NCBI GenBank assembly: GCA_033549025.1
Contig: JAWSUS010000006.1
Span: forward strand, 1 to 64,000
DNA from: Desulfuromonadales bacterium
GTDB lineage: Bacteria; Desulfobacterota; Desulfuromonadia; Desulfuromonadales; SZUA-540
Direction of reading: 5' to 3'
DNA length: 64,000 nucleotides
The translations under genes and the position numbers were made by a program. How positions within the stretch are numbered: the first letter of the stretch is position 1; the number at the start of each line of letters is the position of its first letter. The notes beneath the pieces were generated by a model. It worked only from the letters and a program-made list of their open reading frames with translations, ran no database searches and had not been told where the DNA came from. Below, piece after piece: positions 1 through 64,000 of this stretch.

Positions 1-498
1 ACGATCTAACGCCATACGAAAAGTTGCTGGATCATTTCTATGGCTTAAAAGTGTAAACAACGCGTTCAGATCTAACATTTTATTGTTTCCAGTTATTGGT
101 AAATTATATAGGTGTTGAGCTTTTTTTTAATAAAAGTAAAGACCATTTTTGTCAGTTTGTTTTGGTAAATCGCGTTGAAAAATTAAATAAAAAAAGAATT
201 TTTCGACGTGTTTGAAATCTGGCAAGACTTTATTCTTGCGCCTGAAAAGGCGCCGAAAGCGGGGTAGTCACCTGCGTGTTGTGGTGTGAACCTGAAGCGG
301 ATCACTTGTGTAAAAATTGAAAACTGGCGACTTGATTACGTTGCCAATCTGCCTCACCGGTCGTTCAACAACATAACGCAAAAGGTGTTTTAAGCGAATT
401 TTAAGGCTGAGATCACTAACCCCTGATTTTTTTTCCGTCAGTGGGGTAACGTCGGTAATGTTGGGGGTACGATCTTACTTTCTTGTATTTTTGAATTT

Positions 499-2445
499 GT
501 GGTGGTGTCAGATTTGAAAACACTTTTTATCTTGTGCTTAGGCTTAGCCATTGAAGTCTTAGATGTTTTGGCCTGGAATAGTCCAGGGAAAATATTTTTT
601 TATAAAAAAATAGTCATATTTTTAGAATTTACATTTCTGTCTATAATTCTATTAAGCGCATTAAGAAAAATTATAAAACAAAAAATATATAAAAATTTCT
701 CATTTCTGTTGATTGCCCTATTAAGTATTGTCGTCATTTTCTTAAACATAAATAGTGTTTTATTTATCCCAGACTTTCATTATGAGAAAATTCTTTTTCT
801 AAAAAAAAATGGGTTTTATTTTTATGTAATAATTATTCTTTTAGTTTTGACATCTTTGGTTTTAATAGAAAGAATATATTATTTGATCCCAAAGTCTGAA
901 CGATGGTCAATAAAGTTTGAACTACTCGGCTACGCTACCATTCTTGCTGGATACTTTTTTTATTACAGCCAAGGAATTTTATACAGAGCCATTGATATGA
1001 ATATGATGCCTGTCCGCGCAGCATCAGTTCTTATTGGTCTGAGTTTTGTTGTTTATTCAAAAACCAGGGGGGGAACTCTAACGACAATTTCTCTGTCAAA
1101 AAAAATAGCATTTCAATCGGTCGTTCTACTTTTTATTGGACTCTACCTCATCGGGATGGCTCTTGTTGGTGAAGGCCTTCGGTATTTGGGGGTCTCATCT
1201 CCAAAGACGGTTTTCTTTGTTATTGCCCTTCTTGCTGGCGTAGCTGTAGTTATAGTTCTCTTATCGGAAACGCTACGGAGAAAACTCAAAGTTTTTCTTT
1301 ATAAGAATTTTTATGCCAGAAAGTACGATTATCGAGAAGAGTGGCTTCTGTTTACAGGGAAGCTTTCAAATGCTCAGTCTGAAAATGAACTCTATAGGGC
1401 GATTATTTCTTTTTATTGTGATGTTTTTGCTGCCTCCACGGCAGCCTTATATTTGGTGGACGGAAAAGGGCTCTTCAGGCCTGCTGAAATGTACAGGATG
1501 GATGTCGACGAGACTTTTTCATCTGATAGCTCTTTGATTGTTCTTTTGCAACAGAAAGACTGGGTTTTGAATGTACGAGATGATCGGAAAACCACCGAAC
1601 TCAATATCCATTTTTTTAATCACCATGAGGTTACCTTTATAGTGCCTCTGAGGTTTGATCAGAGGCTTGAAGGCTTTGTTGTTTTAGGGCGTTTAATTGA
1701 TCCATCTGAAGAATTCACTTATGAAGATTTTGATCTGATGAAGGTTCTTGCAAAACAGGCGGTGTCCTCTCTTTTGAGTTTTCGACTGGCAAAAGAATTG
1801 AGTACCGCCCAGGAGATGGCTGCTATTGGTAAGGTTTCGGCTTTTGTCCTGCACGACCTCAAGAACCTCGTGTCAAATCTTGGGCTGGTTGTTGAAAACG
1901 CGACTGAACATATGGAAGACCCAGCTTTTAGAAACGATATGCTATCCACGGTTAAGGGGACAGTTTTGCGAATGAAAGGCATGATCGCACGCCTGCAGAA
2001 CCTTGAGGAAAAGCATGGACTTGATCTTGGGGAACATGATTTGTTTGAGGTCGCCCAGGAAGGAATTCCCGATATTGTCTCCAAGGATGTCCGCATTGAG
2101 GGGATTCCTGTAAGGGCCATGGTGGATCCTGATGAAATCAAGAAGGTTGTGCTCAATCTTGTCCTCAACGCACTTGAGGCTGGTGGAAGCGCTCCGGTTG
2201 TTGTCGAGGTCGGAAACATGCCTTGTCCCTACATACGTGTTGTTGATAATGGCTGTGGGATGTCTGATGAATTTATTCGGCATAAATTGTTCAAACCTTT
2301 TCAGACCACCAAAAAAAAAGGATTTGGTATAGGTCTCTACCAATGTAGAAGCCTCATCGAGGCCCACGGTGGCTGTATAGAGGTGGAAAGTGAGCTAGGG
2401 AAGGGAAGTTGTTTTTTGGTAAAATTCCCGGCTATGGGCGGATAG
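499..2445 (+). CDS. prsK: PEP-CTERM/XrtA system sensor histidine kinase PrsK (start uncertain)
   Basis: Multi-TM N-terminus, KYDYREEW motif, GAF-like region, H-box VLHDLKN, HATPase motifs DNGCGM / FKPFQTTKKKGFGIGLYQ. Only a GTG start is available in frame. Confidence 0.88.
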   Translation: MVVSDLKTLFILCLGLAIEVLDVLAWNSPGKIFFYKKIVIFLEFTFLSIILLSALRKIIKQKIYKNFSFLLIALLSIVVIFLNINSVLFIPDFHYEKILFLKKNGFYFYVIIILLVLTSLVLIERIYYLIPKSERWSIKFELLGYATILAGYFFYYSQGILYRAIDMNMMPVRAASVLIGLSFVVYSKTRGGTLTTISLSKKIAFQSVVLLFIGLYLIGMALVGEGLRYLGVSSPKTVFFVIALLAGVAVVIVLLSETLRRKLKVFLYKNFYARKYDYREEWLLFTGKLSNAQSENELYRAIISFYCDVFAASTAALYLVDGKGLFRPAEMYRMDVDETFSSDSSLIVLLQQKDWVLNVRDDRKTTELNIHFFNHHEVTFIVPLRFDQRLEGFVVLGRLIDPSEEFTYEDFDLMKVLAKQAVSSLLSFRLAKELSTAQEMAAIGKVSAFVLHDLKNLVSNLGLVVENATEHMEDPAFRNDMLSTVKGTVLRMKGMIARLQNLEEKHGLDLGEHDLFEVAQEGIPDIVSKDVRIEGIPVRAMVDPDEIKKVVLNLVLNALEAGGSAPVVVEVGNMPCPYIRVVDNGCGMSDEFIRHKLFKPFQTTKKKGFGIGLYQCRSLIEAHGGCIEVESELGKGSCFLVKFPAMGG

Positions 2446-2535
2446 GGGTTTGATGTATAAATATGGAATAGCCCTTAATTATGCTGTGATGTCATAAATA
2501 TACCAATTCCCAAAATATTCTTTTGAGACCAGTAA

Positions 2536-4533
2536 ATGGAAAAACTAAAACTTCTACATATTGAAAGAACGTATAGAGAGGACATTCAGGGCATTAGGGC
2601 TATTGGTGCCATTTTGATTCTCGTCTTTCATGTCTGGGTACACAAAATATCCGGAGGGGTTGACGTTTTTTTTGTAATTTCCGGTTTTTTGATGACAAGT
2701 CTTCTTCTTCGGCAATACGCAGAACGTGGAGAGGTCGATCTTTTTAAATTCTGGGCAAATATCATCAAAAGGATAGCGCCTTCTGCCTATATCGTGCTCC
2801 TGTTTACATTGTTGTTTGGATATTTTTTCATTCCATCACCTTTCTGGAAATCCTCAATACATCAAGTTCTTTATAGTGCTGTCCATCTTGAAAATATTCA
2901 ACTGATTAAACTTGCAGTTGACTATTTAGCTCAAGGAACTCCTTCTAGTCCTGTTCAAAACTTCTGGGCTCTCTCAATTCAAATTCAATTCTATCTAATA
3001 TTATCCGCTGTATTTATTTTTCTAACTCCCTTGAACAAACGCGTGAAATCCTTATTGCCTCTTTTTATTGTTTTTATAGTTCTGTTTTTAAGTTCATTTT
3101 TATATTCAATTATTGAAACCACAAACAGTCCCAAAACTGCTTATTTTAACACTCTAGCCAGAGGTTGGGAGTTTTTCGCCGGGTCTCTTTTAGCTCTTTT
3201 CTTGCCTCATTACAAACCTAGTGCCACTGCCGGACGTTTGTTTGGAATTTTCGGCTTGCTTATTCTTTTTTTCGGGGCTTTATTTATCCCTCGTGGTATT
3301 AATTTCCCCGGTTATATAGCCACTGTTCCAGTTTTGTCAGCAGTTATGCTGATAGTTTCTGGTTCTCAAAATAGAAAAACTTTTACTTTTAAATTACTAT
3401 CTAGTAGATGGTTGGTAGCTATCGGCGGGATATCCTTTACCGTTTACTTGTGGCATTGGCCACTACTTGTTTTTTACCAACATTATATTGGTTCAAAAGA
3501 TGTCGGTATTTTGGAAGGTTTGATTCTCATTTTGGTATCAATTTTTCTTGCTTTCTTAACGAGCAAGCTAGTCGAAAAGCCGTTCAGGAATATAAAACAA
3601 AAAAAACTGGTTTATTCCTATTTTATAGGTGTGATATTTTTTTTCCCTGTAATTGCAGCGGGAATGGTTTGTAGGGAGGCAGTACAAGATATTCAAACTG
3701 CTCGAATCGATTATTGGAATAATAAAGAATATGGTCAATTTGAAAGCAGAAATATTGATATAACTATTTATGATATTCCTAACTCAGATTTTATTTCAGC
3801 CAGGCAGATTTTACCCGACGTTTATTATAATGACTGCCATCAGGATATATTTGAACCTGATGTTATTTCTTGTGATTATGGTGATGTAGAATCTCTTAAA
3901 ATCATAGCATTGGTTGGGGGCTCACACGCTGCTCAGTGGTTGCCTGCCCTTGATGATATTGGTAAAAAAGAAGGTATAAAAATTGTTACCATGACTAAAA
4001 GTTCTTGTCCTTTTGGAGTTGTTGAAGACTCAAATGAATCGTGCGAAATGTGGAATGATAATATTATCTTCAAACTTAATGAAATCAGACCAGATATTGT
4101 GATTACAAATTCTACCAGATCTGGAGTAAATGGAAGTAAAGAAAATATCCCAAACTCGTACGTTGACCAATGGCGTCGGCTGGAGGAATTGAAGATTGAT
4201 ATTGTTGGAATAAGAGATAATCCAAGTTTTGGATTTGATGTTCCTCAGTGTCTTTCCATTAATAGAAACGACCCTTTAAGATGTGCAATAAGCCGAGACT
4301 CCGCATATCTGAATGAAGATCCTTCTCGCCAATATTATGAAGAACTTTCCAATTTTATAAGCATTGACGTTAGCAATCAGTTTTGCACAGACACAATCTG
4401 CTTGCCTGCCTATAAAGATTTCATAATTTACCGAGATAGCCACCACATATCTGTCCCTTATGTTCGATATCTTACCGGGTGGCTTTCTTCAGAACTCAAA
4501 AAAAATAAGCCTGGTTTTTTTGAATCATCTTGA
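2536..4533 (+). CDS. Acyltransferase family 3 / SGNH fusion O-acetyltransferase (OafA/YrhL-like)
   Basis: YREDIQGIRA...FH, GGVDVFFVISGFLMT, SFTVYLWHWP in the membrane domain; C-terminal SGNH motifs VGGSHA and YRDSHH. Confidence 0.88.
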   Translation: MEKLKLLHIERTYREDIQGIRAIGAILILVFHVWVHKISGGVDVFFVISGFLMTSLLLRQYAERGEVDLFKFWANIIKRIAPSAYIVLLFTLLFGYFFIPSPFWKSSIHQVLYSAVHLENIQLIKLAVDYLAQGTPSSPVQNFWALSIQIQFYLILSAVFIFLTPLNKRVKSLLPLFIVFIVLFLSSFLYSIIETTNSPKTAYFNTLARGWEFFAGSLLALFLPHYKPSATAGRLFGIFGLLILFFGALFIPRGINFPGYIATVPVLSAVMLIVSGSQNRKTFTFKLLSSRWLVAIGGISFTVYLWHWPLLVFYQHYIGSKDVGILEGLILILVSIFLAFLTSKLVEKPFRNIKQKKLVYSYFIGVIFFFPVIAAGMVCREAVQDIQTARIDYWNNKEYGQFESRNIDITIYDIPNSDFISARQILPDVYYNDCHQDIFEPDVISCDYGDVESLKIIALVGGSHAAQWLPALDDIGKKEGIKIVTMTKSSCPFGVVEDSNESCEMWNDNIIFKLNEIRPDIVITNSTRSGVNGSKENIPNSYVDQWRRLEELKIDIVGIRDNPSFGFDVPQCLSINRNDPLRCAISRDSAYLNEDPSRQYYEELSNFISIDVSNQFCTDTICLPAYKDFIIYRDSHHISVPYVRYLTGWLSSELKKNKPGFFESS

Positions 4534-4567
4534 ATGTTTGGGTGGTATCGGTACAATTGACGGGTAA

Positions 4568-5593
<1,026 letters not shown>

Positions 5594-5629
5594 GGGTTAT
5601 CATAGGAGTTATATTGAGGGGAGGGATTT

Positions 5630-6283
5630 ATGGATTATTTTGTTCACGAATCGTCCTATGTGGACGAGGGCGCACAAATTGGGGCCGGAACGAAAATCTG
5701 GCATTTCTCCCATGTTCTGTCAGGGGCCCTGATCGGTGAGCGATGCAGTTTCGGGCAGAACGTTTCCGTTGCGGGCGGAACCGTTATTGGCAACAACGTC
5801 AAGGTGCAAAATAACGTCTCGATTTATGAGGGAACGGTCATCGAAGATGATGTGTTTTTAGGGCCCTCCTGTGTATTGACCAATGTTACCAACCCGCGCT
5901 CTCAGGTCTCCCGGAAGTCTTTGTATGAAAAAACCCTGATTCGCCGTGGTGCCAGCATCGGTGCAAACTCTACCATTGTCTGTGGCATCACGATCGGGCG
6001 GTATGCTTTTATTGCGGCCGGTGCGGTCATCGCCAAGGATGTTCCGGATTATGCTTTAATGGTCGGTGTCCCCGGGAAATTTGTCGGCTGGATGTCCCGT
6101 CACGGGCATCGACTGACAAACCCGGATACCTCAGGAGTGATGGTTTGCCCCGAGAGCGGCTTTCGCTATAAGGAAAATGCTTCTGGACAACTTCGCTGTC
6201 TTGACCTTGAAGAGGATTTGCCCCTGCCGGAGGCTTTAGCAGTGGGTTTTAAAACTTATGACGAAATCAAACCAGTCAAATAA
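5630..6283 (+). CDS. wbpD: Hexapeptide-repeat N-acetyltransferase (WbpD/WlbB)
   Basis: TKIWHFSH, hexapeptide repeats, [20 protein letters not shown]; adjacent to wbpB. Confidence 0.88.
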
Positions 6284-6316
6284 TCCTTTTTAGAGAGGTT
6301 TTCCCCCTTGGCCGAT

Positions 6317-7432
6317 ATGCCGTCTATTCCGATACTTGATCTCGGACCCGAGGTCGAAGAACTATGGCCGCAGCTAAACGAAGCGATCCAGAAAGTTTTG
6401 CGGTCCCAGCAATTTATCATGGGGCCTGAAGTTACCCTCTTTGAAGAAGAAGTTGCAGCCTGGCTCGGTTCGAAACACGCTATCGCTTTGAATTCTGGCA
6501 CCGATGCCCTTGTAATTGGTCTACGGGCTTTGGGGGTTGGAGCAGGGGATGAGGTTTTGACCTCGCCTTTCACTTTTTTTGCAACCGCTGAGGCCATCAG
6601 CAGTGTCGGGGCGACGCCTGTTTTTATTGATATCGATCCGCAGACCTTCAACCTGGACCCTGAAAAACTTGAAGAATATATCACTCCAGAGACGCGAGCT
6701 ATTATTCCTGTCCATCTCTATGGCCAGGCTTGTGACATGGCCAGAATTAAGGATATTGCAGAGAAGCATGGTTTGAAAATTTTGGAAGATGTGGCGCAGG
6801 CTTTCGGCGCAACTTTTGGTCACCGCAAACTCGGTACGCTCGGACATGCAGGTGCTTTTTCCTTTTTCCCTTCCAAGGTCCTAGGATGTTACGGTGATGG
6901 AGGCCTCTTAGCCACGGATGACGACAATATCGCTCAAGATGCACGTATGCTTAGGGTTCACGGGGCTCGTAGAAAATATTTCAACGAAGTTGTTGGCTAT
7001 AATTCACGCCTTGATGCCTTGCAGGCAGCCATTCTTCGAGTCAAGCTTCCCTATGTGGACCAATGGTGTCGCGACAGGCAGGGGGTGGCCTCCATTTATG
7101 ATCGGGCTCTTGCCGGGGTAGCCAATCTTAAGGCACCAGTGGCTGCTGGGTGGGGCGAACACGTTTATCATCAATATACGGTGAGGATTGCTGGCGGACT
7201 TCGTGATGCTGTAAAGAACCACCTTGAAAGTGAAGGTGTCAGCACCATGATTTATTATCCTGTTCCTGTGCATCAGTTGCCGCTTTACCAAGGTTGCGGA
7301 GCGACAGTTCCGGTTGCGGAACAGGCAGCAAGGGAAGTGTTGAGTCTTCCGATCTGGCCCCAGATGGGTCAGGAGATTGTCGAACGGGTGGCAGGTAGCC
7401 TTATTTCTGGAATGAGGGCTGTTGTGTCATGA
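6317..7432 (+). CDS. wbpE: DegT/DnrJ/EryC1/StrS aminotransferase (WbpE-like)
   Basis: NSGTDAL, PVHLYGQ, EDVAQAFG, SFFPSKVLGCYGDGG, GYNSRLD. ATG at 6317 preferred over TTG at 6308. Confidence 0.82.
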   Translation: MPSIPILDLGPEVEELWPQLNEAIQKVLRSQQFIMGPEVTLFEEEVAAWLGSKHAIALNSGTDALVIGLRALGVGAGDEVLTSPFTFFATAEAISSVGATPVFIDIDPQTFNLDPEKLEEYITPETRAIIPVHLYGQACDMARIKDIAEKHGLKILEDVAQAFGATFGHRKLGTLGHAGAFSFFPSKVLGCYGDGGLLATDDDNIAQDARMLRVHGARRKYFNEVVGYNSRLDALQAAILRVKLPYVDQWCRDRQGVASIYDRALAGVANLKAPVAAGWGEHVYHQYTVRIAGGLRDAVKNHLESEGVSTMIYYPVPVHQLPLYQGCGATVPVAEQAAREVLSLPIWPQMGQEIVERVAGSLISGMRAVVS

Positions 7433-8520
7433 AGATTGTCACTGTGGTTGGGGCGCGTCCCCAGTTTGTCAAGGCGGCCTGCGTAAGCCGTGAGATTTCA
7501 AGACGATCAGGGATCCGTGAGATTCTTGTTCATACTGGCCAGCATTTCGACGCCAACATGTCTGATGTTTTTTTTGAAGAGATGGAGATACCAAGGCCGC
7601 ATTACCATCTTGATGTTCATTCAATGAATCATGGTGCCATGACGGGCAGAATGCTCGAGAAAATCGAAAGTGTCCTTCTTGAGGAAGATCCCGAAGTTGT
7701 TCTTGTTTATGGAGATACGAACTCGACCCTTGCAGGGGCTCTCGCTGCCCGTAAACTTCACATCAATGTGGTGCATGTCGAAGCTGGTCTGCGTAGCTTT
7801 AACATGCGGATGCCTGAGGAGGTCAACCGTGTATTGACCGACCGTATTAGTGATCTTCTTTGCTGTCCCACACAAACCGCCGTTGAAAATCTTGACCGCG
7901 AAGGGTTTTCACATCTACCGTGTGTCGTCAGTCGCACTGGGGATGTGATGCAGGACGCGGCCCTGTATTACAGCCGCCTATCCGCCGATCGAAGTTCAGT
8001 TCTCAGTGATCTGGGACTTGTTGGTAAGGCATTTGCTCTTTGCACAGTACACCGGGCTGAAAACACGGATGACCCAGTCCGTCTGGCTAATATCGTTGAA
8101 GCCCTCAATTCGATCTCCGCTATGCTGGAGGTTGTAGTTCCTCTTCATCCTCGAACGGCCAAGGTTCTGGCTGCCTCGGGTCTTAACACCTTTTTTAAAG
8201 TGATTCCCCCGGTTGGTTATTTTGACATGATCGAATTGCTTAAGGCCTCGCAGATAGTGTTGACAGACAGTGGTGGCCTGCAGAAGGAGGCTTTTTTCTT
8301 TGAATCCCCCTGTGTCACGCTTCGCGATGAAACGGAATGGGTTGAGTTGATTGAGAGTGGTGTGAATGTTTTGGCGGGAGCTTCGAAAGAAAAAATCGTT
8401 TCGTGCTTTAATCTGATGATGCATCGAGCCGTAGACGCGACTCTGGATCTTTATGGTGGAGGACAGGCGGCCGTAAATGTTGTAAATGAAGTGTTGTCCT
8501 TGAAATCGACACCAGGCTAG
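7429..8520 (+). CDS. wecB: UDP-N-acetylglucosamine 2-epimerase, non-hydrolysing (WbpI/WecB family)
   Basis: VVGARPQFVK, HTGQHFD, YGDTNST, HVEAGLRS, TDSGGLQKEA; ATGA overlap with the upstream gene. Confidence 0.88.
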   Translation: MKIVTVVGARPQFVKAACVSREISRRSGIREILVHTGQHFDANMSDVFFEEMEIPRPHYHLDVHSMNHGAMTGRMLEKIESVLLEEDPEVVLVYGDTNSTLAGALAARKLHINVVHVEAGLRSFNMRMPEEVNRVLTDRISDLLCCPTQTAVENLDREGFSHLPCVVSRTGDVMQDAALYYSRLSADRSSVLSDLGLVGKAFALCTVHRAENTDDPVRLANIVEALNSISAMLEVVVPLHPRTAKVLAASGLNTFFKVIPPVGYFDMIELLKASQIVLTDSGGLQKEAFFFESPCVTLRDETEWVELIESGVNVLAGASKEKIVSCFNLMMHRAVDATLDLYGGGQAAVNVVNEVLSLKSTPG

Positions 8521-8546
8521 AAAGGTTCGGGAAAGGACCGGAGCAG

Positions 8547-9926
8547 ATGGAAACCCTTCTTATTGTTGACGACAACCAGGAACTCATTACGCAACTTAAA
8601 TGGGGCTTGGGGAAGGACTACAAGGTTGTTCTGGCTGAGGATGCGGTAGGGGGACTTGCGGCCCTGGATAAGCATCAACCACGGGTCATGACCCTGGACC
8701 TTGGCCTTCCACCTGATCCGGATGGTTCGTCAGAGGGGTTGAAGTTGTTGTCTGCTGTTTTGCAGCGATCTCCTGAAACCAAGGTCATCGTAGTTACCGG
8801 ACGTGGCGAGCGTGACGTGGCCTTGAAAGCCATTCAATTAGGTGCCTATGACTTTTATCATAAGCCAATCGACCTGAGTGAACTTAAGGTGATTCTGGCA
8901 AGGGCGTTTCATCTTGCCGATCTCGAGGCGGAGAACCAGCGACTTCAATCGGCCTTGGTTGCCGAGCAAAACATGCAGGGCATATTCGGTCAATGCCCGG
9001 CGATGCAGGAAGTCTTTACGACAATAAGCAAGGTGGCGACTACCAATGTCTCTGTTTTGGTTCTCGGCGAGAGTGGGACAGGCAAGGAGTTGGTGGCCAG
9101 GGCTATGCACAGCGAAAGCCTGCGCGCCAAGGCGCCATTCATCCCTATCAACTGCGGGGCCATCCCTGAGAATCTGCTGGAGTCGGAACTATTCGGCCAT
9201 GAAAAGGGGGCTTTTACAGGGGCACAGAGCCGGGTTCATGGCAAGGTGGAATATGCCCACGGTGGCACCCTGTTTCTGGATGAAATCGGGGAACTATCGG
9301 CGCCTTTGCAAGTCAAGTTGTTGCGTTTTCTGCAGGACGGGGTCATGCAGCGGGTGGGCGGCCGCGAGGATATTGCCGTCGATGTGCGGGTGATTGCCGC
9401 GACCAATGTGGATATCGAAAAGGCCATTGCCTCGGGGGCATTCCGTGAGGACCTCTATTATCGCCTGGGGGTCATCAGCCTCTCTCTGCCGCCCCTGCGC
9501 GAACGGGGGGATGATATGCTGCTGCTGGCCAATCTTTTTCTCCATCGTTACTGCGACAGCTTCAAGAAAAAAGTGAGAGGCTTTAGTGCGGCAGCCATGA
9601 ATCAGCTGCAAACCTATGCCTGGCCTGGAAACGTGCGTGAGTTGGAGAACAAGGTGAAACGAGCGATCATTATGAGCGATGGCCCTCTGATCACCCCGGC
9701 GGATTTAGGCTTTGAGAGCTCTACGGCCAATCTGGAACCGGCAATGAAAACGACTGGCATGTCTTTGAAAGATGCCAAGGACAGGGTCGAGCGGCAGATG
9801 GTGCTGGCGGCCATTGAGCAGGAGCAGGGGAATATCGCCAAGGCGGCTGAAACCTTGGGTATCAGCCGCCCGACAATATATGATCTGATGAAAAAGCATG
9901 GACTGCATGTCAGCCCCGAGGGCTGA
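8547..9926 (+). CDS. prsR: PEP-CTERM-box sigma54-dependent response regulator PrsR
   Basis: Receiver domain (IVDD, TLDLGLPPDPD), AAA+ domain (GESGTGKE, GAFTGA, WPGNVRELEN), C-terminal HTH (LGISRPTIY). Confidence 0.9.
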   Translation: METLLIVDDNQELITQLKWGLGKDYKVVLAEDAVGGLAALDKHQPRVMTLDLGLPPDPDGSSEGLKLLSAVLQRSPETKVIVVTGRGERDVALKAIQLGAYDFYHKPIDLSELKVILARAFHLADLEAENQRLQSALVAEQNMQGIFGQCPAMQEVFTTISKVATTNVSVLVLGESGTGKELVARAMHSESLRAKAPFIPINCGAIPENLLESELFGHEKGAFTGAQSRVHGKVEYAHGGTLFLDEIGELSAPLQVKLLRFLQDGVMQRVGGREDIAVDVRVIAATNVDIEKAIASGAFREDLYYRLGVISLSLPPLRERGDDMLLLANLFLHRYCDSFKKKVRGFSAAAMNQLQTYAWPGNVRELENKVKRAIIMSDGPLITPADLGFESSTANLEPAMKTTGMSLKDAKDRVERQMVLAAIEQEQGNIAKAAETLGISRPTIYDLMKKHGLHVSPEG

Positions 9927-9934
9927 TTTTGGTC

Positions 9935-10807
9935 CTACGAGTTGGTCGTCGTGAAACTGTAGGTCGAGCTTTCGGTGACCGTTGCGCCATCGTCGGCCAC
10001 GACTTTCCAGTAATAGGTAGTATTGGGATCGAAATCAAAGATCTCAAAAGTGCTTTCCGTTAAATTATCGACTACATCCGTATATTGAGGCGCAGCGGAG
10101 ACCGGTTGATCGGTATTCACCGAACCGCTGATCGCGTCATCCCCACCTCCGCCGCCACCGCAGCTGGCCAGCAGCATGGTGGCGCCTACCAGAGCGGGAA
10201 TCACCGCTTTTCTTATTTTACGACGCTGAGGAATAGCCAGACTGAGCAGCGACAGGGCGGCGATAGCTAGTAAAACTTCCTTGTTCGGATAGAAAGGTTC
10301 GAAATTCACGCCGCCCACAGCGCCTGACTGAAGGGTCGGGTCGGTGCCGTAGTAAAGCGTGTAAACGACATCGCGGCCGTCAGTGGGATCGCTCCAGTCG
10401 AACTGCACTGTTTGGGGGAGGCCGCTGGCCTGGTTAGCAGGATATTGCAGGGAAGGGATAAAGGGGTCGGGATCCCCGGCGGTCCAGGCAATGATGTTGG
10501 AGAAGGGGCTTTCATTGCCGGCGGCATCGTAGGCCACCACCGTGAAGTAATAAACGACGCCGGTGTCTAGCCCAGTCAGTGTTGTAGAGAGAGAGTCCCC
10601 TACAATGATAGGAGAGTCACCTTCTAAGGCGCCTGTACCATCAAAAGGTGCCGTGGATGAACCTGATTTGTAGTACATTTTATAGCCGGTAACGCCTGTT
10701 GAGGGATTGGGATCCCAGGCCAGGGTCACATCGGCGGCGAAAGAGAGGGTAGCGGTGAGCAGGCACAGCAGTAGGGTGGATAAAGAGAGGACAAGTTTCG
10801 TTTTCAT
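9935..10807 (-). CDS. Secreted fibronectin type III protein with internal TM hairpin and internal lipobox
   Basis: Signal peptide MKTKLV...SFA; FN3 domain (VTLAWDP...GYKMYY...LTGLDTGVVYYFTVVAYD...NES); second FN3-like domain interrupted by two hydrophobic segments and LASCGGGGGG. ATG at 10807 chosen over the ORF-track start. Confidence 0.82.
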   Translation of the reverse strand: MKTKLVLSLSTLLLCLLTATLSFAADVTLAWDPNPSTGVTGYKMYYKSGSSTAPFDGTGALEGDSPIIVGDSLSTTLTGLDTGVVYYFTVVAYDAAGNESPFSNIIAWTAGDPDPFIPSLQYPANQASGLPQTVQFDWSDPTDGRDVVYTLYYGTDPTLQSGAVGGVNFEPFYPNKEVLLAIAALSLLSLAIPQRRKIRKAVIPALVGATMLLASCGGGGGGDDAISGSVNTDQPVSAAPQYTDVVDNLTESTFEIFDFDPNTTYYWKVVADDGATVTESSTYSFTTTNS

Positions 10808-10909
10808 TTGGGAACTCCGATCTTGCGGCCTAAGCCATTTATCATTTTGGTGACAAGATTTGTCGTGGACGTTGTTTTTCGGGCTGTCGTACCCGTCGGC
10901 GGCATACTT

Positions 10910-10926
10910 ATCAAGTTCCATGCCAG
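10910..10926 (-). promoter_or_regulatory. sigma54 (-24/-12) promoter candidate for the FN3 gene
   Basis: Minus strand CTGGCATGGAACTTGAT: TGGCATG at -24 and TTGA in place of TTGC at -12, correctly spaced, ~100 nt upstream of the ATG. Confidence 0.6.
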
Positions 10927-10989
10927 TCCGTACTATCCACTGCTTTTACCGTTTGATCCGGTTGGGCAGAACTTAAGGTCAGCACAATT

Positions 10990-11002
10990 TAAGTCGTTGA
11001 AA
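10990..11002 (-). promoter_or_regulatory. IHF-like site
   Basis: Minus strand TTTCAACGACTTA, one mismatch to WATCAANNNNTTR, between the sigma54 site and the putative enhancers. Confidence 0.45.
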
Positions 11003-11011
11003 TCGTTTCGG

Positions 11012-11110
11012 CGTAAAGACGGTCGACGTGAAAAGGGGAGGGCTGAAAAAGTTGTTATTTTTCGCGGCAATTCGGGGTGGAGCCAACTTTTTGGTGTCGC
11101 AATTCTGACA
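11012..11110. promoter_or_regulatory. Putative enhancer (bEBP/PrsR) boxes
   Basis: CGTAAAGACGGTCGACG (11012-11028) and TGTCGCAATTCTGACA (11095-11110, TGT-N10-ACA), upstream of the sigma54 site. Confidence 0.45.
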
Positions 11111-11287
11111 CAAGCTCCCAAATATTGCCAAAACACCTGTGCTGCTGCCGTTTTTCGGTTCAGGGCGACATTTTTCAATATGGTGGCGCCAGGGATGGAA
11201 GGGGCAACCGACTGTCTTTTTAATGAGTTGGAGGGGGAGGGGAGAGTGTTGCAATAGTGCTACAGCAGGACGGGTTCCGGATACCGT

Positions 11288-11974
11288 TTACCAAAAACGC
11301 CACTGCCCGGTTTGCAGCACGTAGATGCCCAGGGCGAGGTTGGCGATGGCGTGGGCCAGGATGCACTGGGCGATACTGCGGGTTTTGTAGAGCAGCAGAT
11401 TGAAGAGAGCGCCGGCGATGATGCCGGCGATGAGATAGTGATGTTCAAGACCAAAAAGAACGCTGGCGATTAAGAATGAGGGCCAGGTGAAGGCGCCGAT
11501 GGCGACCGTGGCGAATTGACTTTTGATGAGGTACCGGAGTAAAAAGGAGCGCCAGAAAAGCTCTTCCATGATGGGTACGACGATGACGGCCCCGGCCAGG
11601 CGACAGGCAATGAAGGCGTAGCGGTTGGCCTCTTCGGCGATGGTTTGCGGGTTGAAGCCTGCCGATTCTCCCTGCGAGATGAGACTCCAGTCGAGGTGGA
11701 TCCACAACGCGAAGATCAGCAGGCCGGTGAGGATGCTGAGCACGGTGGTTTTGAGCTGCAGCCAGTGGCGGAAGTTTATTTCATCGTAGAATTTGCGATA
11801 GAAGATCAGCAGGGCGCCGACGGAAAAGACTTTTAGGGCATAAAGAGGATAGAGGATCTGCGTATCGAGCAGGATGAGCTGCTGGCCATGGAGGTGCCGC
11901 ATCAGCTCTTCGATGCCCACGAAGACCATAAATACCGTGAAGGGAAGGACTCTGGACCAGAAGTTCTGATTCAA
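11288..11974 (-). CDS. CPBP (CAAX prenyl protease-related) intramembrane glutamic protease, PEP-CTERM locus type
   Basis: MEELFWR, FGLEH and ILAHAIAN motifs in a multi-TM protein ending GQWRFW. TTG start at 11974 is approximate; the longer ORF extension overlaps trmJ. Confidence 0.85.
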   Translation of the reverse strand: MNQNFWSRVLPFTVFMVFVGIEELMRHLHGQQLILLDTQILYPLYALKVFSVGALLIFYRKFYDEINFRHWLQLKTTVLSILTGLLIFALWIHLDWSLISQGESAGFNPQTIAEEANRYAFIACRLAGAVIVVPIMEELFWRSFLLRYLIKSQFATVAIGAFTWPSFLIASVLFGLEHHYLIAGIIAGALFNLLLYKTRSIAQCILAHAIANLALGIYVLQTGQWRFW

Positions 11975-12070
11975 TGCGCATTCCGTCTTAAGGGGTGACT
12001 TGCGGTGGCGAAGAGCGACCTCTTTCCTGCCGTTCCATTGTAAAGGGCTTTGCTGGAAAATCCAGTAGGA

Positions 12071-12826
12071 ATGAATCTGTCTATGAATCTCGATAACGTG
12101 GCGGTGGTCCTGGTCGAACCCCAGGGCGCCCTTAATATCGGCTCGGTGTGCCGGGCCATGATGAATTTCGGTTTTTCGGATCTGCGTCTGGTTGAGCCCC
12201 AGGTCGATCATCTGGCGGATGAGGCGCGGCGCATGGCCGTCAAGGCCGGCGTGCTGCTCGATGAAGCCCGGGTATTTGACAGCCTGGAGGCAGCGCTGGC
12301 CGATTGTCAGTTTGCCTTGGGAACGACCCGGCGGTTCGGCAAGTATCGCGAGGATTTTCTGCACCCGGATGAAGCGGCTGATCAGTTTCTCCCCCTGGCG
12401 GAGAGGGGGCGGGTCGCCTTGGTATTCGGACGGGAGGACAAGGGACTACTGACCAATGAGCTGGATCTGTGCCAGCGTTTTATCACCATCCCTACCCACG
12501 ATGCTTTGCCATCGATGAATCTGGCCCAGGCCGTTTCCCTCTGTCTCTATGAAACCTCCCGGGCTCTTGGCCGAGCGCAGGGAAAGGTCGCCGGCCGCAA
12601 AAAATTGGCGACGTCGAAGGTTCTGGAAGGCATGTATGCTCATCTTCGCCGCACCCTTCTCGATATCGGCTTTCTCGATCCGCAAAATCCCGACCATATT
12701 CTGCGCTCTTTTCGACGGATTTTCGGTCGCGCCGGCCTCAACGACAGGGAGGTGCGCATTCTGCACGGCTTGTGCCGGAGCATTGACTGGGTGGAAGAAG
12801 AACGAAGGAAAAAAGGTGAAAAATGA
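12071..12826 (+). CDS. trmJ: SPOUT RNA methyltransferase, TrmJ/LasT family
   Basis: VVLVEPQGALNIGSVCRAMMNFG, ALVFGREDKGL, SMNLAQAV. Start is 12071 or 12083. Confidence 0.8.
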   Translation: MNLSMNLDNVAVVLVEPQGALNIGSVCRAMMNFGFSDLRLVEPQVDHLADEARRMAVKAGVLLDEARVFDSLEAALADCQFALGTTRRFGKYREDFLHPDEAADQFLPLAERGRVALVFGREDKGLLTNELDLCQRFITIPTHDALPSMNLAQAVSLCLYETSRALGRAQGKVAGRKKLATSKVLEGMYAHLRRTLLDIGFLDPQNPDHILRSFRRIFGRAGLNDREVRILHGLCRSIDWVEEERRKKGEK

Positions 12827-13218
12827 GTCTACTGCTGGATCGTCGGGTGTTGGAAAATGGTGTTGTCGTCGAGTTTTTTGATCGATCAAATCGTTACTTT
12901 GGCGACTATCACCGGATCTGTATCGATGTAAGTTGCCGCATCCCTCTTTCGGTGGAGATTTTCGGAACAGCCGGTGATGCTCAGGAAAAGTACCGCAATG
13001 CCCGATCCGCCTTGGGTGAGGAGGCCGTTTATCGTCGCACCCTGGATCGCATGGGGGTGGCGGGGGCGGAGGTGGAAGAAACCCGCCAAAAGATGCTGGA
13101 CGAATTTTGCAGGGCCAACATTCCCTACATGAGTTCGCCCGAGTTTCCGGCCCGTTTTGTGGCGAAGGAAATGTCCAAAGCCCGCAAACCTCGTCATCTC
13201 TTTGTGCCGAAACCATGA
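12823..13218 (+). CDS. Hypothetical protein
   Basis: 131-aa ORF with ATGA overlaps to both neighbours. Confidence 0.75.
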   Translation: MSLLLDRRVLENGVVVEFFDRSNRYFGDYHRICIDVSCRIPLSVEIFGTAGDAQEKYRNARSALGEEAVYRRTLDRMGVAGAEVEETRQKMLDEFCRANIPYMSSPEFPARFVAKEMSKARKPRHLFVPKP

Positions 13219-14501
13219 CCGTCACAATCCGCATAGATTCGCTGGCTTTTGGTGGCCGAGGGGTTGGACGGCTGGATGGCAAGGCCGTCTTTGTGCCAGG
13301 TACCGCCCCGGGGGATCTGATTCGCTGCCGCACTGTCCGTGAAAAGAAGCGCCATGCCGAGGCCGAACTGGTCGAAGTGCTGGAACCGTCCCCACTCCGG
13401 CGGCAACCCCCTTGCCCCGTGGCCCACGAGTGTGGCGGCTGTCAATGGCAGCATCTGCCTTATGAGCAGCAACTGGTCTGGAAGGAAAAGATCTTTCGCG
13501 ACATTCTGGTGCGGCAGGCCGGTGTCGATGGGGCCAAGGTCTTGTCGATTTTGCCTTCCGCAAAGGAGTGGGGCTACCGCAGTCGCGTGCAGTTCAAATG
13601 CCGCATGACGGAGAGTGGTTTCGTCATGGGGTTTTATCGGGCAGGCAGTCACTATGTTGTCGATATGGCGCGCTGCCCGATTACTGACGAGCGGCTCAAT
13701 GACCTGCTGCCTGCTCTGCGTTCCTTTTTGGGGACATCCCCTTTTGCCAGCGTGATTCCTCAGATCGATATGGCCGTGGGAGATGATGGGCGCTGCCGGG
13801 TTGTCATCCATTTTTTAGGGCCCGATCCCGATGCCTTTCATCGCTGGCTCAATCAGCCGGCTCGAAAGATGGAAGCCTCTCTGTTTGTGCAGTCCGGTCG
13901 TAAAGAGACCCTGCACCAGGTCTATGGCGAAACGGATTTACGCATCCAGGTGGTGGAACCTCCCATGACGTTGGCCTATGGCCCTGGAGGATTCGCTCAG
14001 ATCAATCTGGAGCAGAACAGACGCCTGGTGATGGAGGTGCTCGCTGCTGCCGAACTGACCGGCAGGGAGAATGTGCTGGATCTTTTTTGCGGCATGGGGA
14101 ACTTTTCATTGCCTCTTGCCCGTCAGGCTGCTTCGGTGACCGGCGTTGAGGACTTTGAGCCTTCCATCGAGAAAGCGCGCCAAAACGCTCGGGACAACGG
14201 CATTGCCAATGCTCATTTCCTGGCCCGGCCAGCCGAGGGAGCGCTCCATGACCTGTCACAAGGAGCCCCTTTTGACCTGGTCCTGCTCGACCCGCCGCGC
14301 AGTGGCGCCTATGGTGTGGTCAAGGAACTCGTTGCTGCCGAGGTGCCTCGAATTCTTTACATTTCGTGTGACCCCTCGACTCTGGCCAGGGACCTGCAGC
14401 CCCTGACTCATCAGGGTTATGCCTTGGCCTGGTCGCGGCCCTTTGATCTTTTTCCGCAGACCTTTCACACGGAAAGCCTGACTCTTTTGGTGAAAGAATG
14501 A
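13215..14501 (+). CDS. rlmD: 23S rRNA (uracil-5)-methyltransferase RlmD/RumA
   Basis: TRAM domain, CPVAHECGGCQWQH Fe-S motif, LDLFCGMGNF, LDPPRSG, YISCDPSTLARD, DLFPQTFHTE. Confidence 0.9.
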   Translation: MTVTIRIDSLAFGGRGVGRLDGKAVFVPGTAPGDLIRCRTVREKKRHAEAELVEVLEPSPLRRQPPCPVAHECGGCQWQHLPYEQQLVWKEKIFRDILVRQAGVDGAKVLSILPSAKEWGYRSRVQFKCRMTESGFVMGFYRAGSHYVVDMARCPITDERLNDLLPALRSFLGTSPFASVIPQIDMAVGDDGRCRVVIHFLGPDPDAFHRWLNQPARKMEASLFVQSGRKETLHQVYGETDLRIQVVEPPMTLAYGPGGFAQINLEQNRRLVMEVLAAAELTGRENVLDLFCGMGNFSLPLARQAASVTGVEDFEPSIEKARQNARDNGIANAHFLARPAEGALHDLSQGAPFDLVLLDPPRSGAYGVVKELVAAEVPRILYISCDPSTLARDLQPLTHQGYALAWSRPFDLFPQTFHTESLTLLVKE

Positions 14502-14594
14502 GGAATGGTGTGGCGTAAGGCTCGCAACTGGCATTCAAGACACCTTGTGTTATAAAGATAGAAATACCCTTAATATCCAACCTTGGAGATGATT

Positions 14595-15275
14595 ATGCCG
14601 AAACTCAGGGTTCTTTTTGGTCTTTTTGTGATTTTGCTGGCTTGTAGCTGCACGCAGGATTACCGGGCCAGCATTGCCAGCGACATGGAAAGCCTTGTGC
14701 TGGCTGACGACATGGTGTTGGGAATTCGTCTTCCGGGGGATAACTGGAAGATATCGCCGGAACCACCTTTGACCCTGGTCGAAGAGATGGCCGCACACAT
14801 CGAGCATGAGTTGGAAGAAAAGGGGCAGCTGGCCAGTCCCCCGACCAGAGAACAATTGAAAAATGCGGCTTTGAAAAAGTTGCAGTCCAATGAAGGGTAT
14901 GTCTTTAATCCGACCACAGGGGCGCACCTCGATGTCGATATCAGTCGCCTGGGCGAGGGTGATATGGCTCCTTCCGCTCGTGGTGTCGAAAACTCCGCCC
15001 GCTATGCCGTAAGCTCCCTTGAGGGAGACGAAGGAGTCAGTGCTGTCGTGGCCCGGGTTGAAAAAAACCGTCTGGCCGGAACCCAATATGCCTGGCGCAT
15101 ATCAGCGGACTACAAAATGCACGAAGAGCCGCGCCGATTCGTGGGCATTGTGGCCTTTGCCTCACCCTACTGGGTGTACCTCTACTATACCGACCCCCTG
15201 AAAAATGATACGGATTATGGCGAGATGGAGGAGATGCTCCGGTCCGCTGTTCTGGGCTTTAAGGCGACCCCCTGA
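14595..15275 (+). CDS. Hypothetical lipoprotein
   Basis: GGAG RBS; signal MPKLRVLFGLFVILLACSC with a lipobox-type Cys. Confidence 0.7.
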   Translation: MPKLRVLFGLFVILLACSCTQDYRASIASDMESLVLADDMVLGIRLPGDNWKISPEPPLTLVEEMAAHIEHELEEKGQLASPPTREQLKNAALKKLQSNEGYVFNPTTGAHLDVDISRLGEGDMAPSARGVENSARYAVSSLEGDEGVSAVVARVEKNRLAGTQYAWRISADYKMHEEPRRFVGIVAFASPYWVYLYYTDPLKNDTDYGEMEEMLRSAVLGFKATP

Positions 15276-15340
15276 TGTAAATAGTGGTTGCAATTTCCAT
15301 CTGTTCGTGTTAGGAACATGTTGTTTAATTTGTTCACAGT

Positions 15341-15370
15341 AAAAAGTGAGCTTCACCGCTCACTTTTTTT
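15341..15370 (+). promoter_or_regulatory. rimP/nusA operon leader terminator-like hairpin
   Basis: AAAAAGTGAGC-TTCACC-GCTCACTTTTTTT, ~20 nt upstream of the rimP ATG. Confidence 0.7.
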
Positions 15371-15389
15371 GTTTTTCGGAGCTTGATCT

Positions 15390-15878
15390 ATGGTGCAGGA
15401 AACAACTCTCGCTCGCGTACAACAATTGGCAGAGCCTATTCTGGCCGATTTTGGGCTGGAGATGGTTGATGTCGAATTCAAGCGCGAAGGAAGAGACTGG
15501 TTTCTTCGGTTTTTTATCGACAAGGAAGGCGGCGTTACCCTCGATGATTGCGCCGATTTCAGCCGCGAAATTGGGGCTGTTCTTGAGATCGAAGACGTGA
15601 TTGATGTGGCCTATCGGCTCGAAGTTTCATCGCCCGGACTCGATCGTCCCTTGAAAAAGCCGCAGGATTATGAGCGTTACCGGGGGCGACTGGTCAAAGT
15701 CAAAACCTACGAGAAGCTGGACCCGGACGGTCGCGGGCACGAACGCAAGACGTTCGAGGGGGAATTGCTGGGCCTCCAAGAGGGTCTGGTACGCATCCGG
15801 CAGACCGATAAGAAAGGTGGCATCGTCGAGATTGATCTGAATGCCATTGCCAAGGCCAATCTGGAAATAGAATTCTGA
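15390..15878 (+). CDS. rimP: Ribosome maturation factor RimP
   Basis: IDKEGGVTLDDC, YRLEVSSPGLDRPL; first gene of the nusA-infB operon. Confidence 0.95.
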   Translation: MVQETTLARVQQLAEPILADFGLEMVDVEFKREGRDWFLRFFIDKEGGVTLDDCADFSREIGAVLEIEDVIDVAYRLEVSSPGLDRPLKKPQDYERYRGRLVKVKTYEKLDPDGRGHERKTFEGELLGLQEGLVRIRQTDKKGGIVEIDLNAIAKANLEIEF

Positions 15879-15981
15879 GACTTAAAAGGTCTTGATGTAA
15901 AATTTAAAATCGACACGCCAAGGCGAATAGGTCAACTTCGCTGCTGCCGGCGGCGAGAAGAATATACAGGGAGATGTCTGG

Positions 15982-17250
15982 ATGGTTACAAATCTTAATC
16001 ACATCATTGATCAGGTTGTTAAGGACAAGGGGGTGGACAGGGCCATTCTGGTTGAAGCCCTTGAGTCGGCTGTGCTTTCCGCCGCCAACAAGAAGTACCG
16101 CAACACCCGTGATCTTGAAGCACACTATAACGACGAGATGGGCGAGGTCGAACTCTTCGAGTTCGTCACTGTCGTCGAGGATGTGCAGGACTCCTATAAG
16201 GAAATCTCCGTGGAGGAGGCCCGTGAAATTGACCCCGAGGTTGAAGTCGGCGACTCCCTCGGGATGAAAATGGACGCCAGCAACTTCAGCCGCATTGCTG
16301 CCCAGACGGCCAAGCAGGTGATCATTCAGAAGGTGCGTGAAGCTGAGCGGGAAGGGGTCTATAACGAATTCAAGGACAGGGTCGGTGAACTGCTCAACGG
16401 CATTGTCCGTCGTTATGAGCGCGGCGATCTGATCGTCGATCTCGGTCGCGCTGAAGCGCTGCTGCCGCACCGGGAACAGGTTCCCCGGGAGAATTATCGC
16501 CAGGGAGACCGTGTTCGCGCCTATGTTTCGGAAGTCAAAATGTCTCCGAAGGGGCCCCAGATTATCCTGTCCCGGACCCACCCCGGTGTGGTCTCCGCCC
16601 TTTTTCAGGTTGAAGTGCCCGAGATATATGAAGGCATTGTGGAGATCAAGGCCGCTGCACGCGAACCTGGCAGCCGTGCCAAGATCGCCGTCGTCTCCCA
16701 TGATCCTGATGTCGACCCAGTCGGGGCCTGTGTCGGGATGCGAGGATCCCGCGTTCAGAATGTCGTCTCTGAGCTGCGCGGTGAAAAGATCGATATTATC
16801 CCCTGGTCTCCCGACATCGCCCGGTTTGCCTGTGCGGCCCTGGCGCCTGCTGAAGTAACCCGTGTCTACGTTGATAACGAAGAGCAGGCCCTGGAGATTA
16901 TCGTGCCTGATGATCAACTCTCCCTTGCCATCGGCAAAAAAGGGCAGAACGTCCGTCTTGCCGCCAAGCTGACGGGCTGGAAGATCGACATCAAGAGCGA
17001 ATCGCGGGCAGCTGAAGCAGAGATGGAGGAGCTCGGCGGTGAGGCCGATGAGGAAAGCGCAGGTAAGCCCTCGTCTTCAATGTCTCTGGGGTATGATTCT
17101 CTGTCCAGGGATGAGCTTTACGAACTGGCCAAACAGCACAATATTCCCGGGCGCAGCTCCATGAACAAGGACGAGCTTGTTGCCGCGCTCAAAGGCCTTT
17201 CCGCTGAGTCGGAAGCGCCTGACGAGGTCTTGGAAGAAGGGGGAGAGTAG
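15982..17250 (+). CDS. nusA: Transcription factor NusA with C-terminal Rho_N-like tail
   Basis: [12 protein letters not shown]1 domain, KH domains ([32 protein letters not shown]). Confidence 0.97.
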
Positions 17251-17255
17251 CCCGA

Positions 17256-17852
17256 TTGGCTGCCAGCAGTCATAAAACCGAGCGGACGTGCCTCGGTTGT
17301 CGCGAAACCTTTGACCCGCAGCAACTGGTAAGGTACGTTGTAAGTCCTCAAGGTGAGATTCTGGTGGACTACCGGAAGAAGCTGCCCGGCCGAGGAGCCT
17401 ATACCTGCCTGAAGCGGCAGTGTATCGCGGATGCAGTGAAAAAACGTCAATTCAGTCGTGCTTTTCGAGGTAAGGCTGAAGATGTTTCAGCCGAGACGCT
17501 GACGGAATTGTTGGTGACGGAAATCAGGAGCCGGATTCTTTCCCTGATTGGGATGGCTCGCAAATCAGGCTGTCTGGTGACCGGCAGCAATCTGGTTCTG
17601 ACGGCGCTGTCGTCGCCTGATTCCTTGAACTCCATTATCCTCTCTACCGATATTTCTGAGGGGATTGGGGATAAGATCAGAAGCAAGGCCGGTCATCTTG
17701 GGGTTCCCTGCTTCGCTTTTTCCACCAAGGAAGAGTTGGGCCATCTGCTGGGCAAGGAAGAACGGAGCGTTGTCGGGATCAAACCCGGCGGGCTGGCAAA
17801 TTCGATTATTGAGGAACTATCACGATATAAGCACATCGCAGGGGAGTTTTGA
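17256..17852 (+). CDS. YlxR (DUF448/RnpM) - L7Ae/YlxQ fusion protein
   Basis: ERTCLGCR...GRGAYTC (YlxR), followed by [11 protein letters not shown]...[10 protein letters not shown] (L7Ae-like). Confidence 0.85.
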
Positions 17853-20665
17853 TGGGAAAGACAAGGGTATACGAACTGGCACAGAAACTCGGGCTTGAAA
17901 ACAAAGATCTTCTGGAGCGCCTTCAGGAAGCGGGAATTGACGCCAAAACCCATATGAGCGTTCTCGAGGAAGATGACGTCCGCAAGTTTGAGGCGGCCTC
18001 CACTCCTGCAGTCGAAAAGATCGAAGAAGAGAGGATCACGCCAGGAATTATTCGTCGTCGTCGCAAGGAGGTTCCTCCTGCGGCCACAGCTGCGAGTGCT
18101 GAAGAGCCATCAGCCCCTGAAAAGGTTGAGGAGACTGCTGCTCCCTCTGAGGAGAAAGTCGCCAAAGCAACCGCCGAGACCCCGGTGAGTGTGGCGAAGA
18201 AGGATGAGCCTGCCGCGCCTGTTAAGGCTAAGGCGGCTGATAAAAAGGGTGATGATACACCAGTGAAGGAGGCGACCGCCGAAAAGGTTGTGGCTGAAAC
18301 CGCTGTTGAGGAACCTGCCCCCAAAGCCGCCGCTCCGGCGCCCAAGGCTGAACCCGAGATGCCCGCCAAGGCGCAGGAAACAGTCGTCAAGGCTCCCACC
18401 GCAGCGCCTTCTGCCAAAGAGCAACCCCCCGCTGAAGAGAAAACTGTTTCCGCACCCAAGGCCACCAAGCCGACGGCTTCCCGGGCTAAAATCCTTGGCC
18501 GTGTCGAGCTGCCGAGACAGGCGCCCGCGCAACAGCCAGGACGGCGCGCCGAGGCTCCCGCTGCCCATCGCGGTGAAGGTGGTGCCCCTGATCGTGGAGC
18601 GCTCCGCCGCGAAGCCGGTGCTCCTGCCAAGCGGCGTGGAGACATGGGCGCCGGGCGTCCTTCCGCTCCGACCCTGCCGCCGCCTTCCCTGGGTGAGCCC
18701 TTCGCCGGGAAGGAAGTTCGCGGCGGCAAAAAGAAGAAGAAGGGAAAAGGGGCCGATTACAGCGAGTCGCAGGGGGATGGTCTGCGCCGTAAAGGGCGTC
18801 GCGAAGTCTTCGAACCCGATCACGCCGATCGAAGCCGCCGGGGTCGTAAGGCCGCGAAGCCGATCAAAAAGACCGAAATTACCGTTTCCAAGGCGATCAA
18901 GCGGATTATCAAGATCAGCGATGTCATCACTGTGGGCGAACTCGCCAAACGCATGGGAATCAAGGCGAATGATCTCATCCGGGAATTGATGCGGCAGGGG
19001 ACGATGGTGACGATCAACCATCCTCTCGATTTCGACACGGCCGCTATTCTCGCCTCCGAATTCAACTACGAAGTCGAGAACGTTGCCTTTGATGAAGAAA
19101 CGGTTCTCGAACACGCCGGGATCAAAGAGGGTGAAAAAGAGAACCCTGAAGATCTTAAAGGCCGTCCCCCCGTGGTTACGATCATGGGTCACGTCGACCA
19201 CGGTAAAACCAGTCTTCTTGACGCCATCCGGGCGACCAACGTAACGGAAGGTGAGGCCGGCGGCATTACCCAGCATATCGGCGCTTACGATGTTGAGCTT
19301 GACGGCAGGAAGATCAGTTTCCTTGATACCCCGGGCCATGAGGCCTTTACGGCCATGCGTGCCCGTGGGGCCAAGGTAACGGATATCGTTATCCTTGTTG
19401 TTGCTGCCGATGACGGCGTCATGCCGCAGACCAAGGAAGCGATCAATCACTCCAAGGCGGCCGAGGTTCCTATTATTGTCGCCATCAACAAGATGGATAA
19501 GCCGGAAGCCAACCCGGATCGCGTCAAGCAGGAACTCACGGAATTTGGCCTTGTCCCGGAAAGCTGGGGTGGTGAAACGATCTTTGTGGAAGTCAGCGCG
19601 AAACAGCGTCTTAACATCGATCAACTGCTGGAGATGATCCTCCTGCAGGCTGAGGTGATGGATCTCAAGGCGAATCCGGATAAGCACGCCAAGGGGGCTA
19701 TTGTCGAAGCCCGTCTTGACAAGGGCCGGGGTCCTGTCGCGACGGTGCTTGTTCAGGAAGGCACCCTGCGCATTGGTGATCCCATAGTCAGCGGCGTTCA
19801 TTTCGGCCGGGTGAGAACCATGACCGATGACCGCGGTGGACGCGTTACCGAAGCCGGGCCTTCTGTGCCCGTCGAGGTTACCGGGCTGTCCGGTGTTCCT
19901 GATGCCGGTGATACGTTCCACGCCGTCGATGACGAAAAGACGGCCAAGGATGTCGCTCAACATCGCCAGCAGAAGCTTCGAGAGGCGGAACTCGCCAAAA
20001 CGAGCAAGATTTCTCTGGAGCAGCTGTATGCCCGAATCCAGCAGGGGGATGTCAAGGAACTCAAAGTCATCATCAAGGGGGACGTTCAGGGCTCCGTCGA
20101 GGCGGTCAAGGACTCTCTTCTCAAGCTGTCTACGGATGCCTGCCGCCTGCTCGTCATTCATACCGGCGTTGGCGGTATCACCGAAAGCGATGTGACTCTG
20201 GCCACCGCTTCAGACGCCATCGTCCTTGGATTCAACGTGCGTCCCGAAGCCAAGGCTACCTCGCTGGCCGAAGCGGAAGGGGTCGATATTCGCCTGTACA
20301 ACATCATTTATGACGCGGTCGCCGATATTCGTGACGCCATGGAAGGTCTGCTGGCGCCGACCTTCCGCGAAAAGCATCTGGGGCGCGCCGAGGTCAGGGA
20401 GACTTTCTCCATCTCGAAAGTTGGCACCATTGCCGGCTGCTACGTGGTGGACGGCAAGATTCTTCGTTCCTCCCAGGTTCGTCTTGTTCGCGACAGTGTT
20501 GTCGTCTGGGAAGGCAAGCTGAGCTCCCTGAAGCGTTTCAAGGATGATGTCAAAGAGGTGGCCACCGGCTATGAATGTGGCATAAGTCTTGAGAACTACA
20601 ATGATATCAAGGTCGGGGACTTCATAGAAGCCTTCGAGATGGAAGCTATCAAGACCACTCTTTAA
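17852..20665 (+). CDS. infB: Translation initiation factor IF-2
   Basis: RVYELA N-terminus, Ala/Pro/Glu-rich linker, [32 protein letters not shown]. Confidence 0.98.
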
Positions 20666-20679
20666 AGAGGGCTTAAGTC

Positions 20680-20970
20680 ATGGTTGTCGGCATCATGAGG
20701 ATTGATCTTCATTTGCATGCCCCACAGAATCTCAAGGAAAAACGCAGTGTGGTCAAAAGAATCATCGGCCGCTGCCGCGAGAGATTCCCGGTGTCCGCAG
20801 CCGAGGTTGGCAGTCAGGACCTTTGGCAGCGGGCCGAGTTAGGGGTCTGCATGGTCGCCACCAACGAAGCCGATATCCAGACCGTATTCAGTCACATTGA
20901 AGATGAGATTGACCGTCTGGCGCTGGCTGATGTACTCGACCAGAACACGGAATTCTTGCACTATTCATAA
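20680..20970 (+). CDS. DUF503 (YlxP) family protein
   Basis: [10 protein letters not shown]...[18 protein letters not shown]; lies between infB and rbfA. Confidence 0.88.
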
Positions 20971-20987
20971 AAAGAAGGCTTTATTCA

Positions 20988-21365
20988 GTGGATTCGAAAC
21001 GCACACAACGGGTAGGAGAGGAAATTCAAAAAGAAATCTCCTCTCTCCTGCTCAACGGACTTAAAGATCCCCGCATCGGCTTTGTCACGATCACCAGTGT
21101 CGATGTCACAGCGGATCTCCAGATCGCCAAGGTCTATTTTACGGTGCTGGGCGACGAAGCGGCCCGCAAGAACTCGGAAAAAGGCTTAAACAGCTCTATT
21201 CCTTTTATTCGCCGTGAACTTGGTAAGCGCTTGCGTCTGCGTCATGTTCCCGACATCGTTTTCAAATATGATACCAGTCTGGAATATGGCAATCGTATCG
21301 AGACCCTGTTGAAAGACATTCAATCCGAAAGTATCGATGATCACGAAAATCAGCAGGATAATTAA
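20988..21365 (+). CDS. rbfA: Ribosome-binding factor A
   Basis: [35 protein letters not shown]. Confidence 0.95.
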
Positions 21366-22287
21366 AGAAAAAAAGCGCTTCCTGGTCGCGTCCCACGAAA
21401 GTCCCGATGGGGATGCGATGGCTTCGACCCTGGCTCTGACCAACGCTCTTCTTGAAATGGGGAAAGAGGTTGTCGCTTACAATCGCGACGCTGTTCCTGC
21501 CGATTTCACCTTTCTGCCTGGCTCTGAAAGGATTGTTCATCATCTGGACGGTCTTGAACCCTTTGACGTCGGGTTTGTGCTGGATGCCGGCGAACTGCGC
21601 CGGGCCGGGTCTCACCTGAAGGAGTGCTGCACCACCCTGGCCAATATCGACCACCATCCTTTTTCTGAAGATTTCGGCTCGGTGTATTTTGTCGATGAAT
21701 CGGCCAGTGCTACCGGGGCCTTGATTTACCGTATTCTCAAAGAGATGGATCACCCCATTTCTTCTTCGGTCGCTTTATGTATTTATACGGCCATTCTGGC
21801 GGATACGGGTTCCTTCCGTTATTCCAATGCGGACCCTGAAGCGTTTTCCATTGCAGCTGAAATGGTCGCAGCCGGCGTTTCTCCCTGGGATGTGGCCTCC
21901 GGCCTGTATGAGAGTCAGGACGAAAAGAGGCTTCGGCTGCTTGGCACCGTGCTGAACACCCTGACTGTTTCGGGCTGCGGGCGCTATGCTTCGGTGACGG
22001 CCACCCTCGACATGATGGCCAATACGGAAACCGGCCCGGAATACACAGACGGCTTCATCAATTATCCACGCTCCATTCGGGGTGTTGAAGTCGCTCTTTT
22101 CTTTCGAGAGGTCTCCCCGGACCACTACAAGGTGGGGTTTCGCTCCAAGGGGAGAATCGATGTCGGTGCCCTGGCCAGGGAACTCGGTGGCGGTGGGCAC
22201 CATAATGCCTCCGGCGCCATGGTGCAGGGGGCTATCGAGGACGTCCACCTGAGTGTTTTTACCCGCCTGGACTCTCTTCTCGTTTGA
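21337..22287 (+). CDS. nrnA: DHH/DHHA1 oligoribonuclease / pAp phosphatase NrnA
   Basis: [30 protein letters not shown]. Confidence 0.88.
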
Positions 22288-22292
22288 CATTC

Positions 22293-23210
22293 ATGCATGG
22301 TCTTCTGATTATTGATAAACCCCAGGGCCTGACCTCCCATGACGTGGTCCGGCGGGTACGGCGATTTTTTCGCACGAAGCGCGTCGGCCACACCGGAACC
22401 CTCGATCCCATGGCTACCGGTATATTGCCCGTCGCCATCGGCGAAGGGACCAAGCTCGTTCAGTTTCTCATGGCCGGGACAAAAAGCTATCGTGCCACCC
22501 TTAAGCTGGGGGAAACGACCGATACCTACGATGCGGAAGGAACGGTTCTGCAGCGACGACCCCTTCCTCTCCTTGCTTCGGCCGACATTGTGCGCTGCTG
22601 CCAGAAGTTTATCGGGAACATTCAGCAGACCCCTCCCATGTTTTCGGCCATCAAAAAGAATGGTGTTCCTCTTCACCAACTTGCCCGGCAGGGGATCGAG
22701 GTGGAGCGGGAGGCGAGAAATGTGGAGATTTCGCGGATTGAAGTGTTGGACGTGAGCCTGCCTTATGTTACCCTTGAAGTCGATTGCGGAAAAGGCACCT
22801 ATATCCGGTCCCTGGCCCATGATCTCGGCGAAGAGCTCGGCACGGGGGCTCATCTGACGGCCTTGCGTCGTACGCGCAACGGTTTCTTTGACGAAGCGGA
22901 CGCTGTTCCGCTCGATCGGCTGGAGACGTCGGTCGTTGCAGACATCCCGCTGCTTTCTCCGCTCGAAGCCATGAGAGGATTCGCTTTGCTGCAGGTGTCC
23001 AGCGAAGCCGCCCGCGCCTTGAAATTCGGTATTCCTCCCGTCCTGGACGCCATTGAAGGGCCATGTTCGATCGCCGAGGGAGATACCGCAGGTCTTATCC
23101 ATGGTGGACGTCTTTTGGCAGTGGTTCGATTCGCGCCGGGAAGGCAGAAGGAGCGCCGGGGGGATTTTGAATTGCTGCGGGTGATGATTCCGGGAGATAA
23201 GGATGATTAA
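22293..23210 (+). CDS. truB: tRNA pseudouridine(55) synthase
   Basis: DKPQGLTSHDVV, GHTGTLDPMATG, GTYIRSLAHDLG. Confidence 0.95.
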   Translation: MHGLLIIDKPQGLTSHDVVRRVRRFFRTKRVGHTGTLDPMATGILPVAIGEGTKLVQFLMAGTKSYRATLKLGETTDTYDAEGTVLQRRPLPLLASADIVRCCQKFIGNIQQTPPMFSAIKKNGVPLHQLARQGIEVEREARNVEISRIEVLDVSLPYVTLEVDCGKGTYIRSLAHDLGEELGTGAHLTALRRTRNGFFDEADAVPLDRLETSVVADIPLLSPLEAMRGFALLQVSSEAARALKFGIPPVLDAIEGPCSIAEGDTAGLIHGGRLLAVVRFAPGRQKERRGDFELLRVMIPGDKDD

Positions 23211-23312
23211 GCCTTTACACCTCTCCGGTTTTTATGGTAAAAAGTCCGATGTTTTTGAGCCAGCTAATAGACTGGTATATTCCAGAAGAAGAGTTTGAAA
23301 GGAGGTGGCAAG

Positions 23313-23579
23313 GTGTTAGCCACGGAACGCAAGCAGGAAATCATTGATAAATTCAAGACCCACGAAGGTGATACCGGTTCCCCGGAAGTACAGATCGCCC
23401 TTCTCTCTGAGCGGATTACTTATCTTACCGAGCATTTCCGCACTCACAAGAAGGACCATCACTCCCGGCGTGGACTGCTCAAAATCGTAGGGCAACGGCG
23501 TCGGCTTCTCGATTATCTGAAGAAGAAGGATGTCGACCGGTATCGCACGGTCATCAAAGAATTGGGAATCCGCAGGTAA
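23313..23579 (+). CDS. rpsO: 30S ribosomal protein S15
   Basis: [32 protein letters not shown] before a GTG start. Confidence 0.97.
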
Positions 23580-23583
23580 TACA

Positions 23584-23630
23584 GGGCAGCACGCTCTCGG
23601 AAGTATGGGGGCCTGCTGCCTTTTGTTTTG
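23584..23630 (+). terminator. Terminator-like hairpin after rpsO
   Basis: GGCAGCA...TGCTGCC followed by TTTTGTTTT. Confidence 0.55.
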
Positions 23631-23787
23631 GCCCGGCATCGGAGGTTGTCCCGAGAGAGCATCTGCGTTCCTCCCGAAGAGGAATCCAGGTACTGTCTCA
23701 GGCCATCCTCCTTTTGCCATTTGAGAATGCACACAAAGAACAGATGCTTCTTTCCCATTGTTTGGGAGGGAAGAGAAGGAGAACAAC

Positions 23788-25884
23788 ATGGCTTATCACA
23801 AGGTAGAAGTAGAGTTTAATGGTCAACCCCTTACTATCGAGACGGGAAAGATGGCCCGGCAGGCTGACGGGGCCACGGTTGTCACTTACGGTGAAACCCA
23901 GGTGCTGTGCACCGCGGTTTCTTCGACGAAGCTGCGTGAGGGACAGGACTTCTTCCCGCTGACCGTGAACTATCAGGAAAAATTCTATGCGGCCGGCAAG
24001 ATTCCGGGCTCCTTTTTTCGTCGTGAGCGCGGTACCACCGAGCGTGAAACCCTGATCTGCCGTCTTATTGACCGGCCCATGCGGCCTATGTTCCCCAAGG
24101 GATATCTTTTCGAAACGCAGATCATGCCCACGGTGATCTCCGCGGATCGCGTCAATGACCCTGATACTCTCGCTATTGTGGCCGCTTCGGCTGCTGTCCA
24201 GGTGTCAGACATCCCCTTCAATGGCCCCATTGCCGCTGTACGCGTGGGCAGAGTCGGGGGGCAGTTCGTGGCCAACCCGACACTCGAACAGATGGCGCAG
24301 AGCGATCTCGACATCATCGTTGCCGGTTCCCGGGACGCTGTTATCATGGTCGAGGGTGAATCCGAGTTTCTTTCTGAAGATGATATGCTCGAAGCGATCT
24401 TTTTTGGCCATAAGGCCATGCAGCCTTTGATTGATCTTCAAGCCAAATTGGGCGAGCTCGTTGGCAAGTCCAAGCGTGAGTTTCAGGTTCCACAGACCGA
24501 TGAGGATCTGGCTGCCAAAGTGGCAGAATTGGCGGAAGACAAGATTCGCGAGGCTTTTGCCATTCGCACCAAGCAGGAGCGCTATGCTGCCCTGGCCGAG
24601 GCAAAATCCCAGGTCAAGGAAGCCCTCGCCGCCGACTTCGCCGATCGCCTTGACGAGATTGGGGAGATCTTCGGCAAGATTGAGAAACGCGTTGTTCGTC
24701 AGATGATTATCAAGAGCAAGGTACGCATTGATGGCCGCGACATGAAAACGGTGCGGCCGATTACCTGTGAGATCGGCAACCTTCCCCGCGCTCACGGCAG
24801 CGCTCTCTTTACCCGCGGTGAAACCCAAGCTCTTGTGGCTGTGGCACTGGGAACAGCGGTGGATGAACAGCGCATGGACAATGTTCAGGGGATGGAGTTT
24901 AAAAAGTTCTACCTGCACTACAACTTTCCCCCTTTCTGCGTGGGAGAGACCAGCATGCGTCTCTTCCCGGGGCGTCGCGAGATCGGTCACGGCATGCTGG
25001 CTGAACGCTCGATCTCCAAGATTCTGCCCGCACACACGGATTTCCCCTATACCATTCGTATCGTCTCCGACATCCTTGAGTCCAACGGCTCTTCCTCTAT
25101 GGCCAGTGTCTGTGGCGGTTCCCTGGCTCTCATGGATGCTGGTGTGCCGGTCAAGGAGGCCGTCGCCGGCATCGCCATGGGACTGATCAAGGAAGGCGAC
25201 GATGTGGCTGTGCTCAGCGACATTCTGGGTGACGAAGACCATCTCGGCGATATGGACTTTAAGGTGACCGGTACCCGCAATGGGGTGACGGCTTTGCAGA
25301 TGGATATCAAGATCACCGGTGTTACCCGTGATATCATGAAGCAGGCGCTGCAGCAGGCCCGGGAAGGTCGCATCCATATCCTCGATAAAATGGCGGAAGC
25401 CATCAGCTCTGCTCGTGGAGAGCTTTCCCCTTACGCCCCCAGAATCACCACCATTTATGTCAAGTCCGACCAGGTGCGTACGGTTATCGGCTCGGGGGGT
25501 AAAACAATCCGCAGCATTATTGAGGCGACGGGCTGCTCCATCGATATCGAAGATGACGGCCGCATCAACATCGCTTCGGCCGACGGCGAAGCCAGTCAGC
25601 GGGCCGTCAAAATGATCCGTGATCTCACCCAAGAAGCCGAAGTTGGCAAGCTCTATATGGGGACGGTGCGTAAAATCATGGAATTTGGCGCATTTGTGGA
25701 GATCTTCCCTGGGACAGATGGTCTCGTACATATCTCCGAGCTGGCCAAAGAGCGTGTTCGTAATGTTACCGATGTGCTTCAGGAAGGAGACCAGGTTCTG
25801 GTCAAGGTCCTGGCCATCGACAAACAGGGGAAAATTAAGCTCTCCCGCAAAGAGGCACTTGACCAGACTCCTCCTGCGGAGTAG
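23788..25884 (+). CDS. pnp: Polyribonucleotide nucleotidyltransferase (PNPase)
   Basis: [48 protein letters not shown] and S1 domains. Confidence 0.98.
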
Positions 25885-25899
25885 CTTCATCTGCCATCC

Positions 25900-27159
25900 A
25901 TGATAGAAAAGACGACCCTTGAAAACGGGATCCGCATAGTCACCGAAAATGTCCCCACTGTCCATTCGGTGACTATCGGGATCTGGGTGGAAAGCGGTTC
26001 ACGTCACGAACATCAGACGCAAGGTGGCATTTCGCACTTTGTCGAGCATCTGCTCTTCAAAGGAACCAGCCGCCGCAGTGCTCTTGAAATTGCCAGGGAG
26101 ATTGACTCGGTTGGTGGAGTGCTTAACGCCTTCACCAGCCGGGAATACTGTTGTTTTTACGCTAAGGTGCTGGCCAGGCATCTCCCCCTGGCCATCGACC
26201 TTCTTGCCGATTCGCTCCAATCCTCCGTATTTGATCTCGATGAGATTGAAAAGGAACGTCGCGTTATCCTCCAGGAAATCAGTATGGTGGAGGATACTCC
26301 CGACGATTTGGTGCACGATCTCTTCAGTCAGACCTTTTGGGGTAATCATCCTCTCGGGCGTCCTGTTCTGGGCTCTCGGAAATCCGTTAAAAACATGCGC
26401 AGAGATGATTTTCTTGCTCATCTCGAAAGCAGCCTCGTTGGGGAGAACATTCTGGTCTGCGCTGCCGGCAACCTGGACCATGGCGACGTCGTCGACCGCA
26501 TCGCCCGGGCCTTTGGCCAGATAGCCCCAGGCGCCAGGAAACAGACTCAATCTCACCCTGACTATCGACCGGGTCTGAGCTTTACCCACCGGGATCTCGA
26601 ACAGGTGCATATCTGCCTCGGCACCAGAGCCCTACCCCAAAATCATCCCAACCGGTTCTCCGCTTATATCCTGAACACGATACTCGGGGGGAGTATGAGC
26701 TCCCGACTCTTCCAAACGGTGCGCGAAGAGCAGGGATTGGCTTATTCCATTTACAGCTATCTCAACAGCCACTCCGATGCAGGCGCTCTGGTGCTCTATA
26801 CGGCCACCTCCACGGAGAATGCCCCCCAGGTCGTTCGGATGATGTTGAAAGAGATGCAGCGCTTTAAGGTGGAACCCGTTTCCCGTGAGGAGTTGAAGGC
26901 AGCCAAAGACCAGTTGAAGGGGCATCTGCTGCTGTCCCTGGAGAGTACGGATAACCGGATGACGCGACTGTCCAAAAACGAGATATATCTTGGGCGACAG
27001 CCTTCCTTGAAACAGGTTCTTGGTGAATTCGAAAAGGTCACGGCCGAAAGTCTTCAGCGGTTGGCGCATTTTCTTTTTCAGGACGACTATCTTAACCTTC
27101 AACTGCTTGGCCAGATCGACGAAAAGCAATTCCCTTTGCTTGATCTGACGCTGGGCTAG
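25900..27159 (+). CDS. M16 (pitrilysin) family zinc peptidase
   Basis: HFVEHLLFKGT (HxxEH), NAFTSRE, GGSMSSRLFQ. Confidence 0.92.
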   Translation: MIEKTTLENGIRIVTENVPTVHSVTIGIWVESGSRHEHQTQGGISHFVEHLLFKGTSRRSALEIAREIDSVGGVLNAFTSREYCCFYAKVLARHLPLAIDLLADSLQSSVFDLDEIEKERRVILQEISMVEDTPDDLVHDLFSQTFWGNHPLGRPVLGSRKSVKNMRRDDFLAHLESSLVGENILVCAAGNLDHGDVVDRIARAFGQIAPGARKQTQSHPDYRPGLSFTHRDLEQVHICLGTRALPQNHPNRFSAYILNTILGGSMSSRLFQTVREEQGLAYSIYSYLNSHSDAGALVLYTATSTENAPQVVRMMLKEMQRFKVEPVSREELKAAKDQLKGHLLLSLESTDNRMTRLSKNEIYLGRQPSLKQVLGEFEKVTAESLQRLAHFLFQDDYLNLQLLGQIDEKQFPLLDLTLG

Positions 27160-27189
27160 TTGTGTGATTGGCTTCAGGACAGGTAGAAA

Positions 27190-27645
27190 ATGAAACCTAT
27201 TACAGTGCGTATCAAAAAACTTCGGGATGATGCGATTGTCCCGCGGTATATGACTGACTTGGCGGCGGGGATGGATCTTTTTGCCGCTCTTGACTCACCT
27301 GTACGCCTGGCCCGGGGGCAACGCCTGCTGGTGCCGACCGGCATCGCCTTGGCGATCCCGGCTGGTTTTGAAGGGCAGGTGCGTCCGCGTTCAGGTTTAG
27401 CTTTAAAGAAGGGGATTTCTCTGGTCAATTCGCCAGGAACCATTGATGCCGATTATCGAGGAGAACTCGGGATTATTCTGATTAACCACGGACAGGATGA
27501 GGTGACCCTGTCTCCTGGCGACCGCATCGCCCAGCTGGTCATTGCCCCTGTTCGGCAGGCCGTTATGCAGGTGGTGGAAGATCTTGAGGCCACCGAACGC
27601 AACACGGGTGGCTTCGGTCATACCGGTACGAGCCTTGAGGTTTAA
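27190..27645 (+). CDS. dut: dUTP diphosphatase
   Basis: [38 protein letters not shown]. Confidence 0.96.
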
Positions 27646-27646
27646 T

Positions 27647-27916
27647 ATGGAGTCATCCGATAGCCTCATTCAGTTTCCTTGCGACTATCTATTCAAGGCC
27701 GTCGGCAGTGACGAGGGGGAGGGGGGCTTTCTGCAAGCGGTACACCATGCCGTTTCCGAGGTCGTCCCCGTACCCTTGGACTCTCTCAAGTGCCGGCCCA
27801 GTTCGCAAGGCAACTATCTGGCGGTGTCTGTCCTGGTTCGTCTCCATAACATGGAACAGGTACATAATATTTACGCGGCCCTTCGCGGGGTGGAAGGCCT
27901 CAAGTTTCTGCTGTAA
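27647..27916 (+). CDS. DUF493 (YbeD-like) protein
   Basis: LIQFPCDYLFKAVG...SSQGNYLAVSV; ATG at 27647. Confidence 0.8.
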   Translation: MESSDSLIQFPCDYLFKAVGSDEGEGGFLQAVHHAVSEVVPVPLDSLKCRPSSQGNYLAVSVLVRLHNMEQVHNIYAALRGVEGLKFLL

Positions 27917-28038
27917 AAGCTCTCAGCCTCCTGGGGACAAATCGACGCTGTATGTTAGTATTGTGAGGTAGACTGGGCAAGCTGCAGAGACAACAAGGTT
28001 TACGATGGCTGTGATGATTTTTCAGGTGGAGATTTCCC

Positions 28039-28653
28039 ATGATGTTGTCTATTAATCCGATTAATCCGCAGCAGAGACTTGTCAATCGGGTTGTCGAATG
28101 CCTCAAGCAAGGGGGAGTTATTGTGTATCCGACCGATACCATTTACGGCATCGGTTGTGATATTTTCAATAAAAAAGGGGTCAAAAAGATTTACCAGATC
28201 AAGCAGCGCGATCCCCGTAAACCTTTCTCCTTCATCTGCTCAGATCTTTCCGATGTCGCCAACTATGCTCAGGTCAGTAACTTCGCGTTTAAAACGATGA
28301 AGCGCAACCTGCCTGGTCCTTACACGTTTGTCCTCGAAGCGACCCGCATTGTTCCCGATCTGCTGACTACCAAGCAGAAGACCGTCGGCATACGCATCCC
28401 CGACAACCCAATTGCCCAAGCCATCGTTAAGGAATTGGGGCATCCGCTGGTGACCACCAGCGTCAATATAAGCGGGGAAGAACCCATACACGACCCGGCC
28501 GAGATCGAGAAGAGTCTGGGCAAAATGGTGGATATGGTTGTGGATGGCGGGGTTCTGCTGGGTGATGCCTCGACCGTTATCAGTCTTATTGATGATCAGG
28601 TTGAAATTCTGCGCCAGGGTAGCGGGGATACGTCCTGGATCCACCAGCGATGA
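28039..28653 (+). CDS. Sua5/YciO/YrdC family (threonylcarbamoyl-AMP synthase-like) protein
   Basis: GGVIVYPTDTIYGIGC, PGPYTFVL, VGIRIPD, TTSVN. Confidence 0.9.
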   Translation: MMLSINPINPQQRLVNRVVECLKQGGVIVYPTDTIYGIGCDIFNKKGVKKIYQIKQRDPRKPFSFICSDLSDVANYAQVSNFAFKTMKRNLPGPYTFVLEATRIVPDLLTTKQKTVGIRIPDNPIAQAIVKELGHPLVTTSVNISGEEPIHDPAEIEKSLGKMVDMVVDGGVLLGDASTVISLIDDQVEILRQGSGDTSWIHQR

Positions 28654-28691
28654 CTTTGACCATTCAACCTGTGTAGAGAGTTTTGCTGGAT

Positions 28692-29084
28692 ATGTCTCTA
28701 AAACAGATTACGGTTGCCTTTTATCGCTGCAGGGCGGTTGAAGGCAAAAAAAATTATGGTATTGATAGGGATTCCATGGACGCCATGCTGGATGATTTAG
28801 CTCGAGAGTTGTCCGGTTACGATATCCAGCTGAATTACTGCGATGATGACGCCGTTACCCTGGATATTAACGGATATGGCGACCTGCTGAACGCTGTGCG
28901 GCTACGCTCTCCCAAGGATAATATTTTCAACCTTTGTCTGGGGCATGTCATTGGGAAAAGCGCGCATTTGGATATCGTTGAAGATGTGCAGCGAGGGGTC
29001 AATCGGGTGGCTTTCGCTCCTGAAACGGTCGAGCCGGAAGGAAGCGCCAAGATTGTCTGTCACAACTGCGGTTGTGGCTGTTGA
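28692..29084 (+). CDS. Hypothetical protein with C-terminal CHNCGCGC motif
   Basis: 130-aa ORF followed by a terminator; no recognised family. Confidence 0.72.
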   Translation: MSLKQITVAFYRCRAVEGKKNYGIDRDSMDAMLDDLARELSGYDIQLNYCDDDAVTLDINGYGDLLNAVRLRSPKDNIFNLCLGHVIGKSAHLDIVEDVQRGVNRVAFAPETVEPEGSAKIVCHNCGCGC

Positions 29085-29106
29085 GGTAAATAGGACACTG
29101 AGTAAC

Positions 29107-29136
29107 AAAAAAGCCCGGTCAAAAGACCGGGCTTTT
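29107..29136. terminator. Bidirectional intrinsic terminator
   Basis: AAAAAAGCCCGGTC-AAAA-GACCGGGCTTTT between the convergent hypothetical gene and tRNA. Confidence 0.85.
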
Positions 29137-29144
29137 CATTTATT

Positions 29145-29231
29145 TGGTGCCGAAGGAGAGACTCGAACTCTCACGACCAATTGGCCACCACCCCCTCAAG
29201 ATGGCGTGTCTACCAGTTCCACCACTTCGGC
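29145..29231 (-). tRNA. tRNA-Leu (anticodon GAG)
   Basis: Minus strand GCCGAAGTGGTGGAACTGGTAGACACGCCATC-TTGAGGG-GGTGG...GTTCGAGTC...CTTCGGCACCA; long variable arm; encoded CCA. Confidence 0.96.
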
Positions 29232-29245
29232 TTGGACGGGTTGTA

Positions 29246-29274
29246 TATATACTGATTTAGCCCGAAGGTGTCAA
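29246..29274 (-). promoter_or_regulatory. sigma70 promoter of tRNA-Leu
   Basis: Minus strand TTGACA-N17-TATATA. Confidence 0.7.
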
Positions 29275-29294
29275 CAAGAAATTAAGCCTGTTTT

Positions 29295-29633
29295 TTAATT
29301 TTTTGTCTCTTCAGGTTGTGCTACGGCGGGAGCTTCTGCCGGCGCTTGTGGTGCCGCCTGTGTTTGCGGAGCTAGGTTTTCAGGCATGACACTGCTGGTT
29401 CCCGGTTGACCGTGGAAATAGGCCAGAGTAAGGCTGGTGAGCATGAAGATAATGGCGGCGCCCGCGGTCATTTTGCTCATGAAGCTTTGACCTCCGGAAG
29501 CCCCGAAAACCGTGTTGCTGCCGCCGGAACCGAACGATGCGCCGATTTCGGCGCCTTTGCCGGCCTGCAACAGGACGATGATGATGAGGGCGATGCAGAC
29601 AACAACGTGAATTACGAGAAGCAATGTGGACAT
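29295..29633 (-). CDS. secG: Preprotein translocase subunit SecG
   Basis: VLLQAGKGAEIGASFGSGGSNTVFG; tpiA-secG-tRNA-Leu synteny. Confidence 0.95.
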   Translation of the reverse strand: MSTLLLVIHVVVCIALIIIVLLQAGKGAEIGASFGSGGSNTVFGASGGQSFMSKMTAGAAIIFMLTSLTLAYFHGQPGTSSVMPENLAPQTQAAPQAPAEAPAVAQPEETKN

Positions 29634-29708
29634 GGTTCAACTCCTTGGGAAATCATCTATAAACCGCGGTAAGCTAGCATAGTTTCTTCTTTTTACAAAG
29701 AAAAAATG

Positions 29709-30482
29709 TTATTGCTGGACGGGTTCGCTACGCTGATAGCGTACAATGCGGATGAAGTCCTCGGCGACCAGGCTGGCTCCACCGACGAGGACACCGTCGA
29801 TATCTTCCTGAGCCATGAGTCCATCGACATTGCCGGGTTTGACGCTCCCCCCGTACAGAACGGCAGTGCTTTCGGCGACATTTTCATTGAAGATTCCCTG
29901 CAGCAGACCTCGTATAAAGGCATGCGCCTCTTCGGCCTCCTCGTTCGAGGCCGTTTTCCCGGTGCCGATGGCCCATACAGGTTCATAGGCCACGACAACC
30001 CTGGTCATATCCTCAGGGGTGAGGCCGGCCAGTCCTTCTTTGACCTGCGCGGTAAGAATGTCATACATACGGCCTGATTCGCGCTCTTCCAAGGTTTCGC
30101 CAATGCAGAAGATGGCGCGTAGACCGGCGGTTAGCAGGGCTTTAACCTTGTCATTGATTAAAGCGTTGGATTCACCGAAGAGTTGGCGTCTTTCCGAGTG
30201 CCCGACTATGGCTCCGACGCAGCCGACGTCTTTGAGAAGAGCAGGCGATACTTCGCCGGTAAAAGCGCCTGAAGGTTCGGGATAACAATTCTGTGCGGCA
30301 ATGGCTATCGGGCTGCCCTTGGCGGCGGCCACCGCACTCTGCAGGGCTGTGAAGACGGGGGCTACCACGATTTCCACGTCTCTCACATCCTGCAATCCCT
30401 CTGCCAGGGCCGTTATGAGCTGACGGCTCTCCTCAACTGTTTTGTGAAGTTTCCAGTTGCCCGCGATAATCGGTTTACGCAT
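29709..30482 (-). CDS. tpiA: Triosephosphate isomerase
   Basis: AGNWK, GHSERR, AYEPVWAIGTG, LVGGASL. Confidence 0.98.
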   Translation of the reverse strand: MRKPIIAGNWKLHKTVEESRQLITALAEGLQDVRDVEIVVAPVFTALQSAVAAAKGSPIAIAAQNCYPEPSGAFTGEVSPALLKDVGCVGAIVGHSERRQLFGESNALINDKVKALLTAGLRAIFCIGETLEERESGRMYDILTAQVKEGLAGLTPEDMTRVVVAYEPVWAIGTGKTASNEEAEEAHAFIRGLLQGIFNENVAESTAVLYGGSVKPGNVDGLMAQEDIDGVLVGGASLVAEDFIRIVRYQRSEPVQQ

Positions 30483-30497
30483 GAGATACTCCGTCCT

Positions 30498-31691
30498 TCA
30501 GCTTTTGTCGGTCAAGGCAGCGATGCCGGGAAGTATTTTACCCTCAAGGAATTCCAGGGAGGCTCCCCCTCCGGTGGAAATGTGGGTCATTTTATCGTTG
30601 AGGCCGGCCTTGTTGACTGCAGCGACCGAATCCCCGCCACCAATGATGGAAAGGGCCTTGGACTCCGCAAGGGCCGTGGCGACCACAAACGTTCCTTTGG
30701 AAAAGGCCTCGAATTCGAATACGCCCATGGGACCATTCCAAATGACGGTTTTAGCCTCCTGCAGCACGGCGGAAAAGTTTTTGGAGGTTTCCGGGCCAAT
30801 ATCGAGGCCCATCCAGTCTGCCGGAAAATCCTGATTGGAGCAAGTTTTGTGCTGGGCATCCTCCTTGAATTCGGAGGCGATGACGTGGTCTGTCGGCAAC
30901 AGCATCTTGACCTGTTTCTCCTCGGCCTGACGCAACAGCTCGCGCGCCAGTTCCAGCCGATCTTCCTCCACCAGGGAACGTCCGACATGGTGGCCCTGAG
31001 CCTTCAGAAAGGTGTAGGCCATGCCGCCTCCGATGAGAAGGCTGTCCACCTTGCTGAGCAGGTTTTCAATGACCGCTATCTTGTCCGATACTTTGGCACC
31101 ACCGAGAACGGCCACGAAAGGGTGGCCAGGGTTGGCCAGCGCCTGACTGAGGTAACGGATTTCTTTTTCCATGAGCAAACCGGCTACCGCAGGCGAAAGG
31201 AGGCGCGCCACGCCCTCGGTGGAGGCGTGGGCCCGGTGGGCTGTGCCAAAGGCGTCATTGACGTACACTTCCGCCAGGTCGGCCAGTTGGCGGCAGAAAT
31301 CGGGGTCGTTTTTCTCCTCTCCGGCGTGAAAACGGAGATTTTCAAGAAGGATGACGTCGCCGTCTTCCATTTGGTTGACCAGCTTGGTGACCTGAGGGCC
31401 GATACAGTCTTCGGCCATGGCAACATTCCTGTTGAGGAGTCCGGAAAGGTAGGGCGCTACGGGAGCCAGGCTGTACTTGGGATTTTTCTTTCCCTTCGGA
31501 CGCCCGAGGTGGGAGGCGAGGATGAGTCGAGCTCCCTGATCGACGATGTGACGTATGGTGGGCAGGGCCCCGAGGATGCGGGTATCGTCGGTAATCTCAC
31601 CCTCCTCATTCAGGGGCACATTGAAGTCAACGCGGCAGAAAACTTTTTTCCCCTTCAGATCAAGATCAAGCACAGATAGTTTTTCAGGCAT
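30498..31691 (-). CDS. pgk: Phosphoglycerate kinase
   Basis: [39 protein letters not shown]. Confidence 0.98.
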
Positions 31692-31799
31692 GGATAGTCA
31701 CTCCTGTCTGGTGAAATTTTATCGAAGCAGCGCAGGTGTAGGACAAGTCAAAGGCCGATCCCATAGGACCCGCCTTTGATTTGTTCTGCCAGTTTGACG

Positions 31800-32849
<1,050 letters not shown>

Positions 32850-33194
32850 TCATGGTCTTTTGGAATATCAGTTACTTATCAAAGCGCAGGCACTGGTGGA
32901 TGATATCGGATAGCTCCCATGCCCGTCAACCTTTTTGCCAGAGTCCGTTATTTGCAGGAAGCGGTTTGTTATATTGCCCTTTACTGACTGATATGATATT
33001 TAAGGCGGGCAATAAAAGAGGCTGGGCGCACGGACCCTGGAAAATTCCGACCCAAAAGCAAACTTCTCTCAATTTACATGGCTTTTTCCAAAAATCAACG
33101 CATGCGGCAGTCCTTGACGATCTCCTTATTGTCCCACAGGGAATTGCTCAGAGGTTGATGACTTATCTTTTCCCGGAATGGCTCTGATTTTTCT

Positions 33195-35246
33195 ATGAAA
33201 AACACCCTGGAAAAGCGAATCCTTTTATTTGCCTTTCTTGTTTTGACCCTGACCATTCTGGTAAATACGGGGTTCAACATTGAAGGATTCCGGCGTGACT
33301 ATCGGGACGGCATCGTCCTTCGCTGTCAGAACCTTGCCGGAGAGCTGAAGAGCTCTATCGAAAACGTGGTGGCCCTCGGTGTGCCCATGGAGGAACTTGA
33401 TGGCCTCAACGCGCGCTTTCAGGGAATAGTCACCACCGACCCCGACATTATTTACTGCTTTCTGGAAGATCAGGGCGGTCAGCCACTTTTTGCCAACGAC
33501 CCCTCCTTTCACTTTATCAGCGGGGTGGATTTTACCTCTTCTTCCAGCACCGGCGTTTCTGTCGTCACCTTTCCGCAATGGGGTAAAACCTACGATGTCT
33601 CCCTGCCCATCAACAGTATCGGCGGTGAGACTGTCGGAACCATCCGTCTTGGCTTCCCTGATGCCGTGCTTGATGAAAAACTCGCCGCGGTCTATCAGCG
33701 CTCCATGGTCGTTCTCGGGTTCGCTTTTCTCATCGTATTTGCCCTGATCGTCGTTTTCGTCCGACGCCACCTCATCGGCCCCATTGACCGTCTCTGCTCC
33801 GTCGCCAAGGAAATTGCCTCTGGTCATTTTCGGGTCGCTATCCCCACCATGCCGACCCGTGACTTTGCCGAGCTGGCCACGGCCCTCAAAGATATGTCTA
33901 CCTCTTTGCAGGAACGGGATGAAAAGCTTCAGGAGGGCTATCAGGAGCTGGAATCCACCAATCTGGAACTGCAGAAATCCTACGAATATCAGGAAAAAAT
34001 CGGCACGGAACTGCGTCGAAGTCGTGAGATGTACCGTTCACTGCTTGAGGATGCGAGCGACGCGATCATGGTAACCGACGACGAGGATCGCGTCGTCCTG
34101 GTCAACAAAGCTGCCGAGATCTTTTTCGGGGTCAAGAAGGAGCGGGTCGAAGGAGCCAATTTCTTTTCTGTTCTGGAAATGCTGCATTGCGACCAGCTCG
34201 AAACCCTTTATGACATGCATCAGAGGATTCTCGCCGGCGAGACTCTTGAAGCGCAGATTGACTACATTCGACTCGATGACCAGCGTCCTGTCGTTGGCTG
34301 GGTGCGTGGGTCCCATGTCGTCGGGATGGATGGGCGACACATGGTGCAGACTATTGTCCGGGATGTCACCAAAGAGAAGGAGATCAAGGATAATCTGGAA
34401 AAGAGCGCTTGGGAACTGCAGCGCCTCAATCAGATGAAGGATTCCTTTTTGGGGGTGGCTTCTCATGAACTGAAAACCCCCCTGACGGTGATCGTTGGGT
34501 ACGCCGACTTGATTTTGAACGAAAAGATCGCCACGTTGGATGGGACGGTGGCAGCGATGATTCAGAATATCGCCGATGCCGCCCAGCGCCTTAGCGGCAT
34601 TGTCAGGGATATGGTCGACGTCTCCATGCTGGACAGTAAAAATATCCACCTGAAGACAACGCCCCACAATCTGAACCAGCTTGTTCGCCAGGCAACCAAA
34701 CCTATACTGCGTTCTTTTGAGCAGAGGAATCAGACCCTGGTCATGAACCTGCAGGAGGCGTTGCCGGATATCTACTGCGACGGCGAGCGTATGGTGCAGG
34801 TGGTCGGTAATCTTGTGGGGAATGCGCTTAAGTTTACCCCGGACGGCGGCAAGGTCTATGTAGAAACCCGTTTTCTCAAGACCCTTCGACCCCCCTTTAC
34901 CATTACGGCCGCAACCAGCCCCGGACTCTGTCCTTTGACTTCTTCACCCATGCCCTATGTGGAAATCGTCGTCCGAGATACGGGGATCGGCATCGCCCAG
35001 GCTGACCAGAATTACATCTTCGACAAATTTTATGAGGCCGGAACCATTGAAGAACATTCCAGCGGCAAGGTGTCTTTCAATGGGAAAGGGGCCGGTCTTG
35101 GCCTGGCGATTGTCAAAGGAATCATCAATATGCACGGTGGAGAAATCTGGGTCGAGAGTGCCGGGCATGACCCCGAAAATTGTCCGGGGAGCTCCTTCCA
35201 TGTCCTCCTGCCGCAGTATGGCGGTGCCGACCTGGTGCTTTCCTGA
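33195..35246 (+). CDS. Sensor histidine kinase (2 TM, periplasmic sensor, HAMP, PAS, HisKA, HATPase)
   Basis: SHELKTPL, NLVGNALKFT, DTGIGI, GAGLGLAIVKGI. Confidence 0.9.
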   Translation: MKNTLEKRILLFAFLVLTLTILVNTGFNIEGFRRDYRDGIVLRCQNLAGELKSSIENVVALGVPMEELDGLNARFQGIVTTDPDIIYCFLEDQGGQPLFANDPSFHFISGVDFTSSSSTGVSVVTFPQWGKTYDVSLPINSIGGETVGTIRLGFPDAVLDEKLAAVYQRSMVVLGFAFLIVFALIVVFVRRHLIGPIDRLCSVAKEIASGHFRVAIPTMPTRDFAELATALKDMSTSLQERDEKLQEGYQELESTNLELQKSYEYQEKIGTELRRSREMYRSLLEDASDAIMVTDDEDRVVLVNKAAEIFFGVKKERVEGANFFSVLEMLHCDQLETLYDMHQRILAGETLEAQIDYIRLDDQRPVVGWVRGSHVVGMDGRHMVQTIVRDVTKEKEIKDNLEKSAWELQRLNQMKDSFLGVASHELKTPLTVIVGYADLILNEKIATLDGTVAAMIQNIADAAQRLSGIVRDMVDVSMLDSKNIHLKTTPHNLNQLVRQATKPILRSFEQRNQTLVMNLQEALPDIYCDGERMVQVVGNLVGNALKFTPDGGKVYVETRFLKTLRPPFTITAATSPGLCPLTSSPMPYVEIVVRDTGIGIAQADQNYIFDKFYEAGTIEEHSSGKVSFNGKGAGLGLAIVKGIINMHGGEIWVESAGHDPENCPGSSFHVLLPQYGGADLVLS

Positions 35247-35337
35247 GATGAGGGGTTTTTGACCCCCTTTTCCCTTGCAGCGCGCGGATAATTTCGGTAT
35301 ATAGACTGCGCTTTCATCAGGCTTCGGGAGGTTTTTT

Positions 35338-36108
35338 TTGCGGGTATGTCTTCTCGCCAGCGGCAGCAAGGGCAACGCCATCTATGTGGAAAGCCGGCGC
35401 AGCCGCATTCTGATCGACGCCGGACTTTCTGCCAGAGAAATTCGCAAAAGACTTGCGGTTATTGGCGTCCATGCGGAGGACCTTGACGCCATTTTCGTGA
35501 CGCACGAACATAGTGACCATATCCGTGGTCTGGGGCCTCTGGCCCGGATGTGTCAGCTACCGGTCTACCTACACCACCAGACGCGTGCGGCCTTAAGCGA
35601 TATCGGGAGCTTGCCGATTGTCGAAGAGTTCGATGCCGGTGAAAATCTTGCATGGCGTGATCTGGCGATCCACAGCTTTCCTGTTACCCACGACTCGGTG
35701 GCTCCCGTAGGCTTTGTTATTGAAACGGACGAGGGAAAAGTCGGGGTCGCCACCGATCTCGGTATTGCCACCCGTCTGGTTTCGGATCGCCTTAAAAATT
35801 GCCGGGTCCTGATTCTGGAATCCAATCATGATGAGGATATGCTGCGGGATGGTCCCTATCCCTGGCCGCTCAAGCAGCGGGTACGCAGCAACCACGGGCA
35901 CCTGTCCAACAACGCGGCGGCTCACCTTCTGGAAAGCGTACTCTGGGAGGGGCTTGATGCCGTGTTTTTGGCCCATCTTAGTGAAACCAACAACCACCCC
36001 CAACTCGCCGAGAGGTGTGCCAGAGAGATCCTGGAAAGTCAGGACAGGTGCCGTCCTCATCTGGTTGTGGGAGCGCAGCACGAGACCAGTTTCTGCTACC
36101 AGGTCTGA
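35338..36108 (+). CDS. MBL-fold metallo-hydrolase (YycJ/WalJ-like)
   Basis: LASGSKGN, THEHSDH, LESNHD, GHLSN, AHLSETNN; GGGAGG RBS before a TTG start. Confidence 0.9.
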   Translation: MRVCLLASGSKGNAIYVESRRSRILIDAGLSAREIRKRLAVIGVHAEDLDAIFVTHEHSDHIRGLGPLARMCQLPVYLHHQTRAALSDIGSLPIVEEFDAGENLAWRDLAIHSFPVTHDSVAPVGFVIETDEGKVGVATDLGIATRLVSDRLKNCRVLILESNHDEDMLRDGPYPWPLKQRVRSNHGHLSNNAAAHLLESVLWEGLDAVFLAHLSETNNHPQLAERCAREILESQDRCRPHLVVGAQHETSFCYQV

Positions 36109-36193
36109 GTTGGGCTGCACGACAAGAATCGCCTTGATAGATCCGTTGCGCATCAGGGTGTATCAAAGAATGGATATTTGCTGAGGAGAAATT

Positions 36194-39175
36194 ATGGCCT
36201 GGAGAATTACGGTCGGTTTACAGGACGGTGTCAAAGATGCCCGTGGCGAAAGAATCCGACGTGAACTTAAAGAACATCTGGGAGTTGAACTCGACAGCGT
36301 CCGCACGGTGGATGTATACACCGTCGATGCCGAGCTGACCGACGCCGAGATCACGGCCGCTGCCGGCGGCCCCCTGTCCGACCCCGTTATCCAGGAGTAT
36401 GCCGTCAACCGGCCCGTGGCCCACGACTTTGACATCCTGATTGAAGTCGGTTTTCGCCCCGGAGTTACGGACAATGTCGGGCGTACCGCCAAGGAAGCCA
36501 TCCAGTATATTACGGGACGCCCCTTCCGTGGCGGCGAGGGGGTTTACACCTCGACCCAATACCTGCTGTGTGGTCAGATCGACAAAGCACTGGCCGAACG
36601 GGTCGCTGCTGAATTCCTGGCCAATGGTCTTATCCAGCGGTGGACCATCGTGTCATCCGCCGAATTCGATCGGGACAAGGGGATTGCGCCTTACGTCCCC
36701 AAGGTCGTCAGCGATGCCCGGGTGGAGGTCCGACAGATAAACCTCGATGTGTCCGATGAACAGCTGATGCAGATCAGCCGTGACGGCATGCTCGCCCTGA
36801 ATCTGGAAGAGATGAAAACGCTGCAGGCTTATGCGGCCTCGCCTGAAATCAAGGCGCGTCGAAAGGATGCCGGGCTGAGTGAATTGCTGACGGACGTCGA
36901 GCTCGAAGCGTTGGCGCAGACCTGGAGTGAGCACTGCAAGCACAAGATCTTTTCCGCCCGTATCGACTATGAAGACGAAAAGGGACAGCGGGAAAGCATC
37001 AATTCCCTGTTCAAGACGTTCATTGTCGGGGCGACCCGGGACATACGAGCCCAAAAAGGGGCGGGGGATTTTTGCCTGTCCGTCTTTAAGGATAACGCCG
37101 GTGTAATCCGATTCAATCAGGACTGGAGCCTCGTATTCAAGGTCGAAACACACAACTCGCCGAGTGCCCTGGACCCCTACGGCGGCGCCCTCACGGGGAT
37201 TGTAGGTGTCAACCGCGATCCTTTCGGTACCGGTATGGGGGCCCGCCTGATCTTCAATACCGATGTCTTCTGCTTTGCCTCCCCTTTCTACGACAAGCCG
37301 CTGCCCCCCCGGTTGCTGCATCCCCGCCGCATTTTCGAGGGGGTCGTTGAAGGGGTGGAACACGGCGGTAACAAGAGCGGGGTGCCGACGGTCAATGGCT
37401 CCATCGTCTTTGATGAACGGTTTGCCGGCAAGCCCCTGGTTTACTGCGGCACGGCCGCCATGATGCCGGCCCAGGTGAACGGTCAACCCGGCCACGAGAA
37501 AAAAGCGCAGGTGGGTGATCATATTGTTATGTGCGGCGGCCGCATCGGCAAGGACGGGATTCACGGCGCCACGTTCTCCTCCGAGGAATTGCACGAAGGC
37601 TCTCCCGTTACTGCCGTGCAGATCGGCGATCCCATCACCCAGAAGAAGATGTTCGACTTCCTGCTGATTGTCAGGGACCGGGGGCTTTACCATGCCATTA
37701 CCGATAACGGCGCTGGCGGTCTGTCTTCTTCCGTCGGCGAGATGTCGGAGGATACCGGCGGCTTCGAGCTTCATCTGGACCGCGCTCCTCTGAAATATCC
37801 CGGCCTGCAGCCCTGGGAAATCCTCATTTCCGAGGCTCAGGAACGCATGACGCTGGCCGTACCACCTGAGCATCTCGAAGAATTTATCGCGCTGGCCCGG
37901 GAGATGGATGTTGAGGCGACGGATCTGGGCCGCTTTACCGATTCCGGTTACTTTCACTGCCTTTACGAAGGGAAAACGGTGGCCTACCTTGATATACATT
38001 TTCTGCATGAAGGGGTGCCTCAGCTCGTCATTCCCGCGCGCTGGGAAATCAAATCCCGTCCGGAGCCGGCCTTGGCCGAAAATCCCAACCTGGCTGATTT
38101 GCTCGCCAAGTTGCTTGGCCGCCTGAATATCTGCTCGAAAGAATCGGTGGTACGGCGCTATGACCACGAAGTTCAGGCCGGCACGGTCATCAAACCGCTG
38201 CTGGGCGTGGCGAACGACGGTCCTTCGGATGCCGCTGTGGTCAGACCGCTGTTCGATTCTTTCGAGGGGGTGGTCGTGGCCCATGGTATCTGCCCGAGTT
38301 ACAGCGACATCGACACCTATCATATGATGGCCTGTGCCATCGACGAGGGTTTGCGAAACTATGTTGCCGTCGGCGGCGATATCGATCATGTGGCCGGGCT
38401 GGACAACTTCTGCTGGTGTGACCCGGTCAAGAGCGAGAAGACGCCCGATGGCGAATACAAGGCGGCCCAACTTGTGCGGGCCAACAAAGCTCTTTATGAC
38501 TATTGTGTCGCCTTTGGGGTCCCGCTGATCTCGGGCAAGGATTCCATGAAAAACGATTACCAGGTCGGGGATACCAAAATATCGATTCCGCCGACCGTCC
38601 TCTTTTCGGTGATCGGCAAAATCGATGATGTGCGCCAGGCCGTCTCCATGGATGTCAAGCGGGCCGGCGATCTGGTCTATCTCCTCGGTACAACCCGCAA
38701 TGAACTGGGTGGGTCGGAATATTATGCCCAGTTGGGGGCCATCGGTCAGACCGTTCCCCAGGTTGATGCCGAGGTGGCGCTACAGAGATACCGCAGCCTG
38801 AACCGGGCCCAGAAGGCCGGCCTGGTTGCCTCCTGTCACGATTTGTCCGACGGGGGGCTTGGTGTCGCGCTGGCGGAAAAAGCCTTCGCCGGCGGCTTCG
38901 GTATCCGGGCCGACCTTCGCCAGGTGCCGGCCGAAGAGTGCGGACGGGATGATATCCTGCTCTTCTCCGAGTCTCAGAGCCGCTTGCTGGTGACGGTCAG
39001 ACCGGCCGACAAGGATCGATTTGAAGAAATTTTCGCCGGTCAGGGCTTTGCCCTCATCGGTGAGGTGATTGAAAACCCTGTGCTGGAAATCACCGGCTGC
39101 GGTGGGCAGATGGTTCTCCAGGCCGATATTCAGGCACTGAAAGCGTCCTGGCAGGCGCCCCTCAAGGAGCTTTAA
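36194..39175 (+). CDS. purL: FGAM synthase synthetase subunit PurL with N-terminal PurS-like extension
   Basis: QTWSEHCKHK, KVETHNSPS, DNGAGG, ISGKDSM, HDLSDGG; no glutaminase domain. Confidence 0.93.
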   Translation: MAWRITVGLQDGVKDARGERIRRELKEHLGVELDSVRTVDVYTVDAELTDAEITAAAGGPLSDPVIQEYAVNRPVAHDFDILIEVGFRPGVTDNVGRTAKEAIQYITGRPFRGGEGVYTSTQYLLCGQIDKALAERVAAEFLANGLIQRWTIVSSAEFDRDKGIAPYVPKVVSDARVEVRQINLDVSDEQLMQISRDGMLALNLEEMKTLQAYAASPEIKARRKDAGLSELLTDVELEALAQTWSEHCKHKIFSARIDYEDEKGQRESINSLFKTFIVGATRDIRAQKGAGDFCLSVFKDNAGVIRFNQDWSLVFKVETHNSPSALDPYGGALTGIVGVNRDPFGTGMGARLIFNTDVFCFASPFYDKPLPPRLLHPRRIFEGVVEGVEHGGNKSGVPTVNGSIVFDERFAGKPLVYCGTAAMMPAQVNGQPGHEKKAQVGDHIVMCGGRIGKDGIHGATFSSEELHEGSPVTAVQIGDPITQKKMFDFLLIVRDRGLYHAITDNGAGGLSSSVGEMSEDTGGFELHLDRAPLKYPGLQPWEILISEAQERMTLAVPPEHLEEFIALAREMDVEATDLGRFTDSGYFHCLYEGKTVAYLDIHFLHEGVPQLVIPARWEIKSRPEPALAENPNLADLLAKLLGRLNICSKESVVRRYDHEVQAGTVIKPLLGVANDGPSDAAVVRPLFDSFEGVVVAHGICPSYSDIDTYHMMACAIDEGLRNYVAVGGDIDHVAGLDNFCWCDPVKSEKTPDGEYKAAQLVRANKALYDYCVAFGVPLISGKDSMKNDYQVGDTKISIPPTVLFSVIGKIDDVRQAVSMDVKRAGDLVYLLGTTRNELGGSEYYAQLGAIGQTVPQVDAEVALQRYRSLNRAQKAGLVASCHDLSDGGLGVALAEKAFAGGFGIRADLRQVPAEECGRDDILLFSESQSRLLVTVRPADKDRFEEIFAGQGFALIGEVIENPVLEITGCGGQMVLQADIQALKASWQAPLKEL

Positions 39176-39177
39176 TC

Positions 39178-40011
39178 ATGGCGAAAGAAGTCAGAGCCAT
39201 AGTGATTGCCGGCAACGGCACCAATTGCGAACGGGAAGTCGCTCACGCCTGCCGGCTGGCGGGGGCCGATGTCTGTGATATTGTCCACATCGCCGAACTT
39301 TTGGCCGGACGGGTCAGCCTCGACGATTACCACTTCCTCAACCTGGCCGGCGGGTTTCTCGACGGCGACGATCTCGGCAGCGCCAAGGCGGGTGCCAACC
39401 GCCTGCTTCAGGCGGCGGTCCGCGGCAGCGAGGAGCATCTGGTTGACCAGATTCAGCGCTTTGTCAAGGCCGGCAAACTGGTTATGGGCGTTTGCAACGG
39501 GTTTCAGTTGATGGTTAAAATGGGGCTGTTACCGGCCCTGGGCGGCGACTATCAGAAGCAGTCGGTCACCCTGACCTTTAACGATGGCGGCCGCTTCGAA
39601 GATCGCTGGACCTATCTCAAGGTTGACGAGGCGTCTCCCTGTGTTTTTACACGCGGTCTGCAGGGGATCTATCTGCCCGTGCGCCATGGTGAAGGCAAAC
39701 TGGTCGCTTCTTCACAGGCGGTCCTTGATGCTATTGAAGGCCAACACCTGGCGGTGCTAAAATACTGCAAAGAGGATTACCGGGACGCGACCATGGAGTA
39801 CCCCTGGAATCCCAATGGTTCGTCCCAGGCGATTGCCGGGCTCTGTGACGAGAGCGGCCGGCTTTTCGGGCTGATGCCCCATCCGGAGGCTTACGTGCAC
39901 CGCACACATCATCCCCGCTGGACCCGCGAGGAGGAACTGCCGGAGGAAGGGATGGGGCTGTGGCTCTACCAGAACGCCATCCGGTTCATCCGGGAGGAAT
40001 TGCTGGCTTAG
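39178..40011 (+). CDS. purQ: FGAM synthase glutaminase subunit PurQ
   Basis: GTNCE, GGFLDGD, GVCNGFQ, HGEG, GLMPHPE. Confidence 0.93.
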   Translation: MAKEVRAIVIAGNGTNCEREVAHACRLAGADVCDIVHIAELLAGRVSLDDYHFLNLAGGFLDGDDLGSAKAGANRLLQAAVRGSEEHLVDQIQRFVKAGKLVMGVCNGFQLMVKMGLLPALGGDYQKQSVTLTFNDGGRFEDRWTYLKVDEASPCVFTRGLQGIYLPVRHGEGKLVASSQAVLDAIEGQHLAVLKYCKEDYRDATMEYPWNPNGSSQAIAGLCDESGRLFGLMPHPEAYVHRTHHPRWTREEELPEEGMGLWLYQNAIRFIREELLA

Positions 40012-40126
40012 GCGGTTATTTAAGAAAGATGCCCCTGGCCTCGGCCCGAGACCAAGGATGTCTTGACGACGGGAAGTCCGGATTCCTTGGGGATTTTTCC
40101 AGGAACCAACGAGAAGGAGTGCTCAC

Positions 40127-41536
<1,410 letters not shown>

Positions 41537-41619
41537 ACAGACGGTTGAGTTAAGGCTGGCGGGAGCTCATGACTTTTCCCGTTCGTCTCTGGATTAATGA
41601 TTATTGACAGGAGGATGAT

Positions 41620-42177
41620 GTGACCCAGTCGGAGAGAAATGAATTGATGCAGATTGTTCGGGAGCTTTCCTATGAGGAAAGGGAAGTGACCCTGGCTTCC
41701 GGACGAAAGAGTAACTTTTATTTTGACGGCAAACAGACGACCCTGCACGCCAAGGGCGGCTTGCTGGTCGGCAAGGCCTTCTACGAAGAGGTCAAACAGT
41801 TTGAAGGTCGCATTGATGGGGTCGGGGGGCTCACTCTCGGTGCCGATCCTATCGCCACCGCAACTTCCATCGCCGCGTCACTGGCTGGTGAGAATATCCA
41901 CGCCTTTATTATTAGAAAAGAGCCTAAAGGGCACGGGACGGGCCAATGGCTGGAAGGTCGAAAAAACCTGCCTAAAGGTTCTCGTGTCGTTATCGTCGAA
42001 GACGTCACCACGACGGGTGGCTCTTCCATGAAGGCTGTTGAGCGGGCCCGGGAGGAGGGACTGGAGGTCGTCGGTATCGTGACCCTGGTGGATCGAGAAG
42101 AAGGGGCCCGGGATAATATTGAAAAGGAAGGGATCATCTTGCGGTCGGTCTTTACCCGCAGCCAGGTGGTCGGCTGA
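41620..42177 (+). CDS. pyrE: Orotate phosphoribosyltransferase
   Basis: TLASGRKS, RKEPKGHG, VEDVTTTGGS. Confidence 0.93.
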   Translation: MTQSERNELMQIVRELSYEEREVTLASGRKSNFYFDGKQTTLHAKGGLLVGKAFYEEVKQFEGRIDGVGGLTLGADPIATATSIAASLAGENIHAFIIRKEPKGHGTGQWLEGRKNLPKGSRVVIVEDVTTTGGSSMKAVERAREEGLEVVGIVTLVDREEGARDNIEKEGIILRSVFTRSQVVG

Positions 42178-42210
42178 TTTCTTCTGGGCCTCTTTACGTG
42201 GTTCCGAATC

Positions 42211-42247
42211 CAGCCCGTCCTCTTCGCAGGGGACGGGCTGTGTTTTT
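42211..42247 (+). terminator. Intrinsic terminator after pyrE
   Basis: CAGCCCGTCCTCT-TCGC-AGGGGACGGGCTG followed by TGTTTTT. Confidence 0.8.
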
Positions 42248-42269
42248 ATGGCGCCGACCTTCGTAAAAG

Positions 42270-43271
42270 TCAGTGGGTCCACAGAGGGGTTTCGGGTGCT
42301 GCTCCTCCCGACGGCGGACCTAATCCCGGCTGATTGATGCGGGCCAGAAATATTCTGACCAGGTCGGGGTCGAGAAAGGTCCCCGCCATGGATGCAATGA
42401 TGTCCATGGCTTCGTTCAGACTGTAGACCTGCTCCCGATATGGTCGACGGGTGGTGATGGCGTCGTAGACATCGGCAACAGTCACGATGCGTGCCTCCAG
42501 AGGGATGTCATCACCCTTGAGGCCAGAGGGATAGCCGAGACCATCATAGCGTTCATGGTGGTGAAGGATCGTGTTGATGACGCCGGCCTGCAGGTTGGCC
42601 TGTCTGGCCACTTCCGCACCCCAGGTAGGGTGCATTTTGAGGACTTCGAAGTCGGGGTGATCCAATTCGCCCTTGAAGTTCAGGATGTTTTCGGGAACCC
42701 CGATTTTGCCGCAGTCGTGAAGCCAGCTGCCGTGACGGATATGCATGAGCTGGTCTGGAGTCAGGTGCAGCGCCTTGCCGATCAGCAGGGCAAAGCCGGC
42801 GACGCGGTCGCAATGGCCTTTGGTATAGGGGTCTTTCAGCTCAATGGCTTGTCCGAGGGATCGAAGGGTCGCCTCGTCGGCTTCTTTAAGAGCCAATACG
42901 ACCTCGTGGCGGTAAAGGGCGTCTTTCATCGTCTGTCGCAGCGTTTCCGGTTCCCAGGGGCGAACAATAAGCCGAAAAATCTCGCCGCTGTTGAGGGCGG
43001 GCACCGATCGGGTCAGGTCGTTACTGTGGACGAGGAGGATTTTGACGGCATAGGGCGCGACGCTTTTCAGGCGCATCAGGGCTGAGGGGATATCGGGGGG
43101 AGGAATCACATCCCCGAGAACGATGGTGACTACCATTTCCCGATGCAGGACCTCCAAGGCTTGCTTCAGGCTTTCCGCCCTTCGTAGACGGATATCTTCA
43201 TCGGCAAAAAGAGGGGAGAGTGCCTCGGTTATTTTTACATCCTGGTCCAGAATCAAAATGACAGGGATCAT
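42270..43271 (-). CDS. HD-GYP phosphodiesterase with degenerate receiver domain
   Basis: KDPYTKGH, LHDCGK, HHERYDGLGYP, VADVYDA, RRPY. ATG at 43271 preferred. Confidence 0.88.
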   Translation of the reverse strand: MIPVILILDQDVKITEALSPLFADEDIRLRRAESLKQALEVLHREMVVTIVLGDVIPPPDIPSALMRLKSVAPYAVKILLVHSNDLTRSVPALNSGEIFRLIVRPWEPETLRQTMKDALYRHEVVLALKEADEATLRSLGQAIELKDPYTKGHCDRVAGFALLIGKALHLTPDQLMHIRHGSWLHDCGKIGVPENILNFKGELDHPDFEVLKMHPTWGAEVARQANLQAGVINTILHHHERYDGLGYPSGLKGDDIPLEARIVTVADVYDAITTRRPYREQVYSLNEAMDIIASMAGTFLDPDLVRIFLARINQPGLGPPSGGAAPETPLWTH

Positions 43272-43462
43272 AAGATTTCTTTCCGTCAGCAGAGAGGATG
43301 GATGATTTTTTATGGGTCGCTGAGCTCTTCGCTCTATTATAAGGCAGAAACAGCGACAGTAAACCATCTCCACCACATAAGAGGCAAGAACGGCCCGGCG
43401 GGTCGGTGAATCGGGATAAAGTTTTTCGATTTGCCTGCCATTCGAGGTCCATTTGACCTTCC

Positions 43463-43491
43463 TTGACAAGGTATTGGCGTTTGATTACTCT
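43463..43491 (+). promoter_or_regulatory. sigma70 promoter candidate for kdsB
   Basis: TTGACA-N17-TACTCT. Confidence 0.5.
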
Positions 43492-43528
43492 GTGCCCGAC
43501 TCTACGTTCGCGAAAGGACTTATCCCCT

Positions 43529-44278
43529 ATGGTTGTTACGGCGATTATCCCGGCCCGATTCGCTTCAACGCGTTTTCCCGGAAAACCTTTGGCAGACCTT
43601 ATGGGAAAGCCGATGATCCAGTGGGTTTACGAACGGACCATGCAGGCTGAAGTCGTTAACAGGGTCATTGTCGCTACCGACGACCGCCGCATATATGACG
43701 CGGTTCAGGCGTTCGGCGGTGAAGCTGCCATGACCCGCAGCGATCATCCCACGGGTACGGACCGTCTCGCCGAGGTTGCCTCTTCATTGAAGTGCGACCT
43801 CATCGTCAATGTGCAGGGAGACGAACCGCTCATCGAGCCAGCTATGATCGAAGCGGCCGTCAGGCCTCTTTTAAACGATCCCGCCATTGCCATGGGGACA
43901 CTGAAGACTCCCATACGGGATTCGCGGGAATGTTTAAGTTCCCATGTCGTGAAAGTGGTGACGGATCAGAACGACTTTGCGCTTTATTTCTCCCGATCGC
44001 TTATTCCTTTTCCTCGGGATTTTTATGACGAAATTGAGGCGAATCCCCTGAAGGTGGGAGCCTTTAAGCATATCGGGCTGTACGTTTACCGCCGGGATTT
44101 TCTGATAGACTATCCTCGTCTGGCTGTGACGCCGCTTGAGCGAACCGAAAGTCTCGAGCAATTGCGTGCTCTGGAACACGGGTACCGCATCAAAGTCGTG
44201 ACCACGGATTTGATTTCTCACGGCGTCGATACCCCGGAAGACCTGGATCGCGTTCGGGGGTTGCTGCAATCGTCTTGA
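43529..44278 (+). CDS. kdsB: 3-deoxy-manno-octulosonate cytidylyltransferase
   Basis: IIPARFASTRFPGKPL, NVQGDEP, ESLEQLRALE. Confidence 0.96.
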   Translation: MVVTAIIPARFASTRFPGKPLADLMGKPMIQWVYERTMQAEVVNRVIVATDDRRIYDAVQAFGGEAAMTRSDHPTGTDRLAEVASSLKCDLIVNVQGDEPLIEPAMIEAAVRPLLNDPAIAMGTLKTPIRDSRECLSSHVVKVVTDQNDFALYFSRSLIPFPRDFYDEIEANPLKVGAFKHIGLYVYRRDFLIDYPRLAVTPLERTESLEQLRALEHGYRIKVVTTDLISHGVDTPEDLDRVRGLLQSS

Positions 44279-44323
44279 CCGTACGCGAGGATTTGGGTTT
44301 CCTTTTTAACCCCATGCGTGTAA

Positions 44324-45976
<1,653 letters not shown>

Positions 45977-46807
45977 ATGACCCAAGAAATCGCGATTGGG
46001 AATGTTGTCCTGGGGGGCAACCGCCCCTTGGCCCTCATTGCCGGCCCCTGCGCCATCGAGGACGAGGGGCTCACTCTGCGCATTGCCGAATATCTTCAGA
46101 AACTTTGCGCCGAGCTTGGCATCGGGCTGATTTTCAAGGCTTCCTATGACAAGGCCAACAGGACGTCCGTAACGTCCTTCCGTGGTCCGGGGCTTGAGGA
46201 AGGACTGCGTATCCTCGCGCGTGTTCGTCGCGAATTCGACCTGCCTGTTTTGTCCGATGTCCATGACGTCTCGCAGGTCGCAGCTGCGGCCGAAGTTCTT
46301 GACGTCATTCAGATCCCCGCTTTTCTCAGCCGTCAAACCGACCTTCTGGTGGCGGCCGGCGAGACAGGCAAGGTGGTCAATGTCAAGAAAGGTCAGTTTC
46401 TGGCCCCCTGGGACATGAAAAACGCCGTCGGAAAAATTGAATCGACGGGCAATCGCCAAATCCTGCTGACCGAACGCGGAGCCTCTTTCGGGTATAACAA
46501 CCTGGTTGTCGACATGCGCTCGCTGGTCATTATGCGTGAAATGGGGTATCCCGTCATTTTTGACGCCACCCACGCGGTTCAGCTGCCTGGCGGGGCAGGC
46601 GGTGCTTCCAGCGGACAGCGTCAATATGTCGGGGCCTTGTCCCGTGCCGCGGTCGCTACCGGAATCGACGCGCTCTTCTGGGAGGTTCACGAAGATCCTG
46701 ACCGGGCCCTTTGTGACGGGCCCAATTGCCTGCCGCTGGCCCAACTGAAGCAGTCGCTGCAGGAAGTCATGGCTATTGACCGTGTCGTTAAGGGAGTAGC
46801 GATATGA
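45977..46807 (+). CDS. kdsA: KDO8P synthase
   Basis: [28 protein letters not shown]. Confidence 0.97.
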
Positions 46808-47775
46808 CCAAAATCCTCGAAACGGCCCAAAGGGTATTGCATACGGAGGCGGACGCGGTTCAACGGCTTGTCGATCGTCTCGACGACCAGTTTGTCAAGG
46901 CGGTTCAGATGATCCTGTCGTGTTCGGGCCGCCTTGTTATCAGCGGCATGGGAAAGTCGGGACTCATCTGTCAAAAAATCGCCTCGACCATGGCCTCCAC
47001 GGGGACTCCCGCGCTCTTTCTGCATCCCGCCGAAGGCATCCATGGAGACCTGGGCATGCTGATGAAGGGGGATGTTGTTCTGGCAGTCTCCAACAGCGGT
47101 GAGACCGAAGAAATTCTGCGCATTCTGCCGGTGATCAAGCGGATGGGGCTGCCTCTCATTGCCATGAGCGGCAATGCCCGCAGTTCGCTGGCTCGCGCCG
47201 GCGATGTTTTTCTCGACATCTCGGTCCGGGAAGAGGCCTGCCCCCTGGGCCTGGCGCCCACGGCCAGTACGACCGCGACCTTGGCCATGGGAGATGCCCT
47301 GGCTGTTGCCCTGCTGATTGAACGGGGTTTCCGGGAAGAGGACTTCGCCCTCTTTCACCCCGGGGGGGCTTTGGGCAAGAAGCTTCTTCTGCGGGTCGAG
47401 GATCTGATGCACACGGGGGATGACATTCCCATGGTCGGCCAAAATACACCCCTGAAGGAAGCCTTGTTCGAAATTACCAGTAAAAAGCTCGGTATTACCG
47501 GGGTGGCGGACGTCCAGGGCGAACTGGCCGGGGTCTTCACCGATGGCGATTTGCGTCGTTCCATTGAAAAGGGGCTGGATGTCCTTAATCAGCCCATCGA
47601 AAACCTGATGAACGCCAATCCGAAGCGCATCCTGAGATCGAACCTGGCCGCCAAGGCGGTGCAGAGGATGGAAGAGTTTTCCATCACCTCCCTGTTCGTA
47701 TTCGAGGACGAAAACAGCCGGGTTCCGGTAGGCATCATTCACCTGCATGATCTGCTAAAATCGGGGGTTGTCTGA
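46804..47775 (+). CDS. kdsD: Arabinose-5-phosphate isomerase (KpsF/GutQ, SIS+CBS)
   Basis: [28 protein letters not shown] pair. Confidence 0.93.
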
Positions 47776-48290
47776 TGAAGGACAGGCTTGCCAAAATACG
47801 GCTGCTGCTGCTGGATGTGGACGGCATACTCACCGATGGCCGGATTATCTACGATCACGACGGGGTCGAGTCGAAGATGTTTGATGTCAAGGATGGTCAT
47901 GGCCTCAAACTCATCCAGAGAGCCGGAATTCGCGTCGGGATCATAACCGGGCGCTCCTCTGAGGTCGTTGCCCTGCGCGCGCGTGAATTGGGGATCGATA
48001 TCGTTTATCAGGGAGCCAAGGAGAAGATGGTCCCTTACCGGGAGATTCTCGAGAAACTGGGTCTTGAGGACGATGAGGTCGCCTACATGGGGGATGATCT
48101 GGTGGATTTGCCGGTCCTGTCCCGGGTCGGATTCTCCGCGACGGTTGCCGACGCTGTCGAAGATATCAAGCCGTATGTTCACTATGTGGCTCAAAAAAAG
48201 GGGGGCCGTTCTGCTGTCCGGGAAGTGTGCGATCTTCTCCTGAAGGAAAGCGGGAGGTGGCCCGAGGTCACCCGCCGTTATTTTCCCTGA
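47775..48290 (+). CDS. kdsC: KDO8P phosphatase (HAD)
   Basis: LDVDGILTDG, FDVKDG, YMGDDLVD. Confidence 0.93.
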   Translation: MKDRLAKIRLLLLDVDGILTDGRIIYDHDGVESKMFDVKDGHGLKLIQRAGIRVGIITGRSSEVVALRARELGIDIVYQGAKEKMVPYREILEKLGLEDDEVAYMGDDLVDLPVLSRVGFSATVADAVEDIKPYVHYVAQKKGGRSAVREVCDLLLKESGRWPEVTRRYFP

Positions 48291-48369
48291 GACTCTATTC
48301 AAATCCCGTGCCAATCGGCGAACATCCCTCTTTACAGGGTCGGGACAATGATGCTAGTATGAGCACACC

Positions 48370-48939
48370 ATGGCCGGAAATGTAAATATTCGCACCATCT
48401 TGGGGTTTGTTATCGTGGCTCTCGTCGTCGCGTTGGCGGTGATGATTGCTCGTAATTTTAAAGGGTTTGAGACAACTGAAATTCTGGATAATCTGCCGGC
48501 CAATGTCGATTTGGCCATGAAGAGAATTCAGTACACGGAAACGCAGGACGGCGTGCCCCAGTGGACTCTTCAGGCCGATTCGGCCACGCACAGTTTCAGT
48601 CAGGGTGCAACGGACATTGAAAATATTCACATGGTTTTTTACGATCAGGGTGAACTTGGCGATGTAACCCTGACCGCTGACCAGGGCAGGTTTTTTTCTG
48701 AGCCCCAGGTGGTTGAGGTTCAGGGAAATGTTGTGGTGAAAAGCCCGGAGGGCTATACCTTTTATACCAATTCCCTCACTTTTACCGCTGAAGACAGGCA
48801 TATTCGAACGGATGATGATGTACGCCTTCTCTCCGGAGCCGCCGACATTAAGGGAAACGGTATGCTTCTGCATGTAGATACCAGGAAAATTACCATTCTT
48901 CGCGCTGTCTCCGCTGTTATCGAAGGGCAGGGGGCTTGA
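48370..48939 (+). CDS. lptC: LPS export protein LptC
   Basis: Single N-terminal TM followed by a beta-rich domain; kdsC-lptC-lptA-lptB synteny. Confidence 0.82.
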   Translation: MAGNVNIRTILGFVIVALVVALAVMIARNFKGFETTEILDNLPANVDLAMKRIQYTETQDGVPQWTLQADSATHSFSQGATDIENIHMVFYDQGELGDVTLTADQGRFFSEPQVVEVQGNVVVKSPEGYTFYTNSLTFTAEDRHIRTDDDVRLLSGAADIKGNGMLLHVDTRKITILRAVSAVIEGQGA

Positions 48940-48941
48940 CC

Positions 48942-49445
48942 ATGAAAATCTGGGTTGCGTTGTTCATGCTGTTGACCTGCCTGCTGGCGATACCCTGTGG
49001 GATTTTCGCGGAAGAAAATGCCGCTGAAAGTCTCGGTGGTCGCGATGAACCGATCCATGTGGTTTCCGACCAGCTCGAAGCCGACCAGGCAGGGAAAGAG
49101 GTTCGTTTTATCGGGAACGTCGTGGCCCGGCAAGGCGAGGTCGTCATGTACGCTCAAGAGATGCGCCTGGTCTACGATAGCGAAACCCGCGAGGTTGAAA
49201 AGGTCGTCGCCACCGGTGATGTGCGAATCGTGCAGGGCGACAGAGTGGCAACGGGTCAGCAGGGCACTCTCTTTAATGCCGAAAAGAAAATGGTTCTGAC
49301 CGGAAACCCCAAACTGTTTCAGGGTGAAAATTCGGTAAGCGGCGACGAAATCACAGTCTATCTCGAGGAGGAGCGAAGCACCGTGAGCAGTGCCGGGGGC
49401 TCCAGGGTGCAGGCCATCTTTCATCCGAAAGAGGAAAGCCCGTGA
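48942..49445 (+). CDS. lptA: LPS transport periplasmic protein LptA
   Basis: Signal peptide, [30 protein letters not shown]. Confidence 0.88.
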
Positions 49446-50167
49446 GTCACAAGTTGTCAGCTCGGGGACTCAGTAAGGCGTACAAGGGCCGGCAGGTAGT
49501 TCGCGGTGTGGATCTAGCGGTTTCTTCCGGTGAGGTTATCGGCCTCCTCGGGCCCAACGGCGCCGGCAAAACGACCTCCTTTTACATGGTTGTTGGGCTG
49601 ATACGCCCTGATTCCGGACGGGTTTTCCTCGATGACCTTGAGTTGACGGATTTTCCCATGTTTCAGCGCGCGAGGGCCGGTATTTCGTATCTCCCTCAGG
49701 AAGCTTCGGTTTTTCGTAAACTGACCGTGGCCCAGAATTTACTGGCTATTCTGGAAACCCTCAACATCCCTGCGGCCGAATGCAGGGCCCGGAAAGATCG
49801 TCTCCTGGAGGAATTCCGTCTCAGCCACGTAGCCGATACCTATGGATATGCACTGTCCGGTGGCGAAAGAAGGCGCCTTGAAATCGCCAGGGCCCTGGTT
49901 ATTGAACCATCTTTCATCCTGTTGGATGAGCCTTTTGCCGGAATTGACCCCATTGCCGTCATGGATATTCAGAACATTATCTCTGATTTGAAGGCCCGTG
50001 GTATCGGCGTTCTTATTTCGGATCATAACGTACGTGAAACCCTGGGTGTTTGTGACAGTGCCTACATCCTTAACGAAGGGGGAATCCTGGAACATGGAAC
50101 CCCCGCTGAAATTGCCGGGAGTGAAAAAGCTCGGGCGATCTATCTTGGGGATAAGTTTAAACTTTAA
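49442..50167 (+). CDS. lptB: LPS export ABC ATPase LptB
   Basis: [41 protein letters not shown]. Confidence 0.96.
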
Positions 50168-50220
50168 CGGCCCCCTTGGACCTGGCGAAGAAAGGGTCCA
50201 GACTTCTCTTCGGGAGTGAC

Positions 50221-51672
50221 ATGGCTTTAGAGATTCGGCAACAGCTTAAACTGAGTCAGCAACTGGTCATGACGCCGCAACTGCAGCAGGCGATCAAGCT
50301 TCTTCAGCTTTCGCGCATGGAGCTTGTTGACATGGTGCAGCAGGAACTCGAGGAAAATCCGCTTCTTGAGGAGGGGGTCGAGTCCGTCGATGAGATCGAG
50401 AAAAACCCGGATTCTCGCGATGAGGCGGAGATGGTGCAGGCCTCCTCCGAAGAGGTGAAAGAGGTCAAGGGAGAATCGGAAGGCCTCGGAGATATCGACT
50501 GGCAAACCTACCTCGAAGGATACAGCCTTGGCGGATCTACCGCCGACTACTACGAGGAAGACGATGATCGCCCCTCCTACGAAAATCTTATCACCAAAAA
50601 GGGGACCCTCACGGATCATCTGCTGTGGCAATTGAACCTGTCCCCTTTTGACGAAAGGGAGCGCCAGATTGCCGAAGAGATTATCGGCAACCTGAATGAG
50701 GACGGCTATCTGATCGCGTCTTTGGAGGAAATTGCCGAGCAGGTGCACGCTGAAATTCCAGACATAGAGTCTGTTCTCAAGAAAGTGCAGGATTTTGATC
50801 CCGTCGGCGTGGCCAGCCGCAATCTTCAGGAATGCCTTCTGAAGCAGGTGGAACAGCTTGAACTGGATAATTCCACCGTTGTGGCTATCCTGGAAAACCA
50901 CATAGGGGACCTGGAATCCCGCAAGTATCCCGCTATTGCCAAAGCTCTTGGTGTCACTCTGGATGAGGTTCTCGGTGCCGCCAAGGTTATTTCTCATCTT
51001 GACCCCCGTCCCGGCAGACCCTACTGGCAGGAAGACTCCCACTATATCGTGCCGGACGTCAGCGTATACAAAATCGGGGACGAATATGTTGTCGTTCTCA
51101 ACGACGAAGGACTGCCCAATCTTCGGATCAACTCCTTCTATCGCAGTGCGCTTTCAGGCGGTTCCGATATTGACGCGAAGGCCGGTGAGTACATTCAGGA
51201 AAAAATGCGCGGAGCCATGTGGCTGATCAAGAGCATTCATCAGCGGCAGCGGACCATCTACAAGGTGACCAAATCCATTGTGAAGTTCCAGCGCGATTTC
51301 TTCGACTGGGGCATCGAACATCTCAAGCCTCTCGTTCTCCGTGATGTCGCGGAAGATATCGAAATGCATGAATCGACTATCAGCCGGGTAACAACGAACA
51401 AATATGTCCAGACCCCGCAAGGGCTATTTGAGTTGAAATATTTCTTCAACAGTGGAATCAGCACAACGCAGGGAGAAACCATCGCCTCTGAAAGCGTCAA
51501 AAGCAAAATCAAGGAAATCATCAGCGGCGAAAACGTGAAAAAACCTTATTCTGATCAGAAACTGGTTGAGCTTTTGCGCGGCCATGGAATCGATATTGCT
51601 CGACGGACAGTAACCAAATATAGAGAAATGCTGGGGATTGGCTCATCCACCGAACGTAAGCGTCACTTTTGA
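50221..51672 (+). CDS. rpoN: RNA polymerase sigma-54 factor
   Basis: MTPQLQQAIKLLQLS, HESTISR, RpoN box ARRTVTKYRE. Confidence 0.98.
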   Translation: MALEIRQQLKLSQQLVMTPQLQQAIKLLQLSRMELVDMVQQELEENPLLEEGVESVDEIEKNPDSRDEAEMVQASSEEVKEVKGESEGLGDIDWQTYLEGYSLGGSTADYYEEDDDRPSYENLITKKGTLTDHLLWQLNLSPFDERERQIAEEIIGNLNEDGYLIASLEEIAEQVHAEIPDIESVLKKVQDFDPVGVASRNLQECLLKQVEQLELDNSTVVAILENHIGDLESRKYPAIAKALGVTLDEVLGAAKVISHLDPRPGRPYWQEDSHYIVPDVSVYKIGDEYVVVLNDEGLPNLRINSFYRSALSGGSDIDAKAGEYIQEKMRGAMWLIKSIHQRQRTIYKVTKSIVKFQRDFFDWGIEHLKPLVLRDVAEDIEMHESTISRVTTNKYVQTPQGLFELKYFFNSGISTTQGETIASESVKSKIKEIISGENVKKPYSDQKLVELLRGHGIDIARRTVTKYREMLGIGSSTERKRHF

Positions 51673-51763
51673 TGGGCCTCGGCGTGGCCATCCCCGTAAT
51701 CGGGGTTATAATTCAATAAGAAACGACTTGATCCCTCAGGGATATTTTCAACAGGAGGTATTT

Positions 51764-52312
51764 ATGCAGATTGCCGTAACATTCAGACATATGGAAACCA
51801 GCGATCCCGTTCGCACCTACGTGGAAGAAAAACTTGACCGCGTCAAAAAGTATATCGATGAGCCCATCGATGCACAGGTGGTCATTTCCGTCGAAAAGAA
51901 AATCAGGCATCGTGCCGAAGTCAATCTCGTAGCCAAGGGGATCACCATCAAGGGGTCGGAAGAGACCAACGACATGTATGCGGCCATTGACGCCGTGGTG
52001 GATAAAATCGAGCGTCAATTGAAGCGCTACAAGGAAAAACTCAAAAAACACAAGCCGCTTTCCGGGCGTGAAAGACAGGTGCAGAAAACGGTACTCGCCG
52101 CTGAAAGTATCGATGAGGGGGCTGAACAGCCCGTCATCGTGCGTACCAATCGCTTTTCGGTGAAGCCGATGTCCGTCGAAGAGGCCGTCATGCAGATGGA
52201 TCTTCTGCACAAGGAATTCCTCGTTTTCACTGATGACAAGACCGAGGAGATCAACGTGGTGTATCGCCGCAAGGATGGCAATTACGGCCTGATCGCACCC
52301 GAAAGCAAGTAA
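51764..52312 (+). CDS. hpf: Ribosome hibernation promoting factor (long HPF/RaiA)
   Basis: DMYAAID...KIERQL, KPMSVEEAVMQM, VYRRKDGNYGLI; AGGAGG RBS. Confidence 0.93.
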   Translation: MQIAVTFRHMETSDPVRTYVEEKLDRVKKYIDEPIDAQVVISVEKKIRHRAEVNLVAKGITIKGSEETNDMYAAIDAVVDKIERQLKRYKEKLKKHKPLSGRERQVQKTVLAAESIDEGAEQPVIVRTNRFSVKPMSVEEAVMQMDLLHKEFLVFTDDKTEEINVVYRRKDGNYGLIAPESK

Positions 52313-52330
52313 AAAGTAAAACAATTGCGA

Positions 52331-52361
52331 TGGGGGGAAGGATAGTGTATCCTTCCCCCCA
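52331..52361. other. Perfect 14-bp inverted repeat (hairpin) between hpf and ptsN
   Basis: TGGGGGGAAGGATA-GTG-TATCCTTCCCCCCA. Confidence 0.8.
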
Positions 52362-52399
52362 CTGATTTGAGCGAACCCTGAAAGGCTGCTTGAAGAAAC

Positions 52400-52861
52400 A
52401 TGAAGATTGCTGATTTCTTAAACGCTTCCGCTATAGCGGATGACCTGAAGGCCAGGGGCAAGAACGATGTTCTTGCCGAGTTGACGGACACCATCGTCCA
52501 TGCCGACAAGAGCCTTGATCGCGACGAAGTGATGCGAGTGCTCCAGGAGCGGGAAAAACTGGGAAGCACCGGGATCGGTGATGGGGTTGCTATCCCTCAC
52601 GGGAAACTCAAAAACATCAGCAATCTTTTGATTTCTTTTGGACGAAGTCGTGATGGGGTCGATTTTGACTCCATGGACGGCAAGCCGGCTCACCTCTTCT
52701 TTCTCCTGATTGCGCCGGAAGAATCGGTCGGCATTCACCTGAAAACCCTCGCCCGCATTTCCAAGCTGTTGAAAAACCCCGCAGTGCGGCAGAGGCTCCT
52801 CCAGGCCGAGAACGCAGGCGACATCTATTCCATTATCCTTGAAGAGGAAGAAAAGCTGTAA
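52400..52861 (+). CDS. ptsN: PTS EIIA (Ntr/fructose-mannitol type)
   Basis: REKLGSTGIGDGVAIPHGK, HLKTLARIS. Confidence 0.88.
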   Translation: MKIADFLNASAIADDLKARGKNDVLAELTDTIVHADKSLDRDEVMRVLQEREKLGSTGIGDGVAIPHGKLKNISNLLISFGRSRDGVDFDSMDGKPAHLFFLLIAPEESVGIHLKTLARISKLLKNPAVRQRLLQAENAGDIYSIILEEEEKL

Positions 52862-52936
52862 AACAAACTCCACTCAGGTTTCTTTCAGATTGTTCGGTCA
52901 TTTCTCCATCGACTTCTTTCGTATAGGGAAAATCCC

Positions 52937-53911
52937 ATGCCAGGTCTGAGCATCCAGGAATTATTGAGTGAAAAAGAGGCTGGACTAGACCTGGAGCTGC
53001 TCGCGGGTGAAAAGGGACTGAGCAACCTGGTCACCGTGCCCCGCATCCAGAAACCAGGACTGGCGCTGGCCGGATATATCACCAATCTCCATCCTGACCG
53101 CATTCAGGTTCTGGGGTCCACCGAACTCAGCTATCTTGACCATCTCCCCCCCGATACAGCCGCCTCCAACTTGCGACAACTGATCGCGCTGGACAACTCC
53201 TGCTTTATTATTACGAAGGGGCAGGATGCTCCCGAAATGCTCATCCGGGAGACGGAAAAACAAGGCACGCCCCTTTTACGAACCCACCATCAAAGCTCCA
53301 CCTTTATTTCTCTTATTACCAAATTTCTCGAAGAACGCCTGTTGCCCGCAACAACCGTTCACGGTGTTCTTGTCGAAGTGGCCGGGGTTGGCGTCCTTAT
53401 CCTGGGTAAAAGCGGCATGGGAAAAAGTGAATGTGCCCTTGACCTGGTTTTGCGAGGGCATCGACTTGTGGCCGATGACGTTGTCAAGGTTCGGTTGAAG
53501 CTTCCCGCTGTTCTTTTTGGCGAGGGAAGCGACCTGCTGCACTATCATATGGAAATACGCGGTCTGGGTATCATCAACATCAAGCACCTTTTTGGGGTGG
53601 CGGCAATCCGTGAACGAAAAAAAATAGATCTCGCTGTGGAACTGGTGGAGTGGGAGGAAGGGCGGGAATATGATCGACTCGGACTGGAAGAGCAAACCTA
53701 CAGCCTTCTGGGTGTTGAAATTCCCCTTCTCAAAATCCCTGTGCGTCCCGGTCGGAACATGACCTCCATTGTCGAAGTGGCCGCGCGCAACCAGATACTC
53801 AAGGAAATGGGATATCACAGTGCCATCGAATTTCAGGACCGCCTGGAAAAGCGCATGGCAGAGATGGCCCGCCTTCACGCTCATACCATCATAGGGGACA
53901 ATCTGGAGTAA
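52937..53911 (+). CDS. hprK: HPr kinase/phosphorylase
   Basis: HGVLVEV, GKSGMGKSE, RGHRLVADD, MEIRGLGII, PVRPGRN. Confidence 0.95.
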   Translation: MPGLSIQELLSEKEAGLDLELLAGEKGLSNLVTVPRIQKPGLALAGYITNLHPDRIQVLGSTELSYLDHLPPDTAASNLRQLIALDNSCFIITKGQDAPEMLIRETEKQGTPLLRTHHQSSTFISLITKFLEERLLPATTVHGVLVEVAGVGVLILGKSGMGKSECALDLVLRGHRLVADDVVKVRLKLPAVLFGEGSDLLHYHMEIRGLGIINIKHLFGVAAIRERKKIDLAVELVEWEEGREYDRLGLEEQTYSLLGVEIPLLKIPVRPGRNMTSIVEVAARNQILKEMGYHSAIEFQDRLEKRMAEMARLHAHTIIGDNLE

Positions 53912-53917
53912 TTCTGC

Positions 53918-54775
53918 ATGCGCCTGATCATTATCACGGGGATGTCCGGTTCTGGGAAAAGCACCGCTGCCCGTGCCCTTGAAGATGACGGTTTTTTTGT
54001 CATAGACAACCTTCCGCCGGTGATGCTGCCCACATTTCTTGAGGTGACCCAGGAACAGAGGACTGACGCTCAAGATATTGCTGTGGTCATGGATGTTCGC
54101 AGCCGCAGTTTTCTGCATGGCTGTGAGAGAGTTCTGGTCTCAATGGCGCAGCAGGGGCATGAAGTTGAAATCCTCTTTTTTGAGGCGACGGATGAAATGC
54201 TCGTTCGGCGGTACTCGGAAACCCGTCGCCGGCATCCCATGTCTCTTAACGGAGGGGTCCAGGAGGGCATTCTGCGCGAACGAATGCTTTTGGACCCTCT
54301 GCGAAAATTGAGCACCACCCTCATCGATACGACCCAACTGAGTCCTCATCAGTTGCGCGACAAGGTCATCAATGCGGTCTGTGGTCATGAGGGCAGTACT
54401 CCTTTGGCCGTATGTCTGCAGTCCTTTGGCTTTCGCTACGGTATCCCGCCGGGCTCCGATCTGGTTATCGATGTCCGCTTTCTGCCGAATCCTCATTTTG
54501 TCAAAGATTTGCGGCCATTTACCGGCAAGGATGCCGCCGTGCAGGAGTTCGTGTTGAATCAACCGGTCTGCCAGGAGTTTCTCGAGCGTTTTAAGGGGTT
54601 GCTCGAATTTCTGCTGCCGCAGTATCGTTCCGAAGGTAAAAGCTACCTGACCCTGTCCATTGGCTGTACGGGGGGGCGGCATCGCAGTGTGACGCTTGTT
54701 GAAGCACTACGGTCTGTTTTTGATATCGAAGGAATTTCACTCGAAGTTGTTCATCGGGATATAGCGAAAGGATAG
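53918..54775 (+). CDS. rapZ: RNase adapter RapZ (YvcJ family P-loop protein)
   Basis: GMSGSGKS, RRYSETRRRHP, SFGFRYG, GCTGGRHRSV. Confidence 0.93.
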   Translation: MRLIIITGMSGSGKSTAARALEDDGFFVIDNLPPVMLPTFLEVTQEQRTDAQDIAVVMDVRSRSFLHGCERVLVSMAQQGHEVEILFFEATDEMLVRRYSETRRRHPMSLNGGVQEGILRERMLLDPLRKLSTTLIDTTQLSPHQLRDKVINAVCGHEGSTPLAVCLQSFGFRYGIPPGSDLVIDVRFLPNPHFVKDLRPFTGKDAAVQEFVLNQPVCQEFLERFKGLLEFLLPQYRSEGKSYLTLSIGCTGGRHRSVTLVEALRSVFDIEGISLEVVHRDIAKG

Positions 54776-54778
54776 CTC

Positions 54779-55177
54779 ATGGTCGGTCTGGTTATCGCGA
54801 CCCATTCCAATCTGGCCGAAGAATTCATCCGGGCGGCGGAAATGATCATCGGGCCGGTCAAAAACGTCAGGGCCATCTGTATCCGGCAGGAAGACAGTGT
54901 CGAGACGATCCGGGAGCGCATCGACCAGGGCATCGAAGCGGTGGGAGGCGATGGTGATGGCGTTCTGGTTATGACCGACATGTTTGGTGGGACTCCGGCC
55001 AATATTGCGATCTCCTTTCTTGAAAAGGACAGAGTCGATGTTCTGACCGGCGTTAATCTGCCCATGATCATCAAATTGCTCAACAGCCAGGAATCCGTTT
55101 CCTTTCATGAATTGGGTGCCATGCTTAGGGCCTATGGCCAGCAGAGTATTTATCTGGCCAGCGATATGCTTTCCTGA
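54779..55177 (+). CDS. PTS mannose-family EIIA
   Basis: IATHSNLA, TDMFGGTP, GVNLPM. Confidence 0.9.
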   Translation: MVGLVIATHSNLAEEFIRAAEMIIGPVKNVRAICIRQEDSVETIRERIDQGIEAVGGDGDGVLVMTDMFGGTPANIAISFLEKDRVDVLTGVNLPMIIKLLNSQESVSFHELGAMLRAYGQQSIYLASDMLS

Positions 55178-55205
55178 GGTACGATTTCTCGGAGAATCCT
55201 GTTTT

Positions 55206-55694
55206 ATGAGCATTGTATTGGCTCGCATTGATAACCGTTTGATTCACGGTCAAGTTCTCGAATCCTGGGTGCCCGCCACGCGGGCTGATTGCATCGTCGT
55301 GGCCAGCGATTCACTGCCCGAGCAGCCTTTTCAGAAGATGCTGATGAAAGCGGCTGTGCCCAAAAATATTCGCGTTGAAATCGAAACCGTCGACGCCGCC
55401 GTTCAATTGCTGGCTTCGGACGACCTGACCGGCAAGCGGGTGATGATCCTTTTTGCCAACTCAGCGGACAGTCGCCACGCGCATGAACTGGGGATGGTGT
55501 TTTCGGAGCTCAATCTTGGGAATATGCACGGCGGCACCGGCAAGTTTCGAGTCAGCTGTACGCTGGCCCTCAATGATGAAGATGTGGAGAACCTTCGTTC
55601 TCTGGAAAAGGACGGAATCGATATCGTTTCCCAGTGCTTTCCGTCGGACAGAAAACAGAGATGGGATAAGCTGATCAAGGCTCCCATAAAATAA
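55206..55694 (+). CDS. PTS mannose/sorbose-family EIIB
   Basis: RIDNRLIHGQV...W, LNLGNMH. Confidence 0.9.
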   Translation: MSIVLARIDNRLIHGQVLESWVPATRADCIVVASDSLPEQPFQKMLMKAAVPKNIRVEIETVDAAVQLLASDDLTGKRVMILFANSADSRHAHELGMVFSELNLGNMHGGTGKFRVSCTLALNDEDVENLRSLEKDGIDIVSQCFPSDRKQRWDKLIKAPIK

Positions 55695-55695
55695 T

Positions 55696-56388
55696 ATGCC
55701 TATCGATAAAATTTTCCTTGCCAGTCTTGTGGCCATCTTTGCCGGAATCGATAGGACGGCCATGTGGCAGTTCATGCTTTCTCGCCCCATCGTCGCCGCG
55801 CCGCTGACAGGTGTTCTGCTTGGCGACCCCGAAGCGGGTTTGCTTGTGGGGATGCTGGTCGAACTGCTTTGGCTGGGGCGCCTTCCCGTGGGGGCAGCCA
55901 TCCCGCCGGACGATACCCAGGTGGCCGTGGCCGCCGTCGCCCTGACCGCCATATTGGGCCCCCTGCAAGGGTATGAGGGGCCGGCATTGGCCATACTGGC
56001 GACCATCGTCACGCTACCCCTCGGCAAGGTCGGGCAGCTTTTCGACAGGGCGGCACGTCATGGCAACGGACGCCTTTTAACAAAGGCGGAAGAAGCCGTG
56101 GCCGAGGGAAGAGTGGACCAGATTGAAGGATTTCACCTCAGGGGGCTGGGAAACTTCGCCTTGGCTGCTCTTGCCACCTTTGTTGTCCTCTTTGTTTCGG
56201 GGACGGTCCTTATGACCTGGCTTGGTCCATTGGTCTTTCCACTGATTGACCAATCGATCACCTGGTGGATTGTCGCCTTCCCCTGTATCGGGGCGGGCGC
56301 TATCATCGGCACCATCAATGTGACGCGCAAAGCCACTTTGTTTACGGCCTCTTTTGCCACGGTATTCCTTACTCTCTGGCTACTTTAA
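55696..56388 (+). CDS. PTS mannose-family EIIC
   Basis: SRPIVAAPL, ELLWLG...VGAAIPPD; hydrophobic. Confidence 0.85.
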   Translation: MPIDKIFLASLVAIFAGIDRTAMWQFMLSRPIVAAPLTGVLLGDPEAGLLVGMLVELLWLGRLPVGAAIPPDDTQVAVAAVALTAILGPLQGYEGPALAILATIVTLPLGKVGQLFDRAARHGNGRLLTKAEEAVAEGRVDQIEGFHLRGLGNFALAALATFVVLFVSGTVLMTWLGPLVFPLIDQSITWWIVAFPCIGAGAIIGTINVTRKATLFTASFATVFLTLWLL

Positions 56389-56400
56389 CGGATCAACGGC

Positions 56401-57153
56401 ATGAATCGTAAACTGCCTGCCAAAATTATCGCGCAAATTCTGCCGCGACTCTTTCTGCTCCAGGCCAGCTGGAACTTCGAGAGGCTGCAAAGTTTGGGGG
56501 CTCTTTACGTCATGGCGCCGGGATTGCGATTTCTCTACCAGGGGAAGGATTTGTCCATGGCTTTTCAGCGACATCTTTCATATTTCAATACCCATCCCTA
56601 TATGGCTTCGCCCGTGCTCGGGGCTGCCCTTGCTCTGGAGGAGTCTGGCGCCAACGGACAGGATTCCATGCTCGGGGTGGATGAATTCAAGGAAATGACC
56701 ATGGCGCCCTATGCCGCTATGGGCGATGCCCTTTTTTGGGGGGCTCTCCGTCCCCTGGCCGCCGGCGTCTCACTTTTTTTCGCGGTCAAGGGATCTCTGT
56801 GGGCGCCCGTGGTTTTTTTGCTCCTTTTCAACGCACCTCACTTGTGGATGAGGGTCGGCGGCTTTTTCCGCGGCTATCGCCGTGGTCTGCAGGTCGTGGA
56901 AGTATTGCAGAAGCGAAGTCTGCCCGACCTGGCGCTCCGGATCAAGGAGGCGACCGTTGTTCTGCTAGGGGGGCTGACCGCCTTCTTGTCTTTTCAGCTT
57001 ATGGAAACAGAAGAAATTTTCCCCTTGTGGGGGTTTGGAATCCTGGCCGCCATCGGCGGCGTTGCCTGGATGATTCACCGTCGGGTCTCAGTTTTATTCA
57101 TGGTTATGTTTGGTGTTTTTTTACTGATTGTGATGGCATGGTTTGGTAGCTAG
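56401..57153 (+). CDS. PTS mannose-family EIID
   Basis: QASWNFERLQ, FNTHPY, AAMGDALFWG. Confidence 0.9.
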   Translation: MNRKLPAKIIAQILPRLFLLQASWNFERLQSLGALYVMAPGLRFLYQGKDLSMAFQRHLSYFNTHPYMASPVLGAALALEESGANGQDSMLGVDEFKEMTMAPYAAMGDALFWGALRPLAAGVSLFFAVKGSLWAPVVFLLLFNAPHLWMRVGGFFRGYRRGLQVVEVLQKRSLPDLALRIKEATVVLLGGLTAFLSFQLMETEEIFPLWGFGILAAIGGVAWMIHRRVSVLFMVMFGVFLLIVMAWFGS

Positions 57154-57162
57154 GGGGAGGCA

Positions 57163-57429
57163 ATGGACGGCAAAGAATTCAGAATCCGAAACAGGCTCGG
57201 TTTGCATGCCCGGGCGGCGGCTCAGCTTGTGCAGACCGCCAACCAGTTCAAAAGTGAAATAACCGTCAAAAAAGACGACCTGGAGGTTAACGGAAAAAGC
57301 ATCATGGGCCTGCTCATGCTGGCTGCACCGCAGGGCTCGACCATTTATGTGTCCGCTGACGGCGCCGATGAAGCGGCGGCGATGACGGCGATTGGAAAGT
57401 TGATTGATGACGGCTTTGGAGAAGACTGA
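57163..57429 (+). CDS. ptsH: Phosphocarrier HPr
   Basis: GLHARAA (His15) and NGKSIMGLL (Ser46). Confidence 0.95.
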   Translation: MDGKEFRIRNRLGLHARAAAQLVQTANQFKSEITVKKDDLEVNGKSIMGLLMLAAPQGSTIYVSADGADEAAAMTAIGKLIDDGFGED

Positions 57430-59194
57430 TCTGTTGCAGGATACGATGCTCATTGGAATCGGTGCATCACCCGGCATCGCCATCGGGGAGACCTATATGG
57501 TCAACCGGGCGCGTATGTCCGCCGTGGAACGAACGATCGATGAGGAGTCGGTCGATCAGCAGATAGCGGCCTTTATGGACGCAGTCAATCTGTCCAAAAA
57601 GCAGCTCGAAGAGGTCAAGCAAAGTGTGACGGACAGGTCCCTGTCCGAGCATATCTATATCATCGACACCCACCTGATGATCCTTGAGGACCAGATGCTT
57701 CTTGACGAAACCAGGAAGCTGATCCGCGAGGAAAAGATCAATGCGGAAGGGGCACTGAAACGGACCCTGGATAAATTTCGCAAGGTCTTTGAAACGATTG
57801 ATGACGAATATCTCCGGGAACGGCGCTCCGACATGGATTTTGTGGGGGAAAGGCTTTTGCGGAATCTCCTGGGTGAACATCAGCAATCCCTCAAGGATAT
57901 CGATCGCAAAGTCGTCGTCATCGCCCACGACCTTTCTCCCGCCGACACCATGCAGATGGACAAAAGCAAGATTGTCGGATTTGTGACCGACGTCGGCGGC
58001 AGAACCTCGCATACCGCTATCCTGGCCCGATCTATGGGTATTCCCGCCGTCGTCGGCCTTGAAAACGTGACATCCTTTGTGCCGGGTGGCACGCCTGTCA
58101 TCATTGACGGCACCGCCGGCATCATGATCCTGCATCCGAGCCAAGACCTCTTTAAGGAATATTTGCGGAAAAAACAGGTCTTTGAGTATCAGGAGCGTGA
58201 ACTTCTCAGCTACCGGGATTTGCCGGCGATCACTCTCGACGACCATCGCGTGGCCTTGCGCGGAAATGTCGAAATTTCCGAAGAAGTCCCTCTGGCCCTG
58301 CAGCAGGGGGCTGAAGGTATAGGCCTCTATCGTTCGGAATTTCTGTACATGAACCGCCTGATTCCCCCTTCAGAGGAGGAACAGGTCCAGGCCTATCGCG
58401 ACATCGTCGAACAGATGAAGCCTCAAGTTGTGACGATTCGTACCCTGGATGTCGGCGGGGACAAGTTTGTTCCCGAGATTAATCTGTCGGATGAATCCAA
58501 CCCCGCGATGGGGCTTAGGGCCATACGGTTCTCCCTCAAGGAACGACGTCTTTTTAAAACCCAGTTGCGCGCCATTCTCAGAACTTCTGCCTTTGGGAAG
58601 GTTCGCATCATGTTTCCGATGATTTCCGGTGTGACCGAAATAAGGACCTGCAAATCCTGCCTGGAAGAAGCCAAAGCCGAACTGGTGGCGGAGGGAGTTC
58701 CTTTTGATGAACAGATTCCCGTAGGGATCATGATCGAGACCCCATCAGCCGCTCTCATTGCTCACCTGCTGGCCCGCGAGGTTGATTTTTTCTCCATCGG
58801 AACTAATGATCTGATTCAGTACTGCCTGGCCGTCGACCGCAGCAACGAGCATGTGGCCTATCTTTACGAGCCGCTGCACCCGGCCGTGCTCGAGGCCATC
58901 CGTATGATCTGCTCAGCAGCAAAAGCCGCCGACATCGAAATAGGCATGTGCGGTGAAATGGCGGGTGAACCTATGTACGCCCTGGTGCTCCTGGGGTTTG
59001 GTTTCACCGAACTGTCGATGAACGCCCCCGGTATCCCCCGGGTCAAACGCATTCTTCGACAGGTTCGGCGAAGCGAAGGGGATAAATTGCTGCACGATCT
59101 GATGAAGCTTTCCACGGCCAGTGAGGTGAAGCAATATCTCGAGGATGTCATGACGAGGCGATTTCCTGACCTCTTTGAACAAAAAGCCTTCTGA
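57407..59194 (+). CDS. ptsI: PEP-protein phosphotransferase, Enzyme I (no GAF domain; start uncertain)
   Basis: GIGASPG, GGRTSHTAI, RTLDVGGDK, SIGTNDLIQY, CGEMAG. Confidence 0.93.
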   Translation: MTALEKTDLLQDTMLIGIGASPGIAIGETYMVNRARMSAVERTIDEESVDQQIAAFMDAVNLSKKQLEEVKQSVTDRSLSEHIYIIDTHLMILEDQMLLDETRKLIREEKINAEGALKRTLDKFRKVFETIDDEYLRERRSDMDFVGERLLRNLLGEHQQSLKDIDRKVVVIAHDLSPADTMQMDKSKIVGFVTDVGGRTSHTAILARSMGIPAVVGLENVTSFVPGGTPVIIDGTAGIMILHPSQDLFKEYLRKKQVFEYQERELLSYRDLPAITLDDHRVALRGNVEISEEVPLALQQGAEGIGLYRSEFLYMNRLIPPSEEEQVQAYRDIVEQMKPQVVTIRTLDVGGDKFVPEINLSDESNPAMGLRAIRFSLKERRLFKTQLRAILRTSAFGKVRIMFPMISGVTEIRTCKSCLEEAKAELVAEGVPFDEQIPVGIMIETPSAALIAHLLAREVDFFSIGTNDLIQYCLAVDRSNEHVAYLYEPLHPAVLEAIRMICSAAKAADIEIGMCGEMAGEPMYALVLLGFGFTELSMNAPGIPRVKRILRQVRRSEGDKLLHDLMKLSTASEVKQYLEDVMTRRFPDLFEQKAF

Positions 59195-59207
59195 GTCGGC
59201 AACCATC

Positions 59208-59236
59208 TTGACAGTGCTGGACATTTTGGTTACAGT
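59208..59236 (+). promoter_or_regulatory. sigma70 promoter of metK
   Basis: TTGACA-N17-TACAGT. Confidence 0.65.
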
Positions 59237-59288
59237 TTCGCGTTTCGAGCGTTCATTGTTCACTACCTGACAAGGGAGACTAGAACCC

Positions 59289-60458
59289 ATGCCAATGACT
59301 GATTTCCTGTTCACATCCGAATCGGTAAGCGAAGGCCACCCGGATAAAGTGGCCGATCAGATTTCGGATGCCATTCTTGACGCCATTCTCAGCCAGGACA
59401 CCAAGGCCCGCGTAGCCTGTGAGACTCTCGTGACCACAGGTATGGCCATGATCGCCGGCGAGATCACCACGAGCGCTTATGTCGATATGCCGCAAATCGT
59501 GCGGAATACGATCAAAGAAATCGGTTACGACGATTCTTCCATGGGGTTCGATTACGAAACCTGTGCCGTCCTGACTTCTATTGACCGCCAGTCGCCCGAC
59601 ATCTCTCAGGGGGTCACCGAGGGAGAGGGCCTGTACAAGGATCAGGGCGCCGGGGATCAGGGTCTCATGTTCGGTTATGCCTGTGACGAAACGGCGGAAC
59701 TGATGCCTATGCCCATCATGTTTGCCCATCGTCTGACCAAGCGTCTGGCCGATGTGCGCAAGGGCAAGTTGGTTTCCTTTCTTCGCCCTGACAGCAAGTC
59801 GCAGGTTTCCATTCAGTACATCAACGACAAGCCTATCCGGGTCGATTCAGTCGTCATTTCCTCCCAGCATACCCCTGACGTAAGTTACGACACGCTCCGG
59901 GAATTCATCATGGAAGAAGTCATTAAGCCGATTATTCCTGCGGAACTTCTCGATGAAAAAACCAAGTATTTCATCAATCCTACCGGACGTTTTGTCGTCG
60001 GCGGACCCATGGGTGACTGTGGTCTCACCGGGCGTAAAATTATCGTCGACACCTACGGCGGCCAGGGCTCTCACGGCGGCGGGGCTTTTTCCGGCAAAGA
60101 TCCCAGCAAGGTCGATCGCAGTGCCTCGTACATGGCCCGCTATGTCGCTAAAAATATCGTCGCTGCCGGCCTCGCCAGTAAATGCGAGGTCCAACTGGCC
60201 TATGCGATCGGTGTTGCCGACCCCGTCTCGGTGATGATCAACACCTTCGGTACGGGGAAAATTCCATCCAACGACATTGCCAGCATCGTTCAGGAAGAAT
60301 TCGATATGCGCCCGTCCGGCATCATCAAGACCCTTGACCTGCTGCGGCCAATCTATCGCAAGACGGCGGCTTACGGGCACTTTGGCAGGGAGCTGCCTGA
60401 GTTTAGTTGGGAAAAAACCGACCGCGTCGACTCCCTGCGCAAGCGCGCCGGCATGTGA
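59289..60458 (+). CDS. metK: S-adenosylmethionine synthetase
   Basis: [35 protein letters not shown]. Confidence 0.98.
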
Positions 60459-60472
60459 GGCGTTAGAGAGTG

Positions 60473-60513
60473 AAAACAAAAAGGCGGACCTTGCGGTTCG
60501 CCTTTTTGTTTTT
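60473..60513. terminator. Intrinsic (bidirectional-type) terminator after metK
   Basis: AAAACAAAAAGGCGGACC-TTGC-GGTTCGCCTTTTTGTTTT. Confidence 0.85.
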
Positions 60514-60525
60514 CAGGAGGATGTC

Positions 60526-61662
60526 TTGGAGCTTTTTTCACCCGCTGAGCCTGCTCCTCAACTGTGCGTTATCGTGCCTGTCTACAACGAGGCAGCGACT
60601 CTCCCCGCTCTTTTTTCTAACCTTGAAAGTCAGGCGGGCATACGGTTTGAAGTGATTCTGGTCGATGGAGGGTCGGCCGATGATACCTTCGCCTTGGGCG
60701 AGAAATTCGCTGCCGCCGTCCCCTTTGAATGCCGAGTTCTCAGGGCCAATAAGGGGAGGGCGTCCCAACTCAATGTCGGCGCCTGCCATGCCACAGCTCC
60801 TGTGCTGCTCTTTCTCCATGCCGACTGTTGTTTTTCTCACCCCCTGGCGTTGGCCGGCGGCCTGGAATCCCTGGCGACAGCCTGGGAACACTGTGGGCAT
60901 CGACGCCTTGCCGGGCGCTTCTCCCTACGGTTTCTGCGCCAAAAGGACAAACCGTACCAGGGGTACTTTTACTACGAAGCCAAGGCACGGCTGAATCGTC
61001 CTCAATGCATCCACGGGGATCAGGGCTTCATGATGGCAGCCGACTTTTTTGACGAACTGGGCCGGTTTGATGAGAACCTCCCTATTCTTGAAGATACCCA
61101 ACTGGCTGACCGTGTTCTGGCCGTGGGGCAGTGGCTGCTTTTTCCGGCGGATATTCTGACCTCGGCCAGACGTTTCGAAACTGAAGGTCTGGTTGCCCGC
61201 CAATGTCTCAATGCTTTAATCGTCAATTTCGCCATAATCGGATTCGATGCCTTTTTCGAAAAGGCGGCCGCCCTCTATCGCACCCACGACCAAAGCCGCC
61301 CCCTGCATCTTCGGCCCTTTCTCAGGCTCGTTCATCAACTCGTGAGGCAACAATCCCTTCGGCGTCAACTGGGGATATGGTATCGCACCGGTAAATACGT
61401 TCGTTCGCAGGGCTGGCAATTGGCGTTCTGGGCAGATGTCAGTCGGGCCTTTAAGCGTGGGGTTGCGCTTCCCGAGATTCGCACCCCTTTTCTCAAACGC
61501 TTCGATCGTGTGTGGGATGCGTTCACCGACCACCCTTTAGGAAACGGGTTGGCGACAGTGTTGACCGCGATCGGCTTTTACCTGGCCTTTGCCTGGCTGG
61601 CCATGACGGAAAGCCGTTTTTTCATCAAGGTGATGCCGTTGATCAGGGGAGGAAAGTCATGA
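60526..61662 (+). CDS. Family 2 glycosyltransferase (TIGR04283-like) with C-terminal extension
   Basis: VIVPVYNEA, VDGGSAD, GRASQLNVGA, LFLHAD, GDQG, ED, TSARRF; AGGAGG RBS then TTG at 60526. Confidence 0.82.
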   Translation: MELFSPAEPAPQLCVIVPVYNEAATLPALFSNLESQAGIRFEVILVDGGSADDTFALGEKFAAAVPFECRVLRANKGRASQLNVGACHATAPVLLFLHADCCFSHPLALAGGLESLATAWEHCGHRRLAGRFSLRFLRQKDKPYQGYFYYEAKARLNRPQCIHGDQGFMMAADFFDELGRFDENLPILEDTQLADRVLAVGQWLLFPADILTSARRFETEGLVARQCLNALIVNFAIIGFDAFFEKAAALYRTHDQSRPLHLRPFLRLVHQLVRQQSLRRQLGIWYRTGKYVRSQGWQLAFWADVSRAFKRGVALPEIRTPFLKRFDRVWDAFTDHPLGNGLATVLTAIGFYLAFAWLAMTESRFFIKVMPLIRGGKS

Positions 61663-62069
61663 ATGTTCCATCTGCTACAATCGGGTCCATCAATGCCATT
61701 CCGCTATTGAAAACGCTGGGTATTGTCGCTGAGGAAATCGGCGACCGGTATGCGGTTATGCGCGTCACGGTCGATGAGAGACACTTGAATTACTATGGCG
61801 GCGCTCATGGCGGTCTGATCGCCACTCTGGTTGATACGGTCTGTTTTTTCCCGGCGCCTCTGTTGCCTGCCGGACTCGCGGTTACGACCTCCAGTTTGAA
61901 TGTGAATTACCTGCGCGCCGTTCAGCCTGGAGAAACGCTGGTGGCCAGATCCGAAATCGTTCACCTGGGCCGCCGTACCGTCAGCCTGCGCGTAGCCGTT
62001 CACAGCGAGGAAAGGCTCATCGCTCAGGGTATGGCGACGCTGATTGTACTGAACCCATCGACGGATTAA
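61659..62069 (+). CDS. PaaI family hotdog thioesterase
   Basis: HLNYYGGAHGGLIATLVD, LNVNYLR, HLGRRT; ATGA overlap with the GT2 gene. Confidence 0.88.
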   Translation: MNVPSATIGSINAIPLLKTLGIVAEEIGDRYAVMRVTVDERHLNYYGGAHGGLIATLVDTVCFFPAPLLPAGLAVTTSSLNVNYLRAVQPGETLVARSEIVHLGRRTVSLRVAVHSEERLIAQGMATLIVLNPSTD

Positions 62070-62146
62070 CGCGAATCCATCGATGAGGAATTTATTGTCA
62101 CCCTTCCTGTCATGACATATCCCTTGACCTGGTTCTTGGCATATGA

Positions 62147-62168
62147 TAGATCAAGAATTCCTGATTTA
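62147..62168. promoter_or_regulatory. Putative SahR operator palindrome
   Basis: TAGATCAAGAATTCCTGATTTA, near-perfect dyad 20 nt before the sahR start. Confidence 0.6.
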
Positions 62169-62188
62169 TATAAACCGGAATTTTTGAT

Positions 62189-63130
62189 TTGGTCCTTTCA
62201 CTCTTAAAATCTCTCGCCGATTCAACGCGTCTGAGGCTTGTTTCCCTGCTTTACCGGGGGGAATTTACCGTTCAGGAACTGACCGAAATTTTGGGCATGG
62301 GTCAGTCGCGGGTATCGCGCCACCTCAAACTTCTCCTGGATGAAGAGATTTTGAGCGTGCGGCGTCAAGGCACCTGGTCATACTATCGTGTCTGCCAGGA
62401 AAATGCGCTGTTTGTCGCGATGTGGCCGGCCCTTGATGCTTCTCTGGCCGAGGAAACCTCCAGTGGGGAAGATTTTCGGGCCATGGCGGCGATTTATGAA
62501 AAAAGGCGTCGAAAAAGCCAGGATTTTTTCAACCATTACGCCAGTGAATGGGACGGACTTTCCCGCCGCCTGCTTCCTACTGTCCCTTACGGTGAGCATC
62601 TTCTCGCTCGCATTCGTCCCTGTGAAAATCTCGTGGAGGTTGGCGTCGGTACAGGCAATCTCCTCCCTTCGCTGATGTCCCGGGCCCAGACAGTGATTGG
62701 CGTGGACCAGTCTCCGGCGATGCTGGCACAGGCCCGTCATCGTATCGGTCAGAAGGAGCATGGGCAGGTCGAACTGCGCCTTGGCGAGATGTCTCATCTG
62801 CCGGTTCTTTCCGCCAGCGCGGATACCGTTCTGGTGAGCATGGTTCTTCATCATGCCGCCGACCCGGAAAATGTCTTCAAAGAGTTTGCCCGGGTGATGA
62901 GGGAGGAAGGGACATTGGTGATCGCCGACCTGCTTCCCCATCAACACGAATGGGCCCGCGACAGCCTGGCTGATCTCTGGCTCGGCTTTGAGCGCAATGA
63001 TATCGAACGATGGCTGGAGGCGGCGGGACTTCTCCTGACAGGCTACGTGGAAATTCAGGGAACAGCCGACAGACAGGGTATTTTTATTTTAGAAGCGACC
63101 AAAAGAGGGATAAACCAGACAACCAAGTGA
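62189..63130 (+). CDS. sahR: ArsR-HTH + SAM-binding methyltransferase-domain regulator (SahR)
   Basis: [11 protein letters not shown]...[34 protein letters not shown]; directly upstream of ahcY. Confidence 0.8.
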
Positions 63131-63143
63131 AAAGGAGTCTTTT

Positions 63144-64000
63144 ATGGCAGGCAAGGATTTTAAGGTTAAAGATATGTCTCTGGCCCGGTGGGGCAGGCAG
63201 GAAATTGAGATTGCCGAAACGGAAATGCCGGGACTGATGGCGCTTCGCCAGGAGTTCGGTGCGAGCAAACCCCTCAGGGGCGCCCGCATTGCAGGCTGCC
63301 TGCACATGACTATCCAGACCGCCGTGCTGATCGAAACCCTCATTGAACTGGGCGCCGAAGTGCGCTGGAGTTCCTGCAATATTTTCTCAACCCAGGACCA
63401 TGCCGCCGCCGCTATCGCTGAGGCCGGGATCCCCGTGTATGCCTGGAAAGGAGAGACGGAGGAAGAATACTGGTGGTGTGTCGAGCAAACGATTGAAGGG
63501 CCTGATGGCTGGCGGCCGAACATGCTGCTTGATGACGGCGGCGACCTCACCCAGGTGATGCATGAAAAATACCCGGAGCTCATGGCGCAGGTCAAAGGGT
63601 TGTCTGAAGAGACGACGACTGGAGTTCACCGCCTCTATCAGATGGAAAAAACCGGCACCCTGAAGTGCCCCGCCTTCAACGTCAACGATTCGGTGACCAA
63701 GAGTAAATTCGACAATCTGTACGGCTGTCGCGAGTCGCTGGCCGATGGCATCAAAAGAGCCACGGACGTCATGGTGGCGGGCAAAGTGGTCGTCGTGGCC
63801 GGCTATGGTGATGTCGGGAAAGGATGTGCCCAGGCCATGCGAGGTCTCGGGGCCCGCGTGCTGATCACCGAAATCGACCCCATTATTTCCCTGCAGGCCG
63901 TTATGGAAGGCTATCAGGTTGTCACCATGGAAACGGCGGCTCCCCTCGGCGATATTTTCGTCACCACGACCGGTTGCCGCGACGTCATCACCCGCCAGCA
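63144..64000 (+). CDS. ahcY: Adenosylhomocysteinase (3' end outside the window)
   Basis: Own translation from ATG 63144 (AAGGAG RBS): [62 protein letters not shown]. Confidence 0.97.

Follow-up and report, generated by a model that had tools for sequence, protein, structure and literature searches.

A predicted membrane hairpin with a lipoprotein-type signal interrupts the last fibronectin type III (FN3) domain of a small exported protein, P0001, from a Desulfuromonadales bacterium. On balance, we favour the reading that P0001 ends in a divergent lipo-invert C-terminal anchoring tail, which would be lipidated and cut at Cys216 while the tail stays clasped in the FN3 domain. The design is catalogued yet unpublished, and P0001, a small (290 aa) and well-conserved example of it, lends itself to experiment.

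Anatomy of P0001 and its interrupted FN3 domain

The P0001 gene lies on the minus strand (9935..10807, stop codon 9935-9937) of the window, the whole 64,000-nucleotide stretch of DNA analysed here; the features of the protein are given below in the same coordinates and on the same strand. Its translation reads as the sequence-only reading had described it: a signal peptide, a full FN3 domain, and an interrupted FN3 domain with a Cys codon at 10160-10162. Orthologues are 277-311 aa long and start at the signal peptide; the start at 10807 is taken in preference to the ATG at 10921. The N-terminal Sec signal peptide (residues 1-24, MKTKLVLSLSTLLLCLLTATLSFA then AD; 10736..10807) was modelled by AlphaFold2 as a helix over residues 2-21 and is predicted to be cleaved. 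The first FN3 domain is complete (residues 25-112; 10472..10735; Pfam PF00041 fn3 at 26-105, E 9.7e-11; pLDDT 92-98).

The second FN3 domain begins with an N-part of strands A, B and C (residues 113-160; 10328..10471; pLDDT 89-98), which passes through PSLQYP and VQFDWS, holds the invariant W138 and closes with VVYTLYYGTD. There follows an insert of about 83 residues. A variable linker (residues 161-175, including FEPFYPN of the stretch FEPFYPNKE; 10283..10327; 0.2-1.2 bits per column; pLDDT <50 at 163-172) leads into TM1 (residues 176-191, an AlphaFold2 helix with the hydrophobic core VLLAIAALSLLSLAI at 178-192; 10235..10282), a predicted stop-transfer segment, and then into a basic turn, IPQRRKIRK (residues 192-200, 5 K/R and 0 D/E; 10208..10234), predicted to be cytoplasmic. 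TM2 (AVIPALVGATMLLAS; residues 201-215; 10163..10207), within an AlphaFold2 helix spanning 196-215, forms the h-region of the internal lipoprotein-type signal, with the lipobox LLAS at its end. On the evidence of orthologue conservation, Cys216 (codon 10160..10162) is the predicted diacylglyceryl acceptor and +1 residue for LspA. Beyond it, six Gly residues (GGGGGG, 217-222) and a polar tether extend to residue 241 (217-241; 10085..10159; pLDDT <50 at 217-237), where the C-part of strands C', E, F and G resumes the domain (residues 242-290; 9938..10084; pLDDT 91-97), carrying NLTESTFEIFDFDPNTTYYWKVVADDG, TTYYWKVV, the invariant Y265 and W267, and YSFTT before the stop.

The insert is placed after strand C, between strands C and C', so that the N-part supplies strands A-B-C and the tail strands C'-E-F-G. 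That these flanks form one domain had been proposed from the sequence, and AlphaFold2 returned a single fold with the hairpin looped out: pLDDT was 93-98 for both FN3 halves and <50 across most of the insert. Run with 120 sequences, it modelled one helix over 176-191 and another over 196-215 that stops at Cys216. Compared with single FN3 domains in VIA-align, the model gave Z 10.4 (rmsd 2.8, 90 residues aligned, model range 1..178), and Pfam PF16656 matched at residues 240-287. In the model, both flanks jointly form the seven-strand beta-sandwich of the FN3 fold. In an unsplit relative, P0065, the N-part matches residues 126-166 and the C-part residues 171-217 (the counterparts of module residues 3-45 and 133-175); the gap between the halves is thus 4 residues in unsplit relatives versus about 87 in P0001.

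Complex prediction with the N-part (alignment columns 1-52) and the tail (104-178) as separate chains gave weak support for their association, with a score of 0.53 (best control, 0.00), a pass that may reflect memory of FN3 structures, since the two are halves of one known fold. Of 157 solved complexes 116 reach the same mark, as do 2 of 215 mismatched pairs, and scores of ≤0.60 account for 18 of the 157 solved complexes and both mismatched pairs; runs agreed in at least 98% of contacts, with partner pLDDT of at least 66. Proteins of 30-158 aa were searched with residues 196-290 for a natural two-gene version, and none of the 18 candidates had E ≤0.001. Such a version would show that the fragments work as separate chains, and its absence from this search counts against a two-chain domain.

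Conservation of the internal lipobox and spread of the module

The lipobox LLAS-C216 is preceded by RRKIRK and 15 uncharged residues, which gives P0001 the form of a Sec/SPII signal ([LVI][ASTVI][GAS]C after a basic n-region and a short h-region), save that it starts at about residue 195 of 290 and not at the N-terminus. Of 120 orthologues, 118 have an equivalent of Cys216, and the two that lack it are truncated fragments; all 21 aligned modules have it too. Among the 118 full-length orthologues, position -1 is A in 68, G in 29, S in 20 and N in 1 (A/G/S in 117); 97 have T, S or A at position -2, and Leu occupies position -3 in 91. Across the orthologue alignment C216 is 100% conserved and G217-G220 92-98%, whereas the TM columns reach only 0.8-2.4 bits; the lipobox is thus under selection while the helices drift. 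The run of Gly after the Cys is not universal, being absent from two orthologues (CGDGSD and CGADNS).

The dimensions of the segment also resemble those of a lipoprotein signal. From the last K/R to the Cys, the median distance is 16 residues (interquartile range, 15-18) in the orthologues versus 14 (13-16) in native lipoproteins, the latter a set of 100 sequences picked by a crude regular expression. The basic turn has a median of 4 K/R and 0 D/E across the 118 orthologues, in which the part beyond the Cys is 63-91 aa long (median, 76). The genome encodes a single lspA (148 bits) and a single lgt (267 bits), both above cut-off. The claim that the second helix is a Sec/SPII-type signal therefore stands as regards its lipoprotein properties, its signal-peptide-like spacing and the retention of Cys in 118 of 118 full-length orthologues.

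Among 41 Desulfuromonadales genomes, 29 carry the split-FN3 module, on two protein families, the small FN3 protein and an S8 protease, both of which occur in the source genome (the S8 protease on contig C1). Every one of the 21 aligned modules shows the split arrangement, as do 118 of 120 orthologues and the second protein of the same genome; this recurrence places the split far beyond chance, the module-bearing genomes being related to one another and not independent samples. The module is always C-terminal and sits on unrelated passengers (FN3, Peptidase_S8, CBM96/Ig and choice-of-anchor D). The sequence-only reading had mentioned similar tails in other phyla, and one such tail was found in a Nitrospiraceae metagenome-assembled genome (at least one locus confirmed, pattern [SG]CGGGGGG). 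In a profile search of 1.84 billion proteins, tandem unsplit FN3 repeats dominated, and at least nine single-stretch split modules were present among the 150 proteins listed.

The same reading had proposed a new anchoring system, which is not supported: NCBIfam NF058595.1 (invert_tail, the lipo-invert putative C-terminal anchoring domain; release 20.0, June 2026) already catalogues the design. P0001 scores 21.5 bits against its curated cut-off of 37 (residues 179-222, profile positions 33-78), which makes it a divergent variant; the module alone scores 22.5 bits, and the best score in its own genome is 27.9 bits. The profile matches 21 of 21 aligned modules at E ≤0.01 and 119 of 120 orthologues at E ≤1. 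P0104, with the same split-FN3 architecture, lies above the cut-off at 39.2 bits. P0001 has the NF058595-type architecture of a C-terminal helix, a basic turn, a lipoprotein-signal-like helix with Cys and a short tail, as deduced from the family name and from P0104, the sole protein seen above the cut-off. None of 301 sampled genomes of the phylum reached the cut-off, so the Desulfuromonadales families form a divergent branch. Literature searches returned no paper on lipo-invert, NF058595 or invert_tail, and no relevant paper on internal, second or C-terminal lipoboxes or internal lipoprotein signals.

PrsR neighbourhood and candidate processing enzymes

Convergent with the P0001 gene, and ending 8 nt away, is prsR (8547..9926, plus strand; TIGR02915, 651 bits versus a cut-off of 502.6), which encodes the PEP-CTERM-box sigma-54 response regulator. 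The two are neighbours well beyond this genome: of the 15 genomes that carry the small family, 11 have prsR ≤300 nt from the small-family gene and 13 have it within about 2 kb, and PrsR-positive genomes are the only ones in which the family was seen (15 of 23 with PrsR, 0 of 18 without). As a conserved prsR neighbour across many genera, the small FN3 protein can be put forward as a structural member of the PEP-CTERM/exopolysaccharide regulon, a poorly understood one, and the family is probably an envelope component of this PrsK/PrsR regulon.

A sigma-54-type promoter candidate (TGGCATGGAACTTGAT; 10910..10925, minus strand) has GA and not GC as its -12 element. The pattern occurs 24 times in the window versus 31 expected, no more than chance, and the candidate is no evidence by itself. 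Its sequence is identical in all three same-genus loci that differ in their flanks, and canonical GG-N10-GC sites stand upstream of four other orthologues. Further upstream, a possible PrsR enhancer box (GTCGACCGTCTTTACGC; 11011..11027, minus strand) resembles the GTCG-N6-TTTACAC boxes of the PEP-CTERM genes of the genome; the pattern has 7 genome hits versus about 2.8 expected, a partly circular excess, as the pattern was widened to include the P0001 site. The box is not kept in one locus (L010).

It had also been suggested that TM1 is a PEP-CTERM-type sorting signal and that a dedicated protease co-occurs with the module; neither idea held. At E ≤0.01, TIGR02595 found the three true PEP-CTERM tails of the genome (C35, C47 and C5) and neither split-FN3 protein, and it was not among the 25 of 39 families listed for the 120 orthologues. 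The segment is internal, where a PEP-CTERM tail has an HMM match and a PEP motif at the extreme C-terminus. No conserved motif precedes TM1 in the orthologue alignment (0.2-1.2 bits per column; one Pro, P171, at 59%), and the TM1 columns are 0.8-0.96 hydrophobic with variable sequence. An exosortase is encoded in the same genome (TIGR02602, 212.8 bits, contig C26), but none was found in eight genomes with a full-length module, four of them rated 100% complete. The upstream same-strand neighbour of P0001 is a PEP-CTERM-associated CPBP/CAAX-type intramembrane protease (11291..11956, minus strand; TIGR03008, 265-266 bits versus a cut-off of 81). It adjoins the module only within this genus, and of the 31 genomes carrying a match to the module, 16 gave no TIGR03008 hit. 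Both enzymes were rejected as dedicated processing enzymes on this failure to co-occur with the module.

Anchoring model, rival readings and known systems

In the reading favoured here, P0001 would be exported by its N-terminal Sec signal until TM1 stops transfer; the basic turn would stay cytoplasmic, and TM2 would pass the C-terminal 75 residues back across the membrane. The two halves of the last FN3 domain would then lie outside the inner membrane and could fold into one beta-sandwich. TM2 would act as a true lipoprotein signal, with Lgt adding diacylglycerol to Cys216 and LspA cutting between Ser215 and Cys216. We infer that the lipidated 75-residue tail (C'-E-F-G) would stay locked to strands A-B-C of the N-part in a persistent two-chain domain, so that a lipid close to the C-terminal end would keep a passenger with a free N-terminus at the membrane. 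TM1 would also hold the protein, at least at first. We lean towards there being no dedicated enzyme that cuts TM1; the general Sec, Lgt and LspA machinery would suffice. One point counts against this reading: if TM1 stays, the lipid adds little obvious benefit over a plain transmembrane anchor.

The need for a lipid besides TM1 would be explained by the model of the sequence-only reading, in which the whole hairpin is excised by LspA at Cys216 and by a second protease (exosortase, CPBP protease, rhomboid or site-2 protease) at or before TM1. With strand complementation as its only hold, the N-part could then travel with the lipidated tail, for example by Lol to the outer membrane or surface. 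We consider this unlikely. In its favour, TM1 is Gly/Leu-rich and followed by an Arg cluster, like the PEP-CTERM tails of the genome (PVPEPGTLLLLGLGLAGLGFYRRSRR, versus ESTILLLGTGLLLGAGLWSKRRHG in the S8 protein), the P0001 gene lies between prsR and the CPBP protease gene, and CPBP enzymes can serve as sorting proteases (PMC11980579). The lack of a TIGR02595 match or a conserved motif at TM1, the genus-limited adjacency of the CPBP protease and the patchy occurrence of that enzyme and of exosortase among module-bearing genomes all speak against it. Another possibility, to which we give little credence, is that the hairpin is never cut and serves as a plain two-helix anchor, its Cys being kept for uncleaved lipidation, a thioether or disulphide bond or helix packing. 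A hairpin alone would be enough for anchoring, AlphaFold2 models two helices, and no module-specific processing enzyme was found among the candidates above. Such an anchor leaves unexplained why the whole lipobox is kept, with positions -3/-2/-1 obeying the Lgt/LspA rule in almost every orthologue, why TM2 has the length of a signal peptide, and why the Cys marks the exact outer end of TM2, with a flexible tether behind it, like the Cys of the ordinary lipoproteins of the genome.

An artefact, either an assembly or annotation fusion of a PEP-CTERM-like gene with a downstream lipoprotein gene or a tail made from an internal start, is extremely improbable. TM1 with its basic cluster does resemble the end of a protein and TM2 the start of one, and TM2 can even be loosely aligned to the N-terminal signal of P0065, a true lipoprotein signal (E 4.8, not significant). 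Many independent assemblies, however, show the frame unbroken (118 of 120 orthologues; 29 of 41 genomes), the flanks are halves of one domain, the search of proteins 30-158 aa long gave no short stand-alone tails, and ahead of TM2 there is neither a Met nor another start codon accompanied by a basic n-region. Conservation rules out both versions as far as sequence data allow. Taken together, the earlier interpretation keeps its single FN3 domain, its lipoprotein-type signal and its genuine, unfused gene, and loses its novelty, its PEP-CTERM reading of TM1 and its dedicated protease.

A related proposal, which we likewise regard as improbable, is that the hairpin is a disposable scaffold: after processing at Cys216, a general intramembrane protease would also clip TM1, leaving a two-chain lipidated FN3 anchor that carries passengers via Lol. 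If so, the 75-residue lipidated strand-donor would be a bacterial counterpart of the GPI anchor, and passengers with free N-termini, here the PrsR-regulated FN3 protein and elsewhere S8 proteases with N-terminal pro-regions, would be carried through Lol to the outer membrane or cell surface. To our knowledge, C-terminal tethering in Gram-negative bacteria has so far been attributed to dedicated enzymes (exosortase, rhombosortase, myxosortase and the type IX sortase). A tail borrowing the universal lipoprotein machinery, together with a two-chain domain, would be a new principle of protein anchoring and an attractive tool for surface display.

GlyGly-CTERM/rhombosortase likewise uses a C-terminal tag to tether exported Gram-negative proteins, with a motif before a single helix that a dedicated intramembrane protease removes. 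The same broad plan is shared by MYXO-CTERM/myxosortase, in which an invariant Cys, predicted to be lipidated, precedes a single helix and an Arg-rich end and the helix is removed by a dedicated intramembrane protease; the available text of that preprint makes no mention of a lipobox, Lgt, a lipoprotein signal or a hairpin (PMC11980579). P0001 differs from both in that its Cys comes after a second helix, in a standard lipobox, and is followed by a folded half-domain, and no dedicated protease was found to track the split-FN3 module. With the PEP-CTERM/exosortase system (TIGR02595; Haft et al. 2006, PMC1569441), the segment shares a Gly/Leu-rich hydrophobic helix followed by an Arg/Lys cluster, a locus with prsK, prsR and a PEP-CTERM-associated CPBP protease, and a sigma-54-type promoter upstream; it differs in having no PEP motif or HMM match, in not being C-terminal and in occurring also in genomes where no exosortase was found. 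With NF058595, compared by its model name, it shares the idea of a lipoprotein-type signal near the C-terminus as an anchor. Classical lipoprotein signals (Lgt, LspA, Lnt pathway) have the same basic n-region, short h-region, L-[TSA]-[AGS]-C lipobox and flexible tether. In P0001, by contrast, the signal is internal, about 200 residues from the N-terminus and behind a stop-transfer helix, and the predicted mature lipoprotein is only a 75-residue half-domain.

Anatomy and predicted fold of P0001

The small FN3 protein P0001 (290 aa, encoded at 9935-10807 on the minus strand) opens with a Sec-type signal peptide (residues 1-24), followed by an intact FN3 domain (residues 26-105; Pfam PF00041, E 9.7e-11) and a second, interrupted FN3-like domain, whose sequence breaks off after YTLYYGTD (~residue 156) and picks up at ~residue 242. 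The insert consists, in order, of a variable linker, a hydrophobic helix (TM1; VLLAIAALSLLSLAI), the basic turn IPQRRKIRK, a second hydrophobic stretch (TM2) ending in LLAS, Cys216 (codon 10160-10162, minus strand), six Gly and a polar tether. This anatomy had been described in a sequence-only reading, and all its details were borne out on translation. AlphaFold2 refines that description by placing the split between strands C and C′, so that the N-part comprises strands A-B-C and the tail C′-E-F-G.

In the models, the two flanks of the insert are one FN3 domain. With 21 aligned modules (the split FN3 plus hairpin insert), residues 1-45 and 128-178 reached pLDDT 93-98, and most of the insert stayed below 50; the module model aligned with single solved FN3 domains over the whole range 1..178 (Z 10.4, rmsd 2.8, 90 residues). 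Full-length P0001, modelled with 120 orthologues, gave a mean pLDDT of 83.6 and two helices, 176-191 and 196-215; the latter terminates exactly at Cys216. Prediction of the N-part and tail as separate chains gave weak support, which may come from FN3 structures already known to the predictor. In P0065, an unsplit, tandem-repeat relative, the counterparts of module residues 3-45 and 133-175 (126-166 and 171-217) are separated by a gap of 4 residues. A module profile searched against 1.84 billion representatives matched 4158 proteins (E<=0.001), of which the best ranked were tandem unsplit FN3 repeats, aligned as separate first-half and second-half stretches.

Distribution and genomic neighbourhood of the module

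Judged by its recurrence among sequences, the split module is conserved and no artefact. The same tail occurs in a second protein of this genome, an S8 subtilase of at least 581 aa (contig C1, 224296-224769(-), corresponding to locus L001 1402-3147(-); ...ILLLGTGLLLGAGLWSKRRHGAISLLLCLVAAGWLLVSCGGGGGGG...YYWKVV...FTLQ), in which the hairpin is followed by LLVSC-GGGGGGG. A two-row module profile found matches (E<=0.001) in 31 of the 41 genomes of the order, which are related, so that counts over them are not independent; both halves lay in one open frame in 29 of the 31 (27 as a single match, 2 in two pieces), and the remaining 2 had weak partial matches only. The Cys was invariant in 21/21 aligned modules, as were W26, Y153, W155 and F173. 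Searching with whole P0001 returned 158 proteins (E<=1e-5). Those with names come from Desulfuromusa, Syntrophotaleaceae, Geopsychrobacter, Geothermobacteraceae and Desulfuromonadales and are annotated "fibronectin type III domain-containing protein" or "hypothetical protein"; the assignment of this genome to the Desulfuromonadales rests on these names. Among the matches listed, 118 of 120 orthologues had Cys at the aligned column, and the 2 without it were fragments (170 and 215 aa). Full-length modules were present in at least 5 of 301 evenly sampled genomes of the phylum (4 of this order, 1 of another family), and the second half alone was matched in 2 more, with at most 11 candidates scored per genome, so some may be missed. 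A 450-aa choice-of-anchor-D protein of a Nitrospiraceae MAG (QZKC01000014.1) carries the same tail. Passengers vary (FN3, Peptidase_S8, CBM96 with Ig-like domains, choice-of-anchor D), and the module is invariably C-terminal, with a median of 76 residues past the Cys (range 63-91, 118 orthologues). A search for stand-alone tail proteins among proteins of 30-158 aa found none at E<=0.001.

The small family to which P0001 belongs, 281-382 aa long with a signal peptide, one FN3 and one split FN3, occurred in 15/41 genomes: 15 of the 23 with PrsR, the PEP-CTERM-box sigma-54 response regulator, above cut-off and 0 of the 18 without. Its gene lies <=300 nt from prsR in 11 genomes (G000, which is the present one, G002, G005, G013, G015, G021, G025, G028, G032, G033 and G036), ~2 kb away in G001 and G019, 7.7 kb in G038 and 24 kb in G016. 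All seven adjoining ORFs scanned were PrsR (597-662 bits). In G001, a congeneric species, the gene for an exported protein of 591 aa interrupts the adjacency (L051 965-2740(+), contig C3).

Upstream of the small-family gene, the sigma-54-type promoter candidate TGGCATGGAACTTGAT is identical in 3 loci of this genus despite differing flanks, and canonical GG-N10-GC sites precede 4 other orthologues. A box at 11011-11027 is similar to the GTCG-N6-TTTACAC boxes of PEP-CTERM genes of this genome, a hint only, because the pattern was widened to take in this site. Boxes of that type precede 3 PEP-CTERM genes (C47:827-843; C5:24766-24782 and 24864-24880; C35:24789-24805), with canonical sigma-54 promoters 48-58 nt past two of them; they agree with the PEP-CTERM box described by Haft et al. 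2006 (PMC1569441), here in a Desulfuromonadales genome. The window also holds a classical rpoN neighbourhood at 49442-54772(+) (lptB, rpoN, hpf, ptsN, hprK, rapZ, then PTS components), and sigma-54 is therefore encoded ~40 kb from prsK/prsR. Further on, an ORF at 60277-61659(+) matches the TIGR04283 arsenosugar-biosynthesis glycosyltransferase just above cut-off (185.1 versus 182 bits), near an ArsR/SmtB regulator (62189-63127).

Signals in the hairpin and the proposed anchoring

In its residue pattern, TM2 behaves like a lipoprotein signal. Lipobox position -3 is L in 91 of 118 orthologues, -2 is T (56), S (21) or A (20), -1 is A (68), G (29), S (20) or N (1), and Cys follows in all 118; per-column conservation is 100% at C216, 92-98% at G217-G220 and 77% at L213, the helix columns being hydrophobic yet variable. 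The last K/R lies a median of 16 residues from the Cys (interquartile range 15-18, range 13-27), compared with 14 (13-16, range 9-20) in 100 N-terminal lipoprotein candidates of this genome chosen by a crude regex. Median counts in the turn between TM1 and TM2 are 4 K/R and 0 D/E; the uncharged stretch ahead of it has a median length of 21.5 residues. The genome encodes a single lgt and a single lspA, each above its family cut-off. It also has ordinary lipoproteins beginning C-GGGGGG; because a CGG start is found in only 5/100 of the candidates, the poly-Gly characterizes the module and not the organism. Poly-Gly is absent from 2 orthologues. In an orthologue lacking it (L049 1745-2893(-), genome G013, contig C15), the tether is enlarged by a long (TSG)n repeat; tether length can therefore differ greatly. 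P0065, with its unsplit FN3 repeats, is an N-terminal lipoprotein in its own right (MKRIVPLTLSVMLLMVSC); its residues 1-20 align loosely, not significantly, with module residues 88-104 (TM2). This alignment hints that the module tail may stem from the N-terminal part of a P0065-like lipoprotein.

The reading we favour, by a modest degree, is as follows: P0001 would be exported by Sec, TM1 would halt transfer with the basic turn remaining cytoplasmic, TM2 would send the tail out again, and Lgt and LspA would lipidate and cleave at Cys216. The 75-residue lipidated tail would stay clasped within the FN3 sandwich, and a protein with a free N-terminus would thereby gain a lipid anchor close to its C-terminal end. 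We infer this route from the observed anatomy, conservation and presence of the enzymes, and from the predicted fold. The sequence-only reading had TM1 removed later, which would account for the need of a lipid at all; we regard this as unlikely. As a PEP-CTERM signal TM1 was rejected: TIGR02595 (PEP-CTERM) picks up 3 true tails of this genome (PVPEP...RRSRR-stop), matched neither of its split-FN3 proteins at E<=0.01, and was absent among the matches listed for the 120 orthologues (25 of 39 families). The region ahead of TM1 holds 0.2-1.2 bits per column, with a lone Pro at 59%, so no sortase-type recognition motif is visible. TM1 of the S8 subtilase (ESTILLLGTGLLLGAGLWSKRRHG) is closer in look to the PEP-CTERM tails of this genome than that of P0001. 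Exosortase was above cut-off in 23/41 genomes and had no match in 8 with a full-length module, 4 of them rated 100% complete. The neighbouring CPBP protease (TIGR03008) was present in 16/41 genomes, gave no hit in 16 of the 31 with a module match, and adjoins the module in this genus only. Its longest ORF (11288-12364(-), 358 aa, GTG start) overlaps a TrmJ-like methyltransferase gene (12050-12826(+)) by ~300 nt; the start is probably at ~11956-12000, because the family match spans only residues 137-358.

Comparison with a catalogued anchoring domain

The closest known system is NF058595 (invert_tail, NCBIfam "lipo-invert putative C-terminal anchoring domain"), and a literature search found no paper on the design. 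Its cut-off of 37 bits was reached by 0/301 sampled genomes of the phylum and by one metagenomic protein of the same architecture (39.2 bits), whereas the P0001 hairpin region scores 21.5 bits. P0001 would thus work like this family yet misses its membership threshold, and we therefore regard it as a variant of a design already catalogued.
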